A DNA stretch of 64,000 nt from Nitrospirota bacterium. GTDB taxonomy: Bacteria > Nitrospirota > UBA9217. Shown here piece after piece: positions 1-64,000 of the stretch. The stretch spans positions 1 to 64,000 of the forward strand of contig CAVVOB010000012.1 in NCBI GenBank assembly GCA_963749655.1, given 5' to 3'. The first letter of the stretch is position 1. Each line of letters opens with the position of its first letter. The translations under genes and the position numbers were made by a program. The notes beneath the pieces were generated by a model, which had not been told where the DNA came from, did not search any database, and saw only the letters and a list, made by a program, of their open reading frames with translations.

Positions 1-20
1 TCGCAAGCCGCCGTTGATCG

Positions 21-569
21 TCAACAGGCGTCGCAAGCCCTTTCTTCCGGTTCGTAACCGCTGAGCCGGCCCCCGTGGTCGAGCTTGGCCCGGCAGCATT
101 CAGTCAGCATATTCTTCAGCAAGCCGCGGCCCCGCTGGACCCGCGATTTTGCCCCGGAAAGCGTAATGCCCTGCAAACGGGCAACTTCTTTCTGCGTCAG
201 TCCTTCGTAATTCCGACAGGACGACTGCCTCGCGGTAGGTTTTCGGCAGCAGCTGCACCAGCGGCGGGAGGCAATCCGATAATCTCTGCGCGGCTCTTCA
301 GCGGGATCTGGCTCGGGCTGCGAAATCCACTCCGGAATTTCCTCGAAGGGTTTTTGCGAGCGATAATGATCAACGACGGCGTTCCGCGCGATCTGATAGA
401 GCCAGCTTTGCAGCTTTGCTTCGTCCTTCAGAGAATTCAAGCTGACGTGCATTTTCAGGAATACGTCCTGAAGAACGTCGTCAACAGCGCAGTCGTCGGA
501 GATCCTGCGCTTCACAAATGCCCGGAGCCGTGCATGATATTCCTGCCAGATTTTTTCTGATCTGTCCAT
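21..569 (-). CDS. sigZ: ECF RNA polymerase sigma factor SigZ-like (internal compensating double frameshift)
   Basis: Region 2 motifs DDVLQDVFLK and SWLYQIARNAVVDHYR, region 4 EGLTQKEVA..LSGAKSRVQRGR, C-terminal ECC. The middle segment reads out of frame (expected CLPPLVQLLPKTYREAV lies in another frame). Confidence 0.8.
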   Translation of the reverse strand: MDRSEKIWQEYHARLRAFVKRRISDDCAVDDVLQDVFLKMHVSLNSLKDEAKLQSWLYQIARNAVVDHYRSQKPFEEIPEWISQPEPDPAEEPRRDYRIASRRWCSCCRKPTARQSSCRNYEGLTQKEVARLQGITLSGAKSRVQRGRGLLKNMLTECCRAKLDHGGRLSGYEPEERACDAC

Positions 570-610
570 GATGGTCCGCGCCTCGTGTGCCGGCGCGGGG
601 TCTCCTCCTG

Positions 611-895
611 TCATTTATTCAGGATGTCTCCCATCACCGGTCCGAGGATGCCCTTGACCATGGATTCGAGGTTCCCCGCCTTGATCAGGGCGATGCAGCA
701 GATCTCGCCGTCCTTTTCCCAGCTGGTGACCGCGAGCTTGTCGCCGGCCTTGATGCCGGCCCTCTCGCGCAGCTCCTTGGGAAGCACCATCTGGCCCCGT
801 TCGTCCACGGTCACGAGCGCCTCGACGGCGCAGCAGCCCGCGCTCTTGTTCAGAAGGCCGGTGACGGGAATTTTTGTCTTTTTGGGCGTTGTCAT
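611..895 (-). CDS. hgcC: AbrB/MazE/SpoVT-fold protein with two CC motifs, resembling HgcAB-associated protein HgcC
   Basis: GCCAVEALVTVDERGQMVLPKELRERAGIKAGDKLAV..WEKDGEICCIALIKA: AbrB-type VDERGQ.vLPK signature plus paired CC motifs. Family match is from memory. Confidence 0.7.
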   Translation of the reverse strand: MTTPKKTKIPVTGLLNKSAGCCAVEALVTVDERGQMVLPKELRERAGIKAGDKLAVTSWEKDGEICCIALIKAGNLESMVKGILGPVMGDILNK

Positions 896-940
896 GAAAC
901 CTCCGGTAAATCCGCTTAATCAGTATAATCAGATAAGTAA

Positions 941-969
941 GATATACCTGAATAAGCGGGAATTGTCAA
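941..969 (-). promoter_or_regulatory. Putative sigma70 promoter of hgcC-sigZ
   Basis: TTGACA (969-964), 17 nt spacer, TATATC (946-941). Imperfect short repeats (tcagtataa/tcagataag) follow downstream. Confidence 0.45.
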
Positions 970-1585
970 GCGGTTTTTAATCGATGTCGATCAGGTGAAT
1001 TTAATTTAAAGAATTGAATGGACGATCCTGCATTCTGAATCAGGTTGAACGATGCCGCAATTCCTCACAGGATTTTTACCTCAAAACTCAAAACTAAAAA
1101 CTCATAATTGTAGTAGCCCCTCCCCCAAAAATACCCCATCGAAGCCCTTGCCTAATTCTTTGAAGTATAGTAATGTTTTCTTCTGGGAGGCCCTTCTACG
1201 CGCGGTTAGACGATTTTCTTAACTCCTCCCTTGCATGACCGCTTGACCTGATCGTAGTCTGCTGAAGATAATTTTGAAATCCGGAGGCTCGTGTGAAAAC
1301 AAGACTGATCGCGGGAGCCAGATCGTTGACGAAGAAATCGGAAAGACCTTTTTCTGCATCCGTTTCCGATACGATGCAAAGGCATGGAATCGATTAAAGA
1401 CGAACGGCTGGTTGTCGAAAGGTTAAGGATGCTTATGAAGAAAGAGGGAAAGATGCGAGCGGCTCGTGAAGGATTACGAGAACAAATTGTCAAATATCAA
1501 GAAGTCCCCATTTGGGTTGGCCTTAGGATGTCCCCCACTATCTTTCTAATCATAAGTCGGCTAGATCCGGAACCGGAGGTGTACC

Positions 1586-3649
1586 ATGAAACGGCTGAGT
1601 AATATTTGCATCACAAACACCCTCATTATTGCAATTTTACTTTCGCTGTCAGGCTGCCGCAACAAAAACCACGCTCCGGGATCGTTGGTCTCGATCTCTG
1701 TAACGGCAGCAAATTCCGTTATGCCGGGCGGATCAGCACTTCAGTACACCGCAACGGGTAAATATTCGGACAACAGCGAACAGGACTTGACGACTCAGGT
1801 CGCATGGAGTTCATCAGATGCCTCAATAGCCACTATCAGCAATACCGCAGGCACCATAGGACTGTTGTCGGCGCTCGCTCCGGGAACTGTTTCGGTCACA
1901 GCAACATATGGAGATTTTATCGGGGCGAATACTCTGTCCGTGGTCGTCTCCACGGCCTCTTCGGGGACGAGTTGGACGGTGCGGCAATCAAATGCGCCAG
2001 GTCCGGAGCAAAGTAGCGTTGCATGGTCTGGAACACTATTTGTTTCTGTGGGCTGCTACGGATCAATTTACACCTCACCCGATGGAATAACTTGGACAGA
2101 GCAGGTCTCGGGAGAATCGGCAGATCTCAACAATGTCATCTGGTCCGGCTCCCAATTTATCGCTGTCGGATATGATGGTGTGATCCTTTCCTCGCCCGAC
2201 GGAGTGACCTGGACGTCTCAGTCATCAGGTACGACCTTGTGGCTTAATGGTGTAGCCTGGTCGGGGACGCAATTTGTAGTCGTCGGTTGGCACATAATTC
2301 TCACTTCGCCTGATGGAATAACGTGGACACAACAGAATGCGGGAATAATAGCGGCACTCATAAATGTCATCTGGTCCGGCTCCCAATTTATTGCTATTGG
2401 ATATGATGGTGTGATTCTTACCTCGCCTGACGGAGCGACCTGGACACAGCAACCATCCGGTACGACCAGCGCTCTTTGGGGTGTAGCATGGTCCGGGACC
2501 CAGTTTGTAGTCGTTGGTTATACAGGCTCGACGATGCGCGGGGTAATTTTCGCCTCGGCCGATGGAAAAGTGTGGTTAAAATCGACTCTAGAAACACCGG
2601 AGTCACTCCGCAATGTCATCTGGTCCAGCTCCCAATTTGTCGCTGTTGGATACAAGGGGATTTTTACTTCGCCCGACAGTGTGACCTGGACGCCGCAGTC
2701 ATCGGGTATGACAGATTATTTTCTTTGGGGTGTAGTTTGGTCCGGGACCCAGTTTGTAGCCGTCGGCGCTACGATCCTCACATCGCCTGACGCCGTTGCG
2801 TGGACAGAGCAGAGTTTGGTGAAGATTTCGGGGCCTTCCGCAACACTGACTGATATTGCCTGGTCGGGGACCCAGTTTGTGGCTATTGGTGATGTCGGTA
2901 CGGTCCTCACCTCGTCTGACGGTCTTTCGTGGACAGAGCGTGATTCAAGTGTAACCGATTCACTGACAGCGGTCATCTGGTCCGGGACGCAGTTTGTGGT
3001 GGTTGGCAAAGCCGGTACGGTGCTCACCTCGCCAGACGGCATAACCTGGACGCGAGCGGCATCGGGAACGTCCCTTACTTTTTTTGCGGTTGTGTGGTCC
3101 GGATCCCAGTTTATAGCCGTCGGAGAGCATGGTATGATTTGCTTGTCTCTCGATGGGAAAGTATGGGCGCGACAGACATCGGGAACTAATGATTCGCTTT
3201 TGGGTGTGGTATGGTCGGGAGATATGTATGCAGTTTTGGGCAAAAGCGGAAAGATTCTTCACCCGACTGACGGTACAAACTGGAGCTCGCAATCCCTGGA
3301 GTTTTCAGGAGTTACGCCATGCCTTGCAGATATTGTCTGGAATGGAACAAAATTTGTCATTACCGGGACGGCCACTTCCAGTCATGCTTCTTTGACAAGA
3401 GGCGTGACCTATACGTCGTCTGACGGGACGACCTGGGAAGATGGTCCCGAAGATTCGCTGTTATACGGGCTTACATGGAGCGGGACTCAATTCGTAGCCA
3501 TGAGTGGCAGTACAATCTTTATTTCACCTGATGGTTATACGTGGACACAATATGATAGTAATACTTGGCTGTCACTTAATGATGCCGTATGGTCAGGAAC
3601 GCAGTATGTGGCCGTGGGAAGTTACGGCACGATCCTGACATCGCCGTAA
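1586..3649 (+). CDS. Lipoprotein: Big_2 Ig-like domain plus 14 Asp-box/BNR-like repeats (double beta-propeller)
   Basis: Lipobox LSGC; Ig-like segment (LQYTATGKYSDNSEQDLTTQVAWSSSDASIATIS); 14 copies of a ~39-aa unit V.WSG.QFVAVG..G.ILTSPDG.TWT; GGAGG RBS upstream. Confidence 0.8.
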   Translation: MKRLSNICITNTLIIAILLSLSGCRNKNHAPGSLVSISVTAANSVMPGGSALQYTATGKYSDNSEQDLTTQVAWSSSDASIATISNTAGTIGLLSALAPGTVSVTATYGDFIGANTLSVVVSTASSGTSWTVRQSNAPGPEQSSVAWSGTLFVSVGCYGSIYTSPDGITWTEQVSGESADLNNVIWSGSQFIAVGYDGVILSSPDGVTWTSQSSGTTLWLNGVAWSGTQFVVVGWHIILTSPDGITWTQQNAGIIAALINVIWSGSQFIAIGYDGVILTSPDGATWTQQPSGTTSALWGVAWSGTQFVVVGYTGSTMRGVIFASADGKVWLKSTLETPESLRNVIWSSSQFVAVGYKGIFTSPDSVTWTPQSSGMTDYFLWGVVWSGTQFVAVGATILTSPDAVAWTEQSLVKISGPSATLTDIAWSGTQFVAIGDVGTVLTSSDGLSWTERDSSVTDSLTAVIWSGTQFVVVGKAGTVLTSPDGITWTRAASGTSLTFFAVVWSGSQFIAVGEHGMICLSLDGKVWARQTSGTNDSLLGVVWSGDMYAVLGKSGKILHPTDGTNWSSQSLEFSGVTPCLADIVWNGTKFVITGTATSSHASLTRGVTYTSSDGTTWEDGPEDSLLYGLTWSGTQFVAMSGSTIFISPDGYTWTQYDSNTWLSLNDAVWSGTQYVAVGSYGTILTSP

Positions 3650-3774
3650 CAGCCGTAGAAGGGAACGGTTGACATTTGCAGATCAGCGCTGCGGAACCCG
3701 CTGAGCAAAATTTGATCGACCCAAGAGCGGCTCATTGCTGTAAGGCTGCTGCCATCAGCAACCAGAAGGCGGAT

Positions 3775-3872
3775 CGCGCAGAGACGCAGAGGCGCAGAGA
3801 AAAACGAAAACATCGGCATTGTATTAAACCAGAATCATATCCCGCATTTCTCCGCGTCTCTGCGCCTCCGCG
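3775..3872. repeat. Intergenic palindromic REP-like element (9-nt periodic arms)
   Basis: cgcgcagagacgcagaggcgcagaga ... tctccgcgtctctgcgcctccgcg inverted arms. Confidence 0.6.
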
Positions 3873-3936
3873 AAAAATATTTCTGCCTTGCCTTTTGATA
3901 AGAATTTAATTCTTCAGTAACGAAGGAATGTTCACC

Positions 3937-5147
3937 ATGAGTACAGAAGACCCATTTCAATACCATCTTGTTCCAGCCCAGGAGATTTCCCAGCGTGTTT
4001 CAAGGCTTCAGCACCGGTTACAAGAAGGGCCGGTGGATGGCGCGCTGATCCTCGATCCCTTGAACATGTATTACTACACGGGAACGATGCAACAGGGGGT
4101 ATTCTTTGTCCCAAAGGACGGAGAACCGGTCTTCCTGGTCCGGCGAAGTTATGAGCGGGCGCAGCGGGAAACGCCTTTGAAAAGAGTTTTCCCCTTAAAA
4201 GGATTCAGCCAACTTCAGGCAACCCTTGCAGATCTGGGCCTGCTAACAAACATTCTGGGGGTGGCTGAAACAACCCTGTCCGTTTCTGTTTTTAAAACGC
4301 TGGCCAAGGCGTTTCCCGGAGCGACGTTCACGGATATCGGCTCCCTCCTGGGCATGATCCGGGCGGTAAAGTCCGACTACGAAGTGGGGCTCATCCGAAA
4401 AGCCGGGGCACTGCACGAGACGGTCTATGACGCCATCCCTTCCCTGATTCGCGAAGAGATGACGGAATGGGAGCTCGGGGCCGAGATTCACAAGAAGATG
4501 ATGGCGTTGGGATACACCGGGATCATGCGGCTTGCAGCGTTCGGCGGGGAGATGTTCATGGGGATCGTGAGTTTCGGTGAATCAGGTAACTATCCCACCG
4601 CTTCCGTAGGGCCGGGAGGTCTGATGGGGCTTTCTCCGGCCTTTCCCCTGCTTGGAGGAAAAAGAAACTGCGAAAGGGCGAACCGATATTCGTGGATACC
4701 GGGTTCGGGTATGAGGGATATTTCACGGACAAAACGAGGGTCTTCTCCCTTGGCGCTCCGCCCGCTTCGGCGCTCGATGCTCACCAGGTATGCCTGGACA
4801 TACAGGAGGCCGTCCGGTGCCGTCTCAAGCCCGGCGCCATTTCGTCCCAGATATACAAGGAAGTCTACAACGAAATCGTGTATCCCCGCGGTTTTGAAAA
4901 GCACTTCATGGGCTTCGGCAGCAACCAGGTGCCTTTCCTCGGCCACGGTATCGGATTAGCTATTGATGAATTCCCGGCCATTGCAGACAAGGTGCAAACC
5001 CCTCTCGAGGCCAACATGGTCATTGCCCTGGAGCCTAAGAAGGGATTGGAAGGCATCGGGTTGGTGGGCGTGGAAAACACCTTTCTTGTCACCGATGAAG
5101 GCGGAGAGAAACTGACTGCCGGATCGGACGGGTTGACGATTGTGTGA
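3937..5147 (+). CDS. M24 family Xaa-Pro peptidase (frameshifted near 4665)
   Basis: Creatinase N-domain, RAVKSDYE, D.G..Y.GY.TD.TR, HGIGL..DE.P, EPK, G.ENT. Split over ORFs 3928..4959 and 4692..5147 at an A-run. Confidence 0.85.
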
Positions 5148-5211
5148 CCAATCGCGAGCGTTATAATTAGGTAAAGTGACATTTCGAAAGGCAACTGATG
5201 GAGGTACAACT

Positions 5212-5544
5212 ATGGTTACCGTCGCATTATATGTGCGTTTGGAGGCAAAACCGGGGAAAGAGGGGGAAGTCGAGGCGTTTCTGAAAGGAGGGCTGCCGCT
5301 CGTCGAGGAGGAGCCGGGCACCATCGCATGGTTCGGCATCCGGCTCGGTCCGTCGACCTTCGGCATTTTCGATGCCTTCCCTGATGAAAAGGGGCGCCAG
5401 GCGCATCTGTCAGGAAAGGTCGCCGCTGCCTTGATGGCAAAAGCGCCGGAGCTTCTTGCAAAGCCGCCGGTTATCGAGAAGGTGGACATTCTCGCGGCAA
5501 AGCTGCCGGAGGGCATGGAGATGAAAGGCAGGAAAGCAGCGTGA
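5212..5544 (+). CDS. Antibiotic biosynthesis monooxygenase (ABM) family protein
   Basis: MVTVALYVRLEAKPGKE..EEEPGTIAWFGIRLGPSTFGIFDAFPDE.GRQAHL; GGAGG RBS. Confidence 0.85.
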   Translation: MVTVALYVRLEAKPGKEGEVEAFLKGGLPLVEEEPGTIAWFGIRLGPSTFGIFDAFPDEKGRQAHLSGKVAAALMAKAPELLAKPPVIEKVDILAAKLPEGMEMKGRKAA

Positions 5545-5554
5545 ATTTGATGCT

Positions 5555-5702
5555 CTAACAGCTTGTCGAAAGATGTATTGAAGAGCTTATCCGTCATTCC
5601 TGCGCAGGCAGGAATCCAGTGTTTTCAAAATGATTCTGGATGCCAGCCTTCGCTGGCATGACGAAATTTGTTACGCTGGAGCCTTTTTCAACAGCCTGCT
5701 AA
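5555..5702. repeat. REP-like hairpin pair inside degenerate MITE-like terminal repeats
   Basis: cgtcattcctgcgcaggcaggaatccag ... ctggatgccagccttcgctggcatgacg (5592-5663), flanked by ctaacagcttgtcgaaaga and tttttcaacagcctgctaa (imperfect inverted pair). Confidence 0.55.
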
Positions 5703-5851
5703 ACCACGGGTCTCGACTTCGTCGAGACACACGGGATGAAGCCGGGATTTATTTTGTTAAAAACCGTGCGCGGCGAAGCCGCCTGTGGTTACAATGTTCA
5801 ATTCCGTCTTGTCGGTTGAGAGGAATGTTGGAGGGGGAATTGGATAGCCGA

Positions 5852-6783
5852 TCAAGCTGATGCGACACGGTTGCGGCCCATTCGTTTCGCATCATACATC
5901 GCGACATCGGCGGCATGGATCAGTTTTTCAGACGTGTCGATCTGGGGGTCAGGAATGCCGGCGATTCCGATGCTGACGGTTACGCGGTGATCACCGATGC
6001 CGGTATAAGCCTTGCCGGAGACGGCCGCCAGGGATCGCGGCCGGCGGCCTTGATGGCTTGGTCTTTGGTCGTGTTGGGACTCAGGACGATGAACTCCTCG
6101 CCGCCCCAGCGAGCCGGGGTGTCCACCTCCCGGAGCGTGTTCTGGATGACCGTGGAGACCTCCTTCAGGACCACATCGCCGGTCTGATGGCCGAAGGTGT
6201 CGTTCACGGCCTTGAAATGGTCTATGTCGATCATCATGCAGCTCAGGGAATTCTGATAGCGGGCCGACCGTTTGAACTCGCTGTTGAGGATCGTTTCGAA
6301 GCGCCGGCGGTTGAACAGCCCCGTGAGCGGGTCCATGATGGCGAGGCTTTCGACGCGCGTCAGCATGTCCTCAAGCTGCGTGTTCTTCTTCCTGAGTTCG
6401 TCCTGCGAGGTTTTGGCGCGAAGCCGGGCGTAGATGCGCGCATTCAGTTCCGCCTCATCAAAAGGCTTCGGCAGGTAGTCGTCGGCGCCCGCTTCGAGAC
6501 CGGTGACCTTGTCGTTCATGGCGTTCTTGACCGTGAGCATGATGATGGGGACGTCGCGAGTCTTCTGGTCCAGTTTCAGCCAGCGGCAGACCTCGCTGCC
6601 GTCCATGTCGGGAAGAATGCGGTCGAGAAGGATAAGGTCGATCGTCGAGGTTTTCGCGGCTTTGAAGGCGGACACTCCGTCCTCGGCAACGACGGTCACG
6701 TACCCGTTGCGGGAGAGATAGTCCTTGATAATGGTTGCCTGCCCTTTGTTGTCCTCAACAAGCAGGATGGTAGCCTTTGCCAT
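5852..6783 (-). CDS. Response regulator diguanylate cyclase (REC-GGEEF), C-terminal frameshift
   Basis: REC (ILLVEDN, DLILLD..LPDMDG), DPLTGLFNRR, DIDHFKAVNDTFGH, ARWGGEEF. The tail VTVSIGIA..AADVAMYDAKRMGRNRV continues in another frame to a stop at 5852. Confidence 0.85.
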
Positions 6784-7011
6784 GAATGCGGATTGCCTCC
6801 TTGGGGAGGAAACGCGTCATCGAACGGTAAATTATTGCACAACCCTGCATAAAGAGCAAGATATTTCGGGGTGCCGGCCCGCCATGCTCCGGTTTCAGGC
6901 GCGTCCGTCATAAGAATGTACACAGAATCCGAGTGATGCAAAGGGCAGGTGCAATCAAGGTCCGTCGCGTAGAGGCGCGTTTGAAGCAAAACCGGGGAGT
7001 CGGGGCCTTGC

Positions 7012-7527
7012 TTAAGGAGGAGACTGCCGGTCGTGCTGGAAGGAATCGTAGACAGCCCAGGCGATTGCCAGCGCTATGACGATCATTCCCATGCAGAAAG
7101 CAATGTTGCCGATTACGTGGTCCCAACGCAGAAGGCCGAGCTTCGAGAGCAGGTAGTTCCAGTCGTGGATCGTATCCTCGCCGCCTCCGACGGACACGAG
7201 CGGAAGCTCCATGGCCCGGGCGTCCTTTATGTAGACCGATATGCCGAAAAAGTTTTGGCCGGCCCAGAACAGAGAGACAGCCGATGAAAAAAACTCCCGG
7301 CGGAAGTAAAAATACAGGGCAAAGGCGCCGGGCACGAGGAGCTGGCCGAGGGTGCCCCCCAGGACCTGGATGAATTCTCCGAACCAGCTGAGAAGCAGAT
7401 GTCCCGCTTCATGGGCGATGAGGTTCACCCCGTCGAGCATGGCGGCCCCGGGGTCCATGGCGCAGGCGATCCCGTAGGCTGCCATGAGGAGGGCAAAGCC
7501 GAGTTTGAGGTAGTTGACCTTTTTCAT
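7012..7527 (-). CDS. Membrane protein with HExGH motif (M50-like / conserved hypothetical)
   Basis: HEAGH, GGTLGQLLVP, Y.KDARAMELPL, HDWNYLL; several hydrophobic helices. Confidence 0.65.
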   Translation of the reverse strand: MKKVNYLKLGFALLMAAYGIACAMDPGAAMLDGVNLIAHEAGHLLLSWFGEFIQVLGGTLGQLLVPGAFALYFYFRREFFSSAVSLFWAGQNFFGISVYIKDARAMELPLVSVGGGEDTIHDWNYLLSKLGLLRWDHVIGNIAFCMGMIVIALAIAWAVYDSFQHDRQSPP

Positions 7528-7583
7528 TGTAGTTTCCAGTGTAAAGCCTGAGATCAGGGGATCATGAACTAAAGCCAAAGCGG

Positions 7584-7687
7584 TCTCGCGCAAAGCCGCA
7601 AAGAGCGCAAAGAAAGACTTTGACCCCGGGAAGTGCCCATTTGAAAATGGCGCGCCATTCTTTAAAGCACTTTGCATTCTTGCGTGA
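7584..7687. repeat. Intergenic REP-like palindromic element
   Basis: tctcgcgcaaagccgcaaagagcgcaaag ... ctttgcattcttgcgtga; same family as 8354-8442. Confidence 0.5.
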
Positions 7688-7792
7688 ACATTGACGCAGG
7701 TTCCGGATCAATACTTAATTAACCGGCGGCACATTCTTTTTCAAGCCCCTGGATCCTGCTTTCGCAGGCATGACGGACAAATTTCACAATCG

Positions 7793-8298
7793 TTATTTTG
7801 CAAGATGCTTCATGATCGCGTCCTTGTGGAGCCGGACATACTCGGAGCTCGGATCGTTGCCGCACTTCCGGCATTTCAGATCATAGGCGGAATTGATGGT
7901 CTTGCATTGGGGGCAAGAGTAGTGCTCTTTCATTTCGGCATACCATGTTTCGAGTCCCACTTCTTTTCTGCGGGAATGAGATTCCCACAGCTCGATCCGG
8001 TGCGGCGCCAGTGATTGAAATTCCTTCAGGCCCTTGCAGGGATATTCCGCGCAGTCGCCGCAAAACTCCACGCCTTTTTCCGTCGCGCACTTCACCATGA
8101 AGCACATGGTCTCGCAGTAAAAGCACCGCTTTGCAGACCGGCAGCCGTTGCACTGCATTTTTTCAAGGGGCTGTCTGAAAGCGTTGGGCCATCATTGGCA
8201 AGCTTTGCAGGTTCTTCATGGGTCCCGATAAACACGTGGCAGGCGGGGCAGAAGAGCCCGCAGACTGCGGCAAGATTTTTATCAGCATTATGGGTCAT
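7793..8298 (-). CDS. DUF3795 Cys-rich protein (frameshifted)
   Basis: AVCGLFCPAC ... C.GCRS..R..YCETMC...CATEKGVEFCGDCAEYPC, with C-terminal CPQC/CRKC. Split over ORFs 8092..8298 and 7793..8158. Confidence 0.8.
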
Positions 8299-8353
8299 GA
8301 GCAGCCTCTCTTAATTGTTAGAAAGAAGCAAAGGCTTCAACGATAAAAGAATG

Positions 8354-8442
8354 TCTCGCGCAAAGACGCCAAGACGCAAAGAAAGGATTCCTTGCAGTGG
8401 ATTTAAAAGATTTCCTTGGCGCCTTTGCGGCTTTGCGCGAGA
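8354..8442. repeat. Intergenic REP-like palindromic element
   Basis: tctcgcgcaaagacgccaagacgcaaag ... cttggcgcctttgcggctttgcgcgaga inverted arms. Confidence 0.6.
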
Positions 8443-8463
8443 CGGCTTTTCACTTTATCTTTG

Positions 8464-8892
8464 TCAGGCTGCTACGATCTTGTACTCGCTCGTAATTTCC
8501 GCGTTGCCCTTCACCATGGCCCATACGGGGCAGACCGACTCTTCCGCAAGTTTGATGGACTTTTGAACATCCTCGTCCTTTGCGTCCGACGAAGTCACCG
8601 TAAACTCGAGATGGATTTTCTGGAATGACGTCGGATGCTGTTCGCGCCTCGTTCCTTTTACGTTCACTTTGATGTCGGCGACGGTCTTTCCCATTTTCCT
8701 GAGCAGAAGACCGATGGTACCGCCGCTGCATGCGCCGAGGCTCATGAGCAGCATTTCAAGGGGCGTATACCCCTCCCCGTCGCCGAGCGGCGGAATATAG
8801 TCGATGGGGATCGGAGGATGAGTCCTTAACGCCGCGGTATACCCCAGCCTCTGGTTCGTCGATTGAACGGTTACTTCCAATGGAGCCATCAT
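8464..8892 (-). CDS. OsmC family protein
   Basis: PLEMLLMSLGACSG and LAEESVCPVWAM Cys pair. Confidence 0.85.
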   Translation of the reverse strand: MMAPLEVTVQSTNQRLGYTAALRTHPPIPIDYIPPLGDGEGYTPLEMLLMSLGACSGGTIGLLLRKMGKTVADIKVNVKGTRREQHPTSFQKIHLEFTVTSSDAKDEDVQKSIKLAEESVCPVWAMVKGNAEITSEYKIVAA

Positions 8893-8944
8893 AATACCCT
8901 CCTGTTATTCGGGGCCATATCGAAAACCATCATTCGTCCGTCGA

Positions 8945-9376
8945 TCAATCAGCCTGGCCTTTTCCCATGATGAATTTGCCGGTAAAATACTTCTTCCGTA
9001 TCTGTCCCGCCTCTTCGTGTATCCAGCGGTCAAGCCCGATTTTCTTGATACGGCAGAGGTTGTAAAGCTTTATATTGTGCGGCAACTGCGCGGCTTTGTC
9101 CGCCGTAGGCGCAAGATAAGCGCACGGGAAATCGCTGCAGTCGCTGCAAAATTGCACGCCTTTTGCCTTGACACAATCCAGGGTTGCGCACCCCTCCGGG
9201 AGATGGAAATGCTTCCCGTCCTGTTTGCGGCAACCCTTGCAGGCTATATCCTTTTTCGGTACTCCCAGTTGGACGTGCAGTGACTCGGCAAGCGCGTCCG
9301 TCAAATTGTCTTCGTGAATGTCGCAAAGAAAGCAGGGCAAGCCACAGGGCGCTGTAAGGTCCCTTTTTTTCTGCAT
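8945..9376 (-). CDS. DUF3795 Cys-rich protein
   Basis: TAPCGLPCFLC..CKGCR..CATLDCVKAKGVQFCSDCSDFPC..L.P.AD.A..LPHNIK. Confidence 0.85.
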   Translation of the reverse strand: MQKKRDLTAPCGLPCFLCDIHEDNLTDALAESLHVQLGVPKKDIACKGCRKQDGKHFHLPEGCATLDCVKAKGVQFCSDCSDFPCAYLAPTADKAAQLPHNIKLYNLCRIKKIGLDRWIHEEAGQIRKKYFTGKFIMGKGQAD

Positions 9377-9410
9377 GACGCCTCCTTAGTTTATTTTGAT
9401 GGGATTCCCA

Positions 9411-9839
9411 TTAAAGCTGCGGACCTTTGCCGATTACCATTTTGCCGCGGTAATATCGCTGCTTGATCTCGGGCTCTTTCTCCAGGTACTTCGCCACGCC
9501 GTGCTGTTTTATATAGGAAAGGGCAAACATCTTGATGTTGTGCGGCAGGACATCGGCCCGGTCCGACGCCGGGTTCAGTTTTGCGCAGGGGAAATCCTTG
9601 CATTCAAAACAGAAGTCGTGACCCTTGGCGCTCACGCAGCCGTAGGTCGCGCAGGTTCCCTCGATCAGCTGGTGCTTTCCCTTGGCCGATCTGCACCCCG
9701 GGCAGGGGACGCCGTTCCAGTTGATCCTTTTGACCAGGCTTTCCCGCAGGGACGGGTCGTCCTTGACTTTGTACATCGGGCAGGCGCCGCAGTGGATCCC
9801 ACAGGGCGCGACGAGCGAAATGTCGTCCTTTGTCTTCAT
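9411..9839 (-). CDS. DUF3795 Cys-rich protein
   Basis: APCGIHCGAC..CPGCR..CATYGCVSAKGHDFCFECKDFPC..PHNIK; paralog of 8945..9376. Confidence 0.85.
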   Translation of the reverse strand: MKTKDDISLVAPCGIHCGACPMYKVKDDPSLRESLVKRINWNGVPCPGCRSAKGKHQLIEGTCATYGCVSAKGHDFCFECKDFPCAKLNPASDRADVLPHNIKMFALSYIKQHGVAKYLEKEPEIKQRYYRGKMVIGKGPQL

Positions 9840-9908
9840 GGAAAAATCCTCCTTTTAGGTTTTGTCTGCCAGTTAGACCGGCCCGGAGGAGAAAGGTTAC
9901 AGAAAAAA

Positions 9909-10691
9909 TCACGAAAGAATCGACCACTCGTTTCGCCGAATGCCGCACCTGACCCTCTCCACAAAGACGGCGTCGGCCTCGCTTTTGTAGAGGTTCTCGT
10001 AGAGAACACGAAGCGTCCGCAGGCTGAGGACTTCTTTTTTGGCTTGCACGTTGAGCAACGGGAGGGGCTGAAGAGGGGCGTCTTTGGAGATCATTCCCTT
10101 CGCTGCCGCGAAGCGGACCCACTGTCTGCAATTGCAGGGATTGTCCTTTTTGATGAATTGGCACCTGTTCTCCATGTACCCGAACCAGCGTTTCTTGGCG
10201 CGGTGAAGCGTTGTTTTGACCGAGCCGACCGTGCAGTCCAGAATTTCCGCGATCTGCTTGTGCGGCAGGTCCAGCGTGATGGCCAGGCAGAAAACCGTCC
10301 GTTCATTGGCCTGGAGGCACTCGGTCATGGCATGGAGGCATTTGGTCCTGACCTGGCAGGCGAGCAGCTCGGTCTCGGGGTTGTTCGCGGGATTCGTATC
10401 GATGATTTCTTCGTGAGAATACCCCAGGTCCTCGGTCAGCATCCGGTAGGGAATCTTGTTCCGGTATTTCAGGTGGTCATTGGCGACGTTCAGCGCGATC
10501 CGGTAGATCCACGTAAAAAAGGAACTCTCCGCGCGGAAGGAGTCAAAGGAACGAAAAGCGCGGACGAACGCATCCTGGGTAATGTCCTCGGCGTCGTGCG
10601 TGTTGCCGGCGAGGGAAAGGGCGAGCCGGTACACCTTGGGCTGGTTCTCGCGGTAGAGACGGTCTAAGAGATCCTTTTGATCATCGAACAT
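9909..10691 (-). CDS. ECF sigma factor with Cys-rich C-terminal extension
   Basis: DAEDITQDAF, FFTWIYRIALN, IAEILDCTVGSVKTTLHRAK; extension CQFIKKDNPCNC. Confidence 0.85.
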   Translation of the reverse strand: MFDDQKDLLDRLYRENQPKVYRLALSLAGNTHDAEDITQDAFVRAFRSFDSFRAESSFFTWIYRIALNVANDHLKYRNKIPYRMLTEDLGYSHEEIIDTNPANNPETELLACQVRTKCLHAMTECLQANERTVFCLAITLDLPHKQIAEILDCTVGSVKTTLHRAKKRWFGYMENRCQFIKKDNPCNCRQWVRFAAAKGMISKDAPLQPLPLLNVQAKKEVLSLRTLRVLYENLYKSEADAVFVERVRCGIRRNEWSILS

Positions 10692-10715
10692 GAAGATACC
10701 GCTTCCTTGCTCCGG

Positions 10716-11270
10716 CTAGTGCTGCAGCCGGCCCATGATGTCCGCCGCGCTGAGCACTTTTGCATACACCGCGCCCAGCGCGGACATATAGGCGCCGTGG
10801 ACGTGCTGCGCAGGGACTTCGAGCCCGTTGAAAACCACGTTTCGCGCTGCGCAGGCGTCGTGGGCGACCATGCAGGAGTACCCCCGGTCGAACGCGGCTC
10901 TTACGGTCGCATCGATGCACATGTGCGACATCATCCCGCAGACCACGAGTTCCCTGACGCCGTTTGAAAGAAGCTCTTTCTGAAGGGCCGTGCCCCGGAA
11001 GCTGTTCGGGAAATGCTTGGTGACAACCGCCTCGCCGGGCAGGGGTCTCACGTTCTCATGGAAGTTTATTCCCTCCGTATTTGCCAGGAGGAATGTCGCG
11101 CCCGTACGCGTGGTGACATGCTGGATGTGGACTATAGGCATGTTCTTATGTCGAAAAAAGTCCAGCAGTTCTTTTGCCGCCCGGGTTGCCTCGACGGCGC
11201 CGACGACTTCCATCCTTCCCTTCGGGAAATAGTCTTGCTGAATATCCACTAATACCAGTGCGGTCTTCAT
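10716..11270 (-). CDS. Cysteine hydrolase (isochorismatase family)
   Basis: ALVLVDIQQDYF, KHFPNSF, CGMMSHMCIDATVR. Confidence 0.9.
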   Translation of the reverse strand: MKTALVLVDIQQDYFPKGRMEVVGAVEATRAAKELLDFFRHKNMPIVHIQHVTTRTGATFLLANTEGINFHENVRPLPGEAVVTKHFPNSFRGTALQKELLSNGVRELVVCGMMSHMCIDATVRAAFDRGYSCMVAHDACAARNVVFNGLEVPAQHVHGAYMSALGAVYAKVLSAADIMGRLQH

Positions 11271-11346
11271 GTTCTCTCCTTTGACCGGAAAGAGTCAACA
11301 TGCTTTTTTAATGCCCGGCCCGATGAATTTCCCTCTCCGGCTCGCG

Positions 11347-12100
11347 TCAGGCGAGAAGCCTGGCTACATCCCGGTACGTCACCACGACGGTAAGAATAAG
11401 GAACAGCGCAAGTCCCGCCAGGGTTGCAGCCTGGTAAAGCTTCGGGCTCAGGGGTTTTTTCCTGATCGATTCCATCAACAGCATGGTTAAATGGCCCCCG
11501 TCAAGCGCGGGCAGGGGGAAGGAGGTTCATGATGCCGAGGCTCAGGCTCAGCATTCCGGTAAAGTACATAAGGTTCAGGAAGCCTTTGGCAGCCGCCCTG
11601 CCCGCCAAGGCCGCGATCCCGACCGGGCCCGACAGTCCGTCCATGGCTCCCTGTCCTGTAAGGATTTTTACGAAGAACAGGAGCGTGCCCCACAGGACCT
11701 CGCCGACCGTTTTGAAGCTCAACTGGAGAGCATCAATAAAGGCAAGACGCTTTCCCAGGTAAAATACGGAAATAAAAACGATACAGGCAAAGATAATGTT
11801 GAACAGCGATCCGGCTGCAAGAACACACGCCCGTTTCCCGTACGACGCTTCGAACAATCCCCGGCCCTCTTCATCTCCGTCGCCCGAAAAGGATACGAAT
11901 CCGCCGACAGGGAGCATGCGCACGGTGAACGCGGTTTCCTTGTACCGGAAGACCGTGAGCAGGCGCGGGCTGAAGGGAAAGCCGATCGAAAATTCGTAGA
12001 CCTTGATCCCGCTCCGTCTGGCGGCGAGGTAGTGACCGAACTCGTGCACCAGTACGACTGCGGTAAAGACCATGATAAACGACAACAGGGAGATCATCAT
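11347..12100 (-). CDS. Site-2 (M50) zinc metalloprotease, RseP-like without PDZ (C-terminal frameshift)
   Basis: HEFGH, EFSIGF, GPVGIA, NLLP. The LPALDGGH tail lies in another frame and ends at 11347. Confidence 0.8.
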
Positions 12101-12203
12101 TCTTCATTCCTCCGCTCTGTATTTCAAGGATCACTCCGGACCATCGATGACGGCCCGGCTTTCTGCTGCTGCGTCGAGAAGAACGTTTTGCGCGGTCCCT
12201 GTC

Positions 12204-12578
12204 TTACACGGGCACTGTCGCGGGCGTTTCGCTGCGGAGTGATTTTGCTGTCCACACGGCGCCCGTGAGATCGACCAGGCCGAAGAGAATGAGCGTCGAC
12301 GGCGCAAGCCCCAGAACGACGAAGCAGACGAAGGAAACGAAGACGCCGATGCGGGCATAGACGGTCCAGCGGAAAAAAGCCGTGAACTCCGCCCGAACTG
12401 CCTGGATGTAGAAAAACGATATGCCTACGAGCAACGTGCCGACAATGCGGATCCAGATTTCCTTCGTCAACGGAACGCTGAAAGCGGCCAGCAGCAGGTT
12501 GGGAACAACGATCAGGGTGCCGCCCAGGAACGCCAGATAAATCCCGAATATCAAAACAGACCGTGCACCTTTACTCAT
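12204..12578 (-). CDS. Small integral membrane protein
   Basis: Four hydrophobic helices, GGAGG RBS. Confidence 0.65.
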   Translation of the reverse strand: MSKGARSVLIFGIYLAFLGGTLIVVPNLLLAAFSVPLTKEIWIRIVGTLLVGISFFYIQAVRAEFTAFFRWTVYARIGVFVSFVCFVVLGLAPSTLILFGLVDLTGAVWTAKSLRSETPATVPV

Positions 12579-12651
12579 GCTGCCTCCCTTATCAGTAGTA
12601 TCGTTGCCGGCTGGTCCGGAAACCCTTGAAGTCCATAGAACCGTGACCCGG

Positions 12652-13041
12652 TTACGACCAGGAGCCGCCCGCTCTCAGCAACTTGATCGTGGCTGCAAGC
12701 TGTGCAGCGGAAACGATCAGGGTCGACGCCAGGACTGCAATCGACGCCGGCGTCCTGAACTCCGGCCGGCCACGCGCGATAAAGTAAGAGTGCAGCGCAA
12801 ACGCAAAGGCTCCGCCGATGCCGAGAGCCAGCGAAAAATACAGGCCCGCAGGTTCATGGCGGGCAAGGAGCACCAGTCCGTACAGGATGGCGGAGAGCAG
12901 GGGTACGTGGAGGAGGAGAAAGACAGCGATGCCGCCCGGCAGACGGAACAGCTCCCATTCCTTCCAATATGCGGAGTCGATCTCGTGGAGGATAAGAAGG
13001 ACCGCGTTGGCGAAATAGATCCACAAGAGCGTATCATGCAT
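12652..13041 (-). CDS. DUF6713-like membrane protein
   Basis: NAVLLILHEIDSAYWKEWELFRLPGG motif; four TM segments. Confidence 0.7.
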   Translation of the reverse strand: MHDTLLWIYFANAVLLILHEIDSAYWKEWELFRLPGGIAVFLLLHVPLLSAILYGLVLLARHEPAGLYFSLALGIGGAFAFALHSYFIARGRPEFRTPASIAVLASTLIVSAAQLAATIKLLRAGGSWS

Positions 13042-13172
13042 ACGTGCTCCCTCCTGTGCAAGGGTGGTCTTCAGGCGCGAGTGTAGCAGAAATCAGGAAA
13101 AACGCAATCGCATTTTTATCACGGCGGGGAGCAAGACGCCCCGGCGCCGGCATTTCGCGCTCCCGACGTTTG

Positions 13173-13994
13173 TCAGGGTCCCTGCCGTGTCTTTCCCTTC
13201 GTATACAATACTCCCACGTCGAGCCAGATGCCTTTCTCGGTGCCGAGCGCGGCGACTTCCCTCAGGTGTTCTTCCTTGAAACGCAGCTGGTCAGCGCGCT
13301 GGAGCTGGCTCACCATTCTGCGAAATCCCGCGTTCCAGATCACGTCCCACCATTCTCCGGCGTCGGCAAGGTAATAGCCCACGTTCCTTTTTTCGACCTG
13401 GATCTCCGTGAGCCCTGCTTTTTCGAAAAGCTCTCTGCAGCCCGCTTCGTGGGCGATCCGTTTCCAGGTCTGGGGCGGCATCTTGACGCCGTATGCTTCA
13501 GCGCGTTTTACCATCAGGTCCTTGAGCGGATGAAAATAGTTCTCCTGAAAATTGGAGATCATGACCGTGCCGCCCGGCTTGACCGATGAGACGATGTGCG
13601 CAAGCTGGGCGTCCATGTTCTCCACAAAGAAGATGCCGAAGGCGCAGACAGCGGCGTCAAAGCGCTCCTCGAATCCCAGGGCCTGCATGTCCCGCTCGAT
13701 GAATTCCACATTCGTTCTATTGAGTGAAGCGGCTTTTTTGCGGGCCTGTTCGAGCATGCCGGGGGAAAAATCCACGGCCGTGATCCTGCCCCTCGGCAGA
13801 AGCGGCGCGATGGCAAGCGACGCATGGCCCGTGCCGCAGGCCACGTCGAGCACATGCTCGTTGCCGCGGAGTTCCAGAAGGGCTGCCATGTTTCGTGCGC
13901 TTTCCGGAAAGAACCGGAGCGCTTTCCCGTCGTATCCCCCGGAAACGGTGTCGAAGGTCTCTCTCAACATTGCCTTGTGTTGCTGTTCGTCCAT
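13173..13994 (-). CDS. Class I SAM-dependent methyltransferase
   Basis: VLDVACGTG, VDFSPGML, FDAAVCAFGIFF. Confidence 0.9.
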   Translation of the reverse strand: MDEQQHKAMLRETFDTVSGGYDGKALRFFPESARNMAALLELRGNEHVLDVACGTGHASLAIAPLLPRGRITAVDFSPGMLEQARKKAASLNRTNVEFIERDMQALGFEERFDAAVCAFGIFFVENMDAQLAHIVSSVKPGGTVMISNFQENYFHPLKDLMVKRAEAYGVKMPPQTWKRIAHEAGCRELFEKAGLTEIQVEKRNVGYYLADAGEWWDVIWNAGFRRMVSQLQRADQLRFKEEHLREVAALGTEKGIWLDVGVLYTKGKTRQGP

Positions 13995-14105
13995 GGTGCG
14001 ATCATTCCTTTCGATTGATCCCGCCGCAAGCGCCGCAGGCACTCCGGAGGGAGGCACTCCCGGCAGGCCCGATGGGGTCTGTTTTCGGGGTCCTGCTGCG
14101 AGCTG

Positions 14106-14630
14106 CTATTCGAGCAATCCCGCGCCTTGGCATCCCCCGGCTCCTGCCGGAGGGGGCTCCACTATCTTTTCCATAACGGTCCGGTCCTTCGACTTGTAAT
14201 GGACCGCCTCACGTTTTCTCCATCCGGCACGCTCATAGAAAGAAGGAAGGGTTCCTGAAGTATATAAATAGAGACGCGTGAACCCCAGCTTCCTGCTTCG
14301 CTCGACTGCGGCATGGACGAGCGACGCGCCGACGCCCCGGCCCCGCTCGCCGGGGTCAACGTACAACTGGGCGAGCCACGGTTTGAGTCCGGGCCGGATA
14401 TCCATGTCGCAGTCCACAAGGTTCACGGATCCGAGCAGCCTGTCGCGGTTCACTGCGATCAGGGTCAGCGGCAGGCTGCCGGCGGACGCGTTCCGGGAAA
14501 GCAATACCTGGTAATCCAATTCCGTCGATGCGCCCGTCAGATCGCCCCATTGTTCGAAATGCCATTGGGCCAGAAGGGGAACCAGGTCGATGCGCGCCGA
14601 GAGGTCTTCTATGTGAACGCTGCTCTCCAG
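14106..14630 (-). CDS. GNAT family N-acetyltransferase (apparent CTG start)
   Basis: PWLAQLYVDPGERGRGVG, LYLYT, FYERAGW. The frame stays open upstream (LLAQWHFEQWG) to a CTG placed behind an AGGAGG RBS. Confidence 0.8.
   Translation of the reverse strand: MESSVHIEDLSARIDLVPLLAQWHFEQWGDLTGASTELDYQVLLSRNASAGSLPLTLIAVNRDRLLGSVNLVDCDMDIRPGLKPWLAQLYVDPGERGRGVGASLVHAAVERSRKLGFTRLYLYTSGTLPSFYERAGWRKREAVHYKSKDRTVMEKIVEPPPAGAGGCQGAGLLE
14116..14163. repeat. Dispersed GC-rich hairpin repeat (copies at 27580-27617, 27701-27729, 50672-50690)
   Basis: aatcccgcgccttggcatcccccggctcctgccggagggggctccact with partial copies elsewhere. Confidence 0.6.
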
Positions 14631-14670
14631 ATGAGTCCCCTCCTGAAGGAACCGCTAGTTCGCCTTACCT

Positions 14671-15207
14671 TTACAGCCTCATCATCGGCAACGGACTGCA
14701 GGGATGGCTTTTCATCCGGGCCAACGTCAGTTCAACGAGCCGTCTATGAAAGCCTGCATTCGGAAATGCCGAAAGCGTTTCAGCCACGAAGCTGCGGGGA
14801 AGGCCGAACCGCAGCGCACCTCGTGAAACGTCTATCCAATCGGCTTTGCGAAAGAGTTCGACCAGCCGCGCCGGACTGCGCCGGTAAGGCGTGAGTTTGT
14901 GGTGATACGAGATCATTGCCGCGACTTCATCGGTCCGCGAGGCTTGGTTCATCTTCAGGAGATATTCCCGCGCCAGCGTACAGGACGGGCCGAGGTAATC
15001 GAACGTCCCGTGCGTCCAGATGCCGAGATCGTGAAAAGCCGCGGCAATGAAGATAGTGTCGGCGGCCTCACCATTGTCGCCGGACAAGGCAAGGCAAAAG
15101 TTTGCAACACGGTAACAGTGATTTTTGTAAGCCGTGAAATCCGGTCCCAGCGCCCGGCGGCTGTTTTCGAGAATGCCGTCGATGAGGGGAAAATGCTCAC
15201 CGATCAT
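14671..15207 (-). CDS. HD-domain protein
   Basis: YKNHCYRV, AAAFHDLGIW, HHK, FRKADWIDVS. Confidence 0.8.
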   Translation of the reverse strand: MIGEHFPLIDGILENSRRALGPDFTAYKNHCYRVANFCLALSGDNGEAADTIFIAAAFHDLGIWTHGTFDYLGPSCTLAREYLLKMNQASRTDEVAAMISYHHKLTPYRRSPARLVELFRKADWIDVSRGALRFGLPRSFVAETLSAFPNAGFHRRLVELTLARMKSHPCSPLPMMRL

Positions 15208-15217
15208 CTGGCGGTCT

Positions 15218-15790
15218 TCAAACCTGCTGTCGGTCTGCATAGATATACTCCGTAAAGCCCCAGTAGCGGATTTTTGTCCTCCGCGGACCCCGCCAGCCCG
15301 CGGCCAGCAGTTCACGGGCAATGTATCTGTTGATCAATCCGTGCCCGACCAATAATACGGAGCCGTGGCTTCTTGCAAGAGAGATCAATTCCAACGCCGC
15401 ATTCTTCGCCCTTTTTTGAAATGCCAGTATAGTCTCGCCATTCGTGCTGAAACCGAAGGACCATAAGAAGCGAAACGTTATTGCCCATACCGCAGGCGGC
15501 ATCTTCAGGAGTGCCCGTGATGTAAACGGCAATTCCGCTTCCCTGAACTGCCCGTTCGACAGCAGGGGCGCCCCGCACCCAAGTGCCCGGCCCGATTCGA
15601 CAGAACGCAGCAGGTCGCTCGTGACAAGCACGTTGCACGCCCTCGCGGCGTTCACAGCGGCGGGAGGCGGAAACGCGTCCCGAATGCCCGCTGAGTTGTA
15701 GGCGCAGATCCAGTTTCCCAGATCCTGAGCATATATCCAGGACCAGGGCAAGAGACCGGATTTACCATGCCGAAGGAGCACGATTTTCAT
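15218..15790 (-). CDS. Histidine phosphatase family protein
   Basis: IVLLRHG, SDLLRSVES, FREAELP, LLVGHG. Confidence 0.85.
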   Translation of the reverse strand: MKIVLLRHGKSGLLPWSWIYAQDLGNWICAYNSAGIRDAFPPPAAVNAARACNVLVTSDLLRSVESGRALGCGAPLLSNGQFREAELPFTSRALLKMPPAVWAITFRFLWSFGFSTNGETILAFQKRAKNAALELISLARSHGSVLLVGHGLINRYIARELLAAGWRGPRRTKIRYWGFTEYIYADRQQV

Positions 15791-15801
15791 GAAGCTGTCC
15801 G

Positions 15802-16713
15802 CTAGAGAAACGCCTGCATATCCGCAGCGATCTTCCCGGGAATGACTTCCTGCGGCATATGCCCTGCGCCGTCGTACACGATGAGCCGCGATCCGGGAAT
15901 GTCCCGGTGAAAATATTCCCCGTACCGGACCGGTATGACGGAATCTTCGCGTCCCCAGAGGACCAAGGTCGGAATCTTCAGCTTCTTGATATGGCCGGAG
16001 ATATCATCGGGCCCGCGGTTGCTCATTGCGATAAAGGTGTCACGGTTGCCCGCTCTGAGCAGGAGGTCGTAATAGCGGTCAACGGTCTCCGCGGGAATGT
16101 CCTTCGCGCCGAAAGCCTCTTTGAGATTCAGTGCAATGAAAAATTTCGGTGTGACATAGCGCACGACCGGCCGGAGCAGGGGGCTTCGCGCCATTTTTAC
16201 GGCAAACACGCCGTCATTATTGAGCGGATATCCATCTGCGTCTATCAGGACCAGTTTCTTTACGCGGTCAGGCCGTTCATAGGCAAGTTCGGCGGCAAGC
16301 CGTCCTCCGAATGAATTGCCTGCAGCAAAGCATGTCTCGACATGCAGGCTGTTCAGGAATGATTCCAGGAACCGAACGTACCACTCAGGCGAGTAATCGC
16401 CCGATGCATTCGGCCCGGTCAATCCGTACCCCGGAAGATCGAGCCGGATGACCCGGTATTTCCGGGAGAGCTCGGCAGCCAGCCCGTCGAAGGTGTGGAG
16501 CGACGACGGTGCGGCATGAAGAAGGAGCAGAGGAACGCCCCGGCCCTCATCGCGGTAATGGATCGACAGCCCGTCGATGGTGACGAATTTCGATTGTCCG
16601 TTCGCATATTTCGGCTTCAGCTTTTCCATGGGAACGTCGAAGCGGACTCCGGACGCGATGACGATGAGTACGGCCAGAATCAATAATCCGGGAAGGTACA
16701 GCAACTTCTTCAT
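15802..16713 (-). CDS. Alpha/beta fold hydrolase with N-terminal membrane anchor
   Basis: LDLPGYG, GNSFGG nucleophile elbow, WGRED, GHMPQE. Confidence 0.9.
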   Translation of the reverse strand: MKKLLYLPGLLILAVLIVIASGVRFDVPMEKLKPKYANGQSKFVTIDGLSIHYRDEGRGVPLLLLHAAPSSLHTFDGLAAELSRKYRVIRLDLPGYGLTGPNASGDYSPEWYVRFLESFLNSLHVETCFAAGNSFGGRLAAELAYERPDRVKKLVLIDADGYPLNNDGVFAVKMARSPLLRPVVRYVTPKFFIALNLKEAFGAKDIPAETVDRYYDLLLRAGNRDTFIAMSNRGPDDISGHIKKLKIPTLVLWGREDSVIPVRYGEYFHRDIPGSRLIVYDGAGHMPQEVIPGKIAADMQAFL

Positions 16714-17815
16714 AGGTTGCTCCCTTTTGCGTTTTCCACTTCTCGCCACCAGTACAGGTTTTCATGATGCGCCGGGTCGACCAGTTCCCCCATTTTCGGC
16801 GTGATGGTCCTCGCCTGCTGCCGTTGCGCCGCCGCAAGGAACCTCTCGATCGGCTCGTACCAGCTGTGGAGCGAAAGGTCGAACGTTGCCCAGTGGATCG
16901 GGACCAGGACCTTGCCGCCGAGATCGCGATACGCTTCGACCGCCTGTTCGGGATTCAGGTGTATGTCGGGCCAGTTTTCGTTGTATGCGGCGATCTTGAT
17001 GAACGTGACGTCGAAGGGGCCGTATTTTTCACCGATCTCTTTGAACTGGGCGGTCATGCCCGTGTCGCCGCAGTGAAAGATCTTTTTCCCGTTTCGCGAA
17101 ATGATCCAGGAACACCACAGCGTCCTGTTGCGGTCGAAGAGCCCCCGTCCCGAAAAGTGGCGCGCCGGCGCCGCCGTGACCGTCAGGCCGTCGAACCTCG
17201 CGCTCATCCCACCAGGCGTATTGATGGATCTTCGACGCGGGGACGCCCCAGCTTTCGAGCAGCGCCGCGACGCCGAGCGGCACGTGAAAGGATGCCGTCT
17301 TCTCAACGAGGGCCATGATGGTCGGCTTGTCCAGGTGATCATAATGGTCGTGGGAGATCAGCACCGCATCAATGGCGGGGAGGTCGCGCGCCTGGACCGG
17401 AGCGGGCTGGAACCGTTTCGGTCCGGCCCAGGAAAAGATCGATGCCCGTTCGGAAAAAACGGGGTCGATAAGAATGCGCTTGCCGTCAAGCTCCACGAGT
17501 ACGCTCGAATGGCCGAGCCAGGCGAACCGGAGACCGTCAACAGCAGGCTGCTCTGAAAAACCTGCCATGGACACCATTGGCAAGGGGTGCCGCGGTGTGC
17601 GGTCCTTGTGGCTTTGGAACAAATACTGATAGGCAGTATTCCAGTGTCGTCCCCGGTTTCATTACCGTAGTGGGTTCGGTATTCGTGAACCTTCCGTTGG
17701 AGAAATTTTTCGGCTTATTCATTGCGTCCTCTGAATATGCGGGATTTGACAGATACCAGCCGCAGCCCAATGCGAAGGTCGTGAGGAGCGACAGCGAGAC
17801 GAGCGTGATCGCCAT
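16710..17815 (-). CDS. MBL-fold metallo-hydrolase (NAPE-PLD/RomA-like), two frameshifts
   Basis: WLGHSS, ISHDHYDHLD, PARHFSGRG, GDTG, PIHWATF distributed over three overlapping ORFs. Confidence 0.85.
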
Positions 17816-17886
17816 GAGGCGCTTGATATTGAAGTGCGTCCGTCCATGACCATCTCCCGCTCGAATGCGACAGTCGGAGTGCGGTG

Positions 17887-18333
17887 TCATCGCGCCCTCT
17901 CGAAAGCGTTCAGGTTGTCGAAGATCCGCTGCAGATATCCCTCGAAAACATCGATTTCCTTTGACGTAAAACCGCTGTAAAACAGTTCGGTTTTTTCCCT
18001 GGTTATTTTCGTATACAGGTCCCGGCATTCCCGGTCCTTTTCCGTCAGTTTGATAAGTATCGTGCGGCGGTCCTCTTTCGACGGGACGCGCTTTACGAAC
18101 CCGGCCTGTTCAAGTCTGTCCAGCATGCTCGTCAGCGTGGATTTCCCGAGCGAGGTCCTGTTCGCCAGTTCCTGGATGGAGATGCCGTCCTTGTTCCAGA
18201 GGACGAAGAGTATCCTTCCCTGAGCCGGACTGATCTCGCTCAGCTCGTACTTGGCCAGGATTTTGGAGAATATCCGCTCCGACAGCAGCTGGACCTTTGC
18301 GATAAGAAAACCGCCTTGTCGTACTTTTTTCAT
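17887..18333 (-). CDS. MarR family transcriptional regulator
   Basis: AQGRILFVLW, KSTLTSMLDRLEQAG, DRR. Confidence 0.9.
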   Translation of the reverse strand: MKKVRQGGFLIAKVQLLSERIFSKILAKYELSEISPAQGRILFVLWNKDGISIQELANRTSLGKSTLTSMLDRLEQAGFVKRVPSKEDRRTILIKLTEKDRECRDLYTKITREKTELFYSGFTSKEIDVFEGYLQRIFDNLNAFERAR

Positions 18334-18803
18334 ATCTTGCTCCTCAAGTCGAAGTGAAACCGATCGAGCTGATGATAGTATTCCGCCGTCATGGGACGAA
18401 GACGAAGCACCGTATGGTCGGCATCGTGCACGCCGCCGGGATAGTACATTACCCATCCCTGCTGCCAGACCTTTTCTTTCTCCCTACGATCGGTGACGAT
18501 TTCTATCACTCCGGAAAGCATGAGCCCGCGGAACTCGCCCGCCAGGCAATAGTACACGGACACTTTGGGATTCATTCTGATATGGCCGATCTTCGGGGAA
18601 GAGGTGTTCGTTGTGAAGTACACGAGAAAATCATCCTCATGCTCCTTGAAGAGCGCGGCAAGACCGGGGAATTGCTCCTTCCTCCGGAGGTTGAACATCG
18701 CCCGGGTTTGGGGAAAGCCTTCGGGATCGACGGTCGTGACAAAGGCCGCTTCGGCAATCTCCATGAGCTCAAGGCCCAGCCTTTTCGCATTCTGTGCGTC
18801 CAT
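18330..18803 (-). CDS. Pyridoxamine 5'-phosphate oxidase-like FMN-binding protein
   Basis: FPQTRAM, YFTTNTSSPK, NPKVSVY, YYPGGVHD. Confidence 0.8.
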   Translation of the reverse strand: MDAQNAKRLGLELMEIAEAAFVTTVDPEGFPQTRAMFNLRRKEQFPGLAALFKEHEDDFLVYFTTNTSSPKIGHIRMNPKVSVYYCLAGEFRGLMLSGVIEIVTDRREKEKVWQQGWVMYYPGGVHDADHTVLRLRPMTAEYYHQLDRFHFDLRSKI

Positions 18804-18852
18804 AGCACTCCTCCCCGGCGTTTAGTTTTATAGAGTATAGTTCTATTTAGAA

Positions 18853-19650
18853 CTAATTGTCAAGGGCTATGAATTTTTGCATCCAGACGATGTCCACGTC
18901 CTGTCCGAACTTCCGGCTGATCCTCCTGAACCGTCCGCATTCCCGGAACCCGTTCTTTTCATGAAAATCCAGGCTCGGCTGATTATGGGAAGAAATGTTC
19001 GCAAGGAGTGTGTCGATGCCGAGCGCCCGGGCTTCATGCTCCAGATGATCGAGGATCGATCTTCCCAGACCCTTGCGGGTAAATTCGGGAAGGATGAAAT
19101 AACCGACCTCCGCCGTTCTGTTGAAGGCCGGGGAGGGACTGTATTTTTTCAGGAACGCAAAGCCGGCCATTTCGCCGTCCGGCATCTCCATCACATAAAA
19201 GGCATCTCCGTGCACAATTGTCTTCATGATGCCGACAAAGGCGACGTCCACAGGCTTGTCGGGATAGGCGGCAAAACTGTGCTCCACATAATGGTTGAAT
19301 ATCGCAGCTACTGCACTGCTGTCCCGGTCCTCGACCTTGCGGATGCCGACCCCGGAACCTGCGGCCTTTTTATCTTGTTTCTGCAAGTTGAACTGCGCCA
19401 GTTCTTTTCGGACAAAACAGCCGCTGATCGTACGATAGATCTCTTCAGCGATCGCAGGGTCGAGCCCTGCTGAAGCGGCTTTTGTCCGGACCTTGTCGAT
19501 AACCTGCTCGACCCGCGCGGGGTCGCGCACTCTCTGCTCGTCCTTTTTGAGCGCTCCAGCCGCTGCCACAAAAGCGGAGCGTTTTGACAACAGCGTGATG
19601 ATTTCATTGTCCACCCTATCGATCTCGCTGCGTATCTCTTTGAGGTCCAT
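18853..19650 (-). CDS. Chorismate mutase (AroQ) - GNAT (Pat/YncA-like) fusion
   Basis: N-terminal LKEIRSEIDRVDNEIITLLSKR..RDPARVEQV; C-terminal AIFNHYV, RKGLG, NQPSLDFHEKNGF..GRF...KFG. Confidence 0.8.
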   Translation of the reverse strand: MDLKEIRSEIDRVDNEIITLLSKRSAFVAAAGALKKDEQRVRDPARVEQVIDKVRTKAASAGLDPAIAEEIYRTISGCFVRKELAQFNLQKQDKKAAGSGVGIRKVEDRDSSAVAAIFNHYVEHSFAAYPDKPVDVAFVGIMKTIVHGDAFYVMEMPDGEMAGFAFLKKYSPSPAFNRTAEVGYFILPEFTRKGLGRSILDHLEHEARALGIDTLLANISSHNQPSLDFHEKNGFRECGRFRRISRKFGQDVDIVWMQKFIALDN

Positions 19651-19669
19651 TTCTTGCCTCCTGATGGTG

Positions 19670-19921
19670 TTAGTTTTCGAGCAGCGGATAAATATCGTGC
19701 TGCGCAGGAACGATATTCGACCATTGAGTCAACAGGGAATGCAGTTCTTCGGTTTCAGCCACGTCGAAAATAACGACTGCGCCCCTGCCTACACGCGGAT
19801 GGAAAGAGCGTACTTTGGCGTCTTTTGTCAGACGACCGATCCATGATCTAAAATCCTGTCGCGACGCCGCGATGTCCTCCGGCCGATCAGGCCGGGGAGT
19901 GCTGATCACAAGAAAAAGCAT
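19670..19921 (-). CDS. Small dimeric alpha-beta barrel protein (DUF3303/muconolactone isomerase-like)
   Basis: 83 aa, GAVVIFDV..EELHSLLTQW, DIYPL; RBS present. Confidence 0.6.
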   Translation of the reverse strand: MLFLVISTPRPDRPEDIAASRQDFRSWIGRLTKDAKVRSFHPRVGRGAVVIFDVAETEELHSLLTQWSNIVPAQHDIYPLLEN

Positions 19922-19932
19922 GGAGGGTCTCC

Positions 19933-20277
19933 TTATGATATTCGTTCGGCCCTTTTTCCGCCGAATGCATTGATCGTTCTCGTACCGGCGATAAAGGCGC
20001 CGTCATGGGGCACTCCGCGGGGGATGTAATATTCGTCGCCTGTTTTGAGCTTGAGCCGCTTTCCCCCAAGTCCCAGGGTATACTCCCCCTGGACCACAAT
20101 AAAGTATTCGTCGAAATCATGAACATGTTCCTTTGATATACCGTCCTTCGCGCACTGGAATACCGCTATCTGACTTCCATCCATGCCGTCAAACACATAT
20201 CCGTCCACGCCCTCGCTTTTCTGGCTGGACGCGATTGCATTCAAACGATTTTTCATGAATTCCGGGAACTCATTCAT
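19933..20277 (-). CDS. Cupin domain protein
   Basis: EHVHDFDEY..VVQG, IPRGVPH. Confidence 0.85.
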   Translation of the reverse strand: MNEFPEFMKNRLNAIASSQKSEGVDGYVFDGMDGSQIAVFQCAKDGISKEHVHDFDEYFIVVQGEYTLGLGGKRLKLKTGDEYYIPRGVPHDGAFIAGTRTINAFGGKRAERIS

Positions 20278-20309
20278 GGCTCAGGTCTCCATTCTATGGG
20301 AAAAATTTT

Positions 20310-20642
20310 TCACAGGTAATCTTTCCTTGTCGGCGACCATGCGTCGACCGCCTTGCAGGGTGTAGGTCCGCTTCGAACAGCGTGTTTGCTGTTCGAGGGA
20401 ATGGCAATCACGTCGCCCGGTCCCAGCGTCGTCTCTCTGCCGTCGCAGGTGAACGTAAGATCGCCTTCCAGGATGAGCGTTATCTGCTCCGCCTCATGGG
20501 AGTGCTCGGGGAACTGCGTGCTCGGCGCCATCTCGAAGTAGGTGAGCATCGCTTTCTCGAGGCCCACGGCCCACATCTGTGCGCCCGTTACCGCCGGCTT
20601 AAGCGGCAAGTCGCTCTTTCTGTACACTTTGGGATGTTGCAT
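20310..20642 (-). CDS. Cupin domain protein
   Basis: PEHSHEAEQIT.ILEG, IPSNSKH, DAWSP.R.DY. Confidence 0.85.
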   Translation of the reverse strand: MQHPKVYRKSDLPLKPAVTGAQMWAVGLEKAMLTYFEMAPSTQFPEHSHEAEQITLILEGDLTFTCDGRETTLGPGDVIAIPSNSKHAVRSGPTPCKAVDAWSPTRKDYL

Positions 20643-20714
20643 GATTGTCTCCTCCTGTCGATATTAAGAAAAACCAGCTGAGGCATGCTCGATCAAGAAA
20701 TTGCGTCCAATTCC

Positions 20715-21611
20715 TTACCGAAAAAGACGGTACTCGCCCTTAATTCTCGTTATCGCTCCGCCTCCGAAGGTCACACGCAGCGAGCCCTGTTCGTCAATTT
20801 TCGACCCTAGCTTGATGATGTTCGGATTGTGCCTGTCGTTGTTCTGTTCCAACACGATCCGTCCACCGTCCCAGAGCTGATGGCGGAGCAGATGATATCC
20901 CAGGGCCGCATTGCCGGAGCCGGTGGCCGGATCCTCGATATATCCGAAAGGCGCCGCGAAGACGCGTGTTCTGTATGTCCTTGTCCTGTCCGAGACGTCG
21001 TCAGTGAAAATAGTCACAACATCAAGACGGTGCTCATGACAAAATGATCTCAGTACAAGATAATCTGGAGAGAGAGCGATCGTCTCGTCGAGTGAGCACA
21101 GCGGCACGCAGAGGGTCTCATTCCCTGCATTCACGATCCCGACAGGCTTGTTCCGGTCAATCGAACCGGCCCTGATGTTCAGCGCCGTGCATAGTGCATC
21201 CGAAAACAGAGTGTTGTCATTATAGCGCGGGACCGGCGCGGTAATAAAGACGCTGTCCTCTTCCCTGATCCGGTCTTCGACGTTCAGTAGACCTTTGTTT
21301 GTTTCCAGGGAGACCGTTCGTGCCACGGTCTTTGTGCACTGCTTCAGGAGGTCATACATGATTGCAATGGTCGCGTGCCCGCAAAACTCCACTTCCTTTT
21401 CAGACGAAAAATAACGGAGCTTGTATCTCTCAGGGGCGACTTCAGCAATAAAACCTACTTCGCTCACAAAACCTTTCATTTCACGGGCGATCCTCAGCAT
21501 GTCCTGTTCGGTTATATCGTCGAAGCTGTCGAGATAGATTGCTGCAGCGGGATTACCCGTCGAAAGACCGGAGGCGAAGGCATCCATCTTCTTGAATTTG
21601 AATTTTTTCAT
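20715..21611 (-). CDS. PhzF family isomerase/epimerase
   Basis: DAF..GNPAA, SEVGF, EVEFCGHATIA, EDPATGSGN. Confidence 0.9.
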   Translation of the reverse strand: MKKFKFKKMDAFASGLSTGNPAAAIYLDSFDDITEQDMLRIAREMKGFVSEVGFIAEVAPERYKLRYFSSEKEVEFCGHATIAIMYDLLKQCTKTVARTVSLETNKGLLNVEDRIREEDSVFITAPVPRYNDNTLFSDALCTALNIRAGSIDRNKPVGIVNAGNETLCVPLCSLDETIALSPDYLVLRSFCHEHRLDVVTIFTDDVSDRTRTYRTRVFAAPFGYIEDPATGSGNAALGYHLLRHQLWDGGRIVLEQNNDRHNPNIIKLGSKIDEQGSLRVTFGGGAITRIKGEYRLFR

Positions 21612-21715
21612 GCGCACTCCGATCGAAAACACCAATAAACCTGAAAAAGCAGTTAACCCCGGATGAACACTGATAGACACGGATCAATCAGGAAGGTAAT
21701 CAAAGCTCTGAACCC

Positions 21716-21740
21716 TAACCCGGACAAGCCGGAAACAAAA
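21716..21740. repeat. Short dispersed element end (second copy 27507-27528)
   Basis: taacccggacaagccggaaacaaaa versus tgacccggacaagccggaacca. Confidence 0.5.
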
Positions 21741-21780
21741 ATGATCTTGTCATTTTGCGTAGATTTTGACTTCTTAGTAA

Positions 21781-22068
21781 CTAACAGAGGCGGCGCGGCA
21801 ATGATGTCTGTTCCTGACAAAACAAACAGATATGCCCGCTGTCCCCTACGTCGATCATTCCTGAAACCGCTCCATCAGATTCGGCAACCAGGATAAAATG
21901 GCTGGTCGGTTGCTCATAGATCATCTGCCGGGCAGCGCGGAAAAATTCTTTTGCGCCTTCTTCCGTCACATCGGGTCGAACGTATTCATCGAACCCGGCT
22001 TTGACAAGATCAAATACCTGATCTTTATCGCCGTCGACCATTTCTCTGTAAACAAGATTATCGTTCAT
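21781..22068 (-). pseudogene. Truncated GNAT acetyltransferase
   Basis: N-terminal half only (FDEYVRPDVTEEGAKEF..GMIDV..GHICLF). The acetyl-CoA-binding half is missing, and repeat elements follow. Confidence 0.6.
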
Positions 22069-22069
22069 C

Positions 22070-22498
22070 TTAATCACGTTTTTGAATGAACCACGAAAAA
22101 GTTGCAGACATGGTCGTGTTATCGAATTCATCTAAGACATCAACTGATACGGGTATGATGGCCCGTCCCTTGCGGGACAGCGCTTCGATCGCTTTTGCAG
22201 CCTCAGCGTCGCTTATGTCCGCAGTCGCCCGCAGCGTTCCGTTTGACGGTTTTCGGTACTTTACCCGGACCTCTCTCACGACCGGTACGATCGACTCTTC
22301 TGCCGCGATACCCTTGAATCTTTGGAGCAGGCACTCGCCGCTGGCCGCCTCAGCCAGGGCGAACTGAGCGCTTGCGTGCACGGTGTTCAGATGATTGTGG
22401 AGGTTCTCCGACTTATCAAGTTGCAGCAGAGCCTTCGACGAGGAGCTGCATTTCTTTATGCCTACATGCCGGTTGAAGGGGATTTCCGAGATATCCAT
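22070..22498 (-). CDS. Hotdog-fold thioesterase (YiiD C-terminal/DUF4442-like)
   Basis: IPFNRHVGI, NHLNTVHASAQFALAEAASG, VKYRKP. Confidence 0.8.
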   Translation of the reverse strand: MDISEIPFNRHVGIKKCSSSSKALLQLDKSENLHNHLNTVHASAQFALAEAASGECLLQRFKGIAAEESIVPVVREVRVKYRKPSNGTLRATADISDAEAAKAIEALSRKGRAIIPVSVDVLDEFDNTTMSATFSWFIQKRD

Positions 22499-22551
22499 GG
22501 GTGACCGTTCCTATTCTTGTCTTCCGACTGCCTCCGACCATACTTCAATTC

Positions 22552-22920
22552 TTAAATCCACTCCAAAGCTGTGTCTGTCAAAACCCCGCCGGCATCCCCT
22601 GTATTCATGGTGCCCGTGGGCTCGATCAGCAATACCTTGCACTCTTCCGTGCACGACGGCTTGTGTTCCACCCCTTTGGGAATGACGACCATTTCGCCGC
22701 TTTTGAGATTGAGTACCCTGTCCCGCAAGTCGATTCGCAGTTTGCCGTCAATCACCATGAAGACCTCATCGGTCTCAGGATGCGCGTGCCAGATGAACTC
22801 CCGCTTCACACGAATCAACTTGAAATGATAGTCGTTCATCTGCGCAATAATTTTGTAGGAATGCAAATCGCTGAACTTCCCGAACTTCTCCTCGATATTG
22901 ACCACTGAAATGTCCGGCAT
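22552..22920 (-). CDS. Cupin domain protein
   Basis: EFIWHAHPETDEVF, PKGVEHKP, LIEP.GT.NTGD. Confidence 0.9.
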   Translation of the reverse strand: MPDISVVNIEEKFGKFSDLHSYKIIAQMNDYHFKLIRVKREFIWHAHPETDEVFMVIDGKLRIDLRDRVLNLKSGEMVVIPKGVEHKPSCTEECKVLLIEPTGTMNTGDAGGVLTDTALEWI

Positions 22921-22949
22921 GAATACCTCCTTTGGTTTCAGCGACAGCA

Positions 22950-23672
22950 CTACTTTCTGCCGCCGAATATGGTGAATATTCCGTACTTGTAAAAGCAGTC
23001 GACGTCCAGGAAACCGACATCCCGCAGTGCATCGAGCTGAACCGCCAGCGTATCGGGCTTATTATCCTTGTTGTCTTTATAACCGTCGACGACGGCTTCG
23101 AACTGCCCTTCCTTAAGTTGCAGCGCCCGTGTTCGTTCGGTGATCCATTCACGCCAGAGGGAAAGGTACCAGTGTTCCAGGCACCGGGAAGGAGCAAGCA
23201 CGACATCAATATTGACAAAGTGGCCGCCGGGCATCAAGTGATCATAGACATATCGGAAGAGCGACTTCTTAGCGTCGGGCGTCAGATGGTGGATCGCCAG
23301 CGAGGAAGCAATAAGGTCATATGCGCCGCCGACCTTATCCTCCCTGATGATTTCTTCAAAAGTCGCGCAGACGTATCGCGTGTTTTGCAAACCGCTCAGG
23401 CGCTCGCCTGCTTTCTTCAGCATGTCGGGCGAACCGTCAACGAGCGTCGCTGAAACCGATGGGTCTGCCTCGGCGATGACGGACGTGACGATCCCGTCTC
23501 CGCAGCCGAGATCAAGAACCGTTTTCCTGCTCCCGTCCTGTACAAAACAGGCGTAGAACGACTGAAGGATAGAGAGCATCCGTCTTCGCTCGACGATGAA
23601 CAGGTCAGCGTTGTCTCGGTAGCCGCGGCTGAATTCAGCTTTTGCCCAGTTGGATTTGTCGAATTCCGTCAC
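22950..23672 (-). CDS. Class I SAM-dependent methyltransferase (CmoA-like)
   Basis: VLDLGCGDG, SSLAIHHL, DVDCFYK; GTG start overlapping the upstream stop. Confidence 0.85.
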   Translation of the reverse strand: MTEFDKSNWAKAEFSRGYRDNADLFIVERRRMLSILQSFYACFVQDGSRKTVLDLGCGDGIVTSVIAEADPSVSATLVDGSPDMLKKAGERLSGLQNTRYVCATFEEIIREDKVGGAYDLIASSLAIHHLTPDAKKSLFRYVYDHLMPGGHFVNIDVVLAPSRCLEHWYLSLWREWITERTRALQLKEGQFEAVVDGYKDNKDNKPDTLAVQLDALRDVGFLDVDCFYKYGIFTIFGGRK

Positions 23673-23968
23673 GGCATCTTCCTTGCCAGCACCATGTTTA
23701 TGTCCATAGCGGCTTCTCGCAGCTTTCTCCACGGCTCGTATTCCTTCGAGTTGTACCATCGTTTGAATGCATCCTCGTCCGGCCATTCCTGGACTACAAA
23801 CAGCTTCGGCGACCAGTTTCCCTCGATCGCTTCCATATCATTGCTCCTGAACAGCAGCTTGCCGCCGTACTGCTGCATCGAAGGCTTGTGGCCTTCAACG
23901 TATCCCATGAATTTTGCGCGGTCCCTGACGACGACATCCAGCAAAACGTATATTGTTTCCTGACTCAT
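23669..23968 (-). CDS. DUF1330 family protein
   Basis: YGGKLL, IEGNW.P, RWYNSKEY. Confidence 0.85.
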   Translation of the reverse strand: MSQETIYVLLDVVVRDRAKFMGYVEGHKPSMQQYGGKLLFRSNDMEAIEGNWSPKLFVVQEWPDEDAFKRWYNSKEYEPWRKLREAAMDINMVLARKMP

Positions 23969-23981
23969 GGTTCTCCTCCCC

Positions 23982-25193
23982 TTACACTTCTGCCTTGAAT
24001 CCGGTCATTTTCAGAGCGTGCTCGAGAATTCCCAGTCCTTCATCGGCTTCGTTCGCGGTAATCGTGAGAGCAGGGAAGATCCGGATCACCGTTCCCTGGG
24101 TGAGGTTCACCAGGAGGCCTTGCTCCAGGCATGCTTCCTTTATTGTTTTTGCATGCGCAGGAGTTGAAAACTCCATCCCGATCAAAAGACCTTTCCCGCG
24201 CACGTCTCTGATGCAGGCGGGGATACGCACGCTGCAGCGCTCTTAGCCGGGTGATTATTGCTCCGCCGACCAGCTCTACATTTTTGCTGATGTCCTTTTC
24301 GATCAGATGCGTGATAACAGCCGATGCCACGGCGCAGCCCAGAGGATTGCCGCAATAGGTGCCGCCGTGGTCGCCCTTTTCGAGCTTTCGTGCGACCTCT
24401 TCGGTCATGGCAAAAGCGCCGAAGGGAAATCCTCCTGCAATGCCCTTGGCCGTGGTCAGAAAATCGGCCTGATGCTCCGGTTCGTTGACACGAACGCCGG
24501 GCCGGTCCGGAAAAACCCGGTTTGTACTTCGTCCACGATCAGGTACACGCCGTGCTGCCGGCATAGTTCAGAGACCTTCTCGAGGTAATCCTCTGCCGGG
24601 ACCCGGACACCGCCTTCGCCCTGGATCGGTTCGACAAGGAACGCGGCGACATCATTGCCGATGATCGACGAAAGGGCCTTCACGTCATCATAGGGAACAT
24701 ACAGATGATGGGGCACGAGAGGCCTGTATTTGTCCCGGTGCACAGCCTGTCCCGTGGCGGAAACGCCGCTGATCGTTCTGCCGTGAAAGCTTTTTTCCGT
24801 TGAAACGATATTCAGTCTCCCCGATGCCTTTCTCGCGAGCTTGATGGCGGCGTCATTCGCTTCAGCGCCGCTGTTCGTAAAAAAGATGCGCGTAAGGCCC
24901 TGGGGCAGGACCTGCTCCATTAATGTCAGCAGCCTCGCCCGCGCCGGTGAATAGGTGAGCCCTGAATCGGGATTGTGAATGATCTTTGCGGCCTGTTCAG
25001 CCAGTGCCCGGGCGATAACGGGGCTTCCATGGCCTATGGAGGTCACGCCCCAGCCTGCGGTAAAATCGAGGTACTTCCGTCCGGTCTCGTCCCATACGTA
25101 AACGCCCTGGCCCCGCTCTATGGAGAGGGGCGTTCTGTTGAAGAAGGGGGCGTAATGAGTGTCTTCGATGTTTATGGTTTGCGTGTTTGTCAT
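23982..25193 (-). CDS. Class III (acetylornithine-type) aminotransferase, two frameshifts
   Basis: YLDFTAG, NSGAEAN, FHGRT, EPIQGEGG, DEVQTG, TAKGIAGG, HGGTYCGNP, RGKGLLIG over three ORFs. Confidence 0.85.
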
Positions 25194-25804
25194 ATTGTTT
25201 TTTCCCTTTGCGTTGCGATGAGCGGAACGTCAGGCAGATTGTCATACACTTCCTGACTGGTCGAGCTCTCGGTCAAAACCGTAACAATGAGAGGCAGCGG
25301 TTCAGCCCAGATCTCCGGAAGATCAACTTCTCCGGATTCCGCGATCGGAAAAGCGAGCTTCTCGACTGGAGGACAGAACTCCGCGCGCAATCCCTCCTTG
25401 TTGCCCCTGGCATCGATGCGGTACCAGCCGAAATTCTGCAGGTACACCGCGTTCAAACCGTGCAGGCAGTAGCGCTCGCCGCCGGTCTCCACCAGAAGTC
25501 GTTGATAACAAAGACCGGCAGGAATGCCGTTTGCCCGAAGAAGCGCGGCAAGAAGGTGGCTTTTTGCGTAGCAATAGCCGGTGCCGTGCAGCAGAACATC
25601 GGACGCCCTGCAAGTGACGGGGTTCAGCCTGAAGTCCCGGCTGTGGCGGATCTCGTCGCGCACGAACTCATAGCAGCGCCGGGCGATCCCGGCATTATCG
25701 TGACAGCCCCTGGCCAGTTCTCCCGCCTTTGCGGCAACCAAAGGATGGCGCCGGTCTATATATTCGCTATTTGCCAAATAGTGCTGCAGCAAATTTTCCC
25801 CCAT
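25190..25804 (-). CDS. Transglutaminase family protein
   Basis: GYCYAKSHLLAALLR, HGLN, WYRIDARGN. Confidence 0.9.
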   Translation of the reverse strand: MGENLLQHYLANSEYIDRRHPLVAAKAGELARGCHDNAGIARRCYEFVRDEIRHSRDFRLNPVTCRASDVLLHGTGYCYAKSHLLAALLRANGIPAGLCYQRLLVETGGERYCLHGLNAVYLQNFGWYRIDARGNKEGLRAEFCPPVEKLAFPIAESGEVDLPEIWAEPLPLIVTVLTESSTSQEVYDNLPDVPLIATQREKTI

Positions 25805-25839
25805 GACGCTTCCGTTCGCTCCTTCCTCTTTTCATGGCC

Positions 25840-26304
25840 TCATTGACTTACAACAGCGGCCTGGTATTGCCGCAGCAGGTCAGGGTTTTCAATTGAACCG
25901 TGGTGATGCACCTGCTTTCACTGCCCCTGGACGCGCCTGAAGATCCTCGTCGTACGGATGGCCAGCTGGATCGAGTCATCGTTGAGCGAATAGGAACCCC
26001 GCTCCCGTCCCACGGCATAGAACAGGTCGCCTGCTTCGTGGATCGTGTAATCGTAGAACTCGACATACACTTTTGCAGGGCCGTTGAAAATGCGTTCGTA
26101 GACCGCGCGAATCTCGTTCCAGCCGCGCTTGATCCCGCCCAGGGGATTGTCCATGGCGATCTCGTCGGTCTGTGCCCAGTTCCGCGACATTGCCGCCAGG
26201 TCCCTGTTATTGAAGGCCTGATAAAAATCCGAAAGCGCCCGGATCGGCTCAGTCAATGCTTTCGTGTTTTCTTTTCCTGTTATTGGTCGCTGTTCTGCGA
26301 TCAT
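25840..26304 (-). CDS. SnoaL/NTF2-like protein with premature in-frame TGA at 25918-25920
   Basis: FYQAFNNRD, NPLGGIKRGW, GRERG, RTTRIFR. Reading continues in frame after TGA as KQVHHHGSIENPDLL to a stop at 25840. Confidence 0.75.
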
Positions 26305-27062
26305 GGATGTCCTCCTGCGGTGTAGTTCTCCGGTTTTCTTCCGCCGAACAATGCGAGCTCAAAAAACTTGAAATAGCAATCCACATCTTCATATCCGAGC
26401 TCCCGCAGCCAGGAGCACTGCAGGTCGACAGGGGCCAGTATGTTCGCCTTCTTGTCCGGCCGGTTGTAGAACTCCGTTGCGATCCGTTCACGGCCGACGG
26501 CAGGGTCCCTGCGTTGGTGATAGGCGTAGAGAGAATCGATGAAACAGGTCTCGAAGATATCCTCGAGACGTTTTGTGGGCGAGGATACATGCTCGAGATT
26601 CAGGAACAGCCCGCCCGGCCGGAGAATATGGAATATCTCCCTGTACAACTCCTGCTTGCGCGCGTCCTCTTGATGATGAATGGAGAATCCGGAAACGACA
26701 ACGTCAAAGGGCGCCCTGCGGCTCACCGCGTCCACCCAGTGATGGTCGCCGAAGTCCTGCTGGATGAACTCCGCCTGCGAACCGGCGCTTATCTGTTTCT
26801 TCGCCGCAGCAAGCATGGTACCGGAGAAGTCGACAAAAACCGCCGCGGCCCCGGGATGGGACGCGAGGATGCTCCTCCCCAGTACGCCGTCTCCGCATCC
26901 CAGATCGAGCATACGCTTCAGAACCGGCGTGGTCTCCTTCACGACCCTGAGCATGACGTCGATCTGCTCTGCGGCAAAGGGGATGGCGCCGCGCACATCT
27001 TCCAGAAAAGTTTTCGCAAGCCCCGCCTCTTTCCAGGCGCTATCGCTTCTTTCCATCATCAA
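26301..27062 (-). CDS. Class I SAM-dependent methyltransferase
   Basis: LDLGCGDG, SGFSIHH, DVDCYFK; paralog-like to 22950..23672. Confidence 0.9.
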   Translation of the reverse strand: MMMERSDSAWKEAGLAKTFLEDVRGAIPFAAEQIDVMLRVVKETTPVLKRMLDLGCGDGVLGRSILASHPGAAAVFVDFSGTMLAAAKKQISAGSQAEFIQQDFGDHHWVDAVSRRAPFDVVVSGFSIHHQEDARKQELYREIFHILRPGGLFLNLEHVSSPTKRLEDIFETCFIDSLYAYHQRRDPAVGRERIATEFYNRPDKKANILAPVDLQCSWLRELGYEDVDCYFKFFELALFGGRKPENYTAGGHP

Positions 27063-27097
27063 CCTCTCTTCCTGTCCAAGAACGGCCGGGTCATATT

Positions 27098-27490
27098 TTA
27101 CACGTCGATTTTAAATCCCACATTGACCTCGGACGCGGGCCTGCCGCCCCTGATGCCCCAATTCTCCAGAGAGGGCTCGTGCAGCACTATCAGGATGTCG
27201 TCTCCGGCAATGCCGGGGTTCCCGGCCAGGTTCGCGACAATCGTGCTGTACAGCTCCTTTTTGGCTTCGAGTGTCCTGCCCTTGAATGCCGTCACCTCGA
27301 TAATTACGAATTGACCGGTTTTCGCAGGAGGGATCTCGAAGTCAGCCGGGCTTAGTTCGTGCAGCGCCTGCATTCTGTCCTGGTGCGGGATCTTGAATGA
27401 TTGAACGAGTGCTTCATGGACGCCGTCCATTACGGCCTTCTTGTATTCCGCGGGCCTTCCTGCCCGGAGCGTTATCCTGACTATCGGCAT
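27098..27490 (-). CDS. Tautomerase family protein
   Basis: N-terminal Pro (MPIVRI), GRTLEAKKELY, ENWGIRGG. Confidence 0.85.
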   Translation of the reverse strand: MPIVRITLRAGRPAEYKKAVMDGVHEALVQSFKIPHQDRMQALHELSPADFEIPPAKTGQFVIIEVTAFKGRTLEAKKELYSTIVANLAGNPGIAGDDILIVLHEPSLENWGIRGGRPASEVNVGFKIDV

Positions 27491-27506
27491 ATCCCTCTCC
27501 CTTTCC

Positions 27507-27787
27507 TGACCCGGACAAGCCGGAACCAGCTTCGAACCGCCAAGGCGCAAAGGTCGCGAAGAAGGTCCTGTCGTCCTTGAATCCCGCGCCTTGCAATCCC
27601 CCGGCTCCCGCCGGGGGAAAAGCGCTCACTCGCGCGTGACACGTCCGCGTCCCGCATGCGCGAGTTCGCAGTTCTGGGAGGTCGCGTTGTTAGAGGGAGC
27701 CTCCGGCTCCTGCCGGAGGGGGCTCCACTTGCGAAGCGAAGTTCGTTGTTTTGACGTTCTTCGCGCTCCTCGCGGCTTCGCGGCAAA
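27507..27787. repeat. Nested cluster of several REP-like elements
   Basis: Outer arms aaccgccaaggcgcaaaggtcgcgaag ... cttcgcgctcctcgcggcttcgcgg enclose two copies of the ccggctcc-gccgg hairpin repeat. Confidence 0.55.
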
Positions 27788-27816
27788 TAGTCGTCCATTT
27801 CCCGGAATTCGGTTCT

Positions 27817-28511
27817 TTACCGTCTTATCACCAGCATCTTGTTCGAGCCCTTCTGAAATTCGAAGGGCACGGTAACGATCTCGACGTGAACGCTCTCTGT
27901 CTCAAGAAATGACAGCACTTGTCCATGTGCGCGTAAGGCTTTGCGTCAAAACTCTGCAGCGGAAAAATCCTTACTTCTGAAGACACGCGAACGAGCTCTC
28001 TTAAACAAGAGGTGTGAAAGTCGAGATCGAGCCGGTCTCCATAGAGAAACAGAAAATGGCTGCACAGCGCACGTGAAAACGCATGGTCCGGAAACGGCAG
28101 ACGGGTCAGGTCCGCCGGCACATACCGTCCGTCGGCGCGTCCTCCGGAAAAGTCATCAACGAACGTATCCAGCGCCTTGCGCCTGAGCGAGATGATTTCC
28201 TTCCTGCTGCTGTAATGCTTCCAGACGTACAGATGCGGCACGTCGTCCACCTTCTGGAAGGTGTAATCGATATCCTGCCGTCCCCGAAGAGCGAGTCTCT
28301 CAGGAGCGCCGTCATAAAGAATGTCGCACGCCCTGACATCAAGTCCCTTCGCGTGCGCTTCGGCCGTAAACGACGATGGTCCGGCGGCGCAGTCCAGTAC
28401 GGGTCCCTGCCGGAGAAGGGCTTCATCAAGATCGAACATCCGCAGGTATTCGAAGTATGTTCTTCCGATGAATACGACGCGGTCAATGTTCAAACAATCG
28501 CGTTTCTCCAT
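27817..28511 (-). CDS. SAM-dependent methyltransferase (C-terminal frameshift)
   Basis: GRTYFEYLRMF, LDCAAGPSSF, LPFPD, SHFLFLY, EVRIFPL; tail FEFQKGSNKML in another frame. Confidence 0.8.
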
Positions 28512-28522
28512 GTGCGGTCCGT

Positions 28523-29254
28523 CTAACCGGTCTTTCCGGCAATGATGGTGATCATTCCTTTGCTGTTATCGGCTGCTTTCACGGTGAACCCTGCTGCCTT
28601 CAATCGCAGAATCGTCCAGTCGAAAGGTATCCGGAGCTTGCGGTAGCTGCTTTTGCGGAACTCCCAGGCTTCCTGCTTCCGTGCGTAGACCAGGTCATGC
28701 ACCTGGACGTGCGCGGGGCCATACTCGAGGAAGCAGGTGAACAGGGTGTCCGCGTCGCTTCGTACGGGGATAAAACGGTCCAGGCCCTTCAACTCCACTG
28801 CCAGGTCGCGAAATGTCAACACCAGCGTTCCTCTTTGCTCCAGGGAGGAATTGACGCGTTCAAAAAGGGCCGTGACCTCTTCAAGAGACTGCAGGTGCGG
28901 CAGCGTGTCTCCCATGCAGACGCACAGCTCGATCTTTTCCGGGCAGTGAGCGGCAACATTCAGGAGATCATCGCGCACCGTCGTGACCGGCAAGGCAGCG
29001 CTGTTCTTCTTCAGCTCGTCAAGGAGCTTCTGGCTCAGGTCGATGGCCGTCACGCGGAACCCGAGCCGGCCCAGGGCAATGGACTGGAAGCCCGGTCCCG
29101 CGCCCAGATCAACGGCGATTCCCGACGCGGCCGGCACGATCCCGCTCCTCTCGAAAAAGATGCGATTGGCTTCCACCCGGCCATTGAAGTCGCCGAACAT
29201 CCATGAGTAGCAATCCGCCAGAAGATTTTCGTAATGCTCCGAAACCTGAGACAT
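28523..29254 (-). CDS. Class I SAM-dependent methyltransferase
   Basis: AVDLGAGPG, CMGDTLPHL. Confidence 0.85.
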   Translation of the reverse strand: MSQVSEHYENLLADCYSWMFGDFNGRVEANRIFFERSGIVPAASGIAVDLGAGPGFQSIALGRLGFRVTAIDLSQKLLDELKKNSAALPVTTVRDDLLNVAAHCPEKIELCVCMGDTLPHLQSLEEVTALFERVNSSLEQRGTLVLTFRDLAVELKGLDRFIPVRSDADTLFTCFLEYGPAHVQVHDLVYARKQEAWEFRKSSYRKLRIPFDWTILRLKAAGFTVKAADNSKGMITIIAGKTG

Positions 29255-29267
29255 GGACAGCTCCTTT

Positions 29268-30071
29268 CTATTTCATCGCAAGCAGATATATTCTGTGAAA
29301 TGTCAGCTCCACCATTCCTTCGCTGTTCGCCTGACTGCGGAAAGCGGTTCCGACAATGTCCCGAAATGCCGCTGCATAGCTTTCGTTGATCCGCGTGCGA
29401 TAATATTCTTGGTTCAGATATCCCGCTGCCGCGCCGGACTCGAATATGGTCATGACCTCCTCCGGCTTGTGAGCGCTCCGCACTTCTTCGAGCACACTGA
29501 AAGGCACCGTGAAGCCCGCCTCTTTGAACAGACCTTCGTACTCTTTCGTTGTATCGAGAAAAAGCCAGGGCGGCTTGAATCCCGAAAAGGTCTTTGCTGT
29601 CCGGGGATCGCGCGCAACCCTGTCGATCGCCGTCAGGAAGTTCGGACAGTACGATTTTTTCGCCGGCGCCTGGATGGCCATTCTGCCGTCCTTTCTGAGG
29701 GAATCGCAGCAATTTTTGAGCGCCCCTATCGGCTGGCGGAACCACTGGAACGCCGAATTGCAGAAAATGACGGTAAACATGTCGCGATAATCAAGCGACT
29801 CTGCGGCTTGTACCGCATAGTGAACGGCCCGCCCTTTATGCTGCGCTTTCGCCTGGCGGATCATTCCCTCCGAGGGATCGACTCCGGCAACGTTCCCGTC
29901 CGTCAAGCCGCGGAGTTTTCGCGTGAGATTGCCCGTGCCGCATCCCAGATCAAGAACATCGTCATCCCGCCTGATGTCGAGCAGACTGATCAGCTTTTCG
30001 GCAGCCGATTTCTGGATGAGCGAATCCCGCTCATAGCGCGTGGAGATTATTGTAAAGTCCGTTGATTTCAT
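29268..30071 (-). CDS. Class I SAM-dependent methyltransferase (trans-aconitate/BioC-like)
   Basis: VLDLGCGTG, VDPSEGMI, FCNSAFQW. Confidence 0.9.
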   Translation of the reverse strand: MKSTDFTIISTRYERDSLIQKSAAEKLISLLDIRRDDDVLDLGCGTGNLTRKLRGLTDGNVAGVDPSEGMIRQAKAQHKGRAVHYAVQAAESLDYRDMFTVIFCNSAFQWFRQPIGALKNCCDSLRKDGRMAIQAPAKKSYCPNFLTAIDRVARDPRTAKTFSGFKPPWLFLDTTKEYEGLFKEAGFTVPFSVLEEVRSAHKPEEVMTIFESGAAAGYLNQEYYRTRINESYAAAFRDIVGTAFRSQANSEGMVELTFHRIYLLAMK

Positions 30072-30995
30072 TGCTTCACTCCGGTTCGAAATTCATGAGC
30101 GGCCTTGCCTTGATTCCTCAGGCCCAGCACCACCAGGACAACGCCGGCAAGGATCGTCACCATGGCGATGACGCCCGTCACGGTCACCTGTTCTCCGACG
30201 AACCACACCCCGAGCAGCACCGCCAGCGCCGGGTTCACATAGGAGTAGCTGGTGGCGAGCGCCGGCCGGACGTTTTTGAGCAAGTACGTATACGCCGTGT
30301 ACCCGAGGAGCGATCCGAACAGGGCCAGATAAGCCAGGGCGACGACCGCCCGTACCGGCGGGTGCAGCGGGACCCGTTCGCCGGACAGAAAACCGACAAC
30401 CAGGACAACCAGCCCGCCCGAGAACATCTGCGCCGCGCTCGACATCATGCCCGAGGGGAGTCTGAGGCGCAGGCTGAGCACGGAGCCGAATGACCAGGAC
30501 ATGGCCGACAGGACCAGCAGGAGCGCGCCGAGAGGGTGCGTCCTCAGGTCGCCTTCCAGGTTCAGCAGGACGATGCCTGCAAAGCCGAGGACCAGGCCGA
30601 TCCATTCGTTCCGCGCAGGCCACTGTTTCCAGATGCCCGGCGAACAAAACAGTCCAGAGCGGCGTAGTGGCAACGACAAGCGCCGCGGTGCCCGACCCCA
30701 CCCACTGCATGGCGTAGACCACGCCGCCGGTGCCGCCGAGCAACAGAAAAGCCCCGATGATCGAGGAATTGCGCCACTCCGACCGGCTCGGAGAAGACGC
30801 GCCGCGCATTTTCAGATACAGAAACATACCGGCGCCGACGATCATGTATCTGAATCCCGCTGTAAAAAAGGGCGGGAAGCTTTCCAGTGAATAGCGGATC
30901 GCAAGATAGGTCGAGCTCCATGCAAGATACAGGGTCGCCAGCGCCGCGATGACGCGTGTTCTTTTTGTTGTTCCGTCGTCCGTCATCTCACTCAT
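30068..30995 (-). CDS. yedA: DMT/EamA drug-metabolite permease YedA-like (frameshifted)
   Basis: YLAWSSTYLAIR..ESFPP, Y.YLLKNVRPALATSYSYVNPALAVLLG; two overlapping ORFs. Confidence 0.8.
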
Positions 30996-31429
30996 TGCCC
31001 GGCTGCGGAAGCGCCGGAGCCCTTTTGCCCCATCTTTTCGTCGAATCGCTTTTTGCTGATCACGAAGCGGTCATGGGTCCCTGTGCCGATGGTCTCCCTT
31101 TCGTCACGCGCTTCCACCGTAAATTTCAGACGCCGTCCCTCGACTTCGACCAGCGTCACCCGCGCGGTCACCTTCATGCCGGTCGGCGTTGCGGCGATAT
31201 GTGACATGTCGACATGGGTACCGACAGTCTGTTCCTCCGGCCAGTCAAGATGGGGGTTGACCGCCCTGATGCAGGCCCACTCGATGAAGCCGACCATGAA
31301 GCCCGTGGCGAAGACCTTCGGCATCGCCTGAAATTCGGGCGCTTCCGGATACAGCGCCGGGACCGTCTTGGATTCGCCGACCACAATGGTAAATTCGGAC
31401 GTTATTCCGGGCTTTAATGTGTCTTTCAT
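30992..31429 (-). CDS. FlK-like (fluoroacetyl-CoA) hotdog thioesterase
   Basis: VFATGFMVGFIEWAC, TVGTHVDMSH.AATP.G, GTHDR. Confidence 0.85.
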   Translation of the reverse strand: MKDTLKPGITSEFTIVVGESKTVPALYPEAPEFQAMPKVFATGFMVGFIEWACIRAVNPHLDWPEEQTVGTHVDMSHIAATPTGMKVTARVTLVEVEGRRLKFTVEARDERETIGTGTHDRFVISKKRFDEKMGQKGSGASAAGQ

Positions 31430-31480
31430 GCCGTCTCTCCTTTTTTGGTCCTTTCATGTGCCGCCTGCCTCTGCAGGAGG

Positions 31481-31519
31481 AAATAAAAAAAGGCCACGGA
31501 ATCTGTTTTCCGTGGCCTT
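31481..31519 (-). terminator. Intrinsic terminator inside a 5' leader (attenuator)
   Basis: 12-bp stem aaggccacggaa/ttccgtggcctt with 6-nt loop, followed by a U-tract on the minus strand, ~50 nt upstream of the FlK start. Confidence 0.75.
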
Positions 31520-31551
31520 GTGGGTGTCTGCTATTCTATTGATGAAAAAAG

Positions 31552-31638
31552 TTAATAGAATCCCCCCTCAGCCACGGCTTTACCATGCCATGCTGCCTTG
31601 CGTGCGACCGTAAGGGTGGTGAGATTCATAATGATCAT
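31552..31638 (-). CDS. Putative attenuator leader peptide MIIMNLTTLTVARKAAWHGKAVAEGGFY
   Basis: Short ORF starting at the predicted TSS. It contains gccgtggc, complementary to the 5' arm of the terminator. Confidence 0.4.
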   Translation of the reverse strand: MIIMNLTTLTVARKAAWHGKAVAEGGFY

Positions 31639-31644
31639 GAGGTG

Positions 31645-31673
31645 AATATAATGAAACTCCCGGCGGCTGTCAA
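31645..31673 (-). promoter_or_regulatory. Sigma70 promoter
   Basis: TTGACA - 17 nt - TATATT. Confidence 0.7.
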
Positions 31674-31690
31674 GAAAAATTTCGGGGATT

Positions 31691-32113
31691 TCAGAATTCG
31701 ATCACCGGGATCTCACTCTCCCGCATGTTCTGCTGGAGCGTCCAGAAATGCGCCCTGCCGCGGGACAGCCGCAGGAGAATGAAACGGGGGTCGTCCACCT
31801 TTCCGCCAAAGGACCTGAGATAATCCCGTTCGTTCAGGAGCTGCTGCTTCTTCTCGCGGTCGTCGATGATCTCGACCGCGCCCGAGATCCGCAGCATGGT
31901 CCGGAAGTCCCGCGAGCAGCAGCACAGCTCTATGTTCGGATTTTTGCTGATCTGGGAATAAACGCTCTTCATTGTTCCGGTGGTAAAATAGATGTTCCCG
32001 TCATCGAACAGGACGATCAGGAAGCCCCGCACCCTCGGTTGGTCGCCGTCGATCGTGGCGACGAAGCAGACGGGGTTTTCCCGAACAAACCGCATGACCT
32101 CCTCTTTTGACAT
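31691..32113 (-). CDS. Pyridoxamine 5'-phosphate oxidase family protein
   Basis: FVATIDGDQPRVR, YFTTGTMKSVYSQISKNPNIELC. Confidence 0.85.
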   Translation of the reverse strand: MSKEEVMRFVRENPVCFVATIDGDQPRVRGFLIVLFDDGNIYFTTGTMKSVYSQISKNPNIELCCCSRDFRTMLRISGAVEIIDDREKKQQLLNERDYLRSFGGKVDDPRFILLRLSRGRAHFWTLQQNMRESEIPVIEF

Positions 32114-32633
32114 GGCAGTCTCCTTTCGTTCCCGGCTGTCCCACTATAAAGAATCACGATGAGGGACGCCTTCAAAATCCGATCATTTTTTTTAAGAATT
32201 CCATTATTCTTCAGGAGCTGAAGAAGTATCCCGTGACAAGTGCAGTCCCCGCGTTCCCCGCGTCTCCGCGTGAGGCGCCTTCTTCTGTTAAGGAACGTGC
32301 TGAAATAGCGGAGGGGACATCTTGGTTTTTGTATCACGCGGAGGCGCGGAGGAAGGCATTCTTAGGGAGGCCGAAGTTATCATGGTAAGTTTATTGTCCA
32401 CATGGCTTAGCTGCTGAACGAAAGGAAGTGATCTCATGGGAAACGGAACAGGCGGCAGCGAGCATTGCAGAAGCAAAAGGGGAAGAATGCGAAAGACGGG
32501 GAAAACAGTCATGAAAGATACATCATTCTTGCGGCAGGGGACAGGCCGGTGGTGTCCCTCCCCGTTTTTTTGTGTCAGGGAGGGGCTCCGGTCCCCTGCG
32601 GTTGCGTCTCGTCAAGCAACAGGCGCCTGCGAT

Positions 32634-33020
32634 TTATTTCAGCCCGTCCACGCTCCATTTGACGCCGCCCCGGCAGGCAATGAGGAGGAAAACGAAACAG
32701 TAGAGAACGGCCAGTTCGCCTTGGTTCACTGCCGGAAAGAACTTGGGTCCCAGCTGGAACTTCCAGTGGAACTGGATATACGCCACTGCCATCTCGCCGC
32801 TGCAGAGGAAGGCCGCCCAGCGGGTCTTCAATCCCAGCATGACCGCGAGCCCCGCGACGAGCTCGATGAGCCCGCCGAACCAGAGTTGGGACCCCAGGGG
32901 CGGCTGGAAGTCGGAGAGTATTCCCAGGATCTTCTGGGCGCCGTGGAACGCGAACATGAATCCGGTGATGATTCGCATCAATGCATAGGCGTGGTCGGAG
33001 TACTTTGCAAGCATTTTCAT
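32634..33020 (-). CDS. DoxX family membrane protein
   Basis: RIITGFMFAFHGAQK, SGEMAVAY, NQGELAVLYCFVFL. Confidence 0.9.
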   Translation of the reverse strand: MKMLAKYSDHAYALMRIITGFMFAFHGAQKILGILSDFQPPLGSQLWFGGLIELVAGLAVMLGLKTRWAAFLCSGEMAVAYIQFHWKFQLGPKFFPAVNQGELAVLYCFVFLLIACRGGVKWSVDGLK

Positions 33021-33198
33021 GAGGGCATCCTCCTTAACTGTGCGGTGATGGCATCTTGATAGAATTATACCCCCGGGAAAAGGAGGCGGGGGATTTGAGG
33101 GGAAATATTCTCTGGAAGACCGGCATGGGTCAGACGGAGGGCGCCTTCCTATCGGGGGGCGATCTTCCGGTGAATCGTATCAATCCCGCCGGGGCCTG

Positions 33199-34611
33199 CT
33201 AGGAAGGGGTATCAGGTCCATCTGGACGGGATAGCAGCGGGAGGGGAATATTTACCGACACACAGGTGCCGGCATCGGAGGTGAACATGACGGTGCCGCC
33301 GATTTCGGCGGCGCGGACCTTCATATTCGATACGCCGCGGCCCTTGCCGGAATGCGCAGCATGGTCGTAGCCGAGCCCGTTGTCCCGAATGGTAAGCGAG
33401 ATTCGTTCCTTGTTCACCTGAAATCCCACGGTGACATTTTTTGCTTTCGAATGCTTGATGACGTTGGTGAGGGCCTCCCGGTAGATCCGGAACAGGTGCA
33501 GGCACAGAAGGCTTCCCGGCCTCGTAACGCTTTCATCAATTTCCGCTTTTAAATCGAATGCGATCGCGTGGTGCTCGACGGTCTTTGTGCCCCGGTTGCG
33601 CAGCTCGGCGATGAGCGTGTGCCAGTTCAGATCGTTCCGGTCGAGACTGTACATAAGGCTCCTGATCTCTCCCATCCCTTCGCGCGACAGCTCCAGAATC
33701 GTATTCAGCGATTTGCTGATATCCTCCTGCGAAGATGCTTTCAGGGCGACTTCGGTGAGCATGCATATGTTCGTCGTTATGCCGCCGATGCCGTCGTGAA
33801 TGTCCATGAGAATCTTTTGAAACGCCTGCTGGGCCGCCCGGCGCTCATCAAGCATCGTATTAAATGCTGTTGCAAGCTTTCCTACTTCGTCCGTTCCCGT
33901 TACGGGCACCTGGGTGACTATGCCTCCCTGGCCCATGACCCTCACATTCTCAGTCAGCGCCTCCAGAGGATGCGTGATTTTTTTCACCCCCAGATATACG
34001 ACAAAGGCGCTCGCGCAGATGAAAATAAAGGCGATGATCGCATTTCGTTTCAGCATGCACAGGATCTCCCGGTCCAGGGCTTCTTTGCCCAAAACGATCC
34101 TTACATGCCCGATCACGCGGGTATTCGTGCCGGGCTCCTGATCGCCGAAATAGAGCACCTTTTCTTCATTCGGATAAATCGTTAGAACGACGGGCTTCAT
34201 GAACTCCAGCGTACGATCGGTAGCCTGTGTCGGCGTGGCCAGTTCCGTTTTTATGACCTCATCAGGCGTCCCGGGTTCCCGATTAAAATCTGTATTCGCC
34301 GACGATTTGCTGATCACGTATAACTGCTTCATGTCGGCGTTGTATATTTCCACGAGAACGACGTCCGGTTCAGCGGCTACACCGGCGGCAACGTCCTTCA
34401 AAAGATCCCTGTTTTCCGCAAAAACGCCCGTCCGAGAACTGTATGCAAGGAGGTTCGTCAGCAGCTCGCCCTTGTTCGTGAGCTCCTTTCGCACCCGTCG
34501 CTCCTCCGAGAAAACGGCGAAAAGCGTATAGACCGTGAGCATGGTCACAATAATGAGAATGGATGCGCTGAGCAGCCTGAATACGAGGCCTTTTTCAGGG
34601 AATAATTTCAT
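33199..34611 (-). CDS. Membrane sensor histidine kinase (periplasmic domain, HAMP, HisKA_3-type H-box, HATPase)
   Basis: Two TM helices, DEVGKLATAFNTM, DIHDGIGG, EALTNVIKHS, DNGLG, GRGVSNM; GGAG RBS before ATG at 34611. Confidence 0.9.
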   Translation of the reverse strand: MKLFPEKGLVFRLLSASILIIVTMLTVYTLFAVFSEERRVRKELTNKGELLTNLLAYSSRTGVFAENRDLLKDVAAGVAAEPDVVLVEIYNADMKQLYVISKSSANTDFNREPGTPDEVIKTELATPTQATDRTLEFMKPVVLTIYPNEEKVLYFGDQEPGTNTRVIGHVRIVLGKEALDREILCMLKRNAIIAFIFICASAFVVYLGVKKITHPLEALTENVRVMGQGGIVTQVPVTGTDEVGKLATAFNTMLDERRAAQQAFQKILMDIHDGIGGITTNICMLTEVALKASSQEDISKSLNTILELSREGMGEIRSLMYSLDRNDLNWHTLIAELRNRGTKTVEHHAIAFDLKAEIDESVTRPGSLLCLHLFRIYREALTNVIKHSKAKNVTVGFQVNKERISLTIRDNGLGYDHAAHSGKGRGVSNMKVRAAEIGGTVMFTSDAGTCVSVNIPLPLLSRPDGPDTPS

Positions 34612-34615
34612 TTCG

Positions 34616-35566
34616 CTACTCCACTTTTTCCGCATTTCGAATTGCCTCTTCGTCGAGCCGTAATCCGATTTTTGCAGCAACCTTCGTGTTCACGATGAGG
34701 TGGGGGGTTCTTGCATAAGCGCGAGAGGGAGCTCTTTCGCCCCCGGTCAGGTGCCGTACCTGCTCTCCGGCCTGGACTCCCATATCGTAGGGGTCAATCG
34801 TCAATGCGGCCACCGCCCCTCGCTCGACGTATTTTTTTGCGAAGGAGAAGACCGGCAGCTTGTTCTGAAAGGAAAAGAGCATCAGGTACTCGATTGTTTC
34901 GGAGTTGACGAGCGTCGAATCCGGCAGCATCCACAGAATATCAACCTTGTCCCGCAGTTCATTCAAAGCCGCAGGCACCTGCTGCGGATTGCCGACCGGC
35001 TTGATGATCAGGGTCATCCCTCTGTTCCGGGCGACGGCTGACGCCTCCTCGACGAAGGGGCCCGTATGTTCAGGGTCAAAGAGCACCCCGATCCTTTTGG
35101 CCGAGGGAAAAAGCGGGGCCATGGCTGCAAAGTACGTTGCCGGCGCAATGTCCATGCTCACGCCCGATACGTTGTCCGCAGAAAGAACCGCCGTTTCGGA
35201 CGGGATCACCATGGTGTAGATTATCGGAACGTCCTGGATAGTTCGCGCTTTTTTGAACGCCTTGGTGCCGACGGCGAAGATCGCGCTGGGGCGCTCGGCT
35301 TCGACGATGGCCAGCACGTCGTTGTCCGAAAGCCCCAGCTCTTTCATCGTGCAGCCGCAGGCGGTCTTGAATCCCTGAATTGCGTCACGGTAGGGTTTGA
35401 TATCGGTGTCTTTTATGACGATGACTTCATGAGCTGCTGCGGGGAGGGGCAGACCGAACAGGCACAGCATGAGCGCAGCCCCGACAACGACGGCGCTCAG
35501 TTTGCTGCCGTGAATAATGCAGGGCCGGTGAGTGGCAGATGGACGGAGGTTATGACTTGTCCGCAT
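34616..35566 (-). CDS. ABC-type periplasmic substrate-binding protein (ABC_sub_bind family), no cognate permease nearby
   Basis: Signal peptide ending PAAA-H, IFAVGT.A, GVSM, KRIGVLFDP, LWMLPD, V..GA, INTKVA..IG; start uncertain. Confidence 0.85.
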   Translation of the reverse strand: MRTSHNLRPSATHRPCIIHGSKLSAVVVGAALMLCLFGLPLPAAAHEVIVIKDTDIKPYRDAIQGFKTACGCTMKELGLSDNDVLAIVEAERPSAIFAVGTKAFKKARTIQDVPIIYTMVIPSETAVLSADNVSGVSMDIAPATYFAAMAPLFPSAKRIGVLFDPEHTGPFVEEASAVARNRGMTLIIKPVGNPQQVPAALNELRDKVDILWMLPDSTLVNSETIEYLMLFSFQNKLPVFSFAKKYVERGAVAALTIDPYDMGVQAGEQVRHLTGGERAPSRAYARTPHLIVNTKVAAKIGLRLDEEAIRNAEKVE

Positions 35567-36857
35567 TATCGTATTTGACGTCTTGAAGTACGAGCGATTG
35601 CAGCGCTTTGTCGAAATAGTGCTTTCTGCAATCGATACCCTGCATGCTTCCGTCATGGATAAGTTTCATGTACTTGCATCCCCCGAAACAGAGCGGCAGA
35701 TAGCAGCAGGAAAGGCATTTCTCGTTTTTCCAGTCGTCAAGCGCATGGGATCGCCGGTAGTCGGCCAACCCGTTCCTGAGATCGCCTACGCTGCAATGTT
35801 CCCTTCCGATCATGCCGGGGCACTTGTACAGCGTTCCGTCGAAGTTCACTACAATGTTTTCGTGAATTGCCATCATGCAAATCGCCGGACCGACCTTCCG
35901 CGTGCGAAATCCGCGCTTCAAAATTTCTTCTCTCAGAAAGGTCCCGGCGTCGATCAGCCATGGCTCTTCCGACGACATGCAGCCGTCATGAAAATCGGGA
36001 GGGGAGAATTCTCCCCGTTCGTTGATGACCGGGCCGAAACTCACGAATGAAATTTTTTCGGGGGTGAGGCCCGTGTCGAGGAAATGATCGAGCAGCCGGG
36101 GGAAGACCCGGTAGTGCTCCCGGGTATAATTGCCACCGACCTGCACATCGATCAGACCGCAGACGTCGCGGAGATTGCCGACAATAGTGTCGAACGACCC
36201 CGTGCCGGATTTGAAGGGCCTGAACAGGTCATGTACCTCGCGGGGACCGTCCAGAGTCACGCCTGCTCCGGCAAGCCCGAGAGGCTTCAGTTTTTCCACG
36301 ATGCGCCGCGTAAGCAGTGTCCCGTTCGTGATCAGGGAAAATGTGAATTCCATGTTCCGTTCTTCCGCAAGGCCCCTCATTTCCTCGGCAACACGAACGA
36401 TCATGTCAGTGCTCAAGAGCGGTTCGCCGCCGTAGAACGTGATATTGATTTCGTCCTTGTCTTCCAAGTCCCTGGACCGGACAAAAGCGGTGAATTGCTT
36501 TGCTGTCTCGACGGACAGATAGTGTTTGCCTTTTCTCGTGCCTTCGAAGCAGTATTTACATCCGAGGTTGCAGTCGAGATTGAGCACGACGAGGGCGCAG
36601 AACGCGTTGTTGCCGCTGTTCAGCTCATCGAGGTATGTGCGCATCTGCCGCTCTTCGGTCTGGGGGCTCCGCACGAGGAACCCCTCGGAGCTGAGAGTCC
36701 TGCGTTCTCCGGCCGGCAAACGGCCTTTCTCGATATCATCGAGAACCTCAGGCGAAACGCTGACCACGGACGTCGTCCGTGTTGAAAAGAGCGATACAAG
36801 ACCTGGTTCTTCAGGATCATGAAAGCGTATGCAGTATCTGGATAAGTGCATGGTCAT
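35550..36857 (-). CDS. gptM: Radical SAM/SPASM peptide maturase, geopeptide-maturase type
   Basis: CNLGCKYC, FYGGEPLL, ITNGTLL, TLDG...HD..R; SPASM Cys set (ICM..YKCP..CLSCCYLPLCFGGC..IDC); ~80-aa N-terminal extension starting MHLSRY. Subfamily call is from memory. Confidence 0.85.
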   Translation of the reverse strand: MTMHLSRYCIRFHDPEEPGLVSLFSTRTTSVVSVSPEVLDDIEKGRLPAGERRTLSSEGFLVRSPQTEERQMRTYLDELNSGNNAFCALVVLNLDCNLGCKYCFEGTRKGKHYLSVETAKQFTAFVRSRDLEDKDEINITFYGGEPLLSTDMIVRVAEEMRGLAEERNMEFTFSLITNGTLLTRRIVEKLKPLGLAGAGVTLDGPREVHDLFRPFKSGTGSFDTIVGNLRDVCGLIDVQVGGNYTREHYRVFPRLLDHFLDTGLTPEKISFVSFGPVINERGEFSPPDFHDGCMSSEEPWLIDAGTFLREEILKRGFRTRKVGPAICMMAIHENIVVNFDGTLYKCPGMIGREHCSVGDLRNGLADYRRSHALDDWKNEKCLSCCYLPLCFGGCKYMKLIHDGSMQGIDCRKHYFDKALQSLVLQDVKYDNADKS

Positions 36858-36863
36858 CTCAAT

Positions 36864-36898
36864 GAAAAAGAAAGAACAGGGGAGAGCGAGCTCTCCCC
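36864..36898 (-). terminator. Hairpin plus U-rich tract between precursor peptide and maturase
   Basis: ggggagag-cgag-ctctcccc perfect 8-bp stem (36879-36898), followed on the minus strand by tgttctttctttttc. Confidence 0.7.
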
Positions 36899-36911
36899 GA
36901 ATGAGTTGTTG

Positions 36912-37100
36912 CTAGCGACGGTACGTGATCATTGTCCCCCAGGGACAGCATAATGGCATTGAGGCTTTGGCCTTTGCCGACTTCTTCTTGGCTGTTTTCT
37001 TTTTTGCTGCCTTCTTCTTGGTTGCCTTTTTCTTTGTTGCTTTCTTCTTTGCCGACTTCTTCTTTGTTGCCTTCTTCTTGACCTTTACGCGTGCCGCCAT
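36912..37100 (-). CDS. Candidate RiPP precursor peptide, 62 aa, Lys-repeat leader and CCPWGTMITYRR core
   Basis: AGGAGGTG RBS before ATG at 37100; MAARVKV(KKKxx)7-like repeat then KAKASMPLCCPWGTMITYRR; directly upstream of the rSAM/SPASM gene. Confidence 0.8.
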   Translation of the reverse strand: MAARVKVKKKATKKKSAKKKATKKKATKKKAAKKKTAKKKSAKAKASMPLCCPWGTMITYRR

Positions 37101-37147
37101 CTTTTTCACCTCCTCATTGGATTGACTTCCCCGACATATGTCATCCC

Positions 37148-39022
37148 CTAAAACTTGCAACGAATTCCGGCTTCGTACCATCGTTCAGGGTTCTTATATA
37201 CATCTAGTACATACTGGGAGCCGTTAAAAATATTGTGGGCAGCCGCAAAGACCTCCAGGGACGAATATTTGCGAACAGACATCTTTTTTGTCATGGTGAG
37301 ATCGAATATAAAGGAATCGTATTTCCCGTTGTAGGAAGGATCCGCGTTCCAATCGACATAGCGTCCCTGGAGCAGGGCCTTGAGCGATCGCGTGTCGTCG
37401 TAGCGGAGAGCAAGATCATAGACCTGTGTCGGTATGTTGTGCAATCTCTGGCCCGTAGCGGCGTCAACTGCATCGACGTACTCCGCGCCCGCAGAGAGGG
37501 AGGTATTGTATACGGGAACGGTCTTCATGGCGAACTCAATCCCCTGGCGGCGCTGGCTTCCGCCATTTACGAGCAATATTGTCGTCGCCGAGCTTGTATC
37601 TACGGTGATGGCGTCATCGATGTCGTTCCTAAATGCGGAAAGTTTCAGCCAGAGGGACTTCACTGCAGTCGTTTCCGCTCCCACTTGGTACGCTATGACC
37701 GTCTCCATTTTGAGATCGGGATTAGCGGTGAAGTAAATGCCGTCCCCGAAGGTTTCTGCAAGCGTGGGGATGCTGAATCCCCGTGCGGCTGAAGCCCTCA
37801 GAATTGTGCTGTTCGCAATGCCGTAGGTGAGCCCCAGGCTCGGACTTGCCATATCTCCATTCGTATTGGTGCTGTCATACCGGATGCCGGGGGTGACTGA
37901 AAGCTTGTTGAACGTAAGGGTATCATTGGCATAGAAGGCAGATTTCTTAATTCCCTGCTCCCCGTTCGCCAAATTGTTCCATTTCAGCCTCTTGTCATCA
38001 TAATCGGCCCCCGCGACGATCGTCTGAGAGGGACTTTTCCAGGTCAGTTTCGCGCTTGCGCCGTATCCCTCATCAACAGCTCTGCTTTCCTGGAGAAATG
38101 CGCCCGTACTGAGCTGATGGTTCGTACTTATAAAGTCCTGACGAAGAGTTCGGAGAGAAACGTTCAGGTCCAGGTTCTTGCGGAGAGTGGAATTCAAGGC
38201 CATGGTTGCATGCAGGATTTCCAGGGAGTTCTCATAGGACAGATCAAAGAGTGGATCAAGTCCCGTATTGCGGGTTGTATTCATATAGCCGACCGCAGCA
38301 AGAATATCGGTATGGTCCGAAAGATCATAGGAGAATTTTGCATAGGTATTGTTCTCCCTGACATCGGAGTAGAGCGTCAGACCGTCCGACTGCAGGTTCC
38401 CGGCGGAGAGATAGTAACCGAACCCGTTCTGCTTGCCCCGCGCCTCCGCACGCGAGTCGATTGTGTTCCTTGTTCCGTAGGATGCGGAAACCATACCGCC
38501 GCTGTTGTCTTTCGTTCCGGACTTGGTGATGATGTTGATTACGCCCCCGAGGGCCGAGCCCCAGGCCGAGGATGCCGGACCTTTGATGATCTCGATTTTT
38601 TCGATGTTCTGCACGGGGAGAATCCCGAGGTCGGCGATATTGTTGGCGACGTTGTTCAGGATGATTCCATCAATGATCACGGTCACGTGCTTGGTGTCCG
38701 ATCCTTGTATATATGCTTGGGCTATCTGTCCGGGGCCCCCGGTCATCCATACGACGACGCCGGGGACCGTATTCAGCACCTCGGCAACGGTATGGGCGTT
38801 CATGAGCTCGATGTCCGCGGCCGTGACCACGGAAATGTTCTCGGCGGTCCGGGAAATCGGTTTGGAGCTCCGCGTTGCGGACTGCACAACAAGCTCTTCT
38901 TCTTTGAAGTACATCAGGAGAAAGTTTTTTTCTTCGTCGGGCTGCGCCAGGGCGGGGGAACAGAAGGTCAACAGATAGGCGATAGCGGCTAGAACGCTGA
39001 CGGTCTTGGCAAGTCTTTTCAT
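37148..39022 (-). CDS. TonB-dependent outer membrane receptor
   Basis: Signal peptide, VVQSATR TonB-box region, plug (AEVLNTVPGV, IEKIEIIKGPASSAWG), NPDLKME, NIFN, C-terminal F. Confidence 0.92.
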   Translation of the reverse strand: MKRLAKTVSVLAAIAYLLTFCSPALAQPDEEKNFLLMYFKEEELVVQSATRSSKPISRTAENISVVTAADIELMNAHTVAEVLNTVPGVVVWMTGGPGQIAQAYIQGSDTKHVTVIIDGIILNNVANNIADLGILPVQNIEKIEIIKGPASSAWGSALGGVINIITKSGTKDNSGGMVSASYGTRNTIDSRAEARGKQNGFGYYLSAGNLQSDGLTLYSDVRENNTYAKFSYDLSDHTDILAAVGYMNTTRNTGLDPLFDLSYENSLEILHATMALNSTLRKNLDLNVSLRTLRQDFISTNHQLSTGAFLQESRAVDEGYGASAKLTWKSPSQTIVAGADYDDKRLKWNNLANGEQGIKKSAFYANDTLTFNKLSVTPGIRYDSTNTNGDMASPSLGLTYGIANSTILRASAARGFSIPTLAETFGDGIYFTANPDLKMETVIAYQVGAETTAVKSLWLKLSAFRNDIDDAITVDTSSATTILLVNGGSQRRQGIEFAMKTVPVYNTSLSAGAEYVDAVDAATGQRLHNIPTQVYDLALRYDDTRSLKALLQGRYVDWNADPSYNGKYDSFIFDLTMTKKMSVRKYSSLEVFAAAHNIFNGSQYVLDVYKNPERWYEAGIRCKF

Positions 39023-48985: not shown

Positions 48986-49903
48986 TCATGAGCGGTTCCG
49001 ACCTTTGCTGCGTCGGTTTGTCCCTTCGCGACCGGCCGCCTTTCTCTGATATTCCGACGGCGTCAGGTTGAAGGCCTTGTGAAAACAAGTAGAGAGGTAC
49101 GACGGACTGTTGAAGCCGCAGTCGAGGGCTATTTCACTGACCGACTTGTCGCCGGCAAGGAGCAGCTTCTTTGCCCGTTCCAGACGAAGGTCCTGCACGT
49201 ACTCCATGGGCGGCTTGCCCGCTTCCTGCCGGAAGACCCGCGCAAAATGAGACGGCGAGAGGCGGGCGATCGCGGCGAGGACCTCGATCGTGATGGCGGC
49301 ATCGAGGTTGGAATGGATGTATTCCATGGCCCGGCCTACCTCCACCCGGTCCGCCATCCGATCCCGCGCCGCCGGCGCCTTGACGATCGACCGTATCAGG
49401 GAATGACATATTTCAACGGCTAAGGCCGACAGGATAGCATCGGTCCCTGCAATCCCGCTGTCGGACTCGATCATGAATCGTTTGAGGAGCTGCAGCAGCC
49501 CCCGGTCCGGCTGAAAGGAGGAGCAGCGAAAGACGGGCGGCTTTCTGCGGGAATAGAGGCGGTACTGTTGATGGAAAAAATTCCGGTCTATCATTACGGC
49601 AATGTAGCGGGGAGGGACGTCGGAAGGAAGCTCCTGGTGCGGGATGCCGGGGGAAAGGGCGGAGAACATTCCCGGCGCTCCGGGTATTACCCTGGTGTCC
49701 ATTTTCACGGACGTCTGGTCGTCGAAGTGGAGAATGAAACTGTACGCCGGATGGGTATGCTCGGGAGTGAGGGCGTAGAAGCACGACCCGCCCACGGGCA
49801 TGAACAGGGCTATCGTGTCAACAGCGAAGCAGTCCACGTACCGGAGCTGCTCCCTGGTGACTTCACCCACCAGACGGCGAATGGCGGCAAGTTCGTTTTT
49901 CAC
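48986..49903 (-). CDS. AraC family transcriptional regulator
   Basis: PEHTHPAY cupin-like sensor, LSPSHFARVF, RLERAKKLL, CGFNSPSYL. Confidence 0.9.
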   Translation of the reverse strand: MKNELAAIRRLVGEVTREQLRYVDCFAVDTIALFMPVGGSCFYALTPEHTHPAYSFILHFDDQTSVKMDTRVIPGAPGMFSALSPGIPHQELPSDVPPRYIAVMIDRNFFHQQYRLYSRRKPPVFRCSSFQPDRGLLQLLKRFMIESDSGIAGTDAILSALAVEICHSLIRSIVKAPAARDRMADRVEVGRAMEYIHSNLDAAITIEVLAAIARLSPSHFARVFRQEAGKPPMEYVQDLRLERAKKLLLAGDKSVSEIALDCGFNSPSYLSTCFHKAFNLTPSEYQRKAAGREGTNRRSKGRNRS

Positions 49904-50212
49904 GGCCCGATTATCGCACAAATATCTCCCTGCTGACAAGCTTCCGGTGAATATAACCTGCGCAATTGAAAAACTGTTGAAATCCCCAACCTGCGCACAA
50001 ACGCACACAAATTTTGGGAAACATGCGATTCTCCCCGCAATGATTCATTATATATATCAACAGGGTATTATGTTGGCATGCCATGTGCAACCTTCAGAAA
50101 CAGAAAGCACGATTATTGGTTTTTTTTGTGCCGGCCTGTAAAGACCGGATTAATGTGTCATCGTCCCGAGGCATGCCTCGTTACTATTTCGCGCGACAGG
50201 GGGGGAAGCATC

Positions 50213-50530
50213 ATGGCCAAGAAAAATTGTTGGGATTTCAAGAAATGCGAACGGCAACCCGGCGGCAGGCTGGTCGGCGAACTCGGCATCTGTCCTGCAT
50301 CCACGGAAAAGGCGCTGAGCACCGTTCATGGCGGAGTCAATGCGGGACGGGCGTGCTGGGTCGTGGCGGGCACGTTCTGCGGCGGCGTGGTCCAGGGCAC
50401 TGAAGCGCATAAGCAGCACAATTGCTGGAAATGCGATTTTTTTCAACATGTGAGAAAAGAAGAGGAAGCTGCGCCTGCCGGATTTTCAGGTACCCTGCTC
50501 GGCATGCAGAGGGTCCTTGCAAAAAGGTAG
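50213..50530 (+). CDS. Two-CW domain Cys-rich protein
   Basis: NCWDFKKC..CPA..GGVNAGRACWVVAGTFCGG..CWKCDFF. Confidence 0.75.
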   Translation: MAKKNCWDFKKCERQPGGRLVGELGICPASTEKALSTVHGGVNAGRACWVVAGTFCGGVVQGTEAHKQHNCWKCDFFQHVRKEEEAAPAGFSGTLLGMQRVLAKR

Positions 50531-50734
50531 CTTCGTCGTTGCGGGGGAGGGACAGTCTGCGCCGGGTACGACGGCAATCCCGCAGTTCCACCTGGCATCC
50601 GTGCATACGCACTCGTAACCGCCGGGTGCAGGCGGGAGGTCGTTATGATTTTGAGTCCCGACAAGTCGGGATGCCGGAGGGGGCTCCACTGACTGCGTCC
50701 GGTGAAGGACTTTACAAGATCAGCGGGAGGGTCG

Positions 50735-51574
50735 TCAATCCCCGAAGATCTCACCGTCAAGAACACCCTCGCCCACGCGGGTGACCGGGCCTTTCATCGA
50801 TATCGAAAAATCCTTCGATACGGCGATGTCGATCGTGCCGCCCGGCATGACGACCTGCACCGGGGAGTCGCAGAGGCCCAATCTGCAGGCCACTGCTGCC
50901 GCTGCCGAGCTGCTGCTGCCCGATGCGAGCGTATATCCCGCGCCGCGCTCCCAGATCTCGATCCGGATAGCGTGGCGGTCAATGGCGTTCATGAACTGGA
51001 CATTGGTGCGGTTCGGGAAGCGGTGGTCCCTCTCGATCATCGGGCCGTAGTGCCGGGCCGCCTCTTCCGTGGGTGCATCGAAGAGGACGACGCAGTGGGG
51101 ATTGCCGATCGTGGCGGCGCAGAAAGTAAAATGTCGTCCCTCGAGATCGATCGTTTCGTTCAACACCTCCCGCTTCGGACCTGCCACGGGAATGCGGCTG
51201 CTGTCAAAGCTTACCCTTCCCATCTCCACGGTGACCACGCGGCCTCCGGGATGGACCTGCGCCGAGACCAGCCCGCCGGGGGTCAGAATAGTGAAGGGCT
51301 TGAAGGACACGAGCCCCTTATCCCAGAGATACCGCGAAAAAATCCGGAGCCCGTTCCCGCTTTTTTCCGCCTCGCTGCCGTCGGGATTGAAGATGCGCAG
51401 GGCAAAGTCGCATTCCGGCGCACTGATCGGTCCGAAAAGGATCCCGTCTGAGCCGATTCCGTAATTGCGGTGGCAGATGCGCCGGATCTGCTCCGGCGTC
51501 AGCAGGGCCTTCGTGTCTGCGGGCGGAATGACGAGGTAGTCGTTGCCGAGGGCGTGGTATTTTGTGAAGTGCAT
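50735..51574 (-). CDS. dapF: Diaminopimelate epimerase
   Basis: KYHALGND, GIGSDG, NPDGSEAEKSGNG, GNPH, NVQF, ERGAG.TLASGSS (Ser in place of the catalytic Cys pair). Confidence 0.85.
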   Translation of the reverse strand: MHFTKYHALGNDYLVIPPADTKALLTPEQIRRICHRNYGIGSDGILFGPISAPECDFALRIFNPDGSEAEKSGNGLRIFSRYLWDKGLVSFKPFTILTPGGLVSAQVHPGGRVVTVEMGRVSFDSSRIPVAGPKREVLNETIDLEGRHFTFCAATIGNPHCVVLFDAPTEEAARHYGPMIERDHRFPNRTNVQFMNAIDRHAIRIEIWERGAGYTLASGSSSSAAAAVACRLGLCDSPVQVVMPGGTIDIAVSKDFSISMKGPVTRVGEGVLDGEIFGD

Positions 51575-51829
51575 GGACGATAGACGAGCCAGAAGAGTTT
51601 TTGCCACGGAAATCACCGAACAGCGGAGAAACATCAAAGTCAAGCATCTTGAGACAACAGCGAACGCCCTTCCGACCGCATGTCGGAGACTTGGTTTTTG
51701 AGTTAAGTTTTTGAACTAAAAAAGGAAACCTATTTTCCCGCTGAGTCGCTGAGGCGCAGTGAAAAAGCTTCGAAACTTTTCAGCGTCCCTGCGTTTCCGC
51801 GCGAGACCGTTTCCGATTCTGAATTCATA

Positions 51830-52738
51830 TCACGGCGGGCACTGGGCGCAGACCGATGTGAAGAGGGCCGTGCTGAGGTAGCGGTCGCCCCGGTCGGGCA
51901 GGATCACGACGATCGTCCCGTCCTTCATCTCCTTCGCCTTCTGGATCGCGCCCCACATGGCCGCGCCGCTGCTCATGCCCACGAAGAGCCCTTCTTCGAG
52001 CGCCAGTCTGCGGGTGGTCGTGAAGGCCTCGTCATCGGGAACGTTCCGCTTCTCATCGAGCGCTGAAGGATTGAAAATTTTCGGGACGATGGCTTCGGTC
52101 ATGTTCTTGAGCCCCTGGATCTTGTGCCCAAGGTTGGGTTCGATGCCCACAACGGTAATGGAGCTGTTGAGCTCCTTCAGGCGCCTGCCCGCTCCCATGA
52201 GCGTGCCGGACGTGCCCATGCCCGCGACGAAAACGCTGACATCTCCCTTTGTCTGCTCGTACGCCTCTTTGCCCGTCGTTTCGTAATGGGCACTGACGTT
52301 TGCGGTATTGTCGAACTGATTGGGCATGAAGTAGCCGTTCCGGTGCTCGTCGTAGATTTTATGAGCAAGCCGGATCGCGCCGTCCGTGCCCTCATTCCCC
52401 GGGCTCAGCACGAGTTCGGCGCCGAAGGCCTCCAGGATTTTTCTGCGCTCCATACTCACGCATGCGGGCATGACGAGCTTGACCTTGTAGCCCCGCGCAG
52501 TGCCGACCATGGCAAGCCCGATGCCGGTGTTGCCTGATGTGGCTTCCAGAATGGTGGAGCCTTTCGCGAGCTTTCCTTCCTGTTCAGCGGTCTTGACCAT
52601 GTACCAGGCGATGCGGTCCTTCACCGAGCCGCCGGGATTGTTGCCTTCGAGCTTGGCAAGAAGCCTCACCTTCGGGTTCGGATTGATCCTGTCCAGCCTT
52701 ACGAGCGGCGTGTTGCCGATGGTATCGAGAACACTCAT
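51830..52738 (-). CDS. cysM: Cysteine synthase (PLP-dependent, CysM/CysK family)
   Basis: IGNTPLV, NPGGSVKDR, EATSGNTG, NQFDN, GTSGT, DRGDRYLST. Confidence 0.9.
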   Translation of the reverse strand: MSVLDTIGNTPLVRLDRINPNPKVRLLAKLEGNNPGGSVKDRIAWYMVKTAEQEGKLAKGSTILEATSGNTGIGLAMVGTARGYKVKLVMPACVSMERRKILEAFGAELVLSPGNEGTDGAIRLAHKIYDEHRNGYFMPNQFDNTANVSAHYETTGKEAYEQTKGDVSVFVAGMGTSGTLMGAGRRLKELNSSITVVGIEPNLGHKIQGLKNMTEAIVPKIFNPSALDEKRNVPDDEAFTTTRRLALEEGLFVGMSSGAAMWGAIQKAKEMKDGTIVVILPDRGDRYLSTALFTSVCAQCPP

Positions 52739-52917
52739 GAATGATTTCCCCCTGGCATCCGGACACGGGCGCAGGCTTTCGCGGGACTCCCGCACTCGCG
52801 GTCAAAAACAGCGCGATCATAGTACTCTCTCCCCGAATTGATGTCAACCGCCAACAGTTTGAGGAAGGGGCGTAAGTCCTCCTCCTTTATGACAGGACTG
52901 CGCAGCTCACCCCGGCG

Positions 52918-53976
52918 TCATTGGCCCGGCGGCTTCCCGTCCCCGGCAGGACCGGGATGGTTTTCAAGCCACGCTTGAAGGAGCGCAACCCGCTTTTTCA
53001 CTTCCGGAAGCTCCATCGGCGCATACCGTGCAACCGCGCCCGGACCCCGCTTGAGCAGTACTTCATAGGGCTCGCCGAGGACAACGGTGAAATGGTACCA
53101 GGTCGCCAGTTCGGCGAAGTCATCGGCCCAGTTCTGGCTGCCGTAAAGCGAGACAAAAGGAGTCCTGGCCAGCCGTTCGTACAGTGCCGGAGCGTCGTCA
53201 ATGCCGATCCTGGGGCCGCCGGCCAAGCCGTAAAAAGTAATGTCCTTTCTGCCGTCGAAATCAAAGGCGGGAACCGGTGTCGAAATATCGCGCCATATTC
53301 CTTCGGTCAGGAGCGTCGACGAAGGCAGGTTCTGCTGCAGCATGTTTTTTATCGTAGTGTCGGTGAACGGCGTGGCGCGTTCCACATAATCGACGACGTG
53401 GGCGGCTTCATGGAGCAGGATATACAGAAAGCCCCGGTACCGGGAGCCGCAATTTACGGCGATGCTTATCTGCGGATTGTTCCGGAGAAAACAAGTATTC
53501 TCGCGATAGGTCATCCACGTGGAAATGCCCGCCTTCAGCACGTCCGGGTTGAACACGATCACCGTGAAGGGTTCTCCATGATCGCCGATTACGGCGAAGG
53601 TCATGCCGCTGCCGACGAAGTTGCCGATAAAGTAGAAGGCGATGAGCCTGCGCTGCAGAACTTCTCTTTGATATTCAGGAAGGAGGTCCAGGTACTCCTT
53701 GATGAGGGCGAGTTCATCAGGTGCCGGCGAGTAGGACGAGTAATCGTGCCGTTTGTCGGATTTTTTTAAAAAATCCAGGACAAAACCGGGAACAGGCTTC
53801 ACCCGGTCTATCAGGGTACTCCCGGAGTTGAAGGCAAAGGAGCGGAGCTGTTGCGCCCGGGCCTCGGGCAGTCCTTTCCTGGAAGAGAAAACGCAGGAAG
53901 AGCAAAGGACCAGGATTGCGAGAACGGCGAAAACCCGGTGCAGCAGAGGTCGAGGAAAGCGGAAGAGCACGGACAT
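52918..53976 (-). CDS. Secreted/lipoprotein with HExxH motif (putative zinc metallopeptidase)
   Basis: Signal peptide with CSSC, LLHEAAHVVD, SLYG...W.DDFAE. Confidence 0.6.
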   Translation of the reverse strand: MSVLFRFPRPLLHRVFAVLAILVLCSSCVFSSRKGLPEARAQQLRSFAFNSGSTLIDRVKPVPGFVLDFLKKSDKRHDYSSYSPAPDELALIKEYLDLLPEYQREVLQRRLIAFYFIGNFVGSGMTFAVIGDHGEPFTVIVFNPDVLKAGISTWMTYRENTCFLRNNPQISIAVNCGSRYRGFLYILLHEAAHVVDYVERATPFTDTTIKNMLQQNLPSSTLLTEGIWRDISTPVPAFDFDGRKDITFYGLAGGPRIGIDDAPALYERLARTPFVSLYGSQNWADDFAELATWYHFTVVLGEPYEVLLKRGPGAVARYAPMELPEVKKRVALLQAWLENHPGPAGDGKPPGQ

Positions 53977-54193
53977 GGATGGGGTCGTACCTCCTTAATA
54001 ACGATCGCGCAGCTCTTAGTGCGGCATGTGCGAGTGTAGGATGGGCAGGAGGGATTGTCAATTGGATTGTGAGAGAGAGCGGTCAAGACCGGGGTGCAGG
54101 GTTTTTCTTTAAATTGACATTCAAGGACTGTTCGGTTACAATTCTACACGTTCTTCATCGTTTTTCCATCACATCTTTCGGAGGTTCTACAAC

Positions 54194-55753
54194 GTGGCCA
54201 AAGTGACCCGCGCGCTCATCAGCGTATCGAACAAGGACGGCATCCTCGATTTTGCACGGGAAATTTCCAAGCTCGGAATCGAGATCCTCTCGACCGGAGG
54301 GACGGCGAAAATGCTGCGCGACTCCGGTGTGGCGGTGAAGGACGTGTCGGAGTTTACGGGATTCCCGGAGATGCTCGACGGCAGGGTCAAAACTCTGCAT
54401 CCGAAGGTCCACGGCGGCCTCCTCGGCATCCGGAGCAATCCCGAACATGTGAAGCAGATGAAGCAGCACGGGATCGAGCCCATAGACCTCGTCGTTGTGA
54501 ACCTCTATCCCTTCGAGCAGACCGTCGCGAAGCCCGGCGTGAGCTTCGAAGAAGCCATTGAGAACATCGACATCGGCGGGCCGACCATGCTCCGCTCGGC
54601 GGCCAAGAACCACCGCGACGTCGCCGTCGTCGTCTCGCCGCGCGATTACAGCCGCGTGCTCGACGAGATCCGGAAGACGGGCGAGGTTTCGGCCAAGACG
54701 CGCTTCGAGCTCTGCCGCACCGTGTTCCTCCATACGGCCCGTTACGACAGCGCCATCTCGGCATGGCTCGACAGCCAGGTGCCGGCCGACGAGAAAACAC
54801 GCTTCCCGAACATTCTGACGCTGCAGTTCGAGAAAGTGCAGAACCTGCGCTACGGAGAGAACCCGCACCAGCAGGGCGCTTTCTACCGCGAGTTCGGCCG
54901 CAAGGAGCCGTCGGTGTCCAGCGCCCGGCAGCTCCAGGGCAAGGAGATGTCGTTCAACAACTTCCTCGACGCCAACAGCGCGCTCGAGCTCGCCAAGGAA
55001 TACGACGGGACCGCTGCGGTCATCGTGAAGCACAACAATCCCTGCGGCGTTGCCGTGGCATCGAGCCTTGCAGAGGCGTACCGGAAGGCTCGGGACTGTG
55101 ATCCCGTCTCGGCCTTCGGGGGAGTGATCGCCTTCAACCGCATGGTGGACAGGGAAACGGCGAAGGAGCTGACGGCTACCTTCGTCGAAGTCGTGGTGGC
55201 CCCGGAGTTCGCACCCGATGCGCTCGAGGAGTTGAAAAAGAAGAAAGATCTGCGGGTCCTGGACATCGGTCCGTCCGTCGCCGGGACGCCGGAAGGCATG
55301 GACCTCAAGAAGGTCGTGGGCGGCGTCATTTACCAGGACCGCGATCTCGGCAGGATCGCCGACGTCAGGACGCTCAGGGTGGCGACGAAGCGAAAGCCCA
55401 CGGACGACGAATATGAAGCGCTCGCCTTTGCCTGGAAGGTGTGCAAACACGTCAAGTCCAATGCCATCGTGTTCACCACAAAAGACCGGACCGTCGGCAT
55501 CGGCGCCGGCCAGATGAGCCGCCTGGATTCGGTGAAGATCGCCAGAATTAAGGCCCAGTCCCCGCTCAAGGGAACCGTGCTGGCGTCCGACGCGTTCTTC
55601 CCCTTCCGCGACGGCCTCGACGAAGCCGCGGCAGCGGGCGTGACCGCCGTAATCCAGCCGGGCGGATCGCTCAAGGATGATGAAGTCATCAAGGCGGCCG
55701 AGGAACACGGCATCGCCATGATCATGACGGGGATGAGGCATTTCAGGCATTGA
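54194..55753 (+). CDS. purH: Bifunctional AICAR transformylase/IMP cyclohydrolase
   Basis: RALISVS, GRVKTLHP, IDIGGPTM, LRYGENPHQ, KHNNPCG, KHVKSNAI, SDAFFPFRD, RHFRH. Confidence 0.97.
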   Translation: MAKVTRALISVSNKDGILDFAREISKLGIEILSTGGTAKMLRDSGVAVKDVSEFTGFPEMLDGRVKTLHPKVHGGLLGIRSNPEHVKQMKQHGIEPIDLVVVNLYPFEQTVAKPGVSFEEAIENIDIGGPTMLRSAAKNHRDVAVVVSPRDYSRVLDEIRKTGEVSAKTRFELCRTVFLHTARYDSAISAWLDSQVPADEKTRFPNILTLQFEKVQNLRYGENPHQQGAFYREFGRKEPSVSSARQLQGKEMSFNNFLDANSALELAKEYDGTAAVIVKHNNPCGVAVASSLAEAYRKARDCDPVSAFGGVIAFNRMVDRETAKELTATFVEVVVAPEFAPDALEELKKKKDLRVLDIGPSVAGTPEGMDLKKVVGGVIYQDRDLGRIADVRTLRVATKRKPTDDEYEALAFAWKVCKHVKSNAIVFTTKDRTVGIGAGQMSRLDSVKIARIKAQSPLKGTVLASDAFFPFRDGLDEAAAAGVTAVIQPGGSLKDDEVIKAAEEHGIAMIMTGMRHFRH

Positions 55754-55809
55754 TCCGAAGGAACGTTTCCGGCTGTGACGTCCATGCAACGGCGTGCGGC
55801 ATGTGAACT

Positions 55810-56367
55810 ATGAAAAAGACAGCACTAACACTGGTCATCTGCCTCGTCCTCCTCGTCGCCTGCAAGCGACCGGATCCCCGCAAACCGACGGTCATCCTGC
55901 CCGTGACCGAGCATAACGGGAAGGAAGAGAAGACCCTGGCCCCTTATTACCACGGCCTGATCGAGGAATACCGGACCATCCTTGCCGAGGATCCGAATAA
56001 TCTTGCGGCGATCATCGGGCTGGGCAACGCCTACTACGACAACGGGGAGTGGAAAAGAGCGATTACCATGTACCAGCACGCGCTGGCGATCGATCCGCGG
56101 AACTCCGACGTGCACACCGACATGGGGACCGCATTCCGGAACATGCATATGACGGAGCGTGCGCTGGCCGAGTATCGGATCGCCCTCAGGTACGAACCCG
56201 GCCATCTGAACGCCCGCTACAATATGGGCGTCATCTACGCCTACGACACCAAGGACATCAAAGCCGCCATCCATGTGTGGGAGGAGCTCCTGAAGCTGGC
56301 CCCGAACTTCCCCCATGCCGAATATATACGTACGAGCATTGCCGACCTGCACGAGAGGCTCAAATAA
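55810..56367 (+). CDS. TPR-repeat lipoprotein
   Basis: Lipobox LVAC; three TPR motifs (LGNAYYD, MGTAF, MGVIY). Confidence 0.85.
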   Translation: MKKTALTLVICLVLLVACKRPDPRKPTVILPVTEHNGKEEKTLAPYYHGLIEEYRTILAEDPNNLAAIIGLGNAYYDNGEWKRAITMYQHALAIDPRNSDVHTDMGTAFRNMHMTERALAEYRIALRYEPGHLNARYNMGVIYAYDTKDIKAAIHVWEELLKLAPNFPHAEYIRTSIADLHERLK

Positions 56368-56374
56368 GGAAGAT

Positions 56375-56635
56375 ATGATTCGCAGCCTGCTTTTACTTGC
56401 CTGTATCGCCGCGGTCTACTTTGCGTTGAAGACCCTGTTCCGGTCCGCCGTCCACGGCTACCAGTCCGAGGACCGTCAGCGCGGCCGGCTCATGGGCGAA
56501 GATATGGTGCTCGACCCCGAGTGCCGGACCTATGTTCCGAAACGCCGGGCCGTGACCCGGCGCATCGGGGGCGTCCCGTGCTTCTTCTGCAGTGAAGCCT
56601 GCGCGAAGGCGTACCAGGAAAAGCACGAGGCCTGA
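56375..56635 (+). CDS. Small YHS/TRASH-domain membrane protein
   Basis: MVLDPECRTYVP..FFCSEAC; AAGGA RBS. Confidence 0.75.
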   Translation: MIRSLLLLACIAAVYFALKTLFRSAVHGYQSEDRQRGRLMGEDMVLDPECRTYVPKRRAVTRRIGGVPCFFCSEACAKAYQEKHEA

Positions 56636-56649
56636 TTGCGGACACCGGT

Positions 56650-57279
56650 ATGGCATTGTTCCTTCCCAAAGACTTTTTCTTGTTACGGCTTCTTGCTTCG
56701 CTCCTGCTGCTGAGCTGCATGGCACCCGTATCCGAAGCGCCGTCGAAACAGGCTGTCCTGGCGTCTCTGTCCGACCCGGCCACGGGCCCCCTCATGATCG
56801 TCATCAGGAAATCGGGCTACACCCTGACACTCTACAAAGGCGACACGGCGGTGAAGACCTACCGTGCGGCCTTCGGCAAAGGATTCGACGACGGCGACAA
56901 GCGGAGGCAGGGAGACAAACGGACGCCAGAAGGCGCTTTCTACATCTGCTCCATGAACCCGAGCAAGCGGTTCTACAAGTTTCTCGGCCTGAGCTATCCG
57001 AGCCTGAAACACGCGGAGTACGGGCTCCAGGCAAAGTTGATCACGCCCGAGGAGTTCCTGGCGATCAAAAAAGCACTTGAGGAACGGCAGCCGCCGCCCT
57101 GGGACACTCCTCTCGGAGGCGCCGTGGGAATACACGGCAGGAGTCTCGACAACCCGACATCGGGCCTGTCCGTAACGGACACGAATTGGACCGACGGCTG
57201 CATCGCACTGGACAACGCGGCCGTGGACGAGATCTACGGTGTGGTAAGCCTCGGGACCCCCGTTCTGATCACGCCGTAA
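56650..57279 (+). CDS. L,D-transpeptidase family (YkuD) lipoprotein
   Basis: K...GD.RTPEG.F, LSYP, LGG.VGIHG, WTDGCIAL. Confidence 0.9.
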   Translation: MALFLPKDFFLLRLLASLLLLSCMAPVSEAPSKQAVLASLSDPATGPLMIVIRKSGYTLTLYKGDTAVKTYRAAFGKGFDDGDKRRQGDKRTPEGAFYICSMNPSKRFYKFLGLSYPSLKHAEYGLQAKLITPEEFLAIKKALEERQPPPWDTPLGGAVGIHGRSLDNPTSGLSVTDTNWTDGCIALDNAAVDEIYGVVSLGTPVLITP

Positions 57280-57286
57280 TAAAAGG

Positions 57287-58624
57287 ATGTTCCCGGCCTG
57301 GAGACAGGTTTCCCTTCAGATGCCGCACCGGCAAATGACACAACCCTCTTTTCATAGGTCTTTACAAGCTTCGCTTCTTGAGCCCTTCCGCAGGGAGATC
57401 GAGCGTTGCGTCCGGTGCGGCGCCTGCCGCGCCGTCTGTCCTCCCTTTCTGCAGGAACGGGGCGAGTCGTTCTCAGCCCGCGGCAGAATGGCCCTGATCA
57501 AGGCTGTGCTGGACGGAAAGCTCCGGGTCAGCACGCTTTTCCGGGACCGACTCACCACCTGCACGGGCTGTCTTGCCTGCGAAGCCTCCTGTCCCAGCGG
57601 CGTGCCCGTGACGGAAATCATCCAGGCCGCAAAAGAGCAGGCCATCGCCGAGGCAGGGACCGGACTTATCGACAGGATCCTTGCCGGCGTGGCGAACCAC
57701 CCCGCTGCGTTCCGCGCGACTGCGTGGCTTGCGCCGGCTATGCTGCACTATTCGCGAGGTTACAAACCACGAATTCGGAATGCGGAATCCCCGATAGTAT
57801 CGGGACAGGTCTCCATGCGGAATGAAGCAAAGACAGCCAGTACCGGCACGGTAGCGTTTTACCCGGGATGTGCGGTCAACTACCTTCAGCAGGACATCGG
57901 CAGGGCGACAGTTTCAGTGCTCGCCATGCTCGGCTGGAAGGTGCTCATTCCCGAAGGGCTGAAATGCTGCGGCAAGCCGCTGCTCTCGCTCGGCGACCGC
58001 GCAGCTGCGCAGGAGTTGGCGGAGCACAATTCTGCGGTCCTCGCCGGGGCGGGTGCTGATGCGATTGTTACCGTCTGCGCCTCCTGCGGCTTGACTTTCA
58101 AAAGGGATTATCCTAAACTGCTGCGGCCCGGAAAGAAACCGCCCGTTGTTCTCGATATTCACGAATTTCTCGCCGGTCCCTTTTCGCGCGCGGAGTCCGG
58201 CCCGGTCCGCCGGCGGGTGACCTGGCACGACCCCTGCCACCTTTCACGGGGGCAGGGCCTGTCCTCGACGGCGCGCGCAGTCATCCGCTCGATCCCCGGA
58301 ATCGAACTGGTCGAGATGAACGATGCCGACCGCTGCTGCGGCTTCGGCGGTCTGATGCGCGTCACGCATCACGACCTCTCGGACTCAATTGCGAAAGAAA
58401 AGGCAGGAAACATCATCGCGACCCGTGCGTCGGCGGTCGTTACCGGCTGCCCCGGCTGTTGCATGCAGATCTCCCATGCGTTGAAGAGAGCGGGCTCGGA
58501 CATTGAAGTGCTGCACACGGTGCAGCTGATTGAAAAAGCGATGTCCAATGCGGAATCGCCGATAAAATCGGGACGGGTTTCCCTGCGGAATGGGGAATTG
58601 GAAAAGACGGGACAAACCGCGTAG
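57287..58624 (+). CDS. GlcF-like Fe-S oxidoreductase subunit (2x[4Fe-4S] plus two CCG domains)
   Basis: CVRCGACRAVCP, CTGCLACEASCP, CCG, HDPCHL, CCGFGG, CPGC; start uncertain. Confidence 0.9.
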   Translation: MFPAWRQVSLQMPHRQMTQPSFHRSLQASLLEPFRREIERCVRCGACRAVCPPFLQERGESFSARGRMALIKAVLDGKLRVSTLFRDRLTTCTGCLACEASCPSGVPVTEIIQAAKEQAIAEAGTGLIDRILAGVANHPAAFRATAWLAPAMLHYSRGYKPRIRNAESPIVSGQVSMRNEAKTASTGTVAFYPGCAVNYLQQDIGRATVSVLAMLGWKVLIPEGLKCCGKPLLSLGDRAAAQELAEHNSAVLAGAGADAIVTVCASCGLTFKRDYPKLLRPGKKPPVVLDIHEFLAGPFSRAESGPVRRRVTWHDPCHLSRGQGLSSTARAVIRSIPGIELVEMNDADRCCGFGGLMRVTHHDLSDSIAKEKAGNIIATRASAVVTGCPGCCMQISHALKRAGSDIEVLHTVQLIEKAMSNAESPIKSGRVSLRNGELEKTGQTA

Positions 58625-58681
58625 CCGCAGGTTTCAGCCTGCGAAATAAAAATGACAATATTCTGGCAGGAAAGGAAAACC

Positions 58682-59329
58682 ATGAAATTTTTTATTGACA
58701 CGGCAAACGTGAAGGAAATCCGCGAGGCAGCGGCGCTTGGAGTGGTCGACGGGGTCACGACGAACCCGTCGCTCATTGCGAAGGAGGGGCGGGACTTCAA
58801 ACAGGTGATCGCCGAGATCTGCTCCCTTGTCGACGGCCCGATCAGCGCCGAGGCCGTGAGCCTCGAGGCGGACAAGATGGTCGCCGAGGGGGAGGACCTT
58901 GCAAAGATCCATCAGAACATCGTGGTCAAGCTCCCCATGACCAAGGACGGGCTCAAGGCGACGAAGATCCTCGCTGAAAAGGGCATCAGGGTGAACATGA
59001 CGCTGGTGTTCTCCCCCACGCAGGCGCTGCTCGCGGCAAAGGTCGGCGCGGCCTTTGTGAGCCCCTTTGTCGGAAGGCTCGACGACATCAGCCACTACGG
59101 CATGGACCTGGTGCGGCAGATCGTGACGATCTACGGCAATTACGGTTTCGGGACGGAAGTCATCGTCGCAAGCGTAAGGAACCCCCTCCATGTCGTCGAT
59201 GCGGCCCTTGCGGGGGCCCATATCGCCACGATTCCCTTCGGCGTCATCGACCAGCTGGTGAAACACCCGCTCACGGACATCGGGATCGACAAGTTCCTTG
59301 CGGATTGGAAGAAACTGGAGAAGAAGTAA
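58682..59329 (+). CDS. fsa: Transaldolase / fructose-6-phosphate aldolase family
   Basis: [41 protein letters not shown]. Confidence 0.92.
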
Positions 59330-59345
59330 AGCCGGAGAAGAACTT

Positions 59346-59444
59346 TAACCACAGATGAACGCGGATAAAAGATTCAAAGCCAAAGGGATGTTGTGGTCAT
59401 TATACTTTGCATCATCTGTGTTAATCCGTGTTCATCTGTGGTTA
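59346..59444. repeat. Intergenic REP-like palindromic element
   Basis: taaccacagatgaacgcggat ... atccgtgttcatctgtggtta inverted arms; related half-copy near 21653. Confidence 0.65.
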
Positions 59445-59517
59445 CAACTGCCGTTTCCGAGATGATTGGTCCCCGCATTTGGGAGTTCTCTTTTCGGCCT
59501 GCCGAAAAGGAGTACCT

Positions 59518-59739
59518 ATGCCTATCTATGAATATCACTGCGATGCCTGCGGCGCGGATTTTGAGAAGCTGGTCTTCGGCGCCAAGCCTGCCGTGACCTG
59601 CGAGAAGTGCGGATCGGGCAGAACGGAAAAGCGCCTCTCGCGGTTCGGCATGGGCCGGTCCTCGAACGGACCTTCGTCCCCTGCGAGCGGCTCGGGCTGC
59701 GGCAGCTGTTCCTCGTCGTCCTGCGCAGGATGCAAGTAG
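59518..59739 (+). CDS. FmdB family zinc-ribbon protein
   Basis: MPIYEYHCDACG..FE, CEKCGS, C-terminal CGSCSSSSCAGC. Confidence 0.9.
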   Translation: MPIYEYHCDACGADFEKLVFGAKPAVTCEKCGSGRTEKRLSRFGMGRSSNGPSSPASGSGCGSCSSSSCAGCK

Positions 59740-59889
59740 CGTGAAAAACGGCGTACTCGCTGCGGTCCGCTAACCCCGACAGGCAGTCCCCTTCGCCCTC
59801 CCTCTCTGCTTCGATATCTTCTGCTATAATAGAAATGCGTCTTCTGCCCTAAATCGTGCCGCAGGTGCTTCCGATCGACAGGATACCGC

Positions 59890-60828
59890 ATGCCCCTGGT
59901 AGGAATCATTACAGTTTTTTCAGTCGTGACGCAGCTGACAACTGCCGTCATCGCCCTGCGACTTATCGGCGTCACGAAGAAACGTGCTGCCTGGGGCTTC
60001 CTTGCCGCCGCTTTCACCCTGATGGGGTTGCGGCGCCTTGAATCGCTCGTAAAGATCCTTTCCGCCGACCCCTCCTATACGCCCGACCTTTTATTCGAGG
60101 TGATCGGCCTCGCGCTTTCCGTGCTCATGCTGATCGGGATCTGGCTGATCAGGCCGATCTTTTTGTCGATCGCCCGCGCCGAGGAAGAGCAGCGCGCTTT
60201 GAGCGCAAAACTCTTCACGCTTTCGGAAGAGCAGCAGCTCCTGCTCGAATACACGAAGGACTTCATCTACCGGCACGATCCGAACGGGATGATCACGTAT
60301 ATTTCGCCGGCTGTTGAACGGATTACGGGATTTACCTCCCGGGAATGGCTTGCGCATTTTTCAAAACACTATACCGACAATCCCCTGAACAAGGGCGCAT
60401 TTGCCGCCACCGAGGAGATGCTCAGAACGGGCAGGGAAGGGCATCCCTACATCATCGAGGTCTATCATAAAAATGGGGGAAGGGTATGGCTCGAAATCAA
60501 CAAGCAGCCCTTCAACCGCGACGGCCGCGTGGCCGGGTTCATCGGCGTGGCGCGGGACATTACGAAGCGCGTGCATCTTGAAGAAGAGCGGGAAAAACTC
60601 ATCGCCGAGCTGAAGCAGGCCCTGAGCAGCATCAAGAGGCTCAAGGGGCTTCTGCCGATCTGCTCGTCCTGTAAAAAGGTCCGCGACGACAAAGGATATT
60701 GGAATCAGATCGAAGCCTATGTGAGTGAACATTCCGATGCCGAGTTCTCCCACGGAATCTGTCCCGACTGCGCGCAGCGGCTGTACCCCGAATATTCGTC
60801 CCCCGAAACGAAATGCAACAAAGAGTGA
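59890..60828 (+). CDS. Membrane PAS-domain protein with C-terminal Cys-motif domain
   Basis: Three TM helices, PAS/PAC (YISPAVERITG, RDIT), LPICSSCKKVRDDKGYW..FSHGICPDC. Confidence 0.85.
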   Translation: MPLVGIITVFSVVTQLTTAVIALRLIGVTKKRAAWGFLAAAFTLMGLRRLESLVKILSADPSYTPDLLFEVIGLALSVLMLIGIWLIRPIFLSIARAEEEQRALSAKLFTLSEEQQLLLEYTKDFIYRHDPNGMITYISPAVERITGFTSREWLAHFSKHYTDNPLNKGAFAATEEMLRTGREGHPYIIEVYHKNGGRVWLEINKQPFNRDGRVAGFIGVARDITKRVHLEEEREKLIAELKQALSSIKRLKGLLPICSSCKKVRDDKGYWNQIEAYVSEHSDAEFSHGICPDCAQRLYPEYSSPETKCNKE

Positions 60829-60940
60829 CTGACTTCCAAAAAATACTGTTGACGGCGCAGGGGAGAAGGAGTAGCATGTACGTGTTTGCAGGCTTTTATT
60901 ATACTTATATCATTTACAGCGTCATCGCGAAAAAGCGTCC

Positions 60941-61627
60941 ATGGCATTCATTCTCTATCTTGCAGCAGGATTCATTCTCATTCCCTCGGTGGCACTTGCG
61001 TGGGGTCCCATGACCCACATGTTCCTTGGCAATGAACTTCTCTCCTGCGCTCCTCTTCTTCCCGCCGGCATCTACGCCCTTCTGAAAAAGCACAAGCAGG
61101 ATTTCCTGTACGGCAATCTCATGGCCGATATGATCCTGGGGAAGAAGTATCTCCCCGATGACAAGAGCTCCCACTCCTGGGATGTGGGTCTGAGGCTGCT
61201 CGACCAGGCGAAAACCTGGCCCGAACGCGCCTTTTCCTACGGCTACCTGGCACATCTCGCGGCAGACACGGTGGCGCATGAAACGCTCACGGACGACCTG
61301 GGAAATATGGGCCACACCTGGATCGAGCTGAAAGCGGACAGCATTATCAACAAGACCTACTGGCTCCAGACCATCATGATCAGCAAGGCCGTCCGCAAAC
61401 GCAGCGACCTGCTGCTCGAAAATTCGCTCGACAGCTATATCTTCTCCATCAAGACCAACAAGCGGATCTACAAAAGCATGGTGTTCTTCTCGTTTCTAAA
61501 CAAGAAACGGCGGCGCGGCGTGGACCGGGCGCTCATCCACGAGCTGCATGAGGAGTCCATCAGCCGCATGCTCGATTTGCTCCAGCACGGGACAGAGTCC
61601 GTGGTGCTCCAGAAGAATCCACTCTAG
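60941..61627 (+). CDS. Zinc-dependent phospholipase C family protein
   Basis: Signal peptide then WGPMTH, AD, HSW, GYLAHLAADTVAH, HTWIE. Confidence 0.8.
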   Translation: MAFILYLAAGFILIPSVALAWGPMTHMFLGNELLSCAPLLPAGIYALLKKHKQDFLYGNLMADMILGKKYLPDDKSSHSWDVGLRLLDQAKTWPERAFSYGYLAHLAADTVAHETLTDDLGNMGHTWIELKADSIINKTYWLQTIMISKAVRKRSDLLLENSLDSYIFSIKTNKRIYKSMVFFSFLNKKRRRGVDRALIHELHEESISRMLDLLQHGTESVVLQKNPL

Positions 61628-61838
61628 CTCCGCCCGCATTCCGGGCGATCCCCAATCAAATGAATTGAACGGGCCTGCACCGCTGTTCGCGGACACCGGA
61701 AGGAACATGTCCGCTTGCACCCGAAAGACCGCTTCTGCTTTGAAGTCCTGACGCGGCGCAAGGCGATCCGTTCCTCATGCCGGGCCCCGGCGTCAGGATA
61801 GAAATGTCACTGCATTCTGGAAGGAACATGGCTAGGCA

Positions 61839-63116
61839 ATGAACCGCGGTCTGCGCATAAAGCTGTTGAAACGGCTGTTTCTCGTGTCCGTCGTTATGGC
61901 CGCTCTTTCCGGTTTTTTCGTGTACCTCCTTGAGATGCAGCGGGTCAACGAGCAGGTCGTTTCCCTTGCCCTGGAGGAATCCCACGGCCTCATGGAGCAC
62001 ATCTCCTTTCTCTCGGCGAGGGACAAGGAGGATTACGACCGCGTACGGGACCAGGCAGCGCAGCATATCCTCGCCGAGCACGTGATCAAGGGGCATTTCA
62101 TCACCATCGAGCTGTATGACCGGGGAAAAATCAAAGTGCTCGAGGTTACCGACCCCGAGTTCGATTCGGTCGATCAGGAGATCGACCGGAAAAAACATGA
62201 TGTCATGCCGGGTGAGGCGGTGGATTACCAGAAGTTCTATATGCGCTCCGCCCTATACGTGGATATCTTCGCGCCGCTCAAACTTGCCTCCGACGAGACG
62301 GTCGCCTATTTCGAGGGGATCTACCGGATCGATGCTCATGCCCTGAACGACATTTACCGCCGTCTGCTCTTGACGGTCCTGCTGGTGATCGTCATCGTTT
62401 TCTTCACGACCATCGCCCTCTATCCCGTCATTATCAGGCTGAACCGCGACACGGTCAGACTGTCGGACGATCTCACGAGCGCGAACATGGGCATGCTGGA
62501 GGTCCTGGGAAGCGCTGTCGCGAAGCGGGACCGTGGTACCAATGATCATAACTACCGCGTTACCCTCTATGCGATCCGCCTGGCCGAGGCGGTCGGACTT
62601 GGCAGTGAGAGGATCACCGGCCTGATCAAGGGGGCCTTTCTGCACGACGTGGGCAAGATCGGCATCGCCGACGCGATCCTGCTGAAGCCTGCGGGGCTCG
62701 ACGAGCAGGAGATCAGGATCATGGCGATCCATGTGCAGCACGGCGTGGACATCATCGGAAAGTACACCTGGCTTCGGGACGCCCTGGACGTCATTCGCTA
62801 TCACCATGAAAAGTACGACGGCACCGGCTATTTGTCCGGGATTGCAGGCAGGAATATCCCGCTCGCGGCGAGGATCTTCGCCGTCGTGGATGTTTTCGAT
62901 GCATTGACGACGAAACGGCCGTACCGGGACCCGGCCACGCTGGAGACCACGCTGCAGATCATGCGGGAAGACCGGGGGAGGGCGTTTGATCCCTCTGTAC
63001 TCGATGTTTTCCTGGGAATGGCGCCCGACCTGTACCGGGATGTCTGTCTCGCAGGTGAAAAGGACCTGGAGCGGAGTCTGGACGGGTATCTGAAGAAATA
63101 CTTTCTCCAGGCATGA
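61839..63116 (+). CDS. Membrane HD-GYP c-di-GMP phosphodiesterase
   Basis: HNYRV, LHDVGKIGI, HHEKYDGTGY, ARIFAVVDVFDAL..RPY. Confidence 0.9.
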   Translation: MNRGLRIKLLKRLFLVSVVMAALSGFFVYLLEMQRVNEQVVSLALEESHGLMEHISFLSARDKEDYDRVRDQAAQHILAEHVIKGHFITIELYDRGKIKVLEVTDPEFDSVDQEIDRKKHDVMPGEAVDYQKFYMRSALYVDIFAPLKLASDETVAYFEGIYRIDAHALNDIYRRLLLTVLLVIVIVFFTTIALYPVIIRLNRDTVRLSDDLTSANMGMLEVLGSAVAKRDRGTNDHNYRVTLYAIRLAEAVGLGSERITGLIKGAFLHDVGKIGIADAILLKPAGLDEQEIRIMAIHVQHGVDIIGKYTWLRDALDVIRYHHEKYDGTGYLSGIAGRNIPLAARIFAVVDVFDALTTKRPYRDPATLETTLQIMREDRGRAFDPSVLDVFLGMAPDLYRDVCLAGEKDLERSLDGYLKKYFLQA

Positions 63117-63293
63117 CGTTCCTCTCGCTGATTTTGTCGCCTGTCGCCGCAGTTCCGACAGACGATGCTGTTGCCCTGCTTCGCAGTTGGAAATCGGTCC
63201 CGCAGGCAGGCCCGCCATCCCCCTTTCTCCCGGAAAATCTGCTATAGTTATTTCTCAATAGACCGATATCGTTCGAGTAGCAACGAGGTGCTC

Positions 63294-63701
63294 GTGCAGC
63301 TGAACGAATGGAATGAAGACTTTGCCGTCCAGATCGAAGTGATCGACGACCAGCATAAAAAACTGGTGGGCATCCTGAACCGTCTGGGTGACGCCATGTC
63401 CGAAGGAAAGGGCCGCACGGTGCTGGGCGATGTTCTGGCCGACCTGGCGGATTACACAGCCTATCATTTTCAGACCGAGGAAAGCCTGCTCCAGCAGTAT
63501 GCCTACCCTGAGCTGGAGCGGCACAAGGCATTGCACGACGAAATGACGGTCAAAGCGAAAGAACTCAGAGACGATTTTGAGGCGGGGAACTGGATGCTCA
63601 TCATCGATACATTGAAGTTTCTCGGTGCCTGGCTGAAGGAGCACATTCTGGGCGAGGACAGAAAATACGCACCGTTCCTGAAGGACAAGGGCGTAAAGTG
63701 A
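63294..63701 (+). CDS. Bacteriohemerythrin
   Basis: IDDQHK, YTAYHFQTEE, HKALH, WLKEHILGED. Confidence 0.9.
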   Translation: MQLNEWNEDFAVQIEVIDDQHKKLVGILNRLGDAMSEGKGRTVLGDVLADLADYTAYHFQTEESLLQQYAYPELERHKALHDEMTVKAKELRDDFEAGNWMLIIDTLKFLGAWLKEHILGEDRKYAPFLKDKGVK

Positions 63702-63714
63702 TTGGGAGGTTTCC

Positions 63715-64000
63715 ATGGAACTGACGACCGTCAAGATCGACATCCCCGAGGGCTGCAATGTCATCCTCGGCCAGACCCATTTCATCAAGACCGCAGAAGA
63801 CCTGTATGAGATCATTGCCACAACCGTGCCGCAAGCGAAGTTCGGCGTGGCCTTTACCGAAGCCTCGGGGCCGTGCCTCATCCGAACAGAAGGGAACGAC
63901 GAGGGAATGATCGCCTCCTGCGTCCGGGCCCTGCAGTCGATCGCCGCGGGCCACGTGTTCTGCATCTATCTTAAGAACGCGTTCCCCATCAACGTGCTGA
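63715..64000 (+). CDS. Adenosine-specific kinase (DUF355) family, runs off the window end
   Basis: Own translation MELTTVKIDIPEGCNVILGQTHFIKTAEDLYE..FGVAF.EASGPCLIR.EGND..GH.F..NAFPINVL; GGAGG RBS. Confidence 0.85.
   Translation, partial: MELTTVKIDIPEGCNVILGQTHFIKTAEDLYEIIATTVPQAKFGVAFTEASGPCLIRTEGNDEGMIASCVRALQSIAAGHVFCIYLKNAFPINVL

What the first reader, a model, noticed from the sequence alone, without database searches (positions are those of the whole stretch)
36912..37100. Precursor peptide with a histone-H1-like (xxKKK)7 leader and a CCPWGTMITYRR core
Seen: strong RBS (AGGAGGTG) and a 62-aa ORF with 24 Lys arranged as seven KKK triads at 5-residue (15-nt) period, no acidic residue, then an abrupt switch to SMPLCCPWGTMITYRR containing the only Cys, Trp and Tyr. 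The ORF track gives a longer start (37181) that overlaps the TBDR; annotation would probably call it histone-like or skip it. Known: RiPP leaders are usually neutral to acidic, and as I recall geopeptide precursors are short with a CC motif. Inference: CC may form thioether bridges, or W-G-T / Y-R-R may be aromatic crosslink motifs. The polycationic arm may bind nucleic acid, LPS or polyphosphate, aid membrane passage, or slow translation through Lys runs.
Basis: partly seen in the sequence, partly recalled or inferred. Interest (0 to 1): 0.85.

Follow-up and report, generated by a model that had tools for sequence, protein, structure and literature searches.

The report
Polylysine-leader geopeptide precursor beside its maturase
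This small unannotated gene very likely encodes the substrate peptide of the neighbouring radical SAM enzyme, an uncharacterised "geopeptide" system, and it is unusual because the guide part of the peptide has grown into a run of lysine-rich five-residue repeats.

Summary
Window 37100..36912 (-) encodes a 62-aa peptide with 24 Lys, seven KKK triads at a 5-residue period, no acidic residue, and the tail CCPWGTMITYRR. A strong RBS precedes it.

The gene 54 nt downstream scores 582.7 bits (cut-off 400) on TIGR04280, the geopeptide radical SAM maturase. In 74 of 77 related loci a small ORF with an invariant CC and a 7-14-residue tail sits at the same place.

Most relatives have a fixed leader of about 21 aa. 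17 of 76, the window's included, have Lys-rich leaders of 25-78 aa with net charge +8 to +33. These fall in three clades of the maturase tree. Close relatives differ by one in-frame 15-nt unit.

A complex model docks peptide residues 4-12 on the enzyme's N-terminal domain and C52/P53 at the SPASM cysteines. The repeats are left unplaced.

The precursor model TIGR04229 does not hit the peptide.

The cassette TonB-dependent receptor, peptide, rSAM, PF04392 binding protein, histidine kinase is conserved.

The chemistry, probably a thioether, and the role of the lysine arm are inferred, not shown. Verdict: a new variant of a known but uncharacterised kind.

The parts
37107..37114 (-). Shine-Dalgarno sequence AGGAGGTG, 6 nt before the ATG
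   Evidence: Read directly. Comparable G-rich sites precede the homologous genes.
36912..37100 (-). Precursor peptide gene: 62 aa plus stop
   Evidence: Translation. Homologous small CC ORFs are at the same position in 74 of 77 loci.
37065..37091 (-). Codons 4-12 (RVKVKKKAT): remnant of the family's N-terminal leader motif and the predicted docking strand for the maturase
   Evidence: Aligns with MAKRIAVKKK of clade relatives and with the RIVVLKKG motif of canonical leaders. In the complex model residues 4-12 touch rSAM residues 28-35 and 51-59.
36972..37079 (-). 15-nt (5-residue) tandem repeat array encoding (x-x-K-K-K) units
   Evidence: TRF found 7.2 copies. Units are listed. Close relatives differ by one in-frame 15-nt unit.
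36945..36950 (-). Cys51-Cys52 codons (TGC TGT): the invariant CC of the family and the likely modification site
   Evidence: CC is present in all 72 distinct peptides, although it was used to find them. C52 and P53 are placed at the SPASM cysteines.
36915..36944 (-). 10-residue variable C-terminal tail PWGTMITYRR
   Evidence: Tail length in the family is 7-14 residues, mode 9. Its sequence is not conserved.
36869..36898 (-). G+C-rich hairpin with T-rich tail between the peptide gene and the rSAM gene (terminator or attenuator-like)
   Evidence: A stem of at least 7 bp with at least 5 G-C pairs follows the stop in 65 of 76 loci, and 53 of those have at least 4 T in the next 10 nt.
35550..36857 (-). 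Radical SAM/SPASM maturase, 435 aa
   Evidence: TIGR04280 scores 582.7 bits against cut-off 400. C96-x3-C100-x2-C103 and C381-x2-C384-x5-C390-x3-C394 are invariant in 22 sequences. The nearest solved structure is 5wgg, E 4e-30.
37148..39022 (-). TonB-dependent receptor, 624 aa, first gene of the cassette
   Evidence: Pfam Plug plus TonB_dep_Rec_b-barrel. A homologue lies upstream on the same strand in 69 of 73 loci with enough flank. It is single-copy in the window's own genome.
34616..35656 (-). PF04392 periplasmic binding-protein-like gene. The listed start overlaps the rSAM gene, so the true start is probably later.
   Evidence: A homologue is present in 66 of 80 loci. A close orthologue is in 23 of 23 rSAM-positive and 2 of 41 rSAM-negative genomes of the order.
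33199..34680 (-). Membrane histidine kinase (sCache_4, HAMP, HisKA_3, HATPase_c). The start is uncertain.
   Evidence: A homologue lies downstream in 42 of 80 loci, and many flanks are too short to show it.

Best explanation
The ORF is the ribosomally made substrate (RiPP precursor) of the radical SAM/SPASM enzyme encoded 54 nt downstream, in a geopeptide-type system.

Shown:
- The gene, its position and its family context.
- The invariant CC.
- The repeat nature of the leader.

Inferred:
1. The N-terminal strand, residues about 4-12 and a remnant of the family motif R-I-V-V-L-K-K-G, docks on the enzyme's N-terminal peptide-recognition domain.
2. The Cys-Cys pair is brought to the SPASM auxiliary clusters. 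It is crosslinked to residues of the short variable tail, most likely by thioether bonds, as in the nearest characterised enzymes.
3. The (x-x-K-K-K)7 array is a tandem amplification of a 15-nt unit. It corresponds to the G-V-x-K-K pentad that lies between the docking strand and the core in canonical 21-residue leaders. It loops out and is not read by the maturase.
4. The hairpin after the stop lets most transcripts end after the peptide gene, so the peptide is made in excess over the enzyme.
5. The product works with the dedicated TonB-dependent receptor, binding protein and histidine kinase of the cassette, as an imported or sensed ligand.

The benefit of the lysine arm is not known.
For: Enzyme and neighbourhood:
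- The enzyme belongs to TIGR04280: 582.7 bits against a cut-off of 400. It has the rSAM and SPASM cysteine motifs.
- 74 of 77 related loci with at least 300 nt upstream have a CC-tailed small ORF on the coding strand, 72 of them within 250 nt. The reverse-complement control gave 19 of 77 and the inside-gene control 10 of 77.

The peptide family:
- Leader length is 21 aa in 31 of 72 distinct peptides. The family shares the motif M-x-x-R-I-V-V-L-K-K-G-V-x-K-K, and the tail after CC is 7-14 aa.
- The window's five nearest relatives share MAKRIxVKKK, the KKK register and CC.
- L037, L038 and L034 differ by one 15-nt in-frame unit, while the RBS, core and hairpin are kept.
- Lys codons favour AAG in the window's peptide gene (19:5 against 46:55 in four neighbours, Fisher p = 0.003). 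By my count from the table, 14 of 16 polylysine peptide genes have a higher AAG share than their own rSAM gene, some only marginally.

Complex model:
- Score 0.77; the best of 3 controls scored 0.51.
- In the tool's calibration the mark was reached by 58 of 80 solved complexes and 2 of 110 mismatched pairs.
- The runs agree in at least 53% of contacts, and the partner's pLDDT is at least 43.
- The interface is peptide residues 4-12 with enzyme residues 28-35 and 51-59, and peptide residues 52-53 with enzyme residues 323, 327-328, 346, 394 and 396.

Chemistry:
- The nearest families by HMM are Cys-peptide maturases: CefB, TIGR04463, PapB, QhpD and the SCIFF maturase.
- The nearest solved structure is 5wgg.

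Operon and cassette:
- A hairpin follows the stop in 65 of 76 loci.
- The cassette is conserved.
Against: - No expression, mass-spectrometry or enzyme data exist for this or, as far as my searches show, any geopeptide.
- The curated precursor model TIGR04229 does not hit this peptide.
- The CC criterion was used to find the ORFs, so its invariance is partly circular.
- The complex pass may reflect likeness to solved rSAM-peptide complexes. One control, the same peptide with an unrelated protein, still scored 0.51, and the peptide's own pLDDT is low at 43-50.
- No charge complementarity was found. In loci with polylysine leaders the maturase N-domain is not more acidic (mean net +0.8 against -5.3 for the ordinary basic group). 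The receptor, binding protein and kinase show no shift either. So nothing in the cassette visibly adapts to the lysine arm.
- No leader peptidase or exporter lies in the cassette. The arm may therefore not be a removable leader at all.
- The tail has no conserved acceptor residue, so the type of crosslink is a guess.
Confidence: 0.72

Rival explanations
1. The peptide is a true rSAM substrate, but the lysine-rich part is not a disposable leader. It stays on the mature product as a functional polycationic arm, for example to hold the crosslinked C-terminal head on a polyanion such as LPS, nucleic acid, polyphosphate or a mineral surface. Alternatively it carries the head across a membrane.
For: - No peptidase or exporter lies in the conserved cassette.
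- Lysine-rich leaders arose in three clades of the maturase tree, which suggests selection rather than drift.
- They coexist with canonical cassettes in the same genome: G024 has L012 and L031, and G026 has L034 and L016.
- The lineage also keeps free-standing 18-20-aa polylysine micro-ORFs built from the same pentad.
- The arm is not in the predicted enzyme interface.
Against: - The receptor, binding protein and kinase show no compensating negative charge in polylysine loci.
- Repeat number varies among close relatives: leaders of 42, 47 and 50 aa. This fits a loosely constrained spacer as well as it fits a functional arm.
- Proteases acting on RiPP leaders are often encoded elsewhere (general knowledge, not tested here).
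Confidence: 0.2
2. The ORF is mainly a regulatory leader ORF. Its translation, slowed by the Lys run, controls read-through of the hairpin 13 nt after its stop. This sets expression of the rSAM, binding-protein and kinase genes, and the peptide itself has no function.
For: - A hairpin with a T tract follows the stop closely, here and in most relatives.
- Consecutive Lys codons are known to slow ribosomes (general knowledge).
Against: - The canonical relatives have no Lys run but keep the same ORF, the same invariant CC and the same leader motif.
- AAG is preferred over the more slippery AAA.
- The peptide docks on the enzyme in the model.
- The neighbouring enzyme belongs to a peptide-maturase family.
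Confidence: 0.04
3. It is an ordinary histone-H1-like nucleoid protein, or a spurious ORF in AAG-rich repeat DNA, that lies next to the rSAM gene by chance.
For: - Composition gives faint matches to the Burkholderia histone H1-like model: 12.7-14.5 bits against a cut-off of 80.
- A second frame is also open across the repeat.
- None of the 7 peptide sequences looked up, the window's among them, is held as a called protein in a 15-billion-protein collection.
Against: - The position, RBS, frame, CC and tail length are conserved over loci whose maturases are only 45-60% identical.
- Indels are in-frame.
- The only K-rich ORF with a CC tail in the window's own genome is this one.
- The other open frame has no start or RBS and no conserved product.
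Confidence: 0.03

Closest known systems
Geopeptide system (NCBIfam TIGR04229 precursor plus TIGR04280 radical SAM maturase), defined by comparative genomics. I found no experimental paper.
   Same: - The maturase is above the curated cut-off.
- The precursor is a small peptide directly upstream, with an invariant CC and a short tail.
- TIGR04229 aligns, below its cut-off, to the leader-to-CC stretch of relatives from the same set of loci.
   Different: - The leader is 50 aa instead of about 21, with net charge +25, no acidic residue and seven pentad repeats.
- Geobacteraceae leaders in the set are acidic, net -3 to -7.
- TIGR04229 gives no hit to this peptide.
SCIFF/ranthipeptide maturase CteB (PDB 5wgg) and related thioether-forming SPASM enzymes (PapB, QhpD, SCIFF maturase families)
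   Same: - Nearest solved structure, E 4e-30.
- Nearest characterised HMM families.
- It has an rSAM core, a SPASM domain and an N-terminal peptide-binding domain.
- The Cys of the substrate is placed at the auxiliary-cluster cysteines in the model.
- That CteB binds its peptide through an RRE-like N-domain is my recollection.
   Different: - Scores are far below those families' cut-offs, for example PapB 144 against 340 and the SCIFF maturase 102.6 against 425.
- The substrate has two adjacent Cys, not six spaced ones.
- There is no conserved acceptor residue.
- The chemistry is untested.
Bacterial histone H1-like lysine/alanine-rich proteins (for example NF038053)
   Same: Lys/Ala/Thr pentad composition of the first 45 residues.
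   Different: - 12.7 bits against a cut-off of 80, and only for the long 89-aa reading.
- This peptide has a CC tail and a fixed place before a peptide maturase.
RiPP clusters that carry their own TonB-dependent receptor (methanobactin-type operons, recalled; the Bacteroides Itf cluster, passage read in PMC11002830)
   Same: A ribosomal peptide, its modifying enzyme and a dedicated TonB-dependent receptor sit in one cassette.
   Different: - The enzymes and peptides are unrelated.
- Here a PF04392 binding protein and a histidine kinase complete the cassette.
- No exporter or peptidase is present.

Membership tests
TIGR04280 geopeptide radical SAM maturase (the neighbouring enzyme) | Score at or above the curated cut-off of 400 bits over the full model | tested here: met
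   582.7 bits, model positions 1-427 of 428. 582.4 bits in the genome search.
TIGR04280 geopeptide radical SAM maturase (the neighbouring enzyme) | CxxxCxxC radical SAM motif and the SPASM Cx2Cx5Cx3C motif | tested here: met
   C96, C100, C103 and C381, C384, C390, C394 are invariant in 22 aligned sequences.
TIGR04229 geopeptide (the peptide itself) | Score at or above the curated cut-off of 30 bits | tested here: not met
   No hit even at E = 10. The window's locus is not among the whole-genome matches. Best relatives score 24.9, 16.7, 12.3 and 9.3 bits. No genome of the order matches (0 of 64). The model is evidently narrow.
TIGR04229 geopeptide (the peptide itself) | Small ORF directly upstream of a TIGR04280 gene on the same strand | tested here: met
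   54-nt gap. The same arrangement holds in 72 of 77 loci within 250 nt.
TIGR04229 geopeptide (the peptide itself) | Adjacent Cys-Cys followed by a short tail | tested here: met
   C51 and C52 followed by 10 residues. The family range is 7-14.
TIGR04229 geopeptide (the peptide itself) | Leader of about 21 residues with the I-V-V-L-x-x-G motif | tested here: not met
   The leader is 50 residues. Only R-V-K-V-K-K-K remains at the motif's place.
Thioether (sacti/ranthipeptide) RiPPs | Cys sulfur to carbon crosslink installed by the rSAM | not testable with these tools
   Inference only, from the nearest families and structure. It needs mass spectrometry or NMR of the product.
Histone H1-like DNA-binding proteins (NF038053) | Score at or above the cut-off of 80 bits | tested here: not met
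   No hit for the 62-aa form. 12.7 bits for the 89-aa reading.

The most novel reading that the evidence does not exclude
Geopeptide cassettes are private peptide-ligand circuits of anaerobic Gram-negative bacteria. An rSAM-crosslinked CC peptide is released, taken back through its own TonB-dependent receptor, and read by its own binding protein and histidine kinase. Several orthogonal cassettes can sit in one genome. In at least three lineages the pro-peptide acquired a polylysine arm by amplification of one pentad, the same pentad that forms conserved 18-20-aa polylysine microproteins in this bacterial family. On this reading the arm is a functional tether or carrier that stays on the product, not a mere leader.
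Probability: 0.15. Interest if true: 0.8.

Novelty: new variant of a known kind. Interest (0 to 1): 0.6.

Why it matters
Leader peptides of ribosomally made natural products are generally described as neutral to acidic recognition handles. This is my general knowledge. One search for lysine-rich RiPP leaders found nothing relevant.

- **A highly charged, expandable leader.** Here the leader carries +25 charge in pentad repeats. The repeat number changes between close relatives. The feature arose in three maturase clades, next to ordinary paralogues in the same genomes. This offers a natural experiment on how much insertion a leader-dependent radical SAM enzyme tolerates.
- **An accessible target.** It also gives a concrete, expressible target for the first biochemical look at the geopeptide family. 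My searches found no experimental work on that family.
- **Missed by annotation.** The gene is overlooked. None of the 7 peptide sequences looked up, the window's among them, is in a 15-billion-protein collection, and the curated precursor model does not see it.
- **A hint at function.** The tight linkage to a dedicated TonB-dependent receptor, binding protein and kinase suggests uptake or sensing of the product. That would be an uncommon logic for a RiPP.

Tried and rejected
- **Charge co-variation.** If the lysine arm bound the maturase's recognition domain, or the cassette's receptor or binding protein, those should be more acidic in polylysine loci. They are not. I therefore dropped "the arm is the recognition element".
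- **Lysines as the target.** The 5-residue period might be the modification target, by analogy with the Cys-every-fifth family CefB, the second-best HMM hit at 154 bits against a cut-off of 600. I rejected this because orthologous maturases at 52-60% identity serve peptides without any repeat.
- **Flanking genes.** The S51 peptidase, Tag glycosylase, DoxX, PNPOx-like, FlK-like and EamA genes might have been part of the system. No homologue was found in 81 loci, but the flanks were at most 3 kb.
- **Known RNAs.** No Rfam family, and in particular no cobalamin riboswitch, was found at 33000..39500 at E up to 0.1.
- **Protein database search with the peptide.** 337 candidates, none at E up to 0.001. 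Only near lengths were searched, and the low-complexity query makes this uninformative.
- **Exact look-up.** 0 of 7 peptides found.
- **Sequencing runs.** No RNA holder is listed. One DNA run holds a small share (0.10), and I did not lay it.
- **Literature.** "geopeptide" matched anywhere returned only gageopeptide papers in the 20 listed of 21 (listing only). geopeptide, TIGR04280, TIGR04229 and geopep at word start gave 2 unrelated papers. "radical SAM" with Geobacter, "precursor peptide" and SPASM gave one perspective (PMC9204691); the passages I read concern SbtM, not geopeptide. Searches gave nothing relevant in their listings. In PMC11002830 I read only one passage. Subscription papers and supplements were not searchable, so "not in print" holds only for these searches.
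- **Tree.** The careful search did not finish, so the quick IQ-TREE result is what I report.
- **First hairpin script.** The script measured the T tail after the wrong helix. I replaced it.

Full report
**What is there**

On the minus strand, ATG 37100 to stop 36914..36912 encodes the 62-residue peptide MAARVKVKKKATKKKSAKKKATKKKATKKKAAKKKTAKKKSAKAKASMPLCCPWGTMITYRR.
- It has 24 Lys, seven KKK triads spaced five residues apart, and no acidic residue.
- Its only Cys, Trp and Tyr lie in the last 12 residues.
- AGGAGGTG sits 6 nt before the ATG.
- The DNA is a 15-nt tandem repeat of 7.2 copies.
- An 8-bp G+C-rich hairpin with a T-rich tail follows the stop.
- The longer mechanical ORF from 37181 starts inside the upstream gene. 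Relatives begin at the position of the 37100 ATG.

**Surroundings**

All five genes lie on the minus strand.

| Gene | Coordinates | Evidence |
|---|---|---|
| TonB-dependent receptor | 39022..37148 | Plug and barrel domains |
| Peptide | 37100..36912 | |
| Radical SAM/SPASM protein | 36857..35550 | TIGR04280 at 582.7 bits, cut-off 400 |
| PF04392 binding-protein-like gene | 35656..34616 | |
| Membrane histidine kinase (sCache_4, HAMP, HisKA_3, HATPase_c) | 34680..33199 | |

- The enzyme has the C-x3-C-x2-C motif and the SPASM C-x2-C-x5-C-x3-C motif.
- Its next-best family hits are Cys-peptide maturases, far below their cut-offs.
- The nearest solved structure is 5wgg (E 4e-30).

**Relatives**

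- TIGR04280 is above its cut-off in 21 of 64 genomes of the window's order. It is above cut-off in 43 of 401 sampled genomes of the phylum.
- A scan of species-representative genomes found 220 relatives. The best 80 were kept. Most are Nitrospirota/Thermodesulfovibrionales MAGs, with some Geobacteraceae and a few others.

*Small ORFs upstream of the maturase*
- I searched the 700 nt upstream of each maturase for stop-to-stop segments of at least 25 codons ending in CC plus 3-20 residues.
- 74 of 77 loci with at least 300 nt of upstream sequence have one on the coding strand, 72 of them within 250 nt.
- The reverse complement of the same stretch gave 19 of 77. A 720-nt stretch inside the maturase gene gave 10 of 77.
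- Of the 81 loci (80 plus the window's), five gave no candidate:
  - L092 and L111 lack upstream sequence.
  - L104 has C-x2-C-x-C instead of CC.
  - L060 has its peptide about 900 nt upstream, as seen in the same genome's locus L010.
  - L059 has none.
- L044 is masked and L045 is cut by the contig end. Both were dropped from the composition counts. That left 74 peptides, 72 of them distinct.

*The canonical peptide*
- The leader before CC is 21 residues in 31 of 72 peptides, and 19-23 in 50 of 72.
- The motif is M-x-x-R-I-V-V-L-K-K-G-V-x-K-K.
- The tail after CC is 7-14 residues, mode 9, often C-C-x-G-A/G.
- Geobacteraceae leaders are acidic, net -3 to -7.

*The curated precursor model*
- TIGR04229 has 22 positions and a cut-off of 30 bits.
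- It aligns to the stretch from I-V-V-L to CC in four of the 20 relatives' peptides I scanned: 24.9, 16.7, 12.3 and 9.3 bits.
- None passes the cut-off.
- It gives nothing for the window's peptide or in any genome of the order (0 of 64).
- So the peptide family is the geopeptide family by architecture and partner enzyme, but this member lies outside the curated model.

**The lysine-rich variant**

I used a descriptive threshold: leader of at least 25 aa, at most 2 acidic residues, net charge of at least +8. 17 of 76 peptides qualify, 16 of them distinct. Their leaders are 25-78 aa with net charge +8 to +33.

*Tree*
- I built a quick maximum-likelihood tree of 80 maturases. L092 was dropped as a fragment. 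The tree is midpoint-rooted with SH-aLRT support, and the careful search did not finish.
- The lysine-rich peptides fall in three groups, and well-supported branches force at least three changes.
  - The window's clade has six members, support 95.
  - One pair has identical maturases.
  - One clade has nine members, support 98.

*The window's clade*
- The peptides share MAKRIxVKKK, the KKK register and CC. The tails differ.
- Three close relatives differ by exactly one 15-nt in-frame unit. The RBS, core and hairpin are conserved.
- I compared this clade with the canonical leader. The repeat looks like an amplification of the G-V-x-K-K pentad that lies between the N-terminal strand and the core-proximal linker. 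This is inference.

*Coexistence and codon use*
- Lysine-rich and canonical cassettes coexist in single genomes: G024 has L012 and L031, and G026 has L034 and L016. They are therefore paralogous systems rather than lineage drift.
- Lys codons favour AAG in the window's gene (19:5 against 46:55 in four neighbours, p = 0.003).
- By my count from the table, 14 of 16 lysine-rich genes have a higher AAG share than their own maturase gene.
- This is consistent with selection on a translated frame.

**How it probably works**

*The complex model*
- I modelled the maturase (22-row alignment) with the peptide (6-row alignment).
- The score was 0.77, and the best of three controls scored 0.51.
- In the tool's calibration the mark was reached by 58 of 80 solved complexes and 2 of 110 mismatched pairs.
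- The runs agree in at least 53% of contacts, and the partner's pLDDT is at least 43.
- Confident contacts:
  - peptide residues 4-12 with enzyme residues 28-35 and 51-59;
  - peptide residues 52-53 with enzyme residues 323, 327-328, 346, 394 and 396.
- Of those enzyme residues, C327, C346 and C394 are invariant.
- The repeats are not in the confident interface.

*Caveats on the model*
- Similar enzyme-peptide complexes have been solved, so the pass may show likeness only.
- The control with the same peptide and an unrelated protein reached 0.51.

*The reading I commit to*
- The N-terminal strand docks on the recognition domain.
- The repeats loop out.
- CC is modified at the SPASM clusters, most likely by thioether links into the variable tail.
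- A link to backbone alpha carbons would fit the lack of any conserved acceptor side chain. This last point is inference only.

*The hairpin*
- A hairpin follows the peptide stop in 65 of 76 loci. 53 of those have a T tract.
- This fits the common RiPP arrangement in which most transcripts end after the precursor gene.

**Evidence against parts of this reading**

- The maturase N-domain is not more acidic in lysine-rich loci.
- The receptor, binding protein and kinase are not more acidic either.
- No peptidase or exporter belongs to the cassette.
- So nothing tells us whether the arm is removed, and its benefit is unknown.
- I give 0.2 to the rival in which the arm is part of the product.

**The cassette**

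- A receptor homologue lies upstream on the same strand in 69 of 73 loci with more than 1 kb of flank. Three loci have it elsewhere and one has none.
- A binding-protein homologue is present in 66 of 80 loci: 48 downstream and 18 divergent upstream. A kinase lies downstream in 42 of 80, and many flanks end too early to show it.
- Within the order, a close binding-protein orthologue (E below 1e-70) is present in all 23 genomes with a maturase match. It is present in 2 of the 41 without one, G035 and G052.
- In the window's own genome, 86.6% complete, the receptor and the binding protein are single-copy.
- This points to uptake or sensing of the product. It does not show it.

**Comparison and novelty**

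- The enzyme is a member of a known family that my searches found to be uncharacterised.
- The peptide is a new variant. It keeps the family's position, CC and tail, but it fails the curated model and the leader-length feature.
- My searches found no paper on geopeptides or on lysine-repeat leaders. These cover only open-access papers and preprints, and no supplements.

**Verdict**

This is a real, unannotated RiPP precursor with an unusual, recurrently evolved polylysine repeat leader. The chemistry and the role of the arm remain open. Interest is 0.6.

Noticed in passing
Own genome contig C13, about 307375-307437 and 307627-307683 (loci L117, L119): Two tiny ORFs, MAAKKKAKKKATKKKATKKK (20 aa) and MATKKAPAKKAKKTTKKK (18 aa), each follow a strong RBS. 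In the 9 relatives' loci fetched, the peptides are identical to G000's in 6. The other three have a one-residue deletion, insertion or substitution. The DNA matches in 63 of 64 genomes of the family. There is no Rfam hit. They use the same A-T-K-K-K pentad as the geopeptide leader. One search also lists weak DNA matches to the leader repeats of four polylysine geopeptide genes. Their function is unknown.
   Followed up: partly
Own genome C21:36241 (-), C6:4993 (+), C18:222331 (-), C8:1870 (-) and C13:231988 (-): Other proteins in this genome carry Lys/Ala-rich low-complexity parts. They are a 119-aa Cys-rich protein with a K-rich tail, two GroES-like reading frames with K-rich parts, and a duplicated 71-aa secreted-looking K-rich protein. 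The lineage seems to use such tails widely.
   Followed up: no
window 33199..39022 and loci L037-L116: The geopeptide pair is embedded in a conserved five-gene cassette with a dedicated TonB-dependent receptor, a PF04392 binding-protein-like gene and a Cache/HAMP histidine kinase. No response regulator is adjacent in the window. Some genomes carry several cassettes, for example four loci on contigs with the prefix JBIOIY01 (L063, L089, L100, L103).
   Followed up: partly
window 40847..41864 (-): Two overlapping ORFs (40847..41572 and 41289..41864) both look like parts of one beta-lactamase-family (PF00144) gene. This suggests a frameshift or an assembly error.
   Followed up: no
L104 (Geobacteraceae MAG), about 290 nt upstream of the maturase: The small ORF here ends in C-W-W-C-T-C-W-L-F instead of the usual CC tail. 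It may be a divergent core type in the same family.
   Followed up: no
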